This document shows, one piece after another, positions 1-29,035 of a stretch of 29,035 nucleotides of DNA (positions are counted from its first letter, which is position 1; each line of letters starts with the position of its first letter). The notes beneath the pieces are model-generated. The model saw only the letters and a list, made by a program, of their open reading frames with translations. It did not search any database and was not told where the DNA came from. A program made the position numbers and the translations under genes. Location of the stretch: the IMG/VR virus record IMGVR_UViG_2671180727_000026. One strand, written 5' to 3'. This stretch comes from a virus (lineage: Duplodnaviria > Heunggongvirae > Uroviricota > Caudoviricetes).

Positions 1-192
1 TTAATCCCCCACCAGCTTACTTTCTTCCTCAATGAGGAAACTAGCGACACTTCCCGAAAGGCGCGCCAGTAGGCTCGCCAGCGCGGATATATCAGCATCT
101 GTAATTTTGTTCGGGTATACCTCAAGAAGGCGGCAAATAATTTCTGTCTGGTGCGCACGTTCAGCGGCTTCGTGTAATGTGATTTCCTGCAT
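1..192 (-). CDS. hypothetical small protein (63 aa)
   Basis: Complete ORF with ATG start at 190-192 and stop at 1-3; start overlaps stop of upstream ORF by 1 nt (TAATG), suggesting translational coupling. No family recognised. Confidence 0.3.
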   Translation of the reverse strand: MQEITLHEAAERAHQTEIICRLLEVYPNKITDADISALASLLARLSGSVASFLIEEESKLVGD

Positions 193-377
193 TAATGCAC
201 CTCTTTTAATTCATACACTGCTGAAATAATGACTTGTGATAAGCCATATTCTGATGATTCGCTTCTCACCGCAGCAATAGCCGTCTGAACATTAACAGCC
301 TTCACGTTCTGAGTGATACCAATTGTGTGGCCCAGTGGGTTAACAGCTCGGGCAAATACACGGAAGGTTTTAAGCAC
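192..377 (-). CDS. hypothetical small protein (61 aa)
   Basis: ORF with GTG start; overlaps the upstream ORF end by 8 nt and the downstream ORF start by 1 nt, forming a gap-free chain on the minus strand. No family recognised. Confidence 0.28.
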   Translation of the reverse strand: MLKTFRVFARAVNPLGHTIGITQNVKAVNVQTAIAAVRSESSEYGLSQVIISAVYELKEVH

Positions 378-573
378 GGCACACCTCCTGACGAATACGG
401 GCGGCGAATACCATCACGCAGCCAGTTGGGGATTGCTGGCGGGCTTCCTGTTCGCTGATGGCCTCGATGGTAATCATGCGCGGTTGTGCCGTACTCAAGG
501 CGATAAAACGCCAGATGTATTTATTCAGGTTGTGCGGGTCCCGCCCTTGCGGGTGTGTGGTATGATTTCTCAT
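370..573 (-). CDS. hypothetical small protein (67 aa from internal ATG at 571-573)
   Basis: ORF 370..684 in the six-frame track; first ATG gives MRNHTTHPQ... Divergent from the small RHH gene on the plus strand. No family recognised. Confidence 0.25.
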   Translation of the reverse strand: MRNHTTHPQGRDPHNLNKYIWRFIALSTAQPRMITIEAISEQEARQQSPTGCVMVFAARIRQEVCRA

Positions 574-772
574 AGCTACCTCGATACTGTTGCTATCGTT
601 GGTGGTTAGAAGCCCGTTGGTGTTCCCAGCACCTTCGGGCTTTGCTTTTTTAAGTGCCCCCGTGTTAAGGTGGTCACCTAACAATGAAAAGGCTAATTCA
701 ATAGGTGGTCACTTGTCAACGATCAAACGCGATAAAAGTCCTAAGGGTGATGGGCAATCTCCACAATTCAGA

Positions 773-904
773 ATGCGAATTTCTCCAGAGCTAAAAGAGC
801 AATTCGACAAAGAAGCGCAGAGCGACGGCATAAGCCTAGCCAACTGGCTTAAAGAATTAGGGCGCAAAGAGCTGCTACGGCGCGGTATTGAACCAAAAGG
901 ATAA
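773..904 (+). CDS. small ribbon-helix-helix (Arc/CopG-like) DNA-binding protein, putative
   Basis: C-terminal part of ORF 590..904; sequence MRISPELKEQFDKEAQSDGISLANWLKELGRKELL resembles the beta-strand plus two-helix pattern of RHH regulators. Start uncertain (alternative TTG at 713 preceded by GGTGG). Immediately upstream of the SWIM gene. Confidence 0.35.
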   Translation: MRISPELKEQFDKEAQSDGISLANWLKELGRKELLRRGIEPKG

Positions 905-931
905 GAATAATTGAAGTCAAGGAGCTAACAC

Positions 932-1288
932 ATGAAATACGAATTCTTCGCAACAAGTAGCAGTAGTTTGGATGTATACATAGTCACTGTATCAAACGAT
1001 TCTGGCTCGCTAATCATGACTTGTAATTGTCCAGCAGGAAGTAAAGGTATTCTATGTAGACACCGTAAAGCTTTAATTACCGGAAAAATCCGTGGTATAT
1101 TCACTCCCCCAAGAAGGAATAATCCTGAAAAATTACAAGAAGCTATAAATTTAATAGCCACATATGGCATAGATAAAACATTAAAGTTGTACACTGATGA
1201 GTTAGAACGAGCAGAACAGACTTGGATAAGTGTTCGCGATAATTTGAGAGCAATGATAAACGCTCTTGTTGAACCACCTAAATATTGA
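932..1288 (+). CDS. SWIM zinc-finger domain protein (118 aa), function unknown
   Basis: Strong SD (AAGGAG) 7 nt upstream of ATG; motif CNCPAGSKGILCRH fits the SWIM CxCx(n)CxH signature; AT-rich coding sequence. Confidence 0.6.
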   Translation: MKYEFFATSSSSLDVYIVTVSNDSGSLIMTCNCPAGSKGILCRHRKALITGKIRGIFTPPRRNNPEKLQEAINLIATYGIDKTLKLYTDELERAEQTWISVRDNLRAMINALVEPPKY

Positions 1289-1354
1289 ACTGTTCACATT
1301 GCCTATCAGGCGATAACCTCGTATTCTGATTAAGGCTAACTATATACTCACATT

Positions 1355-1379
1355 GGCGACCAATTCTGGTCGCCTTTAT
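1355..1379 (+). terminator. rho-independent terminator downstream of the SWIM gene
   Basis: GGCGACCA-attc-TGGTCGCC stem-loop followed by TTTAT, sited between the convergent SWIM and DUF2971 genes. Confidence 0.5.
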
Positions 1380-1419
1380 CCACCATTTTTATAATATCAT
1401 AGATTAAAAGTGTTAATCC

Positions 1420-2250
1420 TTACCCCCTGAATGGAATTGATGAGGATTTAATTTCCACAGAACTAAATCCTCTTGAATCCAAGAACATTTTTATACCAGC
1501 CTCAATGAAATCATAATCGTTTGTCGGGCCAATTGTAATGCTTTTAATTGGTAACTTTCTATTATCTTTATTATCAATGATGATATAAGGGATGATCCCA
1601 TTATTATTTATTCTGAAGTGCACATCTGGCATTTTCATCCACGGAGTAAATACCAATCTAAATTCATTCTCTTCGATAAAACTAGGATGTTTAAAAAATG
1701 GGATGTATTTAGATATAAATTGATACGTAGAGACCATTGTTACAAAATGATCATTCATTTCTTTAATATTAATACCATTACAAGAAAAAAACTCTCCCAA
1801 CTCCTTACTCATCTTAGTAATATCGTTATTATTTGAATATATAACATCATGTGCAACACAATTTAAATAAATATTTTGAGAAAAGCTCACAAGTTCATCC
1901 GCATCAAACTCAATGCAAACACCCTGTTTATTTCCGTAACCTCTCCACTGACTTAACTTATCGTTTTCCTTACAAAAAGAGATGCTATAAACATGTTTAT
2001 CAATCCCTTTTTCTTTTTGTAACCTCCCTTTCTCATACATGTCAAGAGACTTGAGCAAAATAGTTTTCTTATCTTTTGGAATGATATTGTCATCAACTAT
2101 TTTAATTGTATTTCGAAAGCATTCACATCCATGGTTAGACTCCTCTTTATCATTTAAGAAATATATGTTTGTAGCCCATAAAGAATTAGAGTCTAATATA
2201 CCTTTCAAACCAAAAAGATCTGTATAATGAAATATAGCCACAATGCCCAC
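1420..2250 (-). CDS. DUF2971-family protein (276 aa), function unknown
   Basis: Long ORF in a markedly AT-rich segment; contains LSQWRGYGNKQGVCIEFD, resembling the SxWxxY...GxCIxF core I associate with DUF2971. Starts 7 nt after the AlpA stop on the same strand. Start codon GTG, exact start uncertain. Confidence 0.65.
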   Translation of the reverse strand: MGIVAIFHYTDLFGLKGILDSNSLWATNIYFLNDKEESNHGCECFRNTIKIVDDNIIPKDKKTILLKSLDMYEKGRLQKEKGIDKHVYSISFCKENDKLSQWRGYGNKQGVCIEFDADELVSFSQNIYLNCVAHDVIYSNNNDITKMSKELGEFFSCNGINIKEMNDHFVTMVSTYQFISKYIPFFKHPSFIEENEFRLVFTPWMKMPDVHFRINNNGIIPYIIIDNKDNRKLPIKSITIGPTNDYDFIEAGIKMFLDSRGFSSVEIKSSSIPFRG

Positions 2251-2257
2251 CTAATAG

Positions 2258-2488
2258 TTAAGTTGTTTCCCACTCACCTCGAATCCATGCCTGCACTTCT
2301 GAAAGACGATATGCAACAGCAGTGGAACCAATCTTGATCCGCTTAGGAAATTTTCCTTCCTTCTCCAGCTTCCAGCGTGTGCTGTTCGCAAGAGTGGTTA
2401 GCTCCCGACATTCTTTCTCACGGATCATTCGGTCAATGTTAGGAATGTACTCCAGACCCTTTTTATCAACAATTGCCATTTTTTTCAT
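2258..2488 (-). CDS. alpA: AlpA-family phage transcriptional regulator / excisionase-like protein
   Basis: Small protein with ...RELTTLANSTRWKLEKEGKFPKRIKIGSTAVAYRLSEVQAWI, matching the AlpA (prophage CP4-57 regulator) HTH pattern; lies directly downstream of a P4-type integrase. Confidence 0.8.
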   Translation of the reverse strand: MKKMAIVDKKGLEYIPNIDRMIREKECRELTTLANSTRWKLEKEGKFPKRIKIGSTAVAYRLSEVQAWIRGEWETT

Positions 2489-2489
2489 G

Positions 2490-3670
2490 CTAACCAGCCT
2501 TTTGTTTGAGGATTGTCACTTTTGAATCAGCAGCTGCGATGCTATTGAGATATGTAGTCCAGAGTTCCAGAGCATCCAGTTTTTTAGCCATAAACTTACT
2601 CCGGTTGTAAACACCTGCCACGCCAGGTAGCGCATGGCCTAACAGTTGTTCTACTACATAAAATTCAACACCGAGATCACTTAGATGAGTAGATAGCGTT
2701 CTTCTAAGGTCGTGTAGTGACCATTGTTTTTCATGGCCCAAACGTTTACCGATTTTCCCCCCAATCTTGCTTACGCTTTCTCTAATTCGCAGACTTCCCA
2801 GCACATAACCAGTATGTTTTGTCTCTTCGTGAACATCCGTTACCCACTGTCGTAAACAGTCCAAACCCAACTTTCGAGATCCCATTCGCTCCATTCTGAT
2901 AATCGGGCTTCACTCATTCGACATCCAAATACTGTACAAAGCACAAACATTTTTCGCGTGTATTCAGACATTAGTTTTAAATCAGGCTCGACAAAAATTG
3001 CCTTCCAGAGCTGGCCGAGTTCGGCTTCATCCAGAACCCGATCCCGCTTACCTGCAATCTGCCCCACATCACTCATGCGCAAATCCTTTAAAGCATCACA
3101 CGTCGCGTACTGGCGTACCCGACAAAAACGAAGAGCTAATTTAGTGTCAGAAAAAACATACGCCGCCATAACTGGTGCATTACGTTTAATTCGGTCAAAA
3201 CAGTCCAGCCATTCATATAGGTGAGTGTCATTTACGGGCAAATGACCGATATAGGGAAAGATATGCTTTCGAAATCTGCCAAGCGTTACAGCATGAGTTT
3301 TACGACGCACCTTACAGTAATTTTCATACCAGTAATTTAGTGCATCCTCCACTGTAACTGGCTTTAAGCGTTCTTCAGCCTGAATCTTAATCTGGATACG
3401 CGGATCACGTTTGTCAGCCAACCAACCACGGCACTCGTCGCGCTTTTCCCTTGCCTGTTTGAGTGACATATCAGGATATTTACCCAACGTTAGCCAGACC
3501 GGAGCAGCCCGGCCACCTGCTAACCTGTAGAAGAAAACAAAGCTCACAGCCCCTTTAGTACTCACACGAATAGAAAGCCCCTTTCCATCAGCAATGGTGA
3601 TCTGCTTTTCTCTGGGTTTCCCCAGATATCCTTTAAGCGCTTTGTCGCTCAGTTTGTTCTCGCCAGCCAT
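2490..3670 (-). pseudogene. P4-type tyrosine integrase, apparently frameshifted (N-terminal and catalytic parts in different frames)
   Basis: ORF 2840..3721 encodes the N-terminal arm/SAM-like part (GKGLSIRVSTKGAVSFVFFYR...); ORF 2490..2894 encodes the catalytic C-terminus (HDLRRT, LLGHA, VAGVYNR with the tyrosine nucleophile). They overlap at 2840-2894 in different frames. Confidence 0.75.
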
Positions 3671-3802
3671 TTTTAGCCCCAAAAAGCAATACAAGCTGCA
3701 ATACAGAGATGATTGCAACACACAGATAACGAGGAAAATTCAGTGAAAGCACCAGATAAACTTATTCTTTATTATCAAAAGATTAAGTGTAAAAACCAGC
3801 AA

Positions 3803-4078
3803 CTACACGAAAGCCTCAGAAAGCCATGCTAAGTGCTTGGGCTTGACATATCCCGGCGTAAATTCAGAGGTGGAGCCGCCACGGGAACGGATAACCTCAC
3901 CGGAAACAATCGGCGAAACGTACAGCGCCATGTTTACCAGTCCCGGAATTTGTGAGAGATAGACTTTCTCCGTAGTGAAGGGATAGCTCTCACGGAAAAA
4001 GAGACGCAGAAACAGCGGATCAAACTTAAATTTCTGCTCATTTGCCGCCAGCAGCTGGGCGGTTGTGTACATCGACAT
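3803..4078 (-). pseudogene. E: major capsid protein E, 5' remnant only (about the first 90 codons)
   Basis: Translation MSMYTTAQLLAANEQKFKFDPLFLRLFFRESYPFTTEKVYLSQIPGLVNMALYVSPIVSGEVIRSRGGSTSEFTPGYVKPKH matches the lambda gpE N-terminus, then diverges (LAWLSEAFV-stop). Lambda-like sequence ends near 3833. Confidence 0.85.
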
Positions 4079-4133
4079 AAAAAAATCCCGTAAAAAAAGC
4101 CGCACAGGCGGCCTTTAGTGATGAAGGGTAAGG

Positions 4134-4466
4134 TTAAACGATGCTGATTGCCGTTCCGGCAAACGCGGTCCGTTTTTTCGTCTCGTCGCTGGCAGCCTCC
4201 GGCCAGAGCACATCCTCATAACGGAACGTGCCGGACTTGTAGAACATCAGTGTGGTGCTGGTCTGGTCAGCATCAACCGCCAGAATGCCAACGGCAACAC
4301 CGTCGGTGGTGCCATCCCACGCAACCAGCTTACGGGTGGAGGTATCCAGCATCAGCGGGGTCATTGCAGGCGCTTTCGCACTCAATCCGCCGGGCGCGGT
4401 TGCCGTATGTGCCGGGTCACTGTTGCCCAGCGGCTGGTAATGGGTAAAGGTTTCTTTGCTCGTCAT
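4134..4466 (-). CDS. D: head decoration protein D
   Basis: [43 protein letters not shown]...AGTAISIV matches lambda gpD (110 aa). Confidence 0.9.
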
Positions 4467-4475
4467 AAACATCCC

Positions 4476-5775
4476 TTACACTGGTGTGTTCAGCAAATCG
4501 TTAACGGCATCAGATGCCGGGTTACCTGCAGCCAGCGGTGCCGGTGCCCCCTGCATCAGACGATCCAGCGCAGTGTCACTGCGCGCCTGTGCACTCTGTG
4601 GTGCAGCTGCCAGAATGCGGCGGGCCGTTTCCACGGTCATACCGGGGGTTTCGGCCAGCACGCGGGCCTGTTCTTCGCGTCCGTGAGCCTCCTCACAGTT
4701 GAGGATCCCCATAATGCGGCTGTTTTCTGCCGCAACCGCAGCGGTGATCTGCGCGTTCACGTCCGGCTGCGCCGCGCTGGCGTTTTCGCCCTCCGTCGCT
4801 GGCACCACGTCAGTAACGTCAGCCTGCGAAGCAGTGGCTGAAACAGTTGTTGATTGAGTCTCTTTGGTCATTCGCCCTCCTGAGAGACGGGATTTACGTG
4901 CATCCAGTGCATCACGCATAACGGTGATCGCATCGGTACTGTTAACAAGTTCATCAGCCAGTCCGGCATCAATGGCCTCCTGACCGCTGTACACTGCAGC
5001 CTCGGTATCCAGCACAGCCTGCACGGACAGGCCGGTATATGCCGACACCTTCTGTGCAAACATCCGGCGGGTTGCATCCATCCGGGACTGCAGTGTTTCC
5101 CGGACATCATCCGGTAGATGGCTGTAGGGGTTGCCATCCACCTTATGGCTGCCGCTGTAAATCAGCGTGATTTCCACACCCTGTTTCTCCAGCGCAGCAC
5201 CGTAATTACTGTGAGCCATCATGACGCCGATGGAGCCTGTCCGGGCGGTCTGCGTGACCAGACGCCGGGAGGCGGCACTGGCAAGCAGCTGAGCTGCGCT
5301 GCAGTTCATGTCATTGGCCAGCGCCCATACCGGCTTTATGTCACGCACACGGGCGATGATGTCAGCGCAGTCAAATGCCCCTGCCACCATTCCGCCGGGC
5401 GTGTCCATATCCAGCAGAATGCCGTCCACCATCGGGTCACTGGCAGCCTGTTGCAGACGGGCGATAATGCCGTTGTAACCGGTCATCCCCGAATACGGCT
5501 GCAGCGCCCGCGTCCGGCTGACCAGCGTGCCGGAAACCGGCAGCACGGCGATGCCATTCATGACCTGATAACTGCGGGCCTGTCGTGGTCCGTCATCATT
5601 AACGGATAACGCCAGCGTCGCGGGTGCCTCTCCGGCAGTCAGGCTGTCACCGGACACCGCATCCGTCAGGCGGCTGATCCCAAGCTGGCCTGCAAGCGCA
5701 CAAAAGAAAACCCGCGCATAGGCGGGTTCAAGCATCAGCGGCTCATTAAAGGCCATGCTGGCAATATGCGGGAGA

Positions 5776-5795
<20 letters not shown>
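4476..5795 (-). CDS. C: head maturation protease / scaffold C (Nu3 nested in the same frame)
   Basis: From the GTG codon, (V)TAELRNLPHIASMAFNEPLMLEPAYARVFF... is colinear with lambda gpC (439 aa); overlaps the end of B as in lambda. Confidence 0.9.
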
Positions 5796-9476
<3,681 letters not shown>

Positions 9477-9502
<26 letters not shown>

Positions 9503-10022
9503 TCAGCAACCCCGGTATCAGTTCATCCAGCGCGGCTGCTTTGTTCATGGCTTTGATGATATCCCGTTTCAGGAAATCAACATGTCGGTTTTCCAGTTCC
9601 GGAAAACGCCGCTGCACCGACAGGGGGAGCCCGTCGAGAATACTGGCAATTTCACCTGCGATCCGCGACAACACGAAAGTACAGAATGCGGTTTCCACCA
9701 CTTCAGCGGAGTCTCTGGCATTCTTCAGTTCCTGTGCGTCGGCCTGCGCACGCGTAAGTCGATGGCGTTCGTACTCAATAGTTCCTGGCTGGAGATCTGC
9801 CTCGCTGGCCTGCCGCAGTTCTTCAACCTCCCGGCGCAGCTTTTCGTTCTCAATTTCAGCATCCCTTTCGGCATACCATCTTATAACGGCGGCAGAGTCA
9901 TAAAGCACCTCATTACCCTTGCCACCGCCTCGCAGAACGGGCATTCCCTGTTCCTGCCAGTTCTGAATGGTACGGATACTCGCACCGAAAATGTCAGCCA
10001 GCTGCTTTTTGTTGACTTCCAT
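9477..10022 (-). CDS. Nu1: terminase small subunit Nu1
   Basis: 181 aa MEVNKKQLADIFGASIRTIQNWQEQGMPVLRGGGKGNEVLYDSAAV... matches lambda Nu1 (winged HTH); 26-nt overlap with A as in lambda. Confidence 0.95.
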
Positions 10023-10199
10023 TGTTCATTCCACGGCCAAAAACAGAGAAAGGAAACGACAGAGGCCCAAAAGCTCGTTTTCAGCACCTGTCGTTTCCTT
10101 TCTTTTCAGGGGGTATTTTAAATAAAAACATTAAGTTACAACGAAGAAGAACGGAAACGCCTTAAACCGGAAAATTTTCATAAATAGCGAAAACCCGCG

Positions 10200-10211
10200 A
10201 GGTCGCCGCCC
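10200..10211. other. cosN cohesive-end site (reverse complement of GGGCGGCGACCT), flanked by cosB towards Nu1 and cosQ on the other side
   Basis: aggtcgccgccc is the exact reverse complement of the lambda 12-nt cohesive end; it lies about 180 bp upstream of Nu1, the expected cosB spacing. Confidence 0.8.
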
Positions 10212-10410
10212 CGTAACCTGTCGGATCGCCGGAAAGGACCCGCAAAATGATAATGATTATCATCTACATGTCACAACGTGCATCTACGCCATCAAACCAC
10301 GTCAAATAATCAATTATGACGCAGGTATCGTATTAATTGATCTGCATCAACTTAACGTAAAAACAACTTCAGACAATACAAATCAGTGACACTGAATACA
10401 GGGCAACCTC

Positions 10411-10644
10411 ATGTCAACGAAGAACAGAACCCGCAGAACAACAACCCGCAACATCCGCTTTCCTAACCAAATGATTGAACAAATTAACATCGCTCTTGAT
10501 CAAAAAGGGTCCGGGAATTTCTCAGCCTGGGTCATTGAAGCCTGCCGCCGAAGACTGTGCTCAGAAAAAAGAGTTTCGCCTGAAGCAAACAAAGAAAAGA
10601 GTGACATTACTGAATTGCTCAGAAAGCAGGTCAGACCAGATTGA
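10411..10644 (+). CDS. small ribbon-helix-helix-like protein (77 aa), hypothetical
   Basis: Arg/Thr-rich N-terminus followed by NIRFPNQMIEQINIALDQKGSGNFSAWVIEACRRRL, an Arc/CopG-like pattern; sits beside cos, upstream of ybcV on the same strand. Confidence 0.5.
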   Translation: MSTKNRTRRTTTRNIRFPNQMIEQINIALDQKGSGNFSAWVIEACRRRLCSEKRVSPEANKEKSDITELLRKQVRPD

Positions 10645-10701
10645 AGCAATTTAGATAATCGTGCAGACTAGGTACCTTCATATCACATGGAAGGTACTAC
10701 A

Positions 10702-11112
10702 ATGGCTCAGGTTGCCATTTTTAAACAAATATTCGATAAAGTGCGAAATAATTTAAACTATCACTGGTTTTATTCTGAACTAAAACGTCACAATGTCTCA
10801 CATTACATTTACTATTTAGCCACAGAGAATATTCATCTTGTTCTTGAAAACGATAATACGGTTTTAATAAAAGGACAGAGTAAGGTTGTAAATGTAAGAT
10901 TTTCAAAAAATAAATGCCTTATAGAAGCCACCTTAAAAGGATTCAAATCAGGAGAGTTATCATTTTACGAATACAGGAAAAATCTTGCTACAGCAGGGGT
11001 TTTCAGATGGATTACAAATATCCACGAAAACAAAAGGTATTACTATACCTTTGATAATTCATTACTCTTTACTGAGAACATTCAGAACACTACACAAATA
11101 TTTCCGCACTAA
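10702..11112 (+). CDS. ybcV: DUF1398-family protein YbcV-like
   Basis: [58 protein letters not shown]...[24 protein letters not shown] closely resembles DLP12 YbcV; AT-rich moron. Confidence 0.8.
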
Positions 11113-11603
11113 ATCATAACGTCCGGTTTCTTCCGTGCCAGAACCGGACTCGCTGGCATGATGAAATATGTGTACCCGGTAACCCCGGTGTGCATCGTTA
11201 TTGATTATTCCCGCACACTCGCGCAGAAGGAGTTCCCCGTCGGGCTACGGTCTCTGTTAATACGGGAATACGGCGACGATACAGCGCATGATGTGTCAGG
11301 CTTGAATACCTTTATCCTTTAAAAGGGATATCAGTTAAGTTATCCCGTGTAGGGTATAAGCCATTATCAAAGCCACTCTGTAGGAAGTGGCTTTTGTAAT
11401 GGCAATAAAAAGCCCCGCGAATGCGAGGCTAAATCCTGGTATTTGTAATGACTGGCTCTTATCTCAACGCAGCCCCTTACCGCGCGCAAAATGCTCAATA
11501 TCAAGCATCAGCAATGAGATGTTTAATCTGGATTCACTCCAGAAGTGAGCACCACCCTGTCTACAGAGCCAGATGTGAAGGATGATGAGTAAAATTATCG
11601 CTA

Positions 11604-12071
11604 TCATCGAAGGCATTGCGTCCTGATGTATTCCTGAAGCGTTCTCAATGCTGTTTGGTCGCGGATAATTCCGTCCCGGATACCGAGAACGTTTCGTCCA
11701 GCAACTGGAGAGAGTTCGACGGTGGCATCATTGCCCATGCCGGAGGCGCTGGAGGTTTCGGCTGAGGATGGCACAGGGCATTTTCCTTTGACGAGCACCC
11801 GACCACCATTATCAAGCTTGCGCCGAAGAGCATCATTTTCAGCTTTCGCATCAGCTAACTCCTTCGTGTATTTATCATCGAGTGCATCAGCATCACGCTG
11901 GCGCTGCTGCATGTCAGTAATGGTGGCGTTCCCCTTCTCCAGTTCACTGGCCTTGTTATCGCGCTGTTCTTTGTAGGCGATTGCATTATCACGGTAATGA
12001 TTAACAGCCCATGACAGGCAGACGATGATGCAGATAACCAGAGCGGAGATAATCGCGGTTACTCTGCTCAT
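11604..12071 (-). CDS. Rz: spanin inner-membrane subunit Rz (i-spanin)
   Basis: N-terminal TM segment ([20 protein letters not shown]), coiled-coil-like body, position directly after R; an Rz1 ORF is embedded in another frame. Confidence 0.8.
11645..11851 (-). CDS. Rz1: spanin outer-membrane lipoprotein Rz1 (o-spanin), nested within Rz
   Basis: Signal peptide with lipobox (MVVGCSS) followed by a proline-rich mature region ([16 protein letters not shown]); entirely inside Rz in the +1 frame. Confidence 0.7.
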
Positions 12072-12565
12072 TGTTTCCCCCACAAACAGACTTCACGCTC
12101 AATCTCACGGCGAGTCATCAGTCCTTTCCATTGATTACCGCCAGCGTATGTCCAGCGCCGTAGCTGATCACATGCGCCTTTAATATCACCCTGGTTTATT
12201 TTGCGAAGAAGCGTCGATGTTCTGAAATTGCCAGCACCCACGTTGTAGACGAACGAGTAAAGAGCGCCGCGCGTTGTTTCCGGTATATCGACTTTGATGT
12301 ACCGGTTAATTTGTCTGGCGACAGTGGCAAGGTCTTTATTCAGGAGGGCTTTGCACTCTGCTTCGGTATACGTTTTACCGGGAATGATGTCTTTTCCTGT
12401 ATGCCCGTAACATACAGTCCATACACCAACTATGTCTTTGTAAGGATTATGTCTCACACCTTCCAGACCATCGTTACCACTTGGGCCAGTGATTAACACA
12501 GATGCTATAGCAATAGCCCCGCCACCAATAGCAGCAGCAACAGCTTTTCGTAATGATGGAGGCAT
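12068..12565 (-). CDS. R: SAR endolysin (phage-21-type lysozyme R)
   Basis: 165 aa; weakly hydrophobic Gly/Ala-rich N-terminal SAR domain ([18 protein letters not shown]), then a lysozyme-like domain; resembles R21/RrrD. Confidence 0.9.
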
Positions 12566-12780
12566 TATTCACCTCTCGCAGCCTTGCGCTTATCTTCTTT
12601 AATCTTGAAATAAAGGTTTGTCAGGTACGTCAGCAGGCCAAATACCAGGCTACCCAGCACACCTATTGCTGCCCACTGTGAGGGCGTGACTTTATCGAGC
12701 AGCTGTAAAAACCAGTACCCGGCACTACCTGCTGAGGTGCCATAGGCGACACCCGTTGTTAACTTATCCATGGATTTCAT
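12565..12780 (-). CDS. S: class II holin (pinholin, S21/EssD-type)
   Basis: 71 aa, two TM segments; ...[62 protein letters not shown] resembles the phage 21 S holin. Confidence 0.9.
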
Positions 12781-12892
12781 AACCCCACCTCGCAGACAAA
12801 GCGGGTGTAAATTGAGGGAATACTACGAAACGTAACAGACTCGGAGTCAGTGAATAACTCAGGTATTGGGTTATCAGCTAATATCGAGACTC

Positions 12893-12923
12893 AAAAAATG
12901 GAAAAACCCGCTCGACGGCGGGT
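12893..12923 (-). terminator. rho-independent terminator-like hairpin upstream of S (possible tR'-like element)
   Basis: ACCCGC-tcgacg-GCGGGT stem-loop followed on the minus strand by TTTTTCCATTTTTT. Confidence 0.4.
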
Positions 12924-13353
12924 TTAAGCTGTGTGACGAAGTAACCACTCTTAACAGCATAACCAATTTTTTACGTACGTAAACCACTAAATGATATTTG
13001 CGAGAATGCTACCGAGTATTGAAAACACCACTACAAATACATAAGCAAATCTTAACAAATAACCAACAAATAATTTCCAGCGTTATTTTTAGCCAATTTA
13101 AATTGAACCTTCAAATTATAGAGCACTTATAAATAACAGCCATTAATATAAATTGGCTAATAGATTTATTTTTATTCAGCCAAGAGCCATGAATAGGATT
13201 CGATAGAAAAAAGTTCAGATAAAAATAGAGATCTACTTCACAAATTAAACGAGAAACCAAAACTTACATCTTGAAATAATCACATTGATTAGATGAATAT
13301 TTATCGCGCAGTGACATCATTTTTTAATAATAGTTCAAAAAAAAGGGCTCACG

Positions 13354-14436
13354 ATGAAAAAATTAACAGTGGCAATTTCTGCTGTAGCTGCATCAGTACT
13401 GATGGCGATGTCTGCTCAGGCAGCTGAAATTTATAATAAAGACAGTAACAAGCTGGATCTGTACGGGAAAGTTAATGCTAAGCACTACTTCTCCTCTAAT
13501 GATGCAGATGATGGTGATACTACTTATGCCCGTCTTGGCTTCAAAGGTGAAACCCAAATCAACGATCAACTGACTGGTTTCGGTCAGTGGGAATATGAAT
13601 TCAAAGGCAACCGCGCTGAATCTCAAGGTTCCTCCAAAGATAAAACCCGTCTTGCCTTCGCTGGCCTGAAATTCGGTGACTACGGCTCCATCGATTATGG
13701 CCGTAACTACGGTGTAGCATACGATATTGGTGCATGGACCGACGTTCTGCCAGAATTCGGTGGCGATACCTGGACCCAAACAGATGTATTCATGACTGGT
13801 CGCACCACAGGTGTTGCAACTTATCGTAACAACGACTTCTTTGGTCTAGTTGATGGCCTGAACTTTGCAGCTCAGTATCAGGGCAAAAATGACCGAAATG
13901 AAGTAACTGAAGCTAATGGCGATGGTTTCGGTTTCTCAACTACTTATGAGTATGAAGGATTCGGCGTGGGTGCAACCTATGCTAAATCTGATCGCACTAA
14001 TAATCAGGTTATCTACGGTAACAACGGTCTGAATGCTTCTGGTCAAAATGCTGAAGTATGGGCAGCTGGTCTGAAATATGATGCGAACAACATCTATCTG
14101 GCCACCACCTATTCTGAAACCCAGAACATGACTGTTTTTGGTAATAACCATATTGCCAACAAAGCACAAAACTTCGAAGCTGTTGCACAATATCAGTTCG
14201 ACTTCGGCCTGCGTCCATCCGTTGCTTACCTGCATTCTAAAGGAAAAGACTTGGGTGTTTGGGGTGATCAGGACCTGGTTGAATATGTTGATGTAGGTGC
14301 AACCTATTACTTCAACAAAAATATGTCCACTTTTGTTGACTACAAAATCAACCTGATTGATAAGAGCGATTTCACGAAAGCATCTGGCGTTGCTACCGAT
14401 GATATCGTTGCTGTAGGTATGGTTTACCAGTTCTAA
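13354..14436 (+). CDS. nmpC: OmpC/OmpF/PhoE-family outer-membrane porin, prophage-encoded (NmpC/Lc-like)
   Basis: 360 aa; signal peptide [23 protein letters not shown]; [17 protein letters not shown]... and C-terminal ...VAVGMVYQF are the classic general-porin N and C termini; sits between Q and the lysis genes in opposite orientation, as in DLP12. Confidence 0.95.
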
Positions 14437-14572
14437 TTTGATTACTAAAAGATATGTTGTGGGAGGCTTTGCCTCCCCAACATATAAGTGGCTCCCTCAA
14501 GCCACTTCCTTTAGAAGCACAACCTTGCTTCTAACTATACAAACCTTCTGTTATATATTACCCTTTATTTTT

Positions 14573-14599
14573 GGGGGCGTTTCAACGCCCCATTTTTAA
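14573..14599 (+). terminator. rho-independent terminator downstream of the porin gene
   Basis: GGGGCG-tttcaa-CGCCCC followed by ATTTTTAAT in the convergent gap between the porin and Q. Confidence 0.5.
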
Positions 14600-14624
14600 T
14601 AACTTTTAGTAAATAATTGGCGTA

Positions 14625-15008
14625 TTAATTAGAGTTATTAACAACGATATCCATCTCTAACCGGATATCTAATGCCATTAACATCCCTTCAATTATGCCC
14701 TCAGCCTTTTGTAACCTTTTCCCGATATAACCATCAGAGCAGCAATGCTTACCTGCCAGTGACATGAATGTCATACCGACTACATAATAATCTACTAATA
14801 AATCGTGCAAATCGCTGTTGTTCTTTTTCAGACGGGCCATGCACCCGCAAATGATCATCGCGTCATCGTCACAACATTGCGGGCGAGATTTTACTTTTGA
14901 AGGAATTAATCCCTTAAAACCGGCGGCAATGGACGACCAGGTCACATCTTCATGATTATTAGCCGCCCACGCTCCCCAACGCTCAAGAACCATCTGAATA
15001 TCACGCAT
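14625..15008 (-). CDS. quuD: late-gene antiterminator Q (phage-82/QuuD-type)
   Basis: [75 protein letters not shown]... resembles DLP12 QuuD; cysteine-rich zinc-binding region; position between the nin region and lysis genes. Confidence 0.85.
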
Positions 15009-15093
15009 CAACTTACTCCACAAAAATCAGACCAGAACGCCAATTACAAGCAAAAATCAACAAAACAGTATTAGTTGATTGTTATCTCTGACT

Positions 15094-15216
15094 TCATACT
15101 CCTGCTCCTGTCAGGGTTTTGGCGTAATTCCTCAGTATTTGGTAATCGGTCAAAACAGAACCGGGGAAACGATATAAGCGCAGATGCCCCCAGCGGTGGC
15201 GAAGAAGTTCTGCCAT
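15094..15216 (-). CDS. small ORF (40 aa), possibly YlcG-like
   Basis: Hand-translated: MAELLRHRWGHLRLYRFPGSVLTDYQILRNYAKTLTGAGV in the gap between rusA and Q, where DLP12 carries ylcG. Below the ORF-track cutoff; identity not verified. Confidence 0.3.
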   Translation of the reverse strand: MAELLRHRWGHLRLYRFPGSVLTDYQILRNYAKTLTGAGV

Positions 15217-15230
15217 ATAAAACTCAAACA

Positions 15231-15593
15231 TCATTCATTCCCCATTTCGGTGATGGTCAGTTCCAGCCTCCCACCTTTGGTAACAGGCATCTTCACAACG
15301 CGGTAATCAACGACCTGAGCATCATCCAGCCAGAAACCTGCTTTAGTGAGTGCGTCAAAAGCGGCTTTTTGCAGATTATCCAGGTCACGGCGACGGCGAT
15401 CCGGCATGTGGCACTCAATGCGGATTTTCACAGGCATAGCCAGGCCGATATCCAGCATTGCGTTTTTAATGATTCGGGCGACGTTATCGCGGTATGCCTG
15501 CCCCTCTGCGCTGACGTGCGTGCGCCCGCGATTATGGCGGTAATAGCGATTATTGCTCGGAGGCCAGGGTAATGTGATGCTGTAGGTATTCAC
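15231..15593 (-). CDS. rusA: Holliday-junction resolvase RusA
   Basis: 120 aa [97 protein letters not shown]... matches E. coli RusA. Confidence 0.95.
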
Positions 15594-15880
15594 GCCTTAA
15601 TAACCCCCTCTTTCAGCCAGATAACCTGTGTTCTCGCCATACCTTCCAGCGCGCATTCTTTTGCATATCCAGCGTCAACAAAATGCGTGCGGCGGTCGAT
15701 TTCGTCGTGGCAGGCAGAACATGCAATGGTGGCAATCAGGTCTGGCGGTTTCGTACCGGTGCCGCACAATCCAGTCAGCCGGATATGTGCCAGTACAGAC
15801 GTTTCAGGGTTGCCATTACATACGCCAGGGATTCTTACCTGGCATTCCCGACCACGCGCTGCTTTTCTCAAATCAGCCAT
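15590..15880 (-). CDS. ybcO: YbcO-like nin-region protein (DUF1364, cysteine-rich)
   Basis: [64 protein letters not shown]... resembles DLP12 YbcO; overlaps rusA start by 4 nt. Confidence 0.8.
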
Positions 15881-16043
15881 GATTCCTCCTTGCTGCCAGT
15901 CGCAACCATTTTTTATCAACCAGGCTAGCGGTATATCCGAGCAGTGTTGGTATTTCGGATGGCTTCAGCTCAGGCTTACGCTTACGACGATTTGATACTC
16001 TGTAGATGTGTCCGTTCATGACACGAATAAGCGGTGTAGCCAT
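15873..16043 (-). CDS. ninE: NinE-family protein
   Basis: [56 protein letters not shown] resembles DLP12 NinE (56 aa). Confidence 0.8.
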   Translation of the reverse strand: MATPLIRVMNGHIYRVSNRRKRKPELKPSEIPTLLGYTASLVDKKWLRLAARRNHG

Positions 16044-16498
16044 TACGCCTCCTGCTTGTCGCGGAGCAGCTGGAACTCGCAGCTCTGCGGAATAGTCAGG
16101 TGGCAGCCAATATTCACCGCCCAAGCTTCAACCTTACACAGGAAGATATACATCTCTCCGGTATCAAGATCGGAGGTATGGCGTAACGACTGGATAGCGG
16201 TGATCTCACCGGTTACGACATCAACCAGGTCTTTGGTTTCATAACCGAGATATGTGTGTTTGAGAGCATCTTTTACCCAAGCTGGAGTGGCGAACGTTTT
16301 ACCACTGCTGATGAGGTATTCACTGATTTCGCTGTACCACATGTGGCTGAGTGCATTCTGGGAAAGACTGCGTTTCTCACGCCACGGTTTAAGCACCATG
16401 CGAAAGCATTTTCCGTCCTCCAGATAAGGCTGGATCTGCTGGCCGATAGCGGTGAAGTTGCCGCGATGTAGTTTGATGCCGTCTTGTGGGAGGTTCAC
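16043..16498 (-). CDS. ybcN: NinB/YbcN-family recombination (DNA-binding) protein
   Basis: 151 aa [62 protein letters not shown]... resembles DLP12 YbcN; first gene of the ybcN-ninE-ybcO-rusA block. Confidence 0.85.
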
Positions 16499-16685
16499 GC
16501 TTCACCTCCGTAGAGGTAAAACGCAGAATACAAAAAATCGCAGGTGCATTTCTGCATCTGTGACGGGAGAAGTGAGTTTGGATTGTATGTGCGCATAAAC
16601 GTCCCCGTTTAGCGCAGAAGTCACCGGAGTTGTTCAGGCTCCGATGACATGATTATGGCGGGTTGATTATGGAAAATCAATCAAG

Positions 16686-17195
16686 CTATGTTTCATCGGC
16701 GAGGTCATCATCTGTGACAATCATGAGGTTAAAGAATGAAATAATGTTTAACCACTGCGAGTAAATATCGCTCGTCATGCTGGTTAGCTCCTCTCCGTGA
16801 AAGAAGGCATCAGGCCCAACCTCATAGTTGAGCTCTTCAAAAAGCTCCATGTTTAATTGGCTAATAAAGAATTGCTTCAGACCTTTCATTGCATCCTGAT
16901 TGTTGGTATCTGAGTAATTTATTATGCTCCCCATTGCCATGTTCAAACATCGAACAATATTGGCTGCGTCATGAAAGCTCCAGTCAGCCCCTTTCTTTCC
17001 TTTTGAGTATGAATTCGCTCTCTCAGCGCAAGCTTTTAATGTCTCGTACAAATACTGCTTTCCTTGCAACTGCAAAGCTTTTTCGGATGTGGCCCTGCTA
17101 GCTTCTGAGGATCGCCATGCTAAATAAGTTGCTACCGCAGATGCGATAGCTGCAATCGCAGAAACTGCATCTATACCGTTATCCCAACCAGACAT
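16686..17195 (-). CDS. hypothetical membrane-anchored protein (169 aa), nin-region moron
   Basis: ATG preceded by GAGGGGG; N-terminal hydrophobic helix (AVSAIAAIASAVATYLAW); acidic C-terminus; AT-rich relative to neighbours; own putative -10 and a terminator hairpin immediately upstream. No family recognised. Confidence 0.6.
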   Translation of the reverse strand: MSGWDNGIDAVSAIAAIASAVATYLAWRSSEASRATSEKALQLQGKQYLYETLKACAERANSYSKGKKGADWSFHDAANIVRCLNMAMGSIINYSDTNNQDAMKGLKQFFISQLNMELFEELNYEVGPDAFFHGEELTSMTSDIYSQWLNIISFFNLMIVTDDDLADET

Positions 17196-17198
17196 AAA

Positions 17199-17225
17199 AA
17201 CCCCCTCGATTATTTGAGGGGATTA
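17199..17225 (-). terminator. terminator-like hairpin between the 73-aa gene and the 169-aa moron gene
   Basis: Minus strand reads CCCCTC-aaataatc-GAGGGG followed by GTTTTTATG; preceded by TATAAT; the stem overlaps the likely SD of the downstream gene. Confidence 0.45.
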
Positions 17226-17244
17226 TACCTTCAAAGTTTCCGCG

Positions 17245-17466
17245 CTACCCATTCATAACTAAAGCTTTTGCTTTCCAATGAGAAAGCGCGCTATGTTCGC
17301 TAGAACCTGTTTCGACTATATGGCGCCCCCAGGAATCTCCCCATGCCCTCCACGTTGACTTGCCGGTTTGGACTACTGTGACAACATACTCTTTGCCGTC
17401 GATGTTAACTTCATGCTGCACTGGTGATTGTGATTTCATTTTCAAACCTCTGCTTATCGTTGACAT
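17245..17466 (-). CDS. hypothetical small protein (73 aa)
   Basis: ORF in nin-region gene chain, followed by a terminator hairpin; no family recognised. Confidence 0.5.
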   Translation of the reverse strand: MSTISRGLKMKSQSPVQHEVNIDGKEYVVTVVQTGKSTWRAWGDSWGRHIVETGSSEHSALSHWKAKALVMNG

Positions 17467-17490
17467 CGCAATTATGCTGTCACGACATAA

Positions 17491-18297
17491 TCACTTCGCC
17501 TCCTGCTGCGGTGCTGCTGCGATCATGGCCTTCCATTGGTGGTCTGGGCTCCATAATCTACCGCCATCTTCACACTCTTCCTGCGCCTGATGGTACGCCT
17601 CACGCATTTCTGGAGTTGGCTCCTTAGGAACCAGCACCCAACCATCCGGAATCACCGGAGAGTTGCTGACGGGCGACTCGGAAATTTTTGGCGAAGAATC
17701 TAGGGCTGGCGCGGTCTGCATGGTGGTGGGCGACTCGGCTTTTTCGGCACCCTGAAGCATGGCGTCGCGGCATCCGTCATACGCTTCTTTCATAGCATCA
17801 CGCACCCATCCGACAGGTTTCTGCTCAGTCAACTCACACCATTTCTCGAATGTGGGCACAGATACCGGAACTGGCGGTGCTGCATAAAGCGCCTGACAAC
17901 TCCAGCCAGACCAGTGAGCACCCTCCGCTCTCTCATCATCTTCAGGGCGAACAAGCGTGACTTCGCTCGGGTGTTTCCTGTGTGACCACAGCCAGGCTAC
18001 GGTTTCGGCATTGGCTGGCTCTGGCGGGGCGGAGTAAAAATACTCATCCTCAATCCCATCAACGGGCTTTGAGAAGCCGATAAAATCACCATAATGCCAA
18101 GGATAGGGGCCGTATGGCTCAGAGGTCACACGACGCCACCGGTGAATGGCAGGCTCCGCTTCGAGCGATGCCAGCGCGATACGCAGTGCCGCCAGCGTGT
18201 TGCTGTCGCCTTCGTCCAGACCGAACGGGATTTCATCTCTGGCTGCTTCCATGTCGGCAATTTTCTGCTGCAGCCATTGTTTGGTAATAGTGCTCAT
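17491..18297 (-). CDS. hypothetical phage protein (268 aa), Trp-rich and acidic
   Basis: Long ORF with ATGA overlap to the upstream gene; internally repetitive W/EAY-containing segments; no catalytic motif recognised. Confidence 0.65.
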   Translation of the reverse strand: MSTITKQWLQQKIADMEAARDEIPFGLDEGDSNTLAALRIALASLEAEPAIHRWRRVTSEPYGPYPWHYGDFIGFSKPVDGIEDEYFYSAPPEPANAETVAWLWSHRKHPSEVTLVRPEDDERAEGAHWSGWSCQALYAAPPVPVSVPTFEKWCELTEQKPVGWVRDAMKEAYDGCRDAMLQGAEKAESPTTMQTAPALDSSPKISESPVSNSPVIPDGWVLVPKEPTPEMREAYHQAQEECEDGGRLWSPDHQWKAMIAAAPQQEAK

Positions 18298-18707
18298 GAT
18301 GCCTCTCCTTTACCGGATGCGGCGGCGATCAGCTTCTGCGCCTGCTGAATGTCAGGATTGCCTGCAATCATCACTTCTGGCGCGTCACAGTCACCGCCAA
18401 GGTCAAGAATGCGCTCATGTCCGGTACGCAGGCAGGATTTGTATCCTGAAACCGTCTGCTTGAGCGATTCGGTCAGCACAGCAATCCTCTGGTCTTTGGC
18501 TTCCAGCTCATCCAGCAGCGCCAGCACTGTGGCTGGGTTGGCTGCGGAGTTCAGCGCGTTCAAGGCAGTGATATCTGCATCAAGCTGAGTTCCTTCTGCC
18601 AGTGAGATATCGAAAATGTCATCAGGCGGCATAACACTAAGGCGCTCATGCGCACCAACTGCTGCCTCAGCGATTTCACGTAATGCGCGTTTGTCGATGT
18701 TGCTCAT
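18294..18707 (-). CDS. hypothetical protein (137 aa), possibly Ead/Ea22-like
   Basis: Begins MSNIDKRALREIAEAAVGA...; coiled-coil-like ALLDELEAKDQRIAVLTESLKQ segment; ATGA-type overlaps with neighbours. Family assignment is tentative. Confidence 0.55.
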   Translation of the reverse strand: MSNIDKRALREIAEAAVGAHERLSVMPPDDIFDISLAEGTQLDADITALNALNSAANPATVLALLDELEAKDQRIAVLTESLKQTVSGYKSCLRTGHERILDLGGDCDAPEVMIAGNPDIQQAQKLIAAASGKGEAS

Positions 18708-18934
18708 TCTTCATCCTCCAACTCAGATACGGCGTCCATTACATCTGAGCCGCGAATGGTTTCGAATGCCACGCAAGCCATTTCAAAGCACAGGCGCTCA
18801 TGCGGGTGCGGAGATTGCCAATACTTGAAGCCAGGACGATGCGAATAGCCCTGCATCGCATAAAACTCTCCGGCCAATTCAATGGCGGCATCCACCAGTT
18901 CACGGTTTGTCATTGGTTTGTCGATGTTGCTCAT
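18704..18934 (-). CDS. hypothetical small protein (76 aa)
   Basis: Begins MSNIDKPMTNRELVDAAIELAGEFYAMQGY...; shares its first six residues with the downstream gene; coupled overlaps. Confidence 0.5.
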   Translation of the reverse strand: MSNIDKPMTNRELVDAAIELAGEFYAMQGYSHRPGFKYWQSPHPHERLCFEMACVAFETIRGSDVMDAVSELEDEE

Positions 18935-19131
18935 TGGGCGGCCTCCTGGATTAACTTTTCGAGAATGGCATCAAGGGCTTTCCGTTTTCCGATATACCCG
19001 CCACCAACCCACTCTCCACGAAGCAAGGCGTAATATTTCCCGTCGTCTTCGTGATACGGTCCTCGGATAGACCAGTCGGTTGTGATGGCGTCGATAGCCT
19101 TTTTAGTTTCTGCGAAATCCATCATGCTCAT
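18931..19131 (-). CDS. hypothetical small protein (about 66 aa from MSMMDFAETKK)
   Basis: ORF 18931..19188 in the track; the internal ATG at 19129-19131 gives an ATGA-type overlap with the ren stop. No family recognised. Confidence 0.45.
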   Translation of the reverse strand: MSMMDFAETKKAIDAITTDWSIRGPYHEDDGKYYALLRGEWVGGGYIGKRKALDAILEKLIQEAAQ

Positions 19132-19421
19132 ACCCCTACCCTCCCCCAAACCATCAACACCCGCTTCATCGCGGCACTCTGGCGACACTCCTTAAAAATC
19201 AGGTTAGTGCTCACCTTTCCTTCCCGTTCTTCCCTGGTAGCGAATCTGTAATACACCGTTCGCCAGACCTTACCATCAATGACCAAGATTCCTGCCCGCG
19301 CCATTTTAGCCGCAGCCTGATTTATGCTGGTTACTGTTGCGCCTGTTGCCGCAGCTACATCCGGCGCGCAGAAAGTCCGGTGCGTTTTCAGGTAGTGAAG
19401 AATTGCCTCTTTGCCTGTCAT
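19128..19421 (-). CDS. ren: Ren protein (Rex-exclusion resistance)
   Basis: 97 aa MTGKEAILHYLKTHRTFCAPDVAAATGATVTSINQAAAKMARAGILVIDGKVWRTVYYRFATREEREGK... resembles lambda Ren; directly follows P with a 4-nt overlap. Confidence 0.85.
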   Translation of the reverse strand: MTGKEAILHYLKTHRTFCAPDVAAATGATVTSINQAAAKMARAGILVIDGKVWRTVYYRFATREEREGKVSTNLIFKECRQSAAMKRVLMVWGRVGV

Positions 19422-20119
19422 ACACTGGCTCCTTTCAGTCCGAACTTAGCTTTGATTTCTGCGATCTTCGCCAGAGCCTGAGCCCGGTTAAGTGGTCTAC
19501 CGCCCATGACAGGAAGTTGTTTTACTGGTTCAGGTATAGCCTCACCACGGTTAATTCGTGCGGTCATACAGGACAGTTCATCGGCAGCCTTGCGCCGTAA
19601 TTCCGCGTCAGTCAACGCATTGGCCCGCATGTTCTGATACAGGTTGGTAACCAGCCAGTAGTGCGCGTTTGATTTCCACGGATAAGACTCCGCATCCGGA
19701 TACAGGCCTCGCTTCCGGCAATACTCGTAAACCATATCAACCAGCTCGCTGACGTTTGGCAGTCCGGCGATAACGGATGCTTCTTCCCGGCACCATGCAA
19801 CAAACTGCCCGGGTGATGGCAGGAATGGTCGATTCTGCCGACGGGCTACGCGCATTCCTGCGTTAACCTGTTCCATTGTGGTGATCCCGTTTTCCCGGAA
19901 AGCCAGAACCCACTGGCGGCGGATTTCGTTCAGTTCGTTCTGATCCCGGTTAGCCAGGCTCGCAGGGAAAGTTGCCAGTAACTGGCTGAACACACCGTTG
20001 ATGATCTGCGCTACCTGCTGTACCTGCGGCTTTTCGTCGTACTGTTCCAGCATATTGTTGGCGATCCGGCGCATCTGCTCACGGTCAAAGTTAACCATCT
20101 GTGCGGCGATGTTTTTCAT
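19418..20119 (-). CDS. P: replication protein P (DnaB helicase loader)
   Basis: 233 aa MKNIAAQMVNFDREQMRRIANNMLEQYDEKPQVQQVAQIINGVFSQLLATFPASLANRDQNE... matches lambda P nearly residue for residue. Confidence 0.95.
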   Translation of the reverse strand: MKNIAAQMVNFDREQMRRIANNMLEQYDEKPQVQQVAQIINGVFSQLLATFPASLANRDQNELNEIRRQWVLAFRENGITTMEQVNAGMRVARRQNRPFLPSPGQFVAWCREEASVIAGLPNVSELVDMVYEYCRKRGLYPDAESYPWKSNAHYWLVTNLYQNMRANALTDAELRRKAADELSCMTARINRGEAIPEPVKQLPVMGGRPLNRAQALAKIAEIKAKFGLKGASV

Positions 20120-21045
20120 AAATCCACCCCGTAAATCCAGTCAGTGTTCGTCAGGTCGAGTTTTGGTTTGCCGGCTGTCACGCCAGCCTGTTGCTTGTTT
20201 CGGTTGATTTCGAGCTGGGTCCACTTGTCGCGGAGTTTGGCCGGACTCAGCACGTTACCGGACCAGAAGTTGTCCTGGCATGCCCAGCGGAACAGTACAC
20301 ACATATCGCGGTGGTTACGCCCGTCACGCTCACGCATCAGGCGGATATCGTTAGCCCACCCTGCAAAATTCGGTTTTCTGGCTGATGGCGCGATGGTCTT
20401 CACCATGTCAAACATCCACTCTGCGGCGGTCAGGTCTTCTGCTGTCCCCCACTTGCTGCCGCTCTGAATCGCAGCATCCGGTTTCACCACAGGAAGGTCG
20501 TTTTCTGGCTGGTCAGAGTATTCGCCAGAATTCTCGGACGAATAAGGTTTTATATTGTCTTTTGTTAGTTTGTCTTTTGTGTTTACCTGATTCGGGTAAG
20601 TGCCTTTACCTGATTTGGGTAAACTTTTCTTACCTGATTCAGGTAAATTTACCTCTTTCAGGTAAACTTTATTTTTCTTACCTGATTCGGGTAATGTTGA
20701 CCATTCACTGACCACATTATTAATGCCGATATTCCGCCCGCTCTGAATAAAAATCCCACGCTTTACCAGAACACTTTTTGCAGCAGAACACTTGTGCGGC
20801 AATATCCCGGTCAACTCGGAAAGTTGCTCGTTGCTCACCCAATCCAGTTTTTTATTAAAGCCATATGTTTTGCGCATGACAGCCAGGAAGACCAGAAGCT
20901 GGTGCTGTGTTAATCCGGCCAGCATCACAGCTTCCAGCAACTCATTTGCAATGCGCGTATAACCATCATCGAGATCTGCCACGCGCGGCTCCTTTTGTGC
21001 CGCATCCGGCACTGGAAAATTGAATATCTCAGCAGTGTTTGCCAT
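20116..21045 (-). CDS. O: replication initiator O (divergent N-terminal iteron-binding domain, lambda-like C-terminal P-interaction domain)
   Basis: From MANTAEIFNFPVPD...VADLDDGYTRIANELLEA; the C-terminal half (KPYSSENSGEYSDQPENDLPVVKPDAAIQSGSKWGTAEDLTAAEWMFDMVKTIAPSARK...IYGVDL) matches lambda O; the N-terminal half is similar but diverged. Contains the iteron array. Confidence 0.9.
   Translation of the reverse strand: MANTAEIFNFPVPDAAQKEPRVADLDDGYTRIANELLEAVMLAGLTQHQLLVFLAVMRKTYGFNKKLDWVSNEQLSELTGILPHKCSAAKSVLVKRGIFIQSGRNIGINNVVSEWSTLPESGKKNKVYLKEVNLPESGKKSLPKSGKGTYPNQVNTKDKLTKDNIKPYSSENSGEYSDQPENDLPVVKPDAAIQSGSKWGTAEDLTAAEWMFDMVKTIAPSARKPNFAGWANDIRLMRERDGRNHRDMCVLFRWACQDNFWSGNVLSPAKLRDKWTQLEINRNKQQAGVTAGKPKLDLTNTDWIYGVDL
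20583..20694. repeat. replication origin iterons: five copies of a 17-bp inverted-repeat unit (TTACCTGATTCGGGTAA and variants) with an adjacent AT-rich tract at about 20535-20582
   Basis: Repeats at 20583-20599, 20606-20622, 20630-20646, 20649-20665 and 20678-20694 inside the O coding sequence, in the position and spacing expected for a lambdoid ori. Confidence 0.75.
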
Positions 21046-21131
21046 AATTCCTCCCGCAATGAGTGTGTTACGATTTGCACCTGAAAGTCGGTTCTGTTCC
21101 CGCAGACCGACTTTCGCCATTTCTGAACCTG

Positions 21132-21671
21132 TCATATTGCCCCCAGCATGGTGGTCACCATCGCCATTAATGGACCAGCCAGATCCGGGTCCACACGAAA
21201 CATCGACACAATACCTTCACTCATTTCCTTCAGTTTCTGGTGGCGTGGTGCGTTGAGAATGACAGCCTGTTTTGCCTCACTGAGTTCCTTTTCCATTTCA
21301 GCCAACCGAGTCATGAAGCTATCCTGCTCAACCAGGTAACCGCGATATTCCAGCGGTAGTACCGCCAGAATTGCCGGGGTCAGTTCACGCACGTTATTTC
21401 GGTATTTTTCAGAATCGAATTTGTTATCGAGGAAGCGGAACAGCTTCTGGCGTGCACGGCTGACATCATCAGGGAAATCGATGGTGCCGTCGCCCTGCTC
21501 CCGATACTCATTCACAATGAGTGCGGCAACGACATCCTGATTATCTACAGCCGACCAGGCGCGGACGGCATCACGGATTTTTTCGTGGCCTGGAGCTTGT
21601 TTTGTTTGAGAACGATTTATCACCGCAGTCGGAATAAATCCGCTAGTCTGTTGGTATGTAAGTGGTTGCAT
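21132..21671 (-). CDS. hypothetical regulatory protein in the cII position (179 aa), possibly YdaT-like
   Basis: Occupies the slot between cro and O but is about twice the size of lambda CII; stop abuts the O region. YdaT-family assignment is a guess from context (downstream of a YdaS/Cro-like gene). Confidence 0.55.
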   Translation of the reverse strand: MQPLTYQQTSGFIPTAVINRSQTKQAPGHEKIRDAVRAWSAVDNQDVVAALIVNEYREQGDGTIDFPDDVSRARQKLFRFLDNKFDSEKYRNNVRELTPAILAVLPLEYRGYLVEQDSFMTRLAEMEKELSEAKQAVILNAPRHQKLKEMSEGIVSMFRVDPDLAGPLMAMVTTMLGAI

Positions 21672-21740
21672 AATTGACTCCTTTAGTTTGAATTGACTGT
21701 TAAGTTGATTGCTTATTGTTAAAGAGCGTGAAATGGAAAT

Positions 21741-21971
21741 TTAAGCTGCGTTCTTTTCGGTGTGTGGAAACAACTTCGGAAGATCCGGGCGAATCTGGTA
21801 TGCCTTCACAACTCCACCAGTAGCCGTAACAATGCTGCCGACATGTTCAGGGGATACCTTTGCTTTGTTGTGAAGCCACTTATAGACGGCCTGCTGTGAA
21901 ACTTCGCAGGCATCGCCTAGTTTCTTTTGTGAACCAACGATATTGATCGCTGTTTTGATTGCTGGGTTCAT
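21741..21971 (-). CDS. cro: Cro-like HTH repressor (YdaS/Cro family)
   Basis: 76 aa; ...QKKLGDACEVSQQAVYKWLHNKAKVSPEHVGSIVTATGGVVKAYQIRPDL fits the Cro/YdaS HTH pattern; divergent from cI across the operator region. Confidence 0.75.
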   Translation of the reverse strand: MNPAIKTAINIVGSQKKLGDACEVSQQAVYKWLHNKAKVSPEHVGSIVTATGGVVKAYQIRPDLPKLFPHTEKNAA

Positions 21972-22075
21972 AACAACCTCCGTGGTTAATCCGAATCAAG
22001 ATTAAAACTATGGTTGTTTTTAGTCAACAACCATTTTCGTTTGATGAAATAAAACCTTGGTTGTACATTTGATCT
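21972..22075. promoter_or_regulatory. OR-like operator/promoter region between divergent cro and cI
   Basis: 104-bp AT-rich gap with repeated CAACC/GGTTG-containing elements (AACTATGGTTG, CAACAACCATTTT, CCTTGGTTG) related to the palindromes at the pL-like promoter. Confidence 0.55.
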
Positions 22076-22765
22076 ATGAAAACAACACTCTCAGAAAGAC
22101 TTAAAGAAGCCAGATTAGCGCGAGGCCTTACACAAAAGGCGCTTGGGGATTTGGTCGGGGTTAGCCAGGCTGCTATTCAGAAAATCGAAACAGGGAAAGC
22201 TAACCAAACAACTAAAATCGTGGAGATCGCGAACGCTTTGGGTGTACGCGCAGAATGGTTATCTTCTGGCGTTGGAAATATGTCAGACAGTACAGTGCAA
22301 CCAATACAATCAACTGTCAGCCATTCCAAATACTTCAAAATTGACGTTCTTGATATAGAAGTCAGTGCCGGGCCAGGTGTAATCAACCGTGAGTTTGTAG
22401 AAGTTCTACGCTCGGTTGAGTACTCGTTTGACGATGCTCGTCACATGTTCGATGGCAGGAAGGCGGAAAATATCCGCATCATTAACGTGCGAGGTGACAG
22501 CATGTCAGGGACGATCGAACCAGGTGACCTGCTGTTCGTTGATATCACTGTTAAATCTTTCGACGGTGATGGCATCTATGCGTTTCTGTACGACGACACT
22601 GCCCATGTAAAACGTCTTCAAATGATGAAGGATAAGCTGCTGGTTATCTCTGATAACAAGAGCTACTCGCCGTGGGACCCGATCGAGAAAGACGAGATGA
22701 ACCGGGTGTTCATATTCGGTAAGGTCATTGGAAGCATGCCGCAGACGTACAGGAAGCATGGTTAA
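22076..22765 (+). CDS. cI: CI-type prophage repressor (N-terminal HTH, C-terminal LexA/S24-like autocleavage domain)
   Basis: 229 aa; N-terminus LSERLKEARLARGLTQKALGDLVGVSQAAIQKIETGK is an XRE-type HTH; C-terminal ...VRGDSMSGTIEPGDLLFVD...VKRL... carries the Ser and Lys motifs of S24 peptidases. Confidence 0.9.
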   Translation: MKTTLSERLKEARLARGLTQKALGDLVGVSQAAIQKIETGKANQTTKIVEIANALGVRAEWLSSGVGNMSDSTVQPIQSTVSHSKYFKIDVLDIEVSAGPGVINREFVEVLRSVEYSFDDARHMFDGRKAENIRIINVRGDSMSGTIEPGDLLFVDITVKSFDGDGIYAFLYDDTAHVKRLQMMKDKLLVISDNKSYSPWDPIEKDEMNRVFIFGKVIGSMPQTYRKHG

Positions 22766-22994
22766 TTTATCTACGACTTAAGGGAGCGAAGGTTAAGGTT
22801 TATACCACTCGGATTAGATATTGCACTAAATTCTCTATAAGAACGCCAAATCTGTTTGCATATTTCAGTAAATATTCTCGTTGTTAGCTGAGATTTGTTG
22901 CTACTGTCAGCAAAATGTCCCCCTATCTCGTAGCGGTTTTTATTTCGAATCATTATGTTAAGATGTTTCTGATTATAATGAATGGAAACATAAA

Positions 22995-23375
22995 ATGAGA
23001 AAAATCCTAATCGCTGCCATGATGGCATCTGTATTGGCTGGGTGTGCTTCTTCAGGCAACCAGCAACTCAAAAATGAAACTGAAATTAGTGTCCAGTCTA
23101 AACTTCAGGAAGGTAAAACAACCAAGAATGAGGTTAAATCTTACTTTGGTTCTCCTGATGCTGTTTCATATACTGACAGTGGAAACGAGATCTGGAAGTA
23201 CGCCTTTGCAAAAGTAAAAGTTAATGGCACCACTTTTATTCCATTCTATGGATTATTCCATAATGGAACGAACGGTACGAAAAAAGAACTTACTATTCTT
23301 TTTAACGATGACACGATTAAGAAATACACAATGTCAGAAACCCAAATAAACTCGAAATCAGGTTGGGCTGACTGA
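22995..23375 (+). CDS. lipoprotein moron (126 aa), possibly SmpA/OmlA (BamE)-like
   Basis: Signal peptide with lipobox (VLAGCASS); AT-rich; own upstream AT-rich region containing TATAAT; terminator immediately downstream; segment NEVKSYFGSPDAVSYTDSGNEIWKYAF resembles the BamE-family core. Confidence 0.75.
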   Translation: MRKILIAAMMASVLAGCASSGNQQLKNETEISVQSKLQEGKTTKNEVKSYFGSPDAVSYTDSGNEIWKYAFAKVKVNGTTFIPFYGLFHNGTNGTKKELTILFNDDTIKKYTMSETQINSKSGWAD

Positions 23376-23383
23376 TAATCATA

Positions 23384-23410
23384 CCCGGCAACCGCGCCGG
23401 GTTTTCTTTT
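23384..23410 (+). terminator. rho-independent terminator after the lipoprotein gene
   Basis: CCCGGC-aaccgc-GCCGGG followed by TTTTCTTTT, 9 nt after the stop codon. Confidence 0.65.
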
Positions 23411-23537
23411 CCTCCCCCTCATAACTCATACCGTCCAAAAAACCACCACACCTCACTTCAGTTATCGCTATGCGATGCAAGTCACAAAATAAATCCATCC
23501 TAAATACAACCAGTTATATTTAAAACAACCGATAAAA

Positions 23538-23578
23538 CAACTTTTGTTGTTGACGATAAAACAACTATAGTTTTAAAT
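23538..23578 (+). promoter_or_regulatory. pL-like early-left promoter with overlapping operator palindromes
   Basis: TTGACG (23550-23555), 17 nt, TTAAAT (23573-23578), directed toward gam-bet-exo; overlapped by the perfect palindromes CAACTTTTGTTG (23538-23549) and AACTATAGTT (23562-23571). Confidence 0.55.
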
Positions 23579-23771
23579 AAATTCATCGCAACGACACAAC
23601 GATACGGTAACCACCTGTTTCACCGTTGCGATGACCGCTTAGATCCGCAGCTTGAATTTCAGCAGGCTTCGGGGAGTGCGAGGGATGAAACGGACGCGTG
23701 AACGTCGGTGTGACCAGCTGAAATCAACTCAACATTTCATACCTTAGTCGCTTCAACGAGGCGGCTTAGTT

Positions 23772-24062
23772 ATGACAACCGGCGGCCATCCACCGCCTGA
23801 ATACGCGCAGAAGTCTTTATATGTTCAGCAGCCCAGCTTACGGGCAGGAGTTTTTATGGTTCATCAACATTACGGAACGCAGACCGTTAATCGAGGTGCG
23901 GTCATGCCAGGAATGCTGGTCAAACACAAAGATGGTACCTGGACTGCATCAGCTAATTTACGCGGACGGCTTTATCTGCATCGCGGCATCGAGCGCACTT
24001 ATACCCGTGATTTGCTCGTGGAAGTTTTTCTCGACGGACGCGGTAACGGCCTGAATCACTAA
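23772..24062 (+). CDS. hypothetical protein (96 aa; alternative shorter start possible) in the kil/cIII position
   Basis: ORF between the pL-like promoter and gam; not similar to lambda N, cIII or Kil as I recall them. Coding status uncertain. Confidence 0.4.
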   Translation: MTTGGHPPPEYAQKSLYVQQPSLRAGVFMVHQHYGTQTVNRGAVMPGMLVKHKDGTWTASANLRGRLYLHRGIERTYTRDLLVEVFLDGRGNGLNH

Positions 24063-24138
24063 CCCCCCTTTCCTGTTTTCCTAATCAGCCTGGCATTTCG
24101 CGGGCGATATTTTCACAGCCATTTTCAGGAGTTCAGCC

Positions 24139-24435
24139 ATGAACGCTTATTACATTCAGGATCGTCTTGAGGCTCAGAGCTGGGCGCGTCACTACCAGCA
24201 GATCGCCCGTGAAGAGAAAGAGGCAGAACTGGCAGACGACATGGAAAAAGGCCTGCCCCAGCATTTGTTTGAATCGCTCTGCATCGATCATTTACAACGC
24301 TGCGGGGCCAGCAAAAAAGCCATTACCCGTGCATTTGATGACGATGTTGAGTTTCAGGAGCGCATGGCAGAACACATCCGGTACATGGTTGAAACCATTG
24401 CTCACCATCAGGTTGATATTGATTCAGAGGTATAA
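24139..24435 (+). CDS. gam: Gam (RecBCD inhibitor), short GamS-type form
   Basis: 98 aa [98 protein letters not shown] matches lambda GamS; the in-frame upstream extension is interrupted by a stop codon. Confidence 0.9.
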
Positions 24436-24440
24436 AACGG

Positions 24441-25226
24441 ATGAGTACAGCACTCGCAACGCTGGCTGGGAAGCTGGCTGAACGTGTCGGCATGGATTCT
24501 GTCGACCCACAGGAACTGATCACCACTCTTCGCCAGACGGCATTTAAAGGCGATGCCAGCGATGCGCAGTTCATCGCATTGCTGATCGTCGCCAACCAGT
24601 ACGGCCTTAATCCGTGGACGAAAGAAATTTACGCCTTCCCTGATAAGCAGAACGGCATCGTTCCGGTGGTGGGCGTTGATGGCTGGTCCCGCATCATCAA
24701 TGAAAACCAGCAGTTTGATGGCATGGACTTTGAGCAGGACAACGAATCCTGTACATGCCGGATTTACCGCAAGGACCGTAATCATCCGATCTGCGTTACC
24801 GAATGGATGGATGAATGCCGCCGCGAACCATTCAAAACCCGCGAAGGCAGAGAAATCACGGGGCCGTGGCAGTCGCATCCCAAACGGATGTTACGGCATA
24901 AAGCCATGATTCAGTGTGCCCGTCTGGCCTTCGGATTTGCTGGTATCTATGACAAGGATGAAGCCGAGCGCATTGTCGAAAATACCGCATACACTGCAGA
25001 ACGCCAGCCGGAACGCGACATCACTCCGGTTAACGATGAAACCATGCAGGAGATTAACACTCTGCTGATTGCCCTGGACAAAACATGGGATGACGACTTA
25101 TTGCCGCTCTGTTCCCAGATATTTCGCCGCGACATTCGCGCATCGTCAGAACTGACACAGGCCGAAGCAGTAAAAGCTCTTGGATTCCTGAAACAGAAAG
25201 CCGCAGAGCAGAAGGTGGCAGCATGA
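24441..25226 (+). CDS. bet: Bet (Red-beta single-strand annealing protein)
   Basis: 261 aa [100 protein letters not shown]... matches lambda Bet. Confidence 0.95.
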
Positions 25227-25903
25227 CACCGGACATTATCCTGCAGCGTACCGGGATCGACGTGAGAGCTGTCGAACAGGGGGATGATGCGTGGCACAAA
25301 TTACGGCTCGGCGTCATCACAGCTTCAGAAGTTCATAACGTAATAGCAAAACCCCGCTCCGGAAAAAAGTGGCCTGACATGAAAATGTCCTACTTCCACA
25401 CCCTGCTTGCTGAGGTTTGCACCGGTGTGGCTCCGGAAGTTAACGCTAAAGCGCTGGCCTGGGGAAAACAGTACGAGAACGACGCCAGAGCCCTGTTTGA
25501 GTTCACTTCCGGCGTGAATGTTACTGAATCACCGATCATCTATCGCGACGAAAGTATGCGTACCGCCTGCTCTCCAGATGGTTTATGCAGTGACGGCAAC
25601 GGCCTTGAACTGAAATGCCCGTTTACCTCCCGGGATTTCATGAAGTTCCGGCTCGGTGGTTTCGAGGCCATAAAGTCAGCTTACATGGCCCAGGTGCAGT
25701 ACAGCATGTGGGTGACGCGAAAAGATGCCTGGTACTTTACCAACTATGACCCGCGTATGAAGCGTGAAGGACTGCATTATGTCGTGGTTGAGCGGGATGA
25801 AAATTACATGGCGAGTTTTGACGAGATGGTGCCGGAGTTCATCGAAAAAATGAACGAGGCACTGGCTGAAATTGGTTTTGTATTTGGGGAGCAATGGCGA
25901 TGA
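25223..25903 (+). CDS. exo: Exo (Red-alpha 5'-3' exonuclease)
   Basis: 226 aa [167 protein letters not shown]... matches lambda Exo; ATGA overlap with bet. Confidence 0.95.
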
Positions 25904-26058
25904 AGCATCCTCACGATAATATCCGGGTAGGTGCGATCACTTTCGTCTACTCCGTTACAAAGCGAGGCTGGGTATTTCCCGGCCTTTCTGTTATCCGAAA
26001 TCCGCTGAAAGCCCAGCGACTGGCTGAGGAGATAAATAATAAACGGGAGAGTGTATGA
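25900..26058 (+). CDS. small ORF (52 aa) coupled between exo and the TGT-like gene
   Basis: Hand-translated [52 protein letters not shown]; start overlaps the exo stop and stop overlaps the next start (ATGA). Confidence 0.4.
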
Positions 26059-26807
26059 TTCATTTTCACGGTGGTCCAATAACTCCCGATACCTGTGCGT
26101 TGAAAGCCTGGAAAGGCAGACACGCATTCATCAGTTTTGCTAATCCAGCTCAGATTGATCTGGCTTCCGAAGTCACCCAATCATTTGCTCTTGATAATGG
26201 TGCATTCACATTCTGGACAAAAAATAAGGCCATAGACTGGAATGAATATTACAGATTTGTTGAACGCTGGGGTAATCACCCTCGTTTCTCATTCGCGGTT
26301 ATCCCGGATGTTATCGGCGGAACCAGTGAAGAGAATGACGCCCTGATTGCGGCATGGCCTCACGGTAAATTTATTGGTGCTCCGGTGTGGCACATGAACG
26401 AACCAGATGAGCGATTTATTCGTCTGTGCCATGAGTTTCCCCGCGTCTGCATCGGCTCGATGGGGGAATACGATGCAAAACGACCGAGAGCGTGTCGGGC
26501 TAAACTACGCGATCTTATACGTCATGTTGTAGATCAGTACGGCTACCCAATCACCAAGATTCATGGGTTACGGATGTTAAATAAAGACATTTTTACTCAT
26601 GTACCGCTTTCGTCTGCAGACAGCACGAACGTCGCAAGAAATATAGGCATCGACAAATCCTGGGTAGGTTCGCCATATGCTCCCGCAAGTAAAGAAACCC
26701 GTACGCAAGTTCTTGTGGAACGCATTGAATCATTCAACAGTGCCAGTTCACTTAATTACAACGCTGAACGGGACGTCTTTACCCCTCAACTGGCATTCGA
26801 AGTGTGA
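26055..26807 (+). CDS. tRNA-guanine transglycosylase (TGT)-superfamily protein lacking the zinc subdomain; DpdA-like putative DNA-guanine transglycosylase
   Basis: Colinear matches to TGT core motifs: ALDNGAF (cf. DSGGFQ), CIGSMGE (cf. GGLAVGE), HGLRM (cf. LMGVG), SSADSTNVARNIG (cf. FDCVMPTRNARNG). The protein ends about 60 residues later with no CxCxxC...H zinc motif. Sits in the early-left operon after exo. Confidence 0.65.
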   Translation: MIHFHGGPITPDTCALKAWKGRHAFISFANPAQIDLASEVTQSFALDNGAFTFWTKNKAIDWNEYYRFVERWGNHPRFSFAVIPDVIGGTSEENDALIAAWPHGKFIGAPVWHMNEPDERFIRLCHEFPRVCIGSMGEYDAKRPRACRAKLRDLIRHVVDQYGYPITKIHGLRMLNKDIFTHVPLSSADSTNVARNIGIDKSWVGSPYAPASKETRTQVLVERIESFNSASSLNYNAERDVFTPQLAFEV

Positions 26808-26814
26808 GGCCAAT

Positions 26815-27030
26815 ATGACAATAGAACATAATAACGCCCTTCGCAGCATTGCCCGTCAGGCTAATTCTGAAATCAAAAAAGCCAGACAGCAGTTTCCGGA
26901 TAAAAACGTCGATGACATTTGCCGTAGCGTACTAAAGAAGCACCGCGAAACGGTAACGCTGATGGGATTCACACCGACTCATTTAAGCCTGGCGATCGGC
27001 ATGTTAAACGGCGTCTTTAAGGAACGGTGA
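26815..27030 (+). CDS. hypothetical small protein (71 aa)
   Basis: ATG preceded by GAGG; MTIEHNNALRSIARQANSEIKKARQQFPDKNVDDICRSVLKKHRETVTLMGFTPTHLSLAIGMLNGVFKER; no family recognised. Confidence 0.5.
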   Translation: MTIEHNNALRSIARQANSEIKKARQQFPDKNVDDICRSVLKKHRETVTLMGFTPTHLSLAIGMLNGVFKER

Positions 27031-27128
27031 ACATGAAAAGAAAAATCATCAGGGAGCTACAGGCTCCTTTTTTATTGTTCGCATTCATCCTCAAGCGTAT
27101 TAACCAACAATTCAGGGATTAATGGAAG

Positions 27129-27347
27129 ATGGCAGACATCATTGATTCGGCATCAGAAATCGAAGAATTACAGCGCAATACAGCAATAAAAATGCGTCGT
27201 CTGAACTACCAGACTGTATCCGCAACTCATTGTTGTGAGTGTGGCGATCCGATAGATGAGCGAAGACGCCTAGCTGTTCAGGGTTGTCGGACTTGTGCAA
27301 GTTGCCAGGAGGAGATCGAACTTAAGAACAAACAATGGGGACTGTGA
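27129..27347 (+). CDS. DksA/TraR-family C4 zinc-finger protein
   Basis: 72 aa with CECGDPIDERRRLAVQGCRTCASC (CxxC-N17-CxxC), the TraR/DksA C4 finger common in lambdoid early regions. Confidence 0.75.
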   Translation: MADIIDSASEIEELQRNTAIKMRRLNYQTVSATHCCECGDPIDERRRLAVQGCRTCASCQEEIELKNKQWGL

Positions 27348-27394
27348 TGGCCTCAAAGCAGCAAATTTCAACATCGTCCAACTGAGGTGTAAAA

Positions 27395-27673
27395 ATGTTC
27401 AGAATCATTTTTCCTAACACCTGGTACGTCGACCACCACGGCACTCCCTGCAAAATCCTGCGTTCTACCCACAACAAAGTTCACTACATCCGAAAAGGCA
27501 GAACATGTATCGCCAGCATGTTCCGCTTTAATCATGACTTTGAACCTGTGAATAAAGCTGATGCAGATCGGATAGCAGAAGAGATCGAAACGGCAGAACA
27601 CATTAAGAAGTTACGTGACATGCGTTCAAAAAGCAGAGGTAACCATGGAATCATACAGCCTCACACTCGATGA
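27395..27673 (+). CDS. hypothetical protein (92 aa)
   Basis: ORF between the TraR-like gene and xis; no family recognised. Confidence 0.5.
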   Translation: MFRIIFPNTWYVDHHGTPCKILRSTHNKVHYIRKGRTCIASMFRFNHDFEPVNKADADRIAEEIETAEHIKKLRDMRSKSRGNHGIIQPHTR

Positions 27674-28016
27674 GGCCTGTCAGTTTCTTAAGATATCCAG
27701 ACCAACCGCCACCAACTGGATACGAACAGGCCGCCTACAGGCAACACGTAAAGATCCAACCAAGCCAAAATCTCCTTACCTCACAACACGGCAAGCCTGC
27801 ATTGCGGCGCTTCAGTCTCCGCTGCATACTGTCCAGGTGAGCGCGGGTGATGGCATAACAGAGGAAAGAAAATGTCACTCTTCCGCAGAAATGAAATATG
27901 GTATGCCTCGTATTCGCTCCCGGGCGGGAAACGAATTAAGGAATCTCTTGGCACAAAGGACAAGCGGCAAGCTCAGGAGTTGCACGACAAGCGAAAAGCA
28001 GAACTCTGGCGAGTAG
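27645..28016 (+). CDS. xis: excisionase (HTH, Xis-like)
   Basis: [33 protein letters not shown]... is a typical excisionase/MerR-like HTH. The 3' end overlaps int by about 145 nt in another frame, so the true 3' extent is uncertain. Confidence 0.6.
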
Positions 28017-29035
28017 AAAAGCTAGGGGATTTACCTGATGTCACTTTTGAAGAGGCCTGCCTAAGATGGCTTGAGGAAAAAGCTGATAAAAAATCTCTCG
28101 ATTCAGATAAAAGCCGGATTGAGTTCTGGCTTGAACATTTTGAGGGTATAAGGCTTAAAGATATCTCGGAGGCAAAGATTTACTCTGCTGTAAGCAGAAT
28201 GCATAACAGAAAGACGAAAGAAATATGGAAACAGAAAGTTCAGGCCGCCATCAGGAAAGGTAAAGAACTGCCTGTTTATGAACCAAAGCCAGTATCAACT
28301 CAGACAAAGGCAAAGCATCTTGCCATGATAAAGGCCATTCTCCGTGCTGCAGAACGCGACTGGAAGTGGCTGGAAAAAGCGCCTGTCATCAAGATACCAG
28401 CGGTCAGAAACAAGCGAGTCAGATGGCTGGAAAAGGAGGAAGCAAAACGCCTTATTGATGAGTGCCCCGAACCACTGAAATCTGTCGTCAAGTTTGCGCT
28501 GGCAACTGGTCTGAGAAAGTCGAACATCATAAATCTGGAATGGCAACAAATCGACATGCAGCGACGAGTTGCCTGGGTGAATCCAGAAGAGAGCAAATCA
28601 AACCGCGCCATTGGTGTGGCGCTGAACGATACCGCCTGTAAAGTATTGCGTGATCAAATAGGCAAGCATCACAAATGGGTGTTTGTACATACCAAGGCGG
28701 CTAAGCGAGCAGATGGAACATCAACGCCTGCGGTCAGGAAGATGCGCATCGACAGCAAGACATCATGGCTATCAGCTTGTCGTCGTGCAGGAATTGAAGA
28801 TTTCCGTTTCCATGACCTCAGACACACCTGGGCAAGCTGGCTGATTCAGTCAGGCGTCCCATTATCAGTGCTTCAGGAAATGGGCGGATGGGAGTCCATA
28901 GAAATGGTTCGTAGGTATGCTCACCTTGCGCCTAATCATTTGACAGAGCATGCGAGGAAAATAGACGACATTTTTGGTGATAATGTCCCAAATATGTCCC
29001 ACTCTGGAATTATGGAGGATATAAAGAAGGCGTAA
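27872..29035 (+). CDS. int: lambdoid tyrosine integrase (IntD/IntR-like)
   Basis: 387 aa [40 protein letters not shown]... with C-terminal [44 protein letters not shown] (R...HxxR...Y catalytic residues); resembles DLP12 IntD. Stop codon coincides with the last 3 nt of the window. Confidence 0.9.

Follow-up and report, generated by a model that had tools for sequence, protein, structure and literature searches.

A probable ribbon-helix-helix repressor gene and an optional small SWIM zinc-finger gene as a putative two-gene operon of an E. coli helper-embedded satellite

The window analyzed here is a 29,035-nt stretch of viral DNA (Caudoviricetes; IMG/VR record IMGVR_UViG_2671180727_000026), and the features of the locus under study are listed in Table 1. 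Sequence comparison shows that the locus forms the right-hand end of a helper-embedded PICI (HE-PICI) of E. coli, which has inserted into a lambdoid prophage within the capsid gene. In NZ_CP048330, which contains a full copy, parts of the split prophage capsid gene flank the element on either side, and all genes have the same orientation. The full element comprises int, alpA, an Icd-like gene, primase and SSB, along with capsid and decoration genes of its own. HE-PICIs of the "11capE" class, for example Eco567.11capE, have already been published (Mageeney et al., 2023, PMC10111431). The element resembles them in its length of ~11 kb, in the int-alpA genes, the variable zone, primase/SSB and own capsid and decoration genes, and in being inserted in a lambdoid prophage, within its major capsid gene and in the same orientation as that gene. 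It differs in that the integrase of the present copy is broken by a 56-bp deletion, as comparison with the intact gene (411 aa) of NZ_CP048330 shows. Relatives of this HE-PICI sit in terminase genes. The variable zone has been described to hold Bro-N network proteins and immunity RNAs, and the text of that publication (PMC10111431) mentions neither an RHH (ribbon-helix-helix) repressor nor a SWIM protein. It is this variable ("Bro") zone that the RHH-SWIM operon occupies.

Table 1. Features of the RHH-SWIM locus and its surroundings (positions refer to the window).
Feature	Position	Strand	Remarks
Icd-like gene, first of the leftward (replication) operon divergent from RHH	370-573	-	NCBIfam phage_ICD_like, E = 1.8e-18; PGAP coordinates in L001
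Conserved hairpin and T-tract	610-651	+	Inverted repeat I1, between Icd-like start and operators
Operator-like repeat O1, AGGTGGTCACCT	668-679		Quasi-palindrome; ~45 nt 5' of RHH start
Operator-like repeat O2, AGGTGGTCACTT	703-714		Overlaps RHH start codon
Probable RHH (Arc/HicB-like) repressor gene	713-904	+	63 aa; PHROG Arc-like repressor profile
Shine-Dalgarno sequence AAGGAG of SWIM gene	919-924	+	7 nt ahead of ATG
SWIM zinc-finger protein gene	932-1288	+	118 aa; Pfam SWIM above gathering score
Terminator hairpin of RHH-SWIM operon	1355-1380	+	8-bp stem, 4-nt loop, then TTTATC
DUF2971 (ADP-ribosyltransferase-fold) cargo gene	1420-2241/2250	-	PF11185, 46.2 bits (cut-off 22)
alpA (satellite excisionase/activator family)	2258-2488	-	PF05930, E = 3e-15
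Satellite tyrosine integrase gene	2490-3721	-	Two ORF fragments with integrase domains
Capsid 5' fragment	3803-4105

The SWIM gene had been noticed in a preliminary description of the window for its metal-ligand signature and strong Shine-Dalgarno sequence, and both hold. Residues 31-44 (CNCPAGSKGILCRH) carry the CxCxnCxH signature, and the match of the protein to Pfam SWIM (PF04434) reaches 24.1 bits (E = 2.6e-5), above the gathering score of 19.6. C31, C33, C42, and H44 are invariant in an alignment of 117 SWIM sequences, and almost all of the 150 relatives listed carry the motif. The protein matches phrog_13130 (E = 1e-82), and substitutions relative to a 74%-identical allele are distributed 28/15/67 over codon positions 1/2/3, so the ORF has both homologs and a coding signal. 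A spurious ORF was considered and rejected; the SWIM and RHH ORFs are both real. Judged by its sequence, the domain is a genuine, predicted zinc-binding module. The SWIM zinc-finger domain as such was reportedly defined by Makarova et al. in 2002. The present domain resembles it in the signature, the conserved aromatic residue Y16 and predicted β-strands followed by a helix, but here it makes up the whole N-terminal half of the protein, with nothing but a helical hairpin after it. The AlphaFold2 model (pLDDT 93.3) shows the same order, with a basic SWIM domain (residues 1-50; pI 9.8 over residues 1-64) and an acidic hairpin (residues 65-113; pI 4.9 over residues 65-118). Domain search and structure model revealed no recognizable toxin fold, enzymatic motif or membrane segment, and a PDB sequence search with the protein returned a chance-level match only. 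PGAP already has a name for the protein. As described before, the gene is AT-rich like the DUF2971 gene convergent with it (36 and 30.5% GC), while RHH has 46% and the neighboring core genes have 44-55%.

The upstream gene probably encodes an RHH regulator, as had been proposed, and its product matches the PHROG Arc-like repressor family with E = 1.2e-6; the match to Pfam HicB (19.0 bits, E = 1.4e-3) lies below the cut-off of 21. The start codon is TTG here and ATG at the identical position in relatives, and the ORF is intact with its start position kept in 10 related elements. Because the codon-position test is uninformative, as the third positions of the plus-strand frame coincide with those of an antisense ORF, the strand call is based on the intact ORF in all elements together with the Arc profile. 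In some genomes, the PGAP annotation covers the RHH gene with an ORF or pseudogene on the minus strand; some RHH alleles are called "HicB family antitoxin".

Two operator-like repeats (O1 and O2; direct repeat family D1, spacing 35 nt) accompany the RHH gene. Two such copies are found at about -45 and -10 of RHH in eight of 10 elements; in Buttiauxella, no clear repeat pair was seen upstream of RHH. The repeat sequence varies between elements yet both copies within one element match, suggesting that RHH is probably an immunity-type repressor. Moreover, residues of the RHH β-strand vary together with the repeat sequence across elements. A candidate leftward promoter with O2 in its spacer (-35 TTGACA, positions 719-714 on the minus strand) was read by eye. 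Since a consensus scan of positions 574-712 passed no sigma-70 promoter, the promoter/operator layout is our own reading of the sequences. The layout resembles the P22 immI region, in which mnt faces arc-ant. Common to both are a small RHH gene divergent from an Icd-like/ash-like (anti-repressor-type) operon and quasi-palindromic operators, putative here, that overlap divergent promoters. Comparable, too, is viral contig L108, which has an Arc-SWIM pair and, divergent from it, an Arc-ORF6N pair. Membership in the Arc/Mnt group is assigned here by profile similarity and layout, and the locus differs from immI in having two operators 35 bp apart instead of one and in a putatively repressed operon that includes replication genes. 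We know of no SWIM-like gene behind P22 mnt.

RHH and SWIM are co-oriented and separated by 27 nt, but the pair is not obligatory. RHH alleles with 89-98% DNA identity occur with no SWIM gene or with a different small ORF downstream, and in O157:H7 and other satellites RHH lacks an accompanying SWIM gene. Conversely, the identical SWIM protein is encoded behind another RHH with a different N-terminus and different operators. By these comparisons, RHH is the conserved core gene of the cassette and SWIM is an optional gene behind it. The operon ends in a stable hairpin in plus-strand orientation (GGCGACCA-ATTC-TGGTCGCC at 1355-1374, then TTTAT), with a fold z-score of -4.4 for positions 1285-1400. 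This hairpin had been taken for a terminator shared with the DUF2971 gene. However, it is kept 3' of SWIM in four elements whose cargo differs, including one compensatory pair, and inter-element homology stops just past it. As the hairpin is conserved with SWIM whatever gene lies opposite and homology ends after it, the terminator belongs to SWIM, and a shared bidirectional terminator was rejected. A consensus terminator scan flagged nothing after SWIM, this hairpin included. Upstream, the leader hairpin (610-651) shows compensatory changes in six of 14 pairs among 10 elements. A search of positions 1-4200 against Rfam (E up to 0.1) gave no match, and thus the leader hairpin is not a known C4, isrK or CI RNA; possibly it terminates an antisense RNA.

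Free-standing SWIM proteins had been considered unusual, a view that an exhaustive profile search contradicts: small SWIM proteins form 187 clusters at 50% identity, nearly all 105-125 aa in length with full-length matches. The nucleic-acid-handling domains that usually accompany SWIM modules occur here only in rare relatives, with BRCT, HhH or DnaQ-like exonuclease domains fused to the module in longer proteins (BRCT/HhH in four of ~20 longer relatives). The co-oriented RHH-SWIM pair recurs in satellites of E. coli, Klebsiella, Cedecea, and Buttiauxella. A repressor-type gene lies directly upstream of the small SWIM gene in at least 12 of 39 non-redundant viral-contig loci, compared with one of 70 control neighbors drawn from the same contigs (Fisher p = 1.2e-5); these counts are aggregate Pfam tallies based on crude ORF calling in viral contigs. 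The immediate upstream gene encodes HTH_3 in five loci, ImmA-type Peptidase_M78 in four, and Arc in three, in addition to S24/CI, and it is on the same strand as SWIM in 34 of the 39. One viral contig has a CI(S24)-SWIM pair with a convergent integrase downstream. Searching 50,697 deposited phage genomes by tblastn with four family members gave no match, and plasmids yielded two weak matches, one of them a 359-aa fusion in Burkholderia. A profile search of genome contigs with a narrower SWIM alignment found two loci only. Literature on SWIM in combination with PICI, prophage or anti-phage topics yielded nothing relevant.

We propose, at about even confidence, that RHH and SWIM form a two-gene satellite operon consisting of a quiescence repressor and an accessory binding protein, with the DUF2971 gene separate from it. 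RHH dimers would bind the element-specific O1 and O2 in the ~140-bp divergent control region, regulate their own gene and shut off the leftward Icd-like/ash-like/primase operon, so that the satellite would stay quiescent. SWIM would be transcribed together with the repressor up to its own terminator, and because of this position in the operon it would probably be made in the quiescent (lysogen-like) state. Our best guess for the protein is a non-enzymatic binding protein, which would most likely bind DNA or a replication/repair protein and thereby hinder a competing or helper phage. The BRCT, HhH and DnaQ-like fusions and the basic SWIM half hint at DNA-related partners.

Accessory genes behind prophage repressors include rexAB after cI in lambda and, in Gram-positive prophages, the sie genes that lie between repressor and integrase. 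SWIM shares with these genes the position on the same strand directly behind the repressor and between repressor and integrase, the optional occurrence and the atypical composition. It differs in having neither a sequence or fold relation to them, nor a membrane segment or known effector. By hindering other phages, SWIM would parallel the exclusion genes behind other phage repressors. The position behind the repressor fits a regulatory partner equally well as an exclusion factor.

Such a partner, acting as co-repressor, anti-repressor or sensor of a helper-phage signal, has model cases in ImmA with ImmR and in SaPI Stl, which senses helper proteins. Co-transcription with RHH at a distance of 27 nt would suit this role, and eukaryotic SWIM domains mostly mediate protein contacts. 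Furthermore, the 63-aa RHH is devoid of an oligomerization or sensor domain, whereas longer RHH proteins (93-101 aa) are encoded by the elements of K. aerogenes and E. ludwigii that have no SWIM, and in some contigs SWIM follows ImmA, itself a regulatory partner. Against this, near-identical RHH alleles exist without SWIM, one SWIM protein is paired with RHHs of different operator specificity, and SWIM genes stand behind four unrelated repressor folds (Arc, XRE-HTH, S24-CI, and ImmA), which is unexpected for a dedicated physical partner. We therefore regard a regulatory partner of the repressor as rather unlikely.

It is improbable that the pair is a type II toxin-antitoxin or addiction system with RHH as a HicB-like antitoxin and SWIM as the toxin. 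The two genes have the order and spacing usual for an RHH antitoxin and its toxin, the PGAP name and the weak HicB match point in the same direction, and an Arc-SWIM cassette is also present in an unrelated Mu-like prophage. However, the two genes are not jointly inherited, RHH often occurring without SWIM as in O157:H7, and SWIM is also found behind CI/S24 and ImmA, which are lysogeny regulators and not antitoxins. The SWIM protein moreover shows no recognizable toxin fold, enzymatic motif or membrane segment, and the putative RHH operators lie in a control region common to RHH and the divergent replication operon.

Returning to the proposed repressor operon, its separation from DUF2971 follows from the slot that extends from alpA to the SWIM terminator. 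Depending on the element, this slot is filled by DUF2971, by Bro-N, by a protein of 265 aa, by a membrane-like protein of 233 aa or by an ORF of 80 aa. DUF2971 is present in 36 of 5426 E. coli genomes, and all 36 genomes with this allele also carry this RHH-SWIM, a co-occurrence that represents a single lineage with 96-100% identity. Four other genera have DUF2971 homologs (43-60% identity) in the identical slot after alpA; these face RHH and SWIM in one genus and RHH alone in the other three. The former is Buttiauxella, where a 60%-identical DUF2971 lies opposite a divergent SWIM; DUF2971 without SWIM is found in satellites of K. aerogenes, E. ludwigii, and E. kobei. The preliminary description had suggested that RHH, SWIM and DUF2971 may form one acquired module and named co-occurrence across genomes as a check. 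The RHH-SWIM pair is indeed recurrent, but DUF2971 is swapped independently and is present with and without SWIM; the data therefore do not support a three-gene module. DUF2971 is part of the int-alpA operon and independent of the RHH-SWIM unit.

A defense module in which SWIM would serve, for instance, as regulator or antidote of DUF2971, for which DarG counteracting DarT is the model, is thus very improbable and was rejected as largely refuted by the co-occurrence data: the low GC content of both genes, the complete E. coli co-occurrence, the Buttiauxella arrangement and weak matches of both proteins to PADLOC defense candidates are outweighed by at least four other cargo genes next to SWIM, the satellites with DUF2971 and no SWIM, the homology break exactly between SWIM terminator and cargo, the position of DUF2971 in the opposite-strand alpA operon, the single-lineage origin of the co-occurrence and the activity of the Aristaios DUF2971 protein as a single gene (PMC11381338). 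Aristaios is a single-gene DUF2971 abortive-infection system of Lactococcus plasmids (PMC11381338). The gene studied here shares with it the DUF2971 domain across the protein and the position as single-gene cargo in a mobile-element hotspot, and differs in host and element type; the likeness is known here from domain and position. By this literature precedent, DUF2971 may be an Aristaios-like ADP-ribosyltransferase-fold cargo with an anti-phage role and an independent defense candidate.

Two corrections of annotation follow for elements of this type: RHH is encoded on the plus strand where PGAP puts a minus-strand ORF or pseudogene, and DUF2971 is to be listed as an independent defense candidate. 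To our knowledge, AlpA is the only known regulator of Gram-negative PICIs, and regulation of these elements has so far been explained via AlpA and, in some elements, immunity RNAs. We tentatively consider it possible that two things hold jointly, namely that small proteins composed of SWIM domain and helical hairpin are a widespread, unrecognized class of repressor-operon genes, encoding zinc-dependent binders of DNA or of replication/repair proteins that might serve in rival exclusion or in tuning the lysogeny switch, and that RHH is the missing master repressor of Gram-negative PICIs. If so, PICI regulation would gain an immunity layer from RHH and its element-specific operators, which face the replication operon, and this immunity might explain the coexistence of related satellites. 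The SWIM protein also offers a handle on a large uncharacterized family that is encoded in a region of phage genomes typical of exclusion and defense genes.

Small SWIM genes are typical of lysogeny-control modules, where they lie directly behind the repressor. Scanning with a degenerate DNA version of the motif retrieves at least 120 viral contigs, 107 of which match the SWIM family profile. Reduced to 39 non-redundant strong loci, this set places the immediate upstream gene on the same strand as SWIM in 34 cases, and the Pfam families found among these upstream genes are HTH_3 (5), Peptidase_M78 of the ImmA type (4), Arc (3), S24 and CI. Additional HTH, Arc and S24 genes occupy the second upstream position, and HTH, integrase and CII genes are found downstream. 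As a control, 70 upstream neighbours of random genes on the same contigs, at least 2 kb from SWIM, yield a single Cro/CI-type HTH among the 25 families listed. Hence, a regulator stands directly upstream at at least 12 of the 39 SWIM loci versus 1 of the 70 control positions (Fisher p = 1.2e-5). At least four unrelated repressor folds precede SWIM; this diversity speaks against a dedicated partnership by physical contact and is consistent with co-expression of an accessory gene with the repressor. One viral locus (L107) pairs CI(S24) with SWIM, and an integrase gene converges ~1.8 kb downstream. In a Mu-like prophage (L108, 3189-5277), Arc-SWIM is divergent from Arc-ORF6N (anti-repressor type), a layout resembling P22 immI; this cassette is inserted between the tail tape-measure and baseplate genes.

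The SWIM protein of the window is essentially identical to PHROG family 13130 (no known function). Its signature CNCPAGSKGILCRH spans residues 31-44, and the protein scores 24.1 bits against Pfam SWIM (gathering threshold 19.6). An alignment of 117 sequences that were pre-selected for the motif shows no variation at C31, C33, C42 and H44 and more than 90% conservation at Y16, A35 and G36; among the 150 matches listed, almost all carry it. The predicted zinc-finger identity is thus sound, as the preliminary description had proposed. Compared with a 74%-identical allele, substitutions at codon positions 1/2/3 number 28/15/67, as expected for a coding gene. A word-indexed search returns eight close relatives only. 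When 1.84 billion representatives are searched exhaustively with a profile, 187 clusters match at E up to 1e-3, and almost every one is 105-125 aa long and matched from end to end. A free-standing small SWIM protein is therefore a common architecture and not, as previously described, an unusual one. AlphaFold2 on the 117-sequence alignment (pLDDT 93.3) predicts three strands and two short helices in residues 1-50, followed by a helical hairpin (65-76/80-113); the pI is 9.8 (basic) for the N-terminal half and 4.9 (acidic) for the hairpin. None of the solved structures resembles this model.

For the upstream RHH protein, profile comparison gives a hit to the PHROG Arc-like repressors (E = 1.2e-6) and a weak Pfam HicB hit under the cut-off. 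In the window its gene begins with TTG, where relatives have ATG. Over RHH, PGAP places a 247-aa minus-strand ORF in an O157:H7 locus (L132, 5905-6648) and a derived pseudogene in another locus (L001, 14048-14314). Substitutions relative to the O157 allele (1/2/17 by codon position) cannot separate the strands, because third codon positions coincide in the plus and minus frames. The plus-strand ORF is unbroken in 10 of 10 elements and the minus ORF is interrupted. On the basis of this intact ORF and the Arc profile match, we take the plus-strand gene to be real, and the PGAP ORF is likely a shadow ORF, at least across the RHH part.

Features of the window and their positions
Feature	Position	Strand	Details
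Small ORF	1-192	-	
Small ORF	192-377	-	
Candidate antisense-RNA region	558-651	+	
Extended -10-like element	558-566		TGGTATGAT
Control-region hairpin	610-642		
T-tract	641-651		
Repeat O1	668-679		AGGTGGTCACCT; 12-nt quasi-palindrome
Repeat O2	703-714		AGGTGGTCACTT; 12-nt quasi-palindrome
RHH ORF	713-904	+	63 aa
SWIM ORF	932-1288	+	118 aa; preceded by AAGGAG
Hairpin downstream of SWIM	1355-1374		
DUF2971 gene	1420-2250	-	
Integrase gene	2490-3721	-	56 bp missing (~2854/2855); two ORFs
Helper major capsid gene (5' fragment)	3803-4105		
YnfO gene of helper prophage	10411-10644	+	

RHH is a core gene and SWIM an optional one. A sensitive DNA search with 700-1290 matches 207 E. coli genomes, only 46 of which cover both genes. 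Most of the remaining matches, including many O157:H7 strains, comprise the RHH part only (~89% identity); O157:H7 has an intact RHH ORF without a SWIM gene behind it. Of the genomes with a second RHH allele, 7 also carry SWIM and 12 lack it; in the latter, a 58-aa ORF or nothing comes after RHH. The GC content (36% for SWIM vs 46% for RHH) agrees with this division.

What the preliminary description observed is confirmed; its suggestion that RHH, SWIM and DUF2971 may form one module is half right. The RHH-SWIM pair stands: every E. coli and Klebsiella SWIM homologue examined (74% and 54% identity) has a 60-63-aa gene on its own strand 27 nt upstream, and the pair sits between the Icd-like/primase block and alpA-int. 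The third member does not belong, since SWIM occurs with other cargo and DUF2971 occurs without SWIM in three of four other genera. No DUF2971 gene is present at the examined 74% and 54% homologues; in Cedecea, the same arrangement carries a 233-aa membrane-like protein, the identical SWIM protein also adjoins a 265-aa hypothetical gene, and a near-identical one (99.7% DNA identity) adjoins Bro-N in a satellite inside a terminase gene. Conversely, DUF2971 homologues (43-60% identity) lie directly after alpA in Buttiauxella, K. aerogenes, E. ludwigii and E. kobei satellites. Facing them are RHH and a divergent SWIM in Buttiauxella only, a longer RHH (93-101 aa) with SWIM absent in K. aerogenes and E. 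ludwigii, and a 64-aa RHH alone in E. kobei. SWIM and DUF2971 are thus independent accessory genes in two facing slots. Homology between elements runs through the hairpin downstream of SWIM and ends immediately after it, and one allele has a compensatory change in the stem; this hairpin therefore belongs to the SWIM cassette and is not a terminator shared with DUF2971, as had been assumed. The cargo slot starts beyond it.

DUF2971 after alpA is recurrent satellite cargo in five genera (window; L135, L136, L138, L140-L142), and in the window it follows alpA by 16 nt on the same strand. The E. kobei gene comes with a 255-aa membrane-like protein, which by eye resembles the Cedecea cargo. The DUF2971 family is described as having an ADP-ribosyltransferase fold related to DarT (PMC12522546), and one of its members, Aristaios, provides abortive infection from a single gene (PMC11381338). 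We read DUF2971 as an independent defence candidate.

By megablast, the locus falls in E. coli, where 590-2260 is found in full in 36 of 5426 complete genomes and in part in another 146. In NZ_CP048330, the element (~11 kb) carries int, alpA, DUF2971, SWIM/RHH, Icd-like, small ORFs, primase and SSB genes, has its own major capsid and decoration genes, and cuts in two the major capsid gene of a lambdoid, Qin-like prophage. It belongs to the published helper-embedded PICI (HE-PICI) class, type '11capE', a group with Integration, Bro (dynamic), Replication and Late zones, whose description does not mention SWIM or ribbon-helix-helix proteins (PMC10111431). Of the satellite, only its right-hand 3.75 kb lies in the window; the remainder of the window is helper prophage. 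The helper major capsid gene houses the satellite in E. coli and Cedecea, and relatives are housed in a terminase gene (window; L001, L133, L134, L010), a published configuration (PMC10111431). Relative to the intact 411-aa integrase gene of NZ_CP048330, the window's copy is broken by a deletion; the satellite has probably lost the ability to excise, so that the helper capsid gene would stay interrupted permanently. The helper prophage YnfO (YlcI/YnfO, DUF3950 family) is 39-46% identical to Klebsiella and Buttiauxella RHH proteins that precede SWIM and has no detectable similarity to the window's RHH; two RHH subfamilies therefore share the slot, one of them common to helper and satellite.

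Repeats O1 and O2, spaced 35 nt apart, recur as two copies at the same places (~-45 and ~-10 from the RHH start) in 8 of 10 related elements. Their sequence varies between elements (window, AGGTGGTCAC; O157, AGGTGACCAC; related element E1, AGGTGTACAC; locus L004, GTACGTACGTAAC; Klebsiella, TGGTAGTTACCA; Cedecea, TTGTAATTACAA; E. kobei, GTGTGTACCTAT; K. aerogenes/E. ludwigii, TGTGATTTA/TGAATCACA in several copies), and the two copies within each element stay matched. The predicted DNA-reading strand of RHH changes in parallel (FRMRIS, FHMRIV, FQIRIS, KHIRFE, YQIRLA). Such a pattern is characteristic of repressor-operator specificity types. By our own reading, a minus-strand TTGACA crosses RHH codons 1-2 in six elements, with a -10-like hexamer 17-18 nt further on (TATTAT in two), and O2 would lie in the spacer of this putative leftward promoter; a consensus scan called no promoter in the window's control region. 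The most conserved part of this region is a hairpin with a T-tract, preceded by an extended -10-like element. Compensatory changes affect 6 of 14 hairpin pairs (10 elements). Together, the -10-like element, hairpin and T-tract suggest an RNA of ~80 nt that would be antisense to the Icd-like gene at its ribosome-binding site and start; the region has no Rfam match.

Neither of the two small ORFs that follow the Icd-like gene matches Pfam or NCBIfam. The PGAP annotation of a related element has an 'ash family protein' pseudogene immediately upstream of its Icd-like gene. The ash family comprises P4-type anti-repressors; thus, the leftward operon may encode a helper de-repressor. The layout, an RHH repressor facing an operon opened by Icd-like and ash-like genes, resembles P22 immI.

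Longer relatives fuse the SWIM module to BRCT (proteins P0055 and P0077; contigs L092, 3563-4624, and L021, 1703-2695), to HhH (helix-hairpin-helix; L021) and to a DnaQ-like exonuclease (P0077). The fusions are few and hint at DNA or replication/repair factors as partners. PADLOC yields only a weak match to the uncharacterised defence candidate PDC-S62, and our searches found no characterised SWIM homologue and no relevant literature. In the weakest step of the argument, and at somewhat less than an even chance, SWIM would bind non-enzymatically and thereby interfere with a rival or helper phage. The satellite is of a known kind. Two things appear to be undescribed: that these satellites have an RHH repressor with putative immunity-type operators, and that small SWIM proteins are systematically placed behind phage repressors.

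Follow-up and report, generated by a model that had tools for sequence, protein, structure and literature searches.

A DUF2971-family gene with a predicted ADP-ribosyltransferase fold in an exchangeable cassette of a helper-embedded PICI: a candidate anti-phage effector

We analysed a stretch of viral DNA of 29,035 nt, referred to here as the window, and the features that bear on the DUF2971-family gene are listed in Table 1. The reading frame of this gene is open for 276 aa if GTG 2250 is taken as the start. The identical gene in RefSeq starts at GTG 2241 and encodes a protein of 273 aa (WP_016247984.1), and an AGGTGG Shine-Dalgarno sequence can be read in front of that codon. We regard GTG 2241 as the likelier start of the two. 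The gap between the stop codon of alpA (2258-2260) and the gene is exactly 7 nt for GTG 2250, as the initial annotation had it, and 16 nt for GTG 2241. No sigma-70 promoter belonging to the gene itself was found between alpA and the DUF2971 gene, in a scan that overall did not rise above shuffled expectation. The ORF map places the DUF2971 gene, alpA and the integrase remnant on one common strand, again as annotated. The estimate that about one-third of the gene is G+C also agrees with the measured composition, which is 0.308 (GC3, 0.292) in comparison with 0.442 (alpA), 0.452 (int), 0.566 (lambdoid head genes) and 0.485 (entire window). The encoded protein is 99% identical to the representative of a cluster with 398 member sequences on 217 contigs. 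An ORF of 830 nt at 31% G+C that matches a family and belongs to so populous a cluster is far beyond chance, and the data support the view that it is horizontally acquired cargo directly behind int-alpA.

Table 1. Positions of the DUF2971 gene and of the features around it in the window
Feature	Position	Strand	Basis or remark
Icd-like gene	370-684	-	NCBIfam phage_ICD_like E=1.8e-18
YlcI/YnfO/Arc-like gene	590-904 (start uncertain)	+	PHROG Arc-like repressor, transcriptional repressor
AGGTGGTCAC direct repeats	668-687 and 703-722		Repeat search
SWIM zinc-finger gene (118 aa)	932..1288	+	Pfam SWIM E=2.6e-5; PHROG 13130 E=1e-82
Exchangeable cassette with DUF2971 gene	1276..2268		blastn against L008-L011, L111, L112
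G+C-rich hairpin GGCGACCA-ATTC-TGGTCGCC	1355..1374		Between convergent SWIM and DUF2971 genes
DUF2971-family gene	1420..2250	-	ORF and Pfam; predicted ADP-ribosyltransferase fold
alpA (76 aa), satellite excisionase/activator	2258..2488	-	Pfam Phage_AlpA E=3e-15
Tyrosine integrase, HE-PICI clade	2490..3670	-	Pfam Arm-DNA-bind_3, Phage_int_SAM_3, Phage_integrase
Helper capsid gene E, N-terminal 82 codons (E')	3833..4078	-	ORF translation; cut by satellite
attL core CCCAAGCA (minus-strand letters)	3834..3841		Junction of satellite and capsid gene E

The element that carries the gene is a helper-embedded PICI (HE-PICI) satellite of the published site type E:Phage_cap_E:80. It interrupts a lambdoid prophage at codon ~82 of its lambda-E-like major capsid gene. 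In the genome of E. coli LR-50, which has the complete element, E' is labelled 'major capsid protein, missing C-terminus' in RefSeq and the rest of gene E is found beyond the element. Joining attL to attR restores the capsid reading frame, with ...GYVKPKH running directly into EVNPQM. The sequence from 3900 to 3740 of the window equals the published E_Phage_cap_E_80 attL apart from one core base. A 13-nt repeat between the element ends, AAAAAGCAATACA, was considered as the att core and rejected, as it lies just upstream of int; the core is CCCAAGCA. The complete element in LR-50 encodes AlpA, DUF4222, a primase, SSB and its own capsid E and decoration D proteins. An integrase/attP of the 11capE clade, AlpA, a primase and a late zone, by which HE-PICI membership is judged, are thus all present.

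The integrase appears as two overlapping ORFs and its true start is at 3670, not 3721. Alignment to the intact 1236-nt gene of LR-50 reveals a 55-bp internal deletion near 2855 that inactivates the window copy, which bears out the earlier description of the integrase as decayed. The same annotation framed the locus as P4-type and as a tRNA-associated integrative island, and this framing has to be given up. ARAGORN detected no tRNA genes anywhere in the window and the insertion lies in capsid gene E. Genes for psu, sid and delta are unannotated in the complete element, which is therefore not P4-like; only an Icd-like gene is common to this element and P4-like satellites.

Homology to related satellites ends at the 3' end of the SWIM gene and, on the other side, within the last ~10 nt of alpA. 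The int-alpA flanks of the E-site relatives are 95-96% identical over 1.85 kb by blastn, and 97.8-99.5% identical over the matched parts by megablast. Their slot holds a CAP12/Pycsar-type TIR protein (PADLOC PDC-S35, 7e-67) or an uncharacterised gene, and an A-site satellite has a BRO-N gene in its alpA-proximal slot. The DUF2971 gene is a discrete, swappable accessory cassette within the dynamic zone of the satellite. The comparison shows that the alpA-proximal slot of HE-PICIs, for which earlier work described only a regulatory 'Bro zone', exchanges defence-type cassettes (DUF2971 and TIR).

The SWIM gene, which also belongs to the dynamic zone, is convergent with the DUF2971 gene. It accompanies, again convergently, the Buttiauxella homologue (60% identity), is absent beside the homologues of Klebsiella aerogenes and Enterobacter, and occurs in UTAK-5, another HE-PICI, without DUF2971. 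Among E. coli genomes, 53 have the SWIM gene as against 36 with DUF2971, about 17 more. A role for SWIM as obligatory partner or antitoxin was rejected because of its absence in K. aerogenes and Enterobacter and its occurrence without DUF2971. The hairpin between the two genes is likely to be a bidirectional terminator, judging from its sequence; the RNA fold of 1289-1425 has -32.1 kcal/mol (z -2.2), and the terminator scan missed the hairpin because the T-run is weak. An RNA antitoxin or regulatory RNA was likewise discarded, there being no Rfam match, no tandem repeats and only this terminator-like hairpin. Further along, the divergent gene pair and repeats at 370..904 are the regulatory part of the dynamic zone.

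The protein matches Pfam PF11185 (DUF2971) over profile positions 1-89 of 89 with E=1.2e-11 and 46.2 bits, well above the gathering threshold of 22, and so do all 40 aligned homologues. This confirms the family assignment of the initial annotation, and the SxWxxYG...GxCIEF core named there is present as LSQWRGYG...GVCIEFD. The family is large, the profile being matched by 28,831 clusters (50% identity). The accompanying remark that DUF2971 has no established function is, however, outdated. Its proteins are predicted to be ADP-ribosyltransferases (ARTs) of the H-Y-E clade, related to DarT (PMC12522546), and a member called Aristaios causes abortive infection (PMC11381338).

Our own structure prediction agrees with the published ART prediction. 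The AlphaFold (AF2) model of the window protein (pLDDT 88.1, pTM 0.85) matches DarT and Tpt1 best, and DarT ranks top in Foldseek (prob 0.97, E 7e-3) in an alignment that spans only 133 of the 273 residues. The model suggests that the protein has an ART beta-sandwich fold of the H-Y-E type whose shape is nearest to DarT, a toxin that modifies nucleic acid (DNA). Searches by sequence did not recover DarT: its family DUF4433 was matched by none of the 40 homologues with HMMER, even at E<=5, and a profile search of PDB chains returned only spurious GABA-receptor matches on an LW..FLND motif. A search of viral folds in BFVD gave weak matches to uncharacterised phage proteins only. Significant profile similarity of DUF2971 to the Tox-ART-HYD1 and AbiGi ART families has been reported (PMC12522546), and in 14 of the 40 homologues the N-terminal HYTD segment produces Tox-ART-HYD1 matches below threshold.

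Residues H5-Y6-T7, Y102 and E191-x-E193 (numbered from the start at 2241) are invariant in the 40 homologues, down to 30% identity. In the AF2 model H5 is part of strand 1, and a strand begins at E191-x-E193. This H/Y/ExE set fits the description of motifs I, II and III of DUF2971 in PMC12522546, and from the alignment H5, Y102 and E191-x-E193 are candidates for the motif I His, the motif II Tyr and the motif III catalytic Glu. The Glu of GxCIEF is probably non-catalytic, as the invariant ExE sits at 191-193 instead. No leader precedes the putative catalytic beta-strand (MAIFHYTD), with which the protein opens. All 22 invariant residues are kept in the intact window ORF.

All eight of the homologues at 44-60% identity that were looked up (Buttiauxella, K. 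aerogenes and Enterobacter) occupy the int-alpA slot of satellites, which are hosted by capsid or protease genes. These orthologues are full-length across genera. In three Enterobacter satellites a 254-aa uncharacterised gene is inserted upstream of the DUF2971 homologue. Remoter homologues adjoin CBASS, adjoin Abi_C on IncF plasmids or lie on other mobile elements, and some are flanked by ordinary chromosomal genes. Of the neighbourhoods of homologues, which the initial annotation proposed to compare, the satellite slots, CBASS, Abi_C and mobile elements speak for defence, and the ordinary chromosomal surroundings of some homologues count against it. Across 37 loci from different genera, with 148 neighbours, no neighbour family occurs more than three times; Abi_C, AbiJ and integrases rank among the most frequent, and no macrodomain is found among the best 25 of the 124 neighbour families. 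The DUF2971 gene is lower in G+C than its flanks in 32 of the 37 loci. The lack of a conserved neighbour, together with the DUF2971 domain, is compatible with a single-gene system. A tblastn search of plasmids with the E. coli and Psychrobacillus homologues as queries returned no Lactococcus record.

The role that we consider most probable, with moderate confidence, resembles that of Aristaios: a one-gene anti-phage effector of the abortive-infection type, here with a predicted ART fold and carried in an HE-PICI cassette. For the window protein, we infer enzymatic activity, target, trigger and protective phenotype as follows. The stand-alone DUF2971 protein would stay silent or inactive before phage infection or before the satellite operon is switched on. 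Once triggered, it would use NAD+ to ADP-ribosylate either a nucleic acid (ssDNA or RNA) or part of the gene-expression machinery, and this modification would halt phage gene expression. A defence role had been put forward as a reasonable hypothesis, and it gains from the TIR protein in the same slot of near-identical elements and from the Aristaios precedent (PMC11381338). Regulatory BRO-N genes are frequent in this slot in other satellites (PMC10111431), so position alone is no proof of defence. PADLOC, with a 2023 library that predates Aristaios, gave a weak and partial PDC-S31 match for the window protein (E=1.3e-4, 19.9 bits) and no match for three other homologues.

The gene might instead serve the satellite against its helper, or its life cycle, by ADP-ribosylating DNA, RNA or proteins of the helper or the host and so tilting replication or packaging towards the satellite. 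The genes int, alpA and DUF2971 are co-oriented with E' and with the late genes upstream (D, protease, portal and terminase), all on the minus strand, and no minus-strand terminators are predicted from E' as far as the end of the DUF2971 gene. Late transcription driven by the helper has been proposed for HE-PICIs (PMC10111431). As the cassette is in line with the late operon of the helper and right behind alpA, with a gap of just 7-16 nt before the DUF2971 start codon, it would be made on helper induction. The BRO-N regulatory gene at the equivalent position in another HE-PICI, and the finding of close homologues only in such satellites, also fit. However, the family is very large (28,831 clusters) and its members are mostly found outside satellites, on plasmids, in defence islands or as chromosomal singletons; the gene is optional, its near-identical relatives having the TIR protein instead; and the one member tested, plasmid-borne Aristaios, counters unrelated phages (PMC11381338). 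We think this explanation unlikely. A variant, to which we give slightly less credence, is that the gene is no constitutive host-defence gene but encodes a "helper-clocked" ART. This protein would be made only after late gene expression has begun in the helper or in an infecting relative, and would mark DNA or RNA by ADP-ribosylation, favouring the satellite over the helper or shutting out co-infecting phages. Expression would be timed in this way because the gene, coupled to alpA, lies terminator-free downstream of the helper's antiterminated late operon. If true, it would be a cis-wired trigger mechanism of a sort not described for any defence system.

A toxin role within an addiction or toxin-antitoxin module, stabilising the satellite together with a neutralising partner encoded close by (for example SWIM, the YlcI/Arc-like gene or an antisense RNA), is suggested by the role of DarT-like ARTs as classical toxins of such modules, by the SWIM homologue convergent to the Buttiauxella gene and by the annotation of a Prescottella plasmid homologue as 'putative T/A toxin'. 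We judge this improbable, given that the 37 loci have no conserved neighbour, SWIM and DUF2971 occur without each other, no DarG-like macrodomain gene is nearby, and neither tandem repeats nor an Rfam RNA was found. Very little speaks for a decaying passenger that is currently functionless. The integrase of the window's satellite is broken and the gene is partial or IS-disrupted in a few genomes, but the ORF is intact, with its close identity to the cluster representative and its invariant residues, at least 80% of the gene is retained in 33 of 36 E. coli genomes, and orthologues remain full-length at 44-60% identity across genera. Least credible of all is a role in virulence, for which the protein would be secreted or injected and would ADP-ribosylate a target in a eukaryotic host, as suggested for Legionella lpg1268. 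The family was found via a Legionella effector candidate and ~18% of DUF2971 proteins are predicted effectors (PMC12522546), whereas the window protein starts with MAIFHYTD and lacks a leader, its gene is on a phage satellite with no secretion system nearby, and the E. coli that carry it are commensal and environmental (humans, frogs, soil and livestock).

Returning to the single-gene anti-phage effector, the advance is incremental, since the literature already covers the DUF2971 family, the fold predicted for it and the carrier element. So far the experimentally tested DUF2971 members number one, in Lactococcus. Having a member in E. coli, on a satellite that is well defined, would open the best-equipped phage-host system to work on the family. 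Coliphage panels, phage escape mutants and the methods developed for DarT and other ADP-ribosylating defence proteins could then be applied, and it could be tested directly which substrate (DNA, RNA or protein) DUF2971 proteins ADP-ribosylate.

Among known systems, the closest precedent is Aristaios, a 316-aa DUF2971 protein from the Lactococcus plasmid pUCCL641_199 that acts as a single-gene abortive infection system (Grafakou et al. 2024; PMC11381338) and stops the phage from being transcribed and from producing its proteins (PMC11381338, PMC13064643, PMC12967558). Both are stand-alone DUF2971 proteins of ~270-320 aa with a predicted ART fold, carried on mobile elements; Aristaios has been shown to work as a single gene and the window gene has no conserved partner. 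In contrast, Aristaios is on a Gram-positive plasmid and the window gene on an enterobacterial phage satellite, and the two proteins (316 and 273 aa) are compared by their shared Pfam domain only. The abortive-infection phenotype belongs to Aristaios only. Many DUF2971 members have an N-terminal extension of ~35-45 aa that the window protein lacks. The H-Y-E-type ART core predicted for the window protein is shared with DarT, which hints at nucleic acid as its target and at NAD+ as co-substrate. However, the protein has no DUF4433 sequence signal, adds two large helical inserts (~30-74 and ~141-182) and C-terminal strands in the model, and is flanked by alpA and the SWIM gene rather than by a macrodomain antitoxin (DarG) as in DarTG. 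The N-terminal H-Y-[TD] segment recurrently gives weak matches to the Tox-ART-HYD1 and AbiGi families, all under the Pfam thresholds (best for the window protein, E 0.003 and 14.8 bits as against 25).

With the published HE-PICI E:Phage_cap_E:80 (Tommasini, Mageeney & Williams 2023, PMC10111431) the element has in common the integrase/AlpA zone, the target codon, the orientation and, but for the one core base, attL; the window copy differs from published HE-PICIs by the integrase deletion. DUF2971 after AlpA is already present in the gene profiles of some Klebsiella HE-PICIs in that study. Its authors call the region that follows alpA a 'Bro zone', made up of regulatory genes and immunity RNAs, with no discussion of defence cargo; in the element analysed here this region contains DUF2971 and, in relatives, TIR. 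DUF2971 was not found among the systems reported for the defence hotspots of P4-like satellites and PICIs in the parts of the literature covered (Rousset et al. 2022 and Fillol-Salom et al. 2022, as cited in PMC13612085; PMC13586616). As described in those parts, the hotspot of P4-like satellites lies between psu and int, whereas the slot here is directly downstream of alpA. The same accounts describe a fixed slot that swaps unrelated AT-rich anti-phage genes, and the element studied here resembles such a hotspot, with the TIR protein and DUF2971 alternating in otherwise near-identical elements.

The AT-rich gene singled out in the initial annotation is a single ORF of 276 codons when counted from GTG 2250, and all the measurable details given for it were borne out. 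Its G+C content is 30.8% (GC3, 29%), compared with 44% in alpA, 45% in the integrase gene, 57% in the neighbouring phage head genes and 48.5% across the window. The stop codon of alpA occupies 2258-2260, and the 7 nt gap that had been described is correct for GTG 2250. The identical gene in E. coli LR-50, which carries a complete version of the locus, is annotated by RefSeq from the next GTG (window 2241). This start is preceded by an AGGTGG Shine-Dalgarno sequence, lies 16 nt from alpA and gives a product of 273 aa (WP_016247984.1, 'DUF2971 domain-containing protein'), from which residues are numbered here. The product matches a protein cluster of 398 member sequences on 217 contigs at all but 2 of its 273 residues. 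A profile check confirmed that it belongs to DUF2971 (Pfam PF11185, E=1.2e-11, 46 bits against a threshold of 22), and there is a full-length match to PHROG 1762 (E=3.8e-26).

Features of the DUF2971 locus and its carrier element (positions in the window)
Feature	Position	Strand	Description
YlcI/YnfO/Arc-like ORF	590-904	+	intact
Direct repeat AGGTGGTCACC	668-687		
Direct repeat AGGTGGTCACT	703-722		
SWIM zinc-finger gene	932-1288	+	118 aa, 36% G+C, convergent to DUF2971 gene
G+C-rich hairpin	1355-1374		between convergent SWIM and DUF2971 genes
DUF2971 gene	1420-2250	-	AT-rich ORF
Integrase gene	2490-3670		frameshifted
Capsid fragment	3833-4078	-	first 82 codons of lambda-E-like major capsid protein, directly beyond integrase
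attL core	3834-3841		
Element gene order, LR-50, first part			int, alpA, then DUF2971, then convergent SWIM zinc-finger gene, then Icd-like gene and small ORFs
Element gene order, LR-50, second part			DUF4222, primase, SSB, then own capsid (E-like) and decoration (D-like) genes, then HTH gene

The gene had been placed in a tRNA-associated island, but the window contains no tRNA gene and the insertion site is capsid gene E. Upstream of the capsid fragment, on the same strand, are the decoration (D), protease, portal and terminase genes of a DLP12-like lambdoid prophage. In LR-50, where the locus is complete, the capsid gene is split by an element of ~11 kb. The core common to both junctions of this element is CCCAAGCA, which in the window is the attL core at 3834-3841, and joining the junctions gives ...GYVKPKH/EVNPQM..., which is uninterrupted lambda E sequence. 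The 'P4-type' framing of the island also has to be abandoned: a P4-like satellite is ruled out because the complete element has no psu, sid or delta genes. The attL published for site E:Phage_cap_E:80, of which 201 instances have been reported, is identical to window 3900->3740 save for one base, in the core (PMC10111431). Window 1-3841 belongs to a helper-embedded PICI (HE-PICI), a type of element described by Tommasini, Mageeney and Williams (PMC10111431). It interrupts a lambdoid prophage in the lambda-E-like capsid gene, at codon ~82. The carrier is an already known kind of phage satellite.

The integrase gene was rightly described as decayed, as it has a frameshifting 55-bp internal deletion near ~2855. 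All 25 E. coli genomes listed with the full locus lack the deletion; their locus matches exceed the query length by 55-56 bp, and by more where an IS element has inserted. The satellite copy in the window is probably locked in place and unable to excise, which would leave the capsid gene of the helper permanently split. One K. aerogenes assembly (GCA_036282765.1) contains a DUF2971-carrying satellite twice, integrated (contig L003, 8201-18754, CP142846.1) and circular (contig L004, CP142848.1), the latter deposited as a 'plasmid' of 10,541 bp. Identity between the copies is 99.97-100%, and at the junction they overlap by 13 bp, AAAACCACGATTT. This 'plasmid' is the excised form of the satellite and is evidence that such elements excise in culture.

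The locus is carried by 36 of the 5,426 complete E. coli genomes searched. Other satellites integrated in gene E share its int-alpA flank, which is 95-96% identical over 1.85 kb by blastn (97.8-99.5% by megablast, for the matched parts alone), and differ in what follows alpA. In E. coli KE47 (contig L008, 1048-1923, equivalent to window 1276-2268) the DUF2971 and SWIM genes are replaced by a gene for a 291-aa TIR protein (Pfam CAP12/Pycsar TIR, 1.2e-33; PADLOC candidate PDC-S35, 6.9e-67), and in three further strains the same slot holds a 178-aa gene without known function on the other strand. The UTAK-5 HE-PICI, which lies in a terminase gene, keeps a SWIM gene (70% identical) and has a BRO-N gene at the DUF2971 position. 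Pairwise blastn places the break-points at 1275/1276, at the 3' end of the SWIM gene, and at 2268/2269, inside the last alpA codons. The DUF2971 gene, correctly called cargo, is a discrete, exchangeable cassette, and the alpA-proximal slot of HE-PICIs swaps defence-type cassettes (DUF2971, TIR), which is a modest new point.

The SWIM gene itself has a weak PADLOC match (PDC-S62, 4.9e-5) and is found in 53 E. coli genomes, compared with 36 for DUF2971. The direct repeats are 35 nt apart between the divergent Icd-like and YlcI/Arc-like genes; they look like operator sites in the regulatory region of the satellite. The YlcI/YnfO/Arc-like ORF matches a PHROG Arc-like repressor (4.5e-6). At the same place in LR-50, RefSeq annotates a pseudogene on the opposite strand; this annotation is probably wrong, or the start ambiguous. 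In Enterobacter satellites integrated in gene E (L015, 7212-7976; L104, 6205-6969; L005/L007, 9207-9974) there is a conserved 254/255-aa gene between alpA and the DUF2971 gene. It is not present in the window, matches PHROG 2611 weakly and has no Pfam or PADLOC match; it could represent additional cargo or encode a partner.

All eight homologues at 44-60% identity for which contigs were retrieved (from Buttiauxella, Klebsiella aerogenes and several Enterobacter species) are in the int-alpA slot of prophage-embedded satellites, inserted either in capsid gene E of the prophage or in a protease-capsid gene. The published HE-PICI gene tables include Klebsiella elements with DUF2971 behind AlpA and do not remark on it (PMC10111431). 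One DUF2971 clade (44-60% identity) appears confined to HE-PICI-type satellites, also a modest new point. At 30-40% identity, the P. putida homologue adjoins a CBASS operon in an integrase-bounded island, that of Symbiopectobacterium lies amid toxin-antitoxin and transposon genes, others are on Enterobacter plasmids, and that of E. cloacae is a singleton with ordinary genes on both sides. The one plasmid operon inspected, on E. coli IncF plasmid pTW11681_81 (L100, 5692-8565), encodes a DNA-binding protein, a hypothetical protein, a DUF2971 protein (39% identity) and, immediately downstream, an Abi_C 'abortive infection family protein'. Matches occur in 411 E. coli plasmid records, truncated remnants included; among them, pO157-size plasmids keep just a 61-residue N-terminal remnant.

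At least 563 species-representative genomes, across many phyla, have a full-length relative, and when 1.84 billion cluster representatives were searched with a profile, 28,831 matched at E<=1e-3 (7,608 at E<=1e-30), the best 150 listed covering nearly the full profile length. Two genes were called on each side of 37 loci from different genera. No family occurs more than three times among the 148 neighbour proteins; Abi_C, AbiJ and integrases (three each) are among the commonest, and Lamassu LmuB, a type I R-M specificity subunit, a DpnII-type endonuclease and plain housekeeping genes also occur. In 32 of the 37 loci the DUF2971 gene is poorer in G+C than its flanks, and in 13 the difference reaches 10 points or more. 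Taken together, these results describe a mobile gene that stands alone, without any obligatory partner. Its surroundings are often, though not always, of defence or mobile-element type (CBASS, Abi_C and AbiJ in some loci, ordinary or housekeeping genes, as in E. cloacae, in others).

Across 40 aligned homologues, with identities as low as 30%, 22 residues are invariant, including H5-Y6-T7, W22-A23-T24, N30-D31, W99-R100-x-Y102, K184 and E191-x-E193-x-R195. The SxWxxYG...GxCIEF core reported initially is present in the protein. The Glu of 'GVCIEF' is not invariant. Fourteen of the 40 homologues have sub-threshold Pfam matches to Tox-ART-HYD1 in the N-terminal HYTD segment. A bioinformatic survey assigned DUF2971 to the H-Y-E clade of ADP-ribosyltransferases; it described strict conservation of the Tyr in motif II, ExE as motif III and large helical inserts, and found similarity to DarT, AbiGi and Tox-ART-HYD1 (PMC12522546). 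The invariant residues and the Tox-ART-HYD1 matches agree with that description (PMC12522546); by that reading H5 would be motif I, Y102 motif II and E191/E193 the predicted catalytic ExE. Motif I is missed by PF11185 because the model spans residues 98-196 only. The structural match, with 133 of 273 residues aligned, is a moderate one, and HMMER gave no sequence link to DarT. We are highly confident of the fold and of the family assignment as a predicted ADP-ribosyltransferase. Membership of DarTG is ruled out, as there is neither a DarT-family match nor a macrodomain neighbour.

Aristaios, the one DUF2971 protein tested, is a 316-aa single-gene system from a Lactococcus plasmid that confers abortive-infection-type resistance (PMC11381338). 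It stops phage transcription and structural-protein production, not DNA replication (PMC13064643, PMC12967558). The best-supported model overall, which we favour by a little, is a stand-alone effector that would be switched on by phage infection and would abort it through NAD+-dependent ADP-ribosylation of nucleic acid or of a gene-expression component. The Aristaios precedent, the DarT/Tpt1-like fold, cassette behaviour alongside a TIR protein and the lack of a partner gene argue for it. Nucleic acid is perhaps the specific target, a suggestion we make tentatively, and an autoinhibitory or sensing part may lie in the two helical inserts and the C-terminal strands.

The DUF2971 gene is probably expressed together with int-alpA; the stretch between them has neither a promoter-like site nor a terminator. 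The int-alpA-DUF2971 block is co-oriented with the late operon of the helper, which has been proposed to drive satellite transcription (PMC10111431). Both observations would fit an enzyme made when the helper enters late expression, serving the satellite against the helper or co-infecting phages, but we consider this unlikely. The other readings rank lower: an addiction toxin with its antitoxin nearby is rather improbable, a functionless passenger much more so, and a virulence effector is the least credible.

Cargo status, DUF2971 membership and a plausible defence role stand from the initial annotation; the island type does not, and 'no established function' is out of date given the ADP-ribosyltransferase prediction (PMC12522546) and the Aristaios experiment (PMC11381338). 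The main value of the gene is as a tractable E. coli entry point into the large DUF2971 family: it is an enterobacterial, Aristaios-like predicted ADP-ribosyltransferase whose carrier, a helper-embedded PICI, is of a known kind.

Follow-up and report, generated by a model that had tools for sequence, protein, structure and literature searches.

A predicted membrane-protein gene behind a widely shared TATAAT-hairpin junction element in the nin region of a lambda-like Escherichia coli prophage

The 29,035-nucleotide stretch of DNA analysed here, referred to throughout as the window, carries on its minus strand an open reading frame of 169 codons in a slot that has the replication/ead block on one side and the ylcH-ybcN-ninE-ybcO-rusA-Q block on the other (Table 1). 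The frame lies exactly where the initial annotation had placed it, and RefSeq lists it from strain S51 as WP_000017329.1, a 'hypothetical protein'. Its GC content of 0.43-0.44, compared with 0.49-0.58 in the flanking nin and ead genes, confirms that it is the more AT-rich. Upstream of it, in the order originally described and with coordinates that required correction by at most one base, stand a TATAAT hexamer, a hairpin, a U-tract and the ATG, preceded by the expected 73-aa ORF. The latter accompanies the 169-aa gene in 25 E. coli genomes and gave no family match in profile searches; it falls outside the family-level cassette, with other upstream genes preceding other homologues. Strain S51 bears a 566-bp deletion in this region (window positions 17385-17950), which is uninformative on the left boundary.

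Table 1. Features of the locus, listed in the direction of transcription (window coordinates).
Feature	Position	Strand	Basis or remark
73-aa ORF, upstream	17245..17466	(-)	ORF listing; predicted transcript end at the hairpin
TATAAT, perfect -10-like hexamer	17222..17227	(-)	Last three bases form the outer stem pairs
Hairpin AAUCCCCUC-AAAUAAUC-GAGGGGGUU, 9 bp	17199..17224	(-)	Terminator scan, folding, compensatory changes
Core 5' arm CCCCTC	17221-17216	(-)	
Loop AAATAATC	17215-17208	(-)	
Core 3' arm GAGGGG	17207-17202	(-)	
G between 3' arm and T-run	17201	(-)	
T5 tract (TTTTT)	17196..17200	(-)	Candidate terminator U-tract and SD-to-ATG spacer
ATG start codon	17195-17193	(-)	
169-aa ORF	16686..17195	(-)	ORF listing; stop TAG (16688-16686) included
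Ala/Ser-rich hydrophobic helix, residues 8-27	17115..17174	(-)	Predicted N-out/C-in anchor; Kyte-Doolittle and flank charges
Acidic C-terminal tail VTDDDLADET	16689..16718	(-)	Family motif T-D-[ED]-D-L-x-D at the C terminus
Right edge of the slot	16620..16680	(-)	Conserved in ~2650 E. coli genomes
Promoter-like TTGATT-17-CATAAT	16680-16652	(-)	Promoter scan
Right-edge hairpin GTCATCGGAG-CCTGAACAA-CTCCGGTGAC	16648-16620	(-)	Loop conserved, stems covary in 56 variants
orf33/ylcH, small ORF	16495..16596	(-)	Annotation mapped from S51; orf33 of phage 82
Weak terminator-like hairpin with T6, inside ylcH	16556-16539	(-)	Terminator scan
ybcN, next after ylcH	16043-16498	(-)	

Purifying selection acts on the 169-aa ORF (dN/dS 0.10-0.15, at dS values of up to 1.9), which is a genuine protein-coding accessory gene. 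Its product matches the PHROG 1779 profile over its full length (residues 3-167 against positions 2-169 of 169, E=2.5e-77), a family lacking an annotated function; this membership names the protein and does not explain it. Conservation in related prophages, which the initial annotation had set as a check, is evident from homologues with 44-100% identity in E. coli, Enterobacter, Citrobacter, Kluyvera, Phytobacter, Serratia and Scandinavium and, in addition, on 85 IMG/VR contigs. One search gave 29 clusters at 90% identity and another 36 representatives among 1.84e9. The slots occupied by the family differ, comprising the nin slot and, in Serratia and a distant E. coli-type relative, a PL-side region near int, and the gene shares the orientation of the early operon in every context seen. 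It thus moves between the early regions of temperate Enterobacteriaceae phages, and the data support its description as a horizontally mobile, AT-richer accessory gene of a lambda-like E. coli prophage. A 62-aa ORF that follows the homologues in Serratia and in locus L013 was considered as a partner gene and rejected, given that the two ORFs are unrelated and that each context has different neighbours. The remote-homology check yielded PHROG 1779 only: Pfam, NCBIfam and PADLOC searches with the protein gave no match (PADLOC-DB 2.0 profiles, no defence family at E up to 1), Pfam searches with 21 diverse family members returned scattered noise, a PDB sequence profile search found nothing below E=1, and structure comparison gave no significant fold match. 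A literature search on the accession, the 12-mer of the upstream element and the HK639 terminators likewise found nothing relevant.

The single N-terminal hydrophobic helix and acidic tail attributed to the protein were both borne out. Its most hydrophobic 19-mer spans residues 8-26 (IDAVSAIAAIASAVATYLA; Kyte-Doolittle mean 1.74), flanked by no Lys or Arg on the N-terminal side and three on the C-terminal side, a single segment of about 19 residues enriched in Lys/Arg on its presumptive cytoplasmic flank being the mark of a bitopic inner-membrane protein with an N-out/C-in signal anchor. Full-length relatives mostly score 1.5-2.5 on the same scale and, in nearly all members, bear 0-1 Lys/Arg before the segment and 2-6 after it, the family-wide pattern being an acidic, K/R-free N-flank and a K/R-rich C-flank. 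By the positive-inside rule, the protein is probably bitopic with an N-out/C-in topology. The hydrophobicity of the segment is moderate, with a borderline Hessa-scale sum of +4.3, and the AF2 model places a helix at residues 8-31 with low pLDDT; in one relative (P0056) the family protein is fused behind extra hydrophobic segments. The helix has a small-xxx-small pattern through which the protein might oligomerise. The predicted cytoplasmic domain is all-alpha and ends in the acidic tail, of which T161, D164, L165 and D167 are invariant or nearly so among close members and the D.DL.D motif is retained by most distant ones; the pI of the whole protein is 4.45. A HEPN toxin fold, which occupied the top Foldseek PDB rows, was rejected on its scores (E >=0.5, TM 0.26-0.37), and the HEPN motif Rx4-6H is missing from the family alignment, where the conserved motif is instead (R/K)AN. 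The recurrent adjacency of a theta gene prompted a reading of QLNMELF as a beta-clamp-binding motif, but compared with QLxLF it has one residue too many, it sits in a predicted core helix, and its Phe is not retained in distant members.

The hairpin before the gene displays the usual sequence anatomy of an intrinsic terminator, namely a GC-rich stem of at least 5 bp, a loop of 3-8 nt and a U-tract 3' of the stem. The terminator scan delineates nine pairs (five of them G-C) and a loop of eight nucleotides before the T-run, and the hairpin alone folds at -13.7 kcal/mol. The gene has a single Shine-Dalgarno (SD) candidate, GAGGGGG, 5-6 nt ahead of its ATG; the 3' arm of the hairpin therefore overlaps it, as the initial annotation had noted, and folding predicts that the SD is fully paired on a read-through RNA (P unpaired <=0.015) and partly accessible on an RNA that starts within the loop (0.04-0.34). 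Within the window, a single TATAAT or hairpin is not significant and the comparative data are decisive: the hairpin region gives a weak z of -1.1 against shuffles, and the 12-mer of the element was found twice with up to two mismatches against 1.7 expected. The element itself occurs once in the window. Rfam reports no family at gathering score in the window and noise only at E up to 5 in 16400-17400.

Comparison across homologues is far more telling. TATA(A/C)T followed by the hairpin and T-run precedes 169-aa homologues in at least eight upstream contexts and 19 sequence variants. Of 135 stem cells compared, 131 are paired, and two-sided compensatory changes (A-U to C-G, C-G to U-A) are seen. 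Pair counting used a register-aware script, since MAFFT had put several 3' arms of the element out of register. The T-run is kept in most variants and is degenerate in L005, L037 and L019, and the element is identical to that of L005 at 13/13 and 6/6 positions despite saturated synonymous sites. Loop sequence is free to vary, whereas the stem, TATAAT and the T-run are retained, which together with the compensatory changes points to selection on structure and signal and not on mere identity. The hairpin therefore looks like an intrinsic terminator in every sequence feature, and its pairing is selected for. That the ORF might not be a real gene, or that its upstream motifs arose by chance, would accord with the weak window statistics, but this very improbable reading is refuted by the low dN/dS, the PHROG assignment, the dozens of full-length homologues and the conservation of the element.

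The hexamer, too, is conserved. Among 64 occurrences of hairpin, T5 and ATGTC that were retrieved without TATAAT in the query, 57 are preceded by TATAAT, in 26 upstream contexts, compared with at most two of 134 generic CCCCTC..GAGGGGNTTTTT terminators, where AAAAA-type flanks are preferred. The unpaired TAT is invariant in 15/15 family-derived variants, and the last three nucleotides of the hexamer (AAT/ACT), which lie in the stem, covary with ATT/AGT. On these counts, TATAAT is an integral, conserved part of the element.

The element is also widely shared. In IMG/VR it is present on at least 120 contigs as a 35-nt head to at least seven unrelated cassettes, its downstream ORFs including a DNA polymerase III theta homologue, a 60-aa gene, a DUF1643 gene and TonB_C-like, lipoprotein and membrane-protein genes, such that many unrelated prophage accessory genes reuse it. 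On this distribution it is a lambdoid junction element and not specific to the 169-aa gene, and the autonomous cassette that the initial annotation had ascribed to this gene does not stand; the terminator-like hairpin itself was correctly recognized, although it is a shared signal. In the more distant relatives within the 169-aa family a separate GGAG follows the U-tract, so SD masking is not a family-wide trait; the proposed gating of translation survives as a predicted property of the shared element, rather than of the gene.

A close counterpart in position is tR2 of phage lambda, the intrinsic terminator that separates ren from ninB and yields to N antitermination. Like tR2, the element follows the replication/ren-side genes of the early rightward operon and immediately precedes the first gene of the nin block, with a GC-rich hairpin and T-run a few bases before the next start codon. 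The sequences are unrelated, tR2 lacks TATAAT, and its SD (GGGGGAGAGGG) follows the T-run instead of residing in the stem; the element, in contrast, is nearly identical across many phages and many different downstream genes. Indeed, a 'terminator' annotated in phage HK639 (HM208537, 41560-41586) is the same element (ctTATAATCCCCTCAAATAACCGAGGGGGTTTTATG; 94.7% identity over 38 nt) in the same slot, where it heads an unannotated 60-aa ORF and then a theta gene and not the 169-aa gene; that annotation describes termination only and mentions neither a promoter nor an overlap with the ribosome-binding site.

The putative promoter of the initial annotation is borne out at its -10, a conserved hexamer that matches the sigma-70 consensus perfectly, A2 and T6 included. 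In the window, no -35 hexamer of at least 4/6 lies at 16-18 bp from TATAAT (the best, TGGGTA, scores 3/6), an extended -10 (TGn) is absent with AGG preceding the hexamer, and across 39 upstream context groups a -35 reaches 4/6 in 7/39, about the chance rate. A discriminator as GC-rich as the CCCCTC that would follow TATAAT does not favour a stable open complex. Bidirectional palindromic copies exist (TATAATCCCCTC-loop-GAGGGGATTATA) in which TATAAT pairs with ATTATA, and another way to read the hexamer is as one half of a palindromic arm of 12 bp.

These observations leave a realistic prospect, to which we would give well under an even chance, that the 169-aa gene is simply a delayed-early gene lacking its own promoter, transcribed only by lytic, antiterminated early RNA past a hairpin equivalent to tR2. 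TATAAT would then have been retained through recent common descent and as the A-rich 5' flank, or an extension of the stem, of a terminator that was once bidirectional, and ribosomes would reach the SD through hairpin breathing or standby binding. The missing -35, the terminator-only annotation of HK639, the position shared with tR2, the palindromic copies and the covariation of AAT/ACT are all congruent with such a gene, as are its constant co-orientation with the early operon and the want of a downstream terminator separating it from the nin genes. It fits less well with the invariance of the unpaired TAT and the recurrence of exact TATAAT in 26 contexts when generic terminators with the same stem prefer AAAAA-type flanks. 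Were read-through RNA the only mRNA, it would also be strange for so many cassettes to keep their single SD locked in so stable a stem. Other members of the 169-aa family, with different upstream elements, feature promoter-like TTGnnn-16/17-(GATATT or AATCAT) sequences some 30 nt upstream of the start codon, the -10 lying in a hairpin loop; TTGnnn-17-GATATT lies at an equal distance.

We tentatively favour, at a little short of even confidence, a composite arrangement in which a tR2-type terminator, whose 3' arm is the only SD, is overlapped by a -10-only promoter and precedes a membrane exclusion/defence protein. Early rightward read-through transcripts would stop at the hairpin unless phage antitermination is active, and those passing it would carry a masked ribosome site. 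TATAAT, abutting the stem, would act as a weak -10-only sigma-70 promoter with its start site some 7 nt downstream, at the first A of the loop; an mRNA born there would lack the 5' arm and hence could not form the terminator, leaving the SD exposed. The outcome would be low, insulated, repressor-independent expression in the lysogen. The protein would span the membrane once, through an Ala/Ser-rich helix, with its short N-terminus in the periplasm and, in the cytoplasm, a helical domain whose acidic tail could dock a partner. Expressed by the prophage, it would most likely act at the inner membrane in exclusion/defence or in modulating the host.

Both the promoter and the exclusion/defence role are inferred. 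The lysogenic-conversion or exclusion role named in the initial annotation was pure inference, and neither the PADLOC nor the fold searches lent it a match. That an inner-membrane moron product can act in this way is exemplified by gp15, the superinfection-exclusion protein encoded by HK97 gene 15, which shows that such proteins can block DNA entry (PMC3594210); the 169-aa protein displays no sequence or fold similarity to gp15/YebO, SieA/B, RexB or Imm. The gene resembles the morons of Juhala and Hendrix in being a single accessory gene of deviating GC content and sporadic distribution, with a putative -10 of its own and a small membrane protein as its product. It is absent from close relatives and sharply bounded, being carried by 26/5426 complete E. 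coli genomes when its right flank is found in ~2650. E. coli SF-468, NCTC9112 and QDFD216 are among the strains with an identical region. A classical moron, however, has its promoter upstream and its terminator downstream and is inserted between genes that are adjacent elsewhere, whereas here the terminator is upstream and shared, none follows the gene directly, and another occupant is replaced.

That occupant is most often a DNA polymerase III theta homologue (HolE/Hot-like), held in the slot by many related phages. The 169-aa and theta genes have their first codons, ATG TCT G.. TGG, in common, which marks the former as a replacement rather than a 'more on', and the gene looks to have been swapped into the theta slot; the moron proposed at the outset is better described as an exchanged cassette. 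In some loci extra genes are inserted between the head and theta, and in L183 a remnant of the theta C-terminus follows a member of the 169-aa family. The left mosaic breakpoint coincides with TATAAT. The right one lies exactly at the stop codon: homology breaks at window positions 16680-16692, and similarity to other prophages begins where the ORF stops.

Such boundaries recall the PeSLs (promoter-early stem-loops) that Arbiol et al. (2010) described in T4-type phages, which combine a sigma-70 promoter, a stem-loop terminator with G/C runs, an SD and an ATG before ORFans and are repeated at mosaic boundaries, one class having its stem-loop just downstream of the -10 (PMC2839356). PeSLs possess clear -35 boxes and AT-rich upstream regions, number dozens per genome, occur in lytic phages and were tested experimentally (PMC2839356). 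The element shares with them a compact intergenic unit of stem-loop, SD and ATG that recurs directly before unrelated accessory ORFs at mosaic boundaries; it differs in having one copy per prophage and no conserved -35 and in belonging to temperate lambdoid phages, whereas a strong -35/-10, many copies per genome and recombination mini-circles are typical of PeSLs. With PeSLs as a precedent (PMC2839356), the element could be mainly a recombination linker, a short patch of homology for lambdoid cassette exchange to which any regulation is secondary, and the conserved junction on the right would be a second patch. The common head before at least seven unrelated genes, the precise breakpoints, the shared first codons ATG TC(N), the genes inserted between head and theta and the remnant in L183 all suggest exchange of this kind. 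Divergence of the loops while the stem, TATAAT and T-run are kept, and compensatory changes that restore pairing, are not what a homology patch calls for, and recombination intermediates are invisible in sequence data. We regard the linker as distinctly unlikely to be the main explanation; it is compatible with both the promoter and the delayed-early readings.

A bolder proposal, which we consider unlikely, would unite these features in an integron-like slot of lambdoid Enterobacteriaceae phages, with the 35-nt head as its left border and, as its right border, a '-10 + covarying hairpin' with a conserved CCUGA(A/G)CAA loop. Cassettes (theta, DUF1643, lipoproteins, membrane proteins, the 169-aa gene) would be swapped through recombination inside the head, promoter-born RNA would be translatable and read-through RNA terminated or masked, and the 169-aa protein would be a new inner-membrane exclusion/abortive-infection factor whose acidic tail binds a phage or host partner.

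If the composite arrangement is correct, one 35-nt signal would provide insulation from upstream early transcription, a low constitutive promoter and origin-dependent translation, and would explain how cargo plugs into a tightly regulated lambdoid early operon without disturbing it. It would also offer a simple pattern, TATAATCCCCTC-N5-10-GAGGGG-T-run-ATG, with which to search for cargo genes expressed in the lysogen, candidate defence genes among them. Should the promoter not be real, the locus would reduce to an unremarkable accessory gene behind a local tR2 equivalent. The 169-aa family is small, restricted to Enterobacteriaceae and uncharacterised, and, as a predicted membrane-anchored prophage protein, its member here is a reasonable candidate for an exclusion/defence screen.

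The right edge of the slot has its own annotation in phage 82, where a putative -35, a -10 and a 'possible regulator-binding site' are marked. The terminator scan found no terminator between the stop codon of the 169-aa gene and ylcH, the nearest being the weak site about 130 nt downstream, inside ylcH; lacking a terminator directly after the gene, a promoter at the element would read toward ybcN...Q unless stopped in ylcH.

The most informative part of this region is less the 169-aa gene itself than the composite element at its head, shared with other genes, and a covarying hairpin in its neighbourhood. The upstream signals described in the initial annotation are present on the minus strand, reading TATAAT, CCCCTC, AAATAATC, GAGGGG, G, TTTTT and ATG, and a terminator scan places a 9-bp stem followed by a T-run at the same site. 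The hairpin alone has a folding energy of -13.7 kcal/mol, and its 3' arm does overlap the likely Shine-Dalgarno (SD) sequence, GAGGGGG being the only purine-rich stretch before the ATG. TATA(A/C)T, a CCCCTC-type hairpin and a T-run precede the start codon at 37 loci, which were collected through the protein rather than the DNA; these loci supply 19 sequence variants, spread over at least 8 upstream contexts. When pairs were counted with regard to register, 15 distinct variants had 131 of 135 stem cells paired. Two-sided changes are seen at pair 2, from A-U to C-G (TATAAT to TATACT, ATT to AGT), and at pair 7, from C-G to U-A with a U-G intermediate; one locus (L019) has an inserted G-C pair, several stem changes are C-to-U wobbles, and the loops vary freely. 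Between the window and the locus L005, GTATAATCCCCTC and GAGGGG are identical, though synonymous sites are saturated (dS 1.9). The head element is under selection, and its signals, once related sequences are included, are far beyond chance. The hairpin is a terminator-type element that overlaps the ribosome-binding site and to which the TATAAT belongs.

Features of the prophage region and their positions in the window
Feature	Position	Strand	Remarks
Porin ORF, 360 aa	13354-14436	+	PF00267, E=3.6e-152
AT-rich stretch upstream of porin ORF	region 13000-14436		GC 0.28-0.32
Weak terminator-like hairpin + T6	16556-16539	-	inside orf33/ylcH, just before ybcN start
Right junction	16620-16680	-	TTGATT-17-CATAAT (promoter scan), then hairpin 16648-16620
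Right boundary of the cassette	16680-16692		stop codon
169-aa ORF	16686-17195	-	PHROG 1779, E=2.5e-77
Stem of head hairpin	17224-17199	-	9 bp, then T-run
TATAAT of head	17227-17222	-
Segment missing from E. coli S51	17385-17950		566 bp
YdaT_toxin-domain gene	21132-21671	-	PF06254, E=4.3e-30
126-aa ORF	22995-23375	+	BamE domain, E=1.6e-4, below Pfam cut-off
Region without recognisable N-type ORF	23400-24140	+
ORF-free stretch	23422-23772		~350 bp

The exact pattern TATAATCCCCTC-N5-10-GAGGGG matched at least 120 IMG/VR contigs, and the ORFs that start 5-9 nt after the stem belong, among the matches listed, to several unrelated families. These comprise a DNA polymerase III theta homologue of ~85 aa (PF06440, E=6.5e-36; 45 occurrences), a 60-aa protein usually followed by theta (phrog_16632; 29), the 169-aa family (15), a TonB_C-like exported protein (8), DUF1643 (3), a 192-aa membrane protein with no match in Pfam or PHROGs (3), and a small lipoprotein and others (1 each). 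The commonest of the listed occupants of this slot, a HolE/Hot-like prophage theta, is exemplified by IMG/VR loci L102-L221 and by the HK639 locus (L341, 2501-2960). Extra genes are often inserted between head and theta, one member of the 169-aa family has a remnant of the theta C-terminus 3' of it, and the window holds no theta gene. Nearly all cassettes start ATG TC(N). The start of the window protein (MSGW...) resembles that of theta (MS(D/Q/K)W...), whereas members of the 169-aa family at greater distance have other starts and carry their own GGAG, from which we infer a possible in-frame swap within the first codons. Perfectly palindromic copies, TATAATCCCCTC-loop-GAGGGGATTATA, in which both strands match, occur at six loci (L110, L127, L163, L212, L213 and L219) and have their left flank (..gcagcctgacc) in common with the unidirectional cassette heads, and a bidirectional terminator is a possible origin of the head. 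Of the original interpretation, the overlap of hairpin and ribosome-binding site and the membership of TATAAT stand, but the notion of a private insulation device does not, the head being generic and common to unrelated cargo genes of the lambdoid slot.

The TATAAT had also been read as a promoter. It is integral to the element, but the window has neither a -35 nor a TGn motif upstream of it, leaving the promoter unproven, and we give promoter activity a little less than an even chance. In its favour, a search on hairpin + N + T5 + ATGTC that did not specify TATAAT returned 64 occurrences, 57 of which carry it in 26 different upstream contexts; the flanks of 134 generic CCCCTC..GAGGGGNTTTTT terminators, drawn as a control from unrelated viral contigs, are A-runs, with TATAAT present at most twice. 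The unpaired TAT is likewise invariant among the variants. Transcription would start ~7 nt after the -10, at the first A of the loop, and RNA born there would lack the 5' arm and be unable to form the terminator; in folding calculations the SD is unpaired with a probability of 0.04-0.34 on such RNA and of at most 0.015 on read-through RNA. Family members with other upstream elements, moreover, have TTGnnn-16/17-GATATT or AATCAT ~30 nt before the start, the -10 sitting in a hairpin loop. Against a promoter, -35-like hexamers occur in 7 of 39 contexts, which is no more than chance, the discriminator would be GC-rich, and in the palindromic bidirectional copies TATAAT pairs with ATTATA.

The same element in the same place in HK639 was annotated by its authors as 'terminator', and lambda tR2 is a hairpin at the equivalent position, immediately before ninB; as a terminator, the head would by analogy be the local equivalent of tR2. 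The PeSL of T4-type phages are composite cassettes with a strong -35/-10 promoter and multi-copy distribution (PMC2839356). The head resembles them as a composite of -10, stem-loop, SD and ATG that stands in front of ORFans where mosaic boundaries fall, but lacks both the strong promoter and the multi-copy distribution.

The 169-aa ORF is present exactly as first described. Its most hydrophobic 19-mer (residues 8-26, Kyte-Doolittle mean 1.74) agrees with a single N-terminal helix, flanked by an acidic N side devoid of K/R and a K/R-rich C side; the tail is indeed acidic (VTDDDLADET; protein pI 4.45), and the ORF is more AT-rich than the flanks on both sides (GC 0.43-0.44 vs 0.49-0.58). The protein belongs to PHROG 1779, which it matches over its full length, and falls outside every characterised family, with no match in Pfam, NCBIfam or PADLOC. 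Its family is small, with 29 clusters at 90% identity (among 5.8 billion proteins) and 36 representatives at 50% identity (among 1.84 billion), nearly all of 150-180 aa. Wherever the source is identifiable, it belongs to the Enterobacteriaceae or to their (pro)phages; members come from E. coli, Enterobacter, Citrobacter, Kluyvera, Phytobacter, Serratia and Scandinavium, from two GenBank coliphages and from 85 IMG/VR contigs. Comparison with homologues gives a pairwise dN/dS of 0.10-0.15 (dS up to 1.9), which marks clear purifying selection on the gene. Far into the family, members keep the hydrophobic N-terminal helix, with its positive-inside flanks, and a C-terminal D-[ED]-D-L-x-D tail; one relative (P0056) places the domain behind additional hydrophobic segments. 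The structure predicted by AF2 is all-alpha, with a mean pLDDT of 69 (70-91 in the core blocks), and found nothing beyond generic helical matches in the PDB and BFVD. Homology gives no reading of function; the resemblance to HK97 gp15 and Sie proteins goes no further than that of a small prophage-encoded protein, putatively of the inner membrane, and the proposed role in exclusion or conversion amounts to a reasonable guess and no more.

The exact gene occurs in 26 of 5426 complete E. coli genomes. Homologues in other lambdoid phages occupy the same nin-side slot, those in Serratia prophages and one distant relative lie on the PL/int side, and a distant member in another prophage type directly overlaps the end of a theta gene (L345, 3756-4519); no conserved partner gene was found beside the homologues. 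To the right, homology with ~2650 other E. coli genomes starts at the stop codon, and to the left, homologues that differ in their upstream genes have no sequence in common before TATAAT. The 73-aa ORF upstream accompanies the gene in E. coli (25 genomes) and, across the family as a whole, lies outside the cassette. Judged by the moron criteria as quoted in PMC3594210, composition and sporadic distribution speak for the moron originally proposed, but a downstream terminator of its own is absent and its own promoter is doubtful. The 169-aa gene is best described as accessory or moron-like, with a tR2-type terminator in front of it and a PeSL-like organisation.

No intrinsic terminator follows the stop codon, where a conserved right junction stands instead. 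Its TTGATT-17-CATAAT is promoter-like and is marked as putative in the phage 82 annotation. The adjoining hairpin, GTCATCGGAG-CCTGAACAA-CTCCGGTGAC, keeps a 9-nt loop, CCUGA(A/G)CAA, and its stems covary extensively (56 variants, ~200 lambdoid loci); it lacks a U-tract and matches no Rfam family, and the phage 82 record labels it a 'possible regulator-binding site'. It has the appearance of a structured RNA or a protein-binding palindrome, as yet undescribed, where the nin transcript begins. The weak terminator-like site within ylcH, also kept in PhiR26_1 and PhiR5_1, could keep non-antiterminated transcripts from reaching the nin genes and Q.

The window is a reverse-oriented lambdoid prophage. 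Its minus strand carries, in order of falling coordinates, a cro-like gene, the YdaT-domain gene, O-/P-type replication genes, ren, several small ead/Ea22-like ORFs, a 268-aa ORF, the 73-aa and 169-aa ORFs, orf33/ylcH, ybcN, ninE, ybcO, rusA, ylcG and the PF06530 Q antiterminator, beyond which come a porin gene, encoded on the opposite strand, and genes for lysis and packaging. In E. coli S51 (L001) this prophage region is found again, but a deletion of 566 bp has joined the 268-aa ORF to the region of the 73-aa ORF, so both ORFs are dispensable. Among ORFs of 50 aa or more between the repressor and recombination genes, no N-type antiterminator was recognisable; part of this stretch is free of ORFs, and Rfam gave no match. 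Antitermination might depend on a small or unusual N, or be RNA-based (put-like) as in HK022/HK639. The YdaT_toxin-domain gene occupies the cII position downstream of the cro-like HTH gene, an arrangement shared with Rac-type immunity regions. The 126-aa ORF comes immediately behind the cI-type repressor gene, at the rex position; it has a signal resembling that of lipoproteins (..LAGC), matches the BamE domain weakly, and is a possible lysogen-expressed cargo gene. The general porin gene just downstream of Q, which has a very AT-rich stretch ahead of it, is a moron of the nmpC/ompD type, as found in DLP12.

Follow-up and report, generated by a model that had tools for sequence, protein, structure and literature searches.

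Early antitermination is a textbook control step of lambdoid development and, to our knowledge, only two solutions to it are known, N/nut and put. The put RNAs of HK022 and its relatives (HK639, phiEt88, HK75 and P22-like prophages) are non-coding elements of about 70-140 nt, with two or more stem-loops and conserved unpaired nucleotides, that lie directly after pL in phages devoid of N. put acts in cis on RNA polymerase (β′ zinc-binding domain), suppressing both termination and pausing, and HK022 also possesses a pR-side element, putR. In lambda the same slot, the first to be transcribed from pL, is occupied by N/nut with its boxA-boxB arrangement. The rrn-type boxA of rRNA operons and CRISPR arrays can alone counteract Rho-dependent, as opposed to intrinsic, termination and does not require a phage factor (PMC7665894). 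A 2025 survey noted lambdoid phages that lack N, for which put was merely guessed (PMC12315714).

Here we describe the early-left region of IMG/VR record IMGVR_UViG_2671180727_000026, a lambda-like prophage of 29,035 nt (the window, meaning the whole stretch of DNA analysed) whose plus strand corresponds to the leftward direction of lambda. The group of lambda-like E. coli prophages and plaque-forming phages to which it belongs is very common and contains neither N/nut nor put. The slot of these two systems is filled by a compact, sharply bounded RNA module of ∼140 nt, for which we coin the label PLE (23585-23727, plus strand), narrowing the question of early antitermination in this group to 140 nt. 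PLE resembles put in being non-coding, in combining stem-loops with conserved unpaired nucleotides over a comparable total length, in its location directly after pL in a phage without N and in its position upstream of the same terminator-cassette units (see below). It differs from put in its lack of a sequence or structure match to the put model, in its longer core (91 nt of the ∼140 nt total) and in its presence as a single copy with no pR-side partner. The likeness to N/nut consists of the shared slot, a single-stranded motif followed by a conserved-loop hairpin that recalls boxA-boxB, and a boxA after cro in the pR transcript of the window; in contrast to lambda, the window has no N protein, no boxA in the pL leader and no boxB-type pentaloop hairpin.

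Organization of the early-left region

The immunity region includes cI (22076-22765) and a BamE-like lipoprotein moron (22995-23375) upstream of the pL/operator region; the moron and a terminator at 23383-23402 end the immunity transcript, and the pL/operator region follows. On the minus strand cro (21971-21741) is separated by a 69-nt spacer from a cII-like gene, beyond which the pR operon continues through O, P, ren, a nin-like region, with an intrinsic terminator at 17224-17199, and Q (15023-14625).

The pL promoter (23550-23579, plus strand) comprises a −35 hexamer TTGACG (23550-23555) and a −10 element TTAAAT/TAAATA (23573-23579), is flanked by operator half-sites AACAAC/GTTGTT and is cI-controlled. 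An alternative −10, TATAGT, is less favourable, being only 10 nt from the −35 hexamer, and positional alignment with the Perceval promoter (TTGATA-17-TATTAT) likewise favours TTAAAT/TAAATA. The same alignment places the inferred transcription start at ∼23585, and recombination breakpoints relative to other immunity types fall at 23585/86. The put phage phiEt88 has the cI/operator type of the window, and carries putL and putR in the places that PLE and the boxA-containing spacer occupy in the window prophage.

The distance between pL and gam (ATG at 24139) is ∼560 bp, as stated in a previous sequence-only reading of this DNA. The gam-bet-exo-orf60a block (24056-26057, plus strand), comprising gam (24139-24435; Pfam Gam, E=5e-64), bet (24441-25226), exo (25223-25903) and orf60a, is 97% identical to lambda 33193-31194 by blastn, and lambda homology begins at 24056, equivalent to lambda 33193. 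Between pL and this point blastn of the window against lambda revealed no resemblance, indicating that the 2.4-kb N-to-kil stretch of lambda has been replaced by 0.48 kb of unrelated DNA; the segment is a mosaic substitution and not an internal deletion. The suggestion that N had been deleted or inactivated, leaving a deletion scar, does not fit a segment that is unrelated to lambda, widespread, present in plaque-forming phages and under purifying selection as non-coding DNA.

A terminator scan of the window found no strong terminator between pL and the end of exo, so antitermination would not be needed for kil, gam, bet and exo in the window type. Further downstream, the scan showed that the lambda-derived distal operon retains intrinsic terminators, which would create a need for antitermination. 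One is an intrinsic-terminator-like hairpin inside orf60a (25964-25986, plus strand), aligned with lambda at about 31263-31285, which we take to be tL3. The other, a strong intrinsic-terminator-like site with an 8-bp stem and T7 (27051-27069, plus strand), is upstream of xis/int.

The kil gene and the apparent ORFs upstream

The first gene of the operon, kil (23856-24062, plus strand), has an AGGAG Shine-Dalgarno sequence (23846-23850) 6 nt before its ATG and encodes a 68-aa KilR-type FtsZ/cell-division inhibitor. Residues 1-68 match phrog_294 (E=1.3e-37) and align to positions 1-70 of the 73-position NCBIfam FtsZ inhibitor profile NF008465, placing the product by profile among the Rac KilR and phage Kil FtsZ inhibitors (phrog_294, PF27398, NF008465); its database homologues, which carry PF27398, are mostly 68 aa. 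Because the score of 63 bits is below the NCBIfam KilR cut-off of 92 despite the full alignment, the protein represents a sister subfamily to Rac KilR. It is unrelated to the 47-aa Kil of lambda. Segregating sites at codon positions 1, 2 and 3 of kil number 8, 11 and 39, respectively. The 96-aa ORF, previously assigned to no family, is thus Kil/KilR in its C-terminal 68 aa, with the true start at 23856. Its N-terminal extension (MTTGGHPPP..., 23772-23855, plus strand) is not coding as part of Kil, and showed no codon periodicity in the set of leader variants.

These variants derive from 86 leader copies gathered from IMG/VR and phage records, of which 73 are distinct. They also bear on the 20-codon ORF (MKRTRERR...), whose correct coordinates are 23685-23747 on the plus strand, not 23676-23738 as originally given, and which had been likened to an N-type arginine-rich motif (ARM). 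Its start codon is ATG in 11 variants and GTG in the other 62, while its stop is TAG in 25 of the 73 and CAG in the remainder, a change that opens a 125-aa frame into kil. About half of the 86 loci keep this frame open; the independent changes that break it are a TAG stop, a 5-nt duplication and deletions of 2 nt and of 1 nt. The upstream frames contain 13, 8 and 13 segregating sites at codon positions 1, 2 and 3, and hence lack codon periodicity; in a second leader subtype (L157 type, described below) the ORF reads GTG-TAA. The likeness to N does not withstand these data: the 20-codon ORF is an artefact and not a gene, its Arg codons being the arms of a CG-rich hairpin (H3, below). Extended Kil proteins of 96 or 125 aa were also rejected, as the homologues are mostly 68 aa, the extension is unconserved and variants contain frameshifts and stops.

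Constraint and distribution of the leader

The 271-nt leader between the transcription start and kil is non-coding and constrained, and comprises two modules, PLE and an intergenic cassette. Its nucleotide diversity is 0.026, compared with 0.073 at third positions and 0.010 at positions 1+2 of kil, and the segregating fraction is 19.5% of sites in the leader and 57% at the third positions of kil. This pattern argues that the leader is under purifying selection as non-coding sequence.

Of 5426 complete E. coli genomes, 2231 (41%) contain the 281-nt segment 23580-23860 at 95-99% identity. The leader also occurs in the plaque-forming phages of the PhiR series, Perceval, 4A7, 4C10 and Turner, which are complete and whose sole annotated antiterminator is Q. 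A leader 20-mer was absent from the GTDB species-representative genomes; the leader is therefore essentially confined to E. coli prophages, and offers no cross-species covariation to use.

Structure of PLE

PLE begins at the 5′ end of the transcript with the motif CATCGCAACGACACAACGA (23585-23603, plus strand), which is common to the leaders of the window type and the L157 type, and is also found ahead of putL in phiEt88 and in the leader of Klebsiella phage ST101-KPC2phi6.1. The overall layout is a variable 5′ hairpin, the single-stranded motif GACCGCUUAGA, helix H2 with its AAUUUCAG loop, a purine-rich GGGGAGUGCGAGGG, hairpin H3 and GGUGUGACCAGCUGAAA. In the window the 5′ hairpin, H1 (23583-23634, plus strand), has a predicted 11-bp stem (CATCGCAACG.../...CGTTGCGATG) and constitutes the variable region of the module: its 5′ arm is missing in a third immunity type, and the H1 region is swapped for other sequence in the L157 type. 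The 91-nt core that follows (23633-23723, plus strand) consists, in order, of GACCGCTTAGA, H2, GGGGAGTGCGAGGG, H3 and GGTGTGACCAGCTGAAA.

The L157 type is a second PLE subtype, represented by 17 IMG/VR loci and 82% identical to the window type. Across both subtypes the loop of H2, AAUUUCAG, is invariant, as are GACCGCUUAGA, GGGGAGUGCGAGGG and GGUGUGACCAGCUGAAA. H2 (23644-23673, plus strand), which displays the invariant loop AATTTCAG in the window, has 95.8% of its cells paired, and two of its pairs change on both sides between the subtypes (A-U/G-C to C-G/A-U); control alignments of H2 in which the partner strand was slid by 1-3 columns yielded no both-side changes. H3 (23693-23706, plus strand), the short hairpin that encodes the apparent Arg-rich peptide, is variable in sequence and fixed in position, with one compensatory pair, and is replaced by another hairpin in register in the L157 type. 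The covariation score was reached by 0 of 500 shuffles, although, with only two PLE subtypes, a compensatory change counts in effect as a single evolutionary event.

Folding energies bear out the description of the leader as hairpin-rich only in part. The segment 23575-23775 folds with z=−2.2, mostly through the single 11-bp hairpin H1, whereas 23620-23860, which includes the core, has z=0.0 and folds no better than its shuffles.

Both ends of PLE are sharply defined. It starts a few bases past the −10 element in at least 11 promoter/operator types (3 window-type and 8 L157-type) and ends at a fixed CAGCTG(A/G)AA, with at least four unrelated modules found downstream. The loci were collected with sequence patterns, a procedure that biases ascertainment in these comparisons. 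A covariance model of PLE (R3) identified a single copy in the window, with 118.8 bits, and no second copy on the pR side; applied to put, N and other loci totalling 838 kb it returned 0 PLE matches.

No description of PLE was found in the literature. Searches of the whole window against Rfam gave 0 matches at gathering score; for 21500-24200, relaxing the threshold to E=10 brought up noise only, and Rfam 15 includes neither PLE nor the cassette. An RfaH ops element is likewise absent.

The intergenic cassette

Module 2 is a structured cassette of ∼120 nt (23738-23855, plus strand) that acts as the 5′ UTR of the next gene, here kil. In the window it comprises CATACCTTAG, hpA (23746-23766), TTAGTTATGA, hpB (23781-23797, loop CCATCCA), GCGCAGAAGTCT, hpC (23831-23845) and the Shine-Dalgarno sequence (23846-23850), conforming to the consensus CATACCTYAG, hpA, TTAGTTATGA, hpB (loop CYATCCA), GCGCAGAAGTCT, hpC, Shine-Dalgarno sequence and ATG. 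A covariance model of the cassette (R2) scores the window copy at 89.5 bits, and 127 instances were collected. HK225, S9-5, ENT1, CobraSix, HK639 and 44 further IMG/VR contigs also carry it, with many unrelated genes behind it; the cassette is a second uncatalogued structured RNA motif and extends across Enterobacteriaceae prophages.

Three pairs of hpA show compensatory changes, with a covariation score reached by 0 of 500 shuffles, and slid-partner controls for hpA contained no compensatory changes. The conserved GCGCAGAAGTCT is read in differing frames among cassette variants; what is constrained is therefore the nucleic acid rather than a peptide. The possibility that the cassette is a sigma-70 promoter was rejected, as its hexamers were unacceptable on inspection. 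Outside the window type, 45 of 46 cassettes directly follow the stop codon of a variable gene and a canonical intrinsic terminator, while 0 of 81 window-type cassettes have a preceding terminator.

Searches for N, boxA and put

Pfam, PHROG and NCBIfam all failed to detect N in the window, upholding the earlier view that no N is recognisable there; phrog_271 does detect N in control loci. From 50,697 phage records, tblastn with the upstream ORF retrieved the same leader only, never N. Similarly, the pL leader has no boxA within 2 mismatches and no similarity to the lambda leader, in agreement with the reported lack of lambda-type boxA/boxB.

The boxA consensus GCUCUUUAACAA, not found in the pL leader, is present only in the pR transcript, where GCTCTTTAACAA (21716-21727, minus strand) in the cro-cII spacer is the sole exact match in the window. 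This untranslated spacer is C-rich, G-poor and rut-like, with a C/G ratio of 3-3.5, and the boxA is not followed by a G+C hairpin. It co-occurs with the window immunity type and is missing from other immunity types with the same leader, a further difference from lambda nut. The resemblance to rrn-type boxA elements, which need no phage factor (PMC7665894), is limited to the pR transcript of this immunity type and does not extend to pL, and it concerns Rho-dependent, not intrinsic, termination.

A put covariance model (R1) was built from 7 put RNAs of 5 phages (HK022, phiEt88, HK639, CobraSix and S9-5). The training RNAs score 64-99 bits, and the divergent put of Pantoea phage PdC23, on which the model was not trained, scores 48.6 bits (E=1e-7). 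In the window the best R1 score was 8.6 bits, at a site away from the leader, with nothing in the leader itself, and about 100 PLE loci gave 0 put matches; the put core CGAACGGC...GUCGG...GGCG-GG...CAAU in its two-stem fold does not occur in the window by R1. The proposal of a put-like cis-acting RNA in the leader consequently fails as a statement of family membership, while as a functional analogy it draws support from the comparison of operon heads.

Comparison of operon heads

The units formed by a terminator and a cassette, located with R2, provide a common reference point for early-left operons. They lie 700-1900 nt downstream of PLE in 8 of 8 L157-type loci with enough sequence, and 400-1350 nt downstream of putL in 10 loci. 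The same units are found downstream of N of both the lambda type and the 933W type (both phrog_271), and of a third ARM ORF, encoding an 82-aa protein, in five contigs. In a relative the terminator is GACCCGCTCCGGCGGGTTTTTT. In 106 loci the 3.5 kb downstream of PLE contained no N-like ORF, and PLE, putL and N heads showed no co-occurrence among the loci examined. The shared terminator-cassette units together with this mutual exclusivity show that PLE, putL and N/nutL are positional alternatives that head homologous early-left operons containing the same intrinsic terminators. About 10 cassette loci have no put, PLE or recognised N upstream, and an operon head without any known device is thus possible.

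Because the heads are exclusive over the same units, and both of the known alternatives are processive antitermination devices, we tentatively view PLE as a put-analogous cis-acting antitermination element outside the put family, an assignment that we hold at slightly below even confidence.

Proposed role of PLE and alternative explanations

The antitermination activity and mechanism of PLE are inferred from comparative sequence data, and would proceed as follows. Transcription from the cI-controlled pL would start at ∼23585, such that PLE is transcribed first, and the nascent PLE RNA would act in cis on its own transcribing RNA polymerase, either directly, in the style of HK022 put, or through host elongation factors. 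The result would be a terminator-resistant polymerase able to read past intrinsic terminators further down the pL operon; in the window these would be the sites at 25964-25986 and 27051-27069, and in relatives those ahead of each intergenic cassette. A little less likely than the analogy to put, though not far below even, is that PLE (23585-23727) defines a family of processive antiterminator RNAs that act in cis and have not been described before, and hence a third solution beside N/nut and put. The position of PLE at the 5′ end would also suit an mRNA stabilizer, a riboregulator or a site for RNase III or Hfq.

The main alternative is an explanation without antitermination at pL, in which the leader is an ordinary conserved 5′ UTR that controls message stability or translation for the Red genes and the toxic kil, through features such as the 5′ stem-loop, an RNase III or Hfq/sRNA site or an upstream ORF. 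The lineage would have become independent of N through replacement of N along with the tL1 and tL2 sites, and leak-through or promoters of their own would account for expression of the distal genes. This is rather unlikely in our judgement, although a sizeable probability attaches to it. It is consistent with the lack of a strong terminator from pL to the end of exo, with the absence from the window type of the terminator normally ahead of the cassette, and with the service of the cassette as the 5′ UTR of many different genes. In addition, on the lambda map the replaced segment contains N and at least tL2a, which sits between ea10 and ral (bioRxiv 10.1101/2024.10.31.621285). The 5′ CA-rich motif is also complementary to the GcvB seed, although only weakly above chance (20 of 500 shuffles). 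An anti-sRNA role of the AgvB type was rejected, as AgvB lies 3′ of pR′ and not at pL (PMC4104026). An ordinary UTR, however, leaves unexplained the retention of the module at the transcription start of 11 promoter types and ahead of at least four downstream genes, the canonical downstream terminators of the L157 type in loci without put or N, and the mutual exclusivity with put and N.

An improbable alternative is that PLE is a nut-like recruitment site, in which GACCGCUUAGA and H2 would be bound by host Nus factors, or by a phage protein whose gene lies away from pL, to assemble an antitermination complex. The succession of a single-stranded motif, ∼2 nt and an invariant-loop hairpin with a covarying stem does resemble boxA-boxB, a perfect rrn-type boxA follows cro in the window immunity type, and Rho termination can be countered by boxA alone (PMC7665894). 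However, GACCGCUUAGA is not a boxA, with no match within 2 mismatches, PLE is not accompanied by a conserved protein gene, and other immunity types have the same leader without the pR boxA.

It is very unlikely that the segment is a deletion scar or N pseudogene, with the 20-codon ORF an N remnant or the 125-aa ORF a real N-like protein fused to Kil. The string KRTRERR recalls TRRRERR of lambda N and about half of the 86 loci have no interruption of the ORF through kil, but this reading is contradicted by the polymorphic start and stop codons, the independent frameshifts, the missing codon periodicity and the GTG-TAA form of the L157 subtype. It is further opposed by the lack of an N family match or a tblastn hit to N, by the lack of DNA similarity to the leader of lambda or any N-bearing phage, and by the location of the Arg codons in the arms of H3. 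Finally, a diverged member of the HK022 put family in the leader, a notion prompted by the position right after pL, the lack of N and short by-eye resemblances (UCGGGGAG and GGAUGAAACGG), can be set aside with near certainty, as R1 recovers the PdC23 control at 48.6 bits and is silent in the leader and in about 100 related loci, its best window score of 8.6 bits lying elsewhere.

If the preferred reading of PLE as an antitermination element is correct, the terminator-cassette units would be shared operon punctuation passed by all three systems. An active PLE would represent a new RNA that reprograms E. coli RNA polymerase, of use in studies of elongation control and as a genetic part; an inactive PLE would mean that a natural relative of lambda manages without antitermination at pL.

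A minor observation concerns the two early leaders of the window. The pL leader and the spacer between the end of cro and cII share the short matches CGCAGCTTGAATTTC/CGCAGCTTAAATTTC and AATCAACTCAACA/AATCAACTTAACA (1 of 200 shuffles). We treat these as unexplained or due to chance; they lie in an immunity-specific segment that is missing from other immunity types carrying the leader.

The pL transcript start and leader

The 5′ end of the pL transcript in phages that carry PLE, the candidate antiterminator module of the pL leader RNA, is marked by the motif CATCGNAACGNNACANCGA, which lies at 23585-23603 in the window. The same motif precedes putL in phiEt88 (locus L006, ~2150-2185) and is also found in a Klebsiella phage (L133, ~3083-3100); it may represent a separate signal proximal to the transcription start site. 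It includes a CA-rich stretch (23588-23601), which reads CAACAACACAAC in most variants and shows complementarity to the GU-rich seed of GcvB, a small RNA of the host. The predicted energy of this duplex is only marginally better than that of shuffled sequences (20/500).

Further downstream lies the non-coding 20-codon pseudo-ORF (23685-23747). Its ATG start allele (23685) is always paired with the TAG stop allele (23745), in 14 of 14 loci, a pairing that probably reflects linkage inside one sublineage, of which the window and E. coli ET201 are members.

A widespread intergenic cassette

The structured module at 23738-23855 is a three-hairpin cassette (hpA, hpB and hpC) located upstream of many unrelated early genes in lambdoid and P22-like prophages, with other copies at L004:4004, L129:2503, L131:1201, L007:614-674 and L128:2371-2431 and in L138-L181. 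An intrinsic terminator lies immediately 5′ of the cassette in nearly all copies, and no Rfam family corresponds to it. Some copies (L007:605-633, L140 and L145) have a T-run 3′ of hpB, GGCGGCCATCCACCGCC, and the hairpin of HK639 (L007) is annotated as a terminator in the record of that phage; hpB of the window has no T-run.

The cro-cII spacer

On the pR side, an exact rrn-type boxA, GCTCTTTAACAA, is located directly 3′ of cro (21716-21727, minus strand) in a spacer (21672-21740) that, on this strand, is rich in C and poor in G (C/G 3-3.5). The layout is similar to that of lambda rutA-nutR-rutB, although the boxB hairpin is missing, and this post-cro boxA is restricted to the immunity type (the cI, operator and promoter variant) of the window. 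Two short colinear matches connect the pL leader with this region: the 5′ arm and loop of PLE helix H2 (23646-23660) match the end of cro (21750-21736, minus strand), and the AATCAACTCAACA stretch (23722-23734) matches the spacer (21710-21698, minus strand). The pair was equalled by 1 of 200 shuffles, and both matches are missing in other immunity types with the same leader.

Where the immunity type differs from that of the window, the stop codon of cro is part of a GC hairpin (L133:96-134 and L002:3265-3288, minus strands). Its loop of 7 nt, CUAACCA or CUAAUCU, resembles the boxB loop of phage 21. An N gene is absent from the annotation of both phages.

Neighbouring and related loci

Between cI and pL, the slot occupied by rexAB in lambda, the window instead carries a lipoprotein moron (22995-23375) with weak similarity to the BamE domain (E=1.6e-4, under the cut-off). 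In L157, the type locus of the second PLE subtype, an ORF-free stretch of ~380 nt lies 3′ of PLE; within it (4560-4650, minus strand) is the segment ATCAGCTAGTTGGTGAGGTAATGGCTCACCAAGGCGACGA, which has a putative likeness to 16S rRNA.

Follow-up and report, generated by a model that had tools for sequence, protein, structure and literature searches.

What does a lone relative of the transglycosylase DpdA do in a temperate phage that encodes none of the genes of the 7-deazaguanine pathway? Modification of DNA with 7-deazaguanines is an established counter-defence of phages, and 7-deazaguanine DNA is now itself attacked by host immune systems, among them modification-dependent nucleases and glycosylases. 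The question is raised here by a 250-residue protein encoded in a 29,035-nucleotide stretch of viral DNA (IMG/VR record IMGVR_UViG_2671180727_000026; hereafter the window), which comprises the early half and the late half of a lambdoid prophage. An initial annotation, made from the letters of the DNA, had proposed that this protein is a solitary, putative DNA-guanine transglycosylase of the TGT/DpdA type. That proposal is supported by profile homology to the DpdA proteins of phages 9g and 7-11, by the predicted fold, by invariant Asp, His, and Asp residues at the expected positions, and by the absence of pathway genes. The protein is probably a DpdA-type DNA-guanine transglycosylase of the TGT superfamily, which would install a host-derived 7-deazaguanine in phage DNA.

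Genes in the window run from the head and lysis genes through Q, nin, O/P, cII, cro, and cI to the early-left operon (kil, gam, bet, exo, xis, int). Table 1 lists the features around the dpdA-like gene together with the codons of its candidate active-site residues. Within the recombination genes, bet occupies positions 24441-25226 and exo positions 25223-25903, and xis/int lie downstream of the dpdA-like gene. The ATG of the DUF1317 gene, at 25900, overlaps the stop codon of exo (ATGA) and opens a reading frame of 52 codons; PGAP annotates an identical 52-residue gene. The ATG of the dpdA-like gene (26055-26057) in turn overlaps the TGA of the DUF1317 gene (26056-26058), again as ATGA. A 250-residue reading frame at 26055-26807, placed after exo and translationally coupled to a 52-residue frame, had been described in the initial annotation, and both the frame and the overlap are present. 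On the other side, the phrog_303 gene begins 7 nucleotides past the stop codon. The dpdA-like gene is inside the early-left operon and has no promoter of its own: a pattern scan of the + strand between 23400 and 26055 found no sigma-70-like promoter. Its neighbours are DUF1317, phrog_303, a TraR/DksA zinc finger gene, and DUF4222.

Table 1. Features of the early-left operon around the dpdA-like gene, in window coordinates
Feature	Position	Strand	Basis
bet and exo, early-left recombination genes 5' of the dpdA-like gene	24441..25903	+	ORFs; SfI and E. coli LWY6 annotation
DUF1317 gene, 52 aa	25900..26058	+	Pfam DUF1317, E 2e-33; sequence; PGAP
dpdA-like gene	26055..26807	+	ATG start, 250 aa; predicted minimal (β/α)8 barrel, γ-proteobacterial clade of phage DpdA without pathway genes
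D47 codon (ALDNGAF), inferred general acid/base Asp, corresponding to 9g D72 and bacterial DpdA D95	26193..26195	+	Invariant, 48/48
D85 codon (IPDVI), candidate base-recognition Asp	26307..26309	+	Conserved, 47/48
H113 codon (PVWH), candidate counterpart of bacterial DpdA H181 and 9g H141	26391..26393	+	Conserved, 47/48; aligned to 9g PCFH
H170 codon (HGLRM), DpdA signature histidine, corresponding to 9g His196	26562..26564	+	Invariant, 48/48; aligned to 9g H196
D189 codon (SADSTN), inferred nucleophile Asp, corresponding to 9g D215 and bacterial DpdA D256	26619..26621	+	Invariant, 48/48
phrog_303 gene, 71 aa, function unassigned	26815..27030	+	PHROG 303, E 1e-34; PGAP hypothetical protein
Terminator-like hairpin and T-run, first strong one 3' of the dpdA-like gene	27051..27069	+	Pattern scan

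The genes that supply 7-deazaguanine precursors are absent from the window. A tblastn search with FolE, QueD, QueE, and Gat-QueC of phage 9g gave nothing beyond short chance matches, the best with E 0.057, and pathway genes are annotated neither in the genome of phage SfI nor in the prophage region of E. coli LWY6, which is 100% identical. The initial annotation had likewise seen no folE, queD, queE, or queC, and the searches agree. Because the pathway genes are absent, the dpdA-like gene is placed in group 3 of the 2019 survey by Hutinet and colleagues, the phages that encode DpdA only.

The sequence relationships of the protein were examined at the level of profiles. PHROG 887, which is labelled queuine tRNA-ribosyltransferase, matches it with E 2e-99. 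A profile built from 48 diverse relatives aligns by hhalign with the experimentally validated DpdA of phage 9g (98.3% probability, E 2.4e-14, residues 41-197), with four motif pairs in register: LDNGAF with LDSGAF, PVWH with PCFH, HGLRM with HGFGI, and SADSTN with SCDSSS, the 9g motif being second in each case. The same profile matches the protein of Salmonella phage 7-11 at 100% probability (E 7e-44). On this evidence, the protein almost certainly belongs to the phage DpdA family.

Similarity to the canonical enzymes is of another kind. The protein has no match in Pfam, NCBIfam, or PADLOC, and none of the 48 relatives has a Pfam match, the gathering threshold of PF01702 (TGT) included. Searches of PDB sequences by phmmer and hmmsearch, with the protein and two family profiles, returned no TGT or DpdA chain; PADLOC and the PDB profile searches thus gave no HMM-level similarity to bacterial DpdA. 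In hhalign, E. coli Tgt does not match the family profile (probability 0.8%). We counted the want of a sequence-level match to TGT, bacterial DpdA, or Cap10 against the reading as a DNA-guanine transglycosylase. The silence of Pfam, NCBIfam, PADLOC, and the PDB as such carries no weight against a DpdA assignment, because the validated 9g DpdA behaves alike: it has no Pfam TGT match, comes up only marginally with the PADLOC DpdA model (E 0.02), and has no relative in the PDB searches. A profile search was the check that the initial annotation had proposed. The DpdA part of its reading is borne out by profile, through 9g and 7-11; the tie to canonical TGT runs via phage DpdA and via the fold, the profile link being undetectable.

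The fold was examined with an AF2 model computed from a diverse alignment (pLDDT 93). This model is a minimal (β/α)8 barrel of eight β/α units, and in the PDB it comes closest to Cap10, bacterial DpdA, and two TGTs. Cap10 leads bacterial DpdA by just 1.1 Z units, with lower identity (10% versus 15%). In a comparison with viral structure models, the neighbours that carry a name, at E values from 1e-10 to 1e-5, are phage proteins of the queuine tRNA-ribosyltransferase/DpdA type, and unrelated barrels appear at E > 1e-2. The model thus places the protein in the TGT superfamily at the level of the fold, its closest structural neighbours being TGT-type transglycosylases. A first AF2 model, computed from close relatives only (pLDDT 73.7), had given generic TIM barrels in Foldseek, with aTGT at rank 4 (E 0.04), and was replaced.

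Four core motifs of TGT, in degenerate form and in the correct order, had been noted in the initial annotation. All four are found: ALDNGAF at residues 45-51, CIGSMGE at 132-138, HGLRM at 170-174, and ADSTNVARNIG at 188-198. They exceed what chance would give, since they coincide with residues that are invariant or at least 90% conserved in the alignment of 48 diverse relatives, which are 31-79% identical. In this alignment D47, H170, S187, D189, and S190 are invariant, and D85, H113, G134, G171, L172, and R173 are at least 90% conserved. In the model with pLDDT 93, the conserved residues lie at or just past the C-terminal ends of strands 3 to 8. The two aspartates expected to be catalytic, D47 and D189, whose conservation had been named as a check on the assignment, are thus both retained in every relative aligned.

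The residues of bacterial DpdA have been defined by structure and mutagenesis: D95 with F99 at +4, D130, H181, and the nucleophile D256 (PMC10164549). The order of D47, H113, H170, and D189 in the dpdA-like protein agrees with that of the bacterial residues, H113 being the candidate counterpart of H181. Both hhalign and MAFFT align D47 with the LDSGAF motif of 9g DpdA, and F51, at +4 from D47, corresponds to bacterial F99; this position is Phe in 39 and Tyr in 7 of the 48 relatives. H113 is at the end of the modelled strand 111-113. The counterpart of H170, His196 of 9g DpdA, is the conserved histidine named as a feature of DpdA (Hutinet 2019, PMC6884629). D189 is embedded in an invariant S-x-D-S (S187, S190), which hhalign places on CDSSS of 9g DpdA, and the spacing between His and Asp is 19 residues in both proteins (H170 to D189 here). 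Cap10 has an equivalent pair, H226 and D248. The base-recognition aspartate (D130 in bacterial DpdA, D114 in 9g DpdA) has no sure position in the dpdA-like protein: hhalign and MAFFT alike set D114 opposite G88, and the near-invariant D85 is three residues upstream. Position 88 is Gly in the dpdA-like protein and Asp or Glu in 31 of the 48 relatives, so that the placement, as judged from the alignments, is ambiguous between D85 and position 88. We counted G88 opposite the middle aspartate of 9g, with D85 three residues away, against the reading as a DNA-guanine transglycosylase.

The protein ends 61 residues past D189 and contains no CxCxxC motif; its cysteines, at positions 14, 125, 132, and 147, are not conserved. 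The statement of the initial annotation that it stops before the TGT zinc subdomain is therefore correct. The further statement, that a missing zinc subdomain marks DpdA, holds for phage DpdA1, since 9g DpdA likewise lacks CxCxxC, but fails for bacterial DpdA, which retains a CxCx2Cx22H zinc site (PMC10164549).

The gene is not new. Its DNA is 99.6% identical to that of phage SfI gp34 (YP_009147480), the two proteins differ by one residue, and the DNA identities in phages SfI and PhiR5_1 are 99.6-99.9%. RefSeq labels the SfI protein queuine tRNA-ribosyltransferase. Hutinet et al. (Nat Commun 2019, PMC6884629) surveyed 182 viruses, among which 76 phages make up a third group, with DpdA and no genes for the synthesis of G+ or preQ0; they called the modification status of this group hard to predict. 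In their similarity network, a separate γ-proteobacterial cluster is formed by DpdA-only proteins, and divergence in function was left for further work (PMC6884629). Their Supplementary Data 1 lists SfI YP_009147480, HK106, BTP1 SIU02687, SPN3UB, SEN1, SE131, 7-11, PEAT2, and Vibrio Athena1 (PMC6884629), and all nine of these phages carry relatives of the window protein in our searches. The SfI orthologue had therefore already been catalogued in 2019 as a DpdA without pathway genes. The cluster of SfI, BTP1_023, SPN3UB, SEN1, SE131, HK106, PEAT2, and Athena1 has in common a size of about 250 residues, the absence of pathway genes, and an early-operon position; the window gene differs from it in nothing of substance and is a further copy of a catalogued gene. 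Our literature search found no later paper testing a temperate-phage DpdA of the DpdA-only group.

The family is large. Clustered at 90% identity it falls into 6,182 groups, and at 50% identity into 906; the members listed are mostly of about 250 residues. A copy at least 99% identical occurs in 100 of 5,426 complete E. coli genomes (~2%), where PGAP labels it hypothetical. By tblastn, relatives are found in 112 phage records, with identities of 85% in Klebsiella phages, 68% in the P22-like phages BTP1 and SPN3UB, 59% in a series of Vibrio phages, 37% in HK106, and 35.5% in 7-11. In comparison with Klebsiella phage RothD, pN is 0.11 and pS is 0.82, a value at which synonymous sites are saturated, so dN/dS is not given as a ratio. 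This comparison indicates that the gene is strongly constrained by purifying selection.

The temperate relatives that we examined, both lambdoid and P22-like, carry the gene in the early operon. It lies between the recombination genes and xis/int in BTP1 and HK106, after O/P and flanked by Ea22-like genes in RothD, and among small unannotated genes in Vibrio and Acinetobacter phages. No partner gene is conserved across the contexts examined. Three relatives connect the family to deazaguanine synthesis or to DNA modification, and we counted them in favour of a DpdA assignment. In Caulobacter phage DMCA, the relative directly follows a QueD-like gene (PF01242, 22.5 bits). Another relative (P0244) is a fusion of QueD with a DpdA-like domain, the QueD part being matched with E 1.2e-24; it is found on a single contig. 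The third (P0229), also on a single contig, is a chimera of a Dam methyltransferase and a DpdA-like domain in a P2/186-type prophage. The first 38 barrel residues are missing from it, as is the end of the methyltransferase profile; because both domains are truncated, what it chiefly shows is that the two genes once stood side by side. A long protein with a DpdA-like and a baseplate-hub domain (P0266) looks like a chimera and was left out of the evidence.

Comparison with characterized systems places the window protein closest to phage DpdA. The DpdA of 9g (DpdA1, YP_009032326), which has been shown to insert preQ0 into DNA, shares the motifs LDxGAF, PxxH, HGxx, and xDSxx. At 317 residues, however, it has about 40 additional residues at the N-terminus and about 60 at the C-terminus, its identity to the window protein is about 20%, and it is encoded beside FolE, QueD, QueE, and Gat-QueC, which the window gene is not. 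The DpdA of phage 7-11 (YP_004782407 / AEK81947) is of the same family (33% identity over 209 columns) and is likewise encoded without pathway genes, but 7-11 is a virulent 90-kb phage rather than a lambdoid temperate one, and its protein is only ~35% identical. The DNA of 7-11 contains dADG at 50 per 10^6 nucleotides (0.02% of G) and not dPreQ0 (PMC6884629, Table 2). The DNA of the DpdA-only mycobacteriophage Orion carries no modification (PMC6884629). That the two DpdA-only phages tested show tiny (7-11) or no (Orion) modification was counted against the reading as a DNA-guanine transglycosylase.

The bacterial enzyme differs more. DpdA of the Dpd island of S. Montevideo (PDB 7UI4) has 413 residues, carries insertions Ins1-3 and an Ins8 of 128 residues that is held in place by the CxCx2Cx22H zinc site, and requires the ATPase DpdB (PMC10164549). 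The insertions, the zinc site, and DpdB are all absent in the case of the window gene. Neither DpdB nor dpdC-K is found among the neighbours of the dpdA-like gene, and the lack of a DpdB partner was also counted against the reading as a DNA-guanine transglycosylase.

The analysis establishes homology, fold, and conservation of the active site, and what follows on substrate, product, and biological benefit is inferred. The gene would be transcribed within the repressor-controlled early-left operon, which suggests that synthesis of the protein follows infection or induction and does not take place in the lysogen. By analogy with bacterial DpdA and TGT, catalysis would proceed by double displacement. 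D189 would attack C1' of a flipped-out deoxyguanosine, guanine would depart with the aid of D47, and a base from the host Q pathway, preQ0 or possibly preQ1 or the amide ADG, would be installed in its place. Expressed alone in E. coli, 9g DpdA, nt-1 DpdA2, and VH7D DpdA2 insert host preQ0/preQ1 into plasmid DNA, reaching roughly 10^2 to 10^3 per 10^6 nucleotides (PMC6884629, PMC10516641). Because these lone DpdAs use host precursors, it is plausible by analogy that the window protein depends on them as well. Supply from host pools alone would leave replicating phage DNA modified sparsely and probably at specific sequences, which may blunt restriction in the next host.

The database label points to a different substrate. 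According to the name that RefSeq gives the SfI protein and that PHROG 887 carries, the enzyme would exchange G34 or another guanine of tRNA, tuning translation during phage growth, and the fold is indeed common to TGTs. The label, however, is a homology transfer, and the family profile misses both E. coli Tgt (at the 0.8% given above) and Pfam TGT. E. coli Tgt and Z. mobilis TGT (PF01702) have a zinc site and tRNA-binding insertions; the dpdA-like protein lacks both the zinc subdomain and the insertions that grip the anticodon stem-loop in TGT, and has no profile similarity to these enzymes. Furthermore, its closest validated relatives act on DNA, and E. coli has a Tgt of its own. A role in tRNA modification is thus very unlikely. 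The structural neighbour at the top of the PDB search, Cap10 of type IV CBASS (PDB 9NTN), suggests a handler of protein-linked deazaguanine or a counter-defence against type IV CBASS or QatABCD, in either case not a DNA modifier. Cap10 has 325 residues and shares 10% identity with the dpdA-like protein; the small lead of Cap10 over bacterial DpdA comes with the lower of the two identities, the protein has no PADLOC match, and sequence homology points to phage DpdA. The Cap10 operon encodes a QueC-like Cap9 and a CD-NTase with a Gly-rich M(G/S)G(G/S)GG N-terminus, neither of which is near the window gene. No CD-NTase or Cap9/QueC-like gene is present in the window or in seven other phage and prophage contexts, and because these partner genes are absent we rank such a role low and consider it highly improbable.

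Divergence of the chemistry itself deserves more weight, although it too is unlikely. The protein may have kept the fold and the catalytic residues while exchanging or excising some other base, or acting as a DNA glycosylase, without any involvement of 7-deazaguanine. The DNA of Orion is unmodified and the host of this DpdA-only phage has no preQ0 pathway, yet the clade of the Orion protein is conserved in dozens of mycobacteriophages; Hutinet 2019 allows for functional divergence of DpdA-only proteins (PMC6884629); and position 88 is Gly in the window protein. On the other hand, γ-proteobacterial hosts all make preQ0 (PMC6884629), 7-11 DNA does contain dADG (PMC6884629), and the relatives adjacent or fused to QueD tie the family to deazaguanine synthesis. 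These observations favour the installation of a host-derived 7-deazaguanine in DNA by a DpdA-type transglycosylase.

We also put forward a tentative proposal on the DpdA-only clade of lambdoid and P22-like phages, to which we attach a rather low likelihood: its members would not be bulk anti-restriction modifiers, and would either place sparse, sequence-specific marks drawn from host pools or have switched substrate altogether. Sparse marks could consist of the amide ADG, which occurs in 7-11 DNA and is bound by Cap10, and might mimic the self-mark of bacterial Dpd restriction-modification islands. A switched substrate raises the possibility of a non-DNA target or of a base other than a deazaguanine.

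DpdA-only phages were the largest dpdA-carrying group of the 2019 census (76/182). The window contains no new kind of element; it shows that the clade to which its gene belongs is large, that the catalytic residues are kept, and that purifying selection is strong. The clade is present in the genetically tractable temperate phages SfI, BTP1, and PhiR5_1. If the proposal is true, sparse marks or a switched substrate would explain why a minimal barrel of 250 residues is kept, under strong purifying selection and without pathway genes, in thousands of temperate phages.

In the record of SfI, a phage with a near-identical gene, the ORF overlapping the 3' end of the dpdA-like gene is given in its long form as gp33, and PGAP uses an internal ATG at 26815 that yields a 71-aa product. 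The match to PHROG 303 starts precisely at this internal ATG and so points to the 71-aa form, rather than the 117-aa form, as the predicted true gene. A TraR/DksA-type zinc-finger gene lies near a DpdA-like gene in two unrelated prophages, the lambdoid prophage of the window and a P2/186-type prophage. This proximity probably reflects merely common early-operon content. The window porin gene, located in the interval between Q and the lysis genes on the strand opposite to the late genes, is a classic lambdoid moron; its counterpart in related PhiR phages is named OmpD. Between positions 22000 and 29035 of the window, terminator-like hairpins are in excess (18 versus 6.9 ± 2.7 in shuffles) and promoter-like sites are in deficit (4 versus 9.6 ± 3.3).

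Coordinates of features in the window and at loci (L004 to L013) of relatives of its dpdA-like gene
Feature	Source	Coordinates	Strand	Remarks
117-aa ORF	Window	26677-27030	+	Overlaps dpdA-like gene at its 3' end
TraR/DksA-type zinc-finger gene	Window prophage	27129-27347	+	
Porin gene, 360 aa	Window	13354-14436	+	phrog_410; PGAP 'porin'
eaA	Phage BTP1	L004:4267-5232		Immediately 3' of dpdA-like gene
QueD-like ORF and DpdA-like gene	Caulobacter phage DMCA (temperate)	L007:4705-5726		Abutting
P0244, QueD/PTPS and DpdA-like barrel fusion	JGI metagenome contig Ga0452210_009018	L012:2840-3847		
TraR/DksA-type zinc-finger gene	P2/186-type prophage	L013:4777-5004		
P0229, Dam::DpdA-like chimera	Logan SRR27214370_135, P2/186-type prophage	L013:5001-6266		

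Several phage records that contain the gene carry doubtful labels. OR850331.1 ('Staphylococcus phage SA 1298 Kay', 1,719 bp, unannotated) encodes a dpdA-like gene whose identity (68.0%) and bit score (362) are the values of Salmonella P22-like phages, and the sequence is probably mislabelled or a contaminant. The label 'putative Co/Zn/Cd efflux system membrane fusion protein', given to the DpdA-like gene in OQ829281.1 and OR053651.1, is almost certainly a misannotation.

Some relatives are joined to, or lie beside, a QueD or QueD-like sequence. In the 335-aa fusion protein P0244, known from one 24-kb phage-like contig only, a complete QueD/PTPS domain (residues 7-134) is fused to a DpdA-like barrel. 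In DMCA, the QueD-like ORF next to the DpdA-like gene (39.7% identity) is short (98 aa) and barely passes the Pfam threshold (22.5 versus 22.4 bits); no further que genes lie within 5 kb. The dATP/dGTP pyrophosphohydrolase domain PF04447 is found in EaA of BTP1 (E 4e-48), so that in this phage a purine-dNTP-hydrolysing enzyme adjoins the putative guanine transglycosylase, an adjacency that may be a coincidence. The methyltransferase part of the chimera P0229 is a Dam-type N6-adenine domain that covers positions 1-201 of the 253 in the profile, and the DpdA-like barrel attached to it is missing the first 38 residues. The chimera is flanked by the TraR/DksA zinc-finger gene on one side and gpA on the other. 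P0229 looks like the product of a deletion that merged two neighbouring DNA-modification genes.
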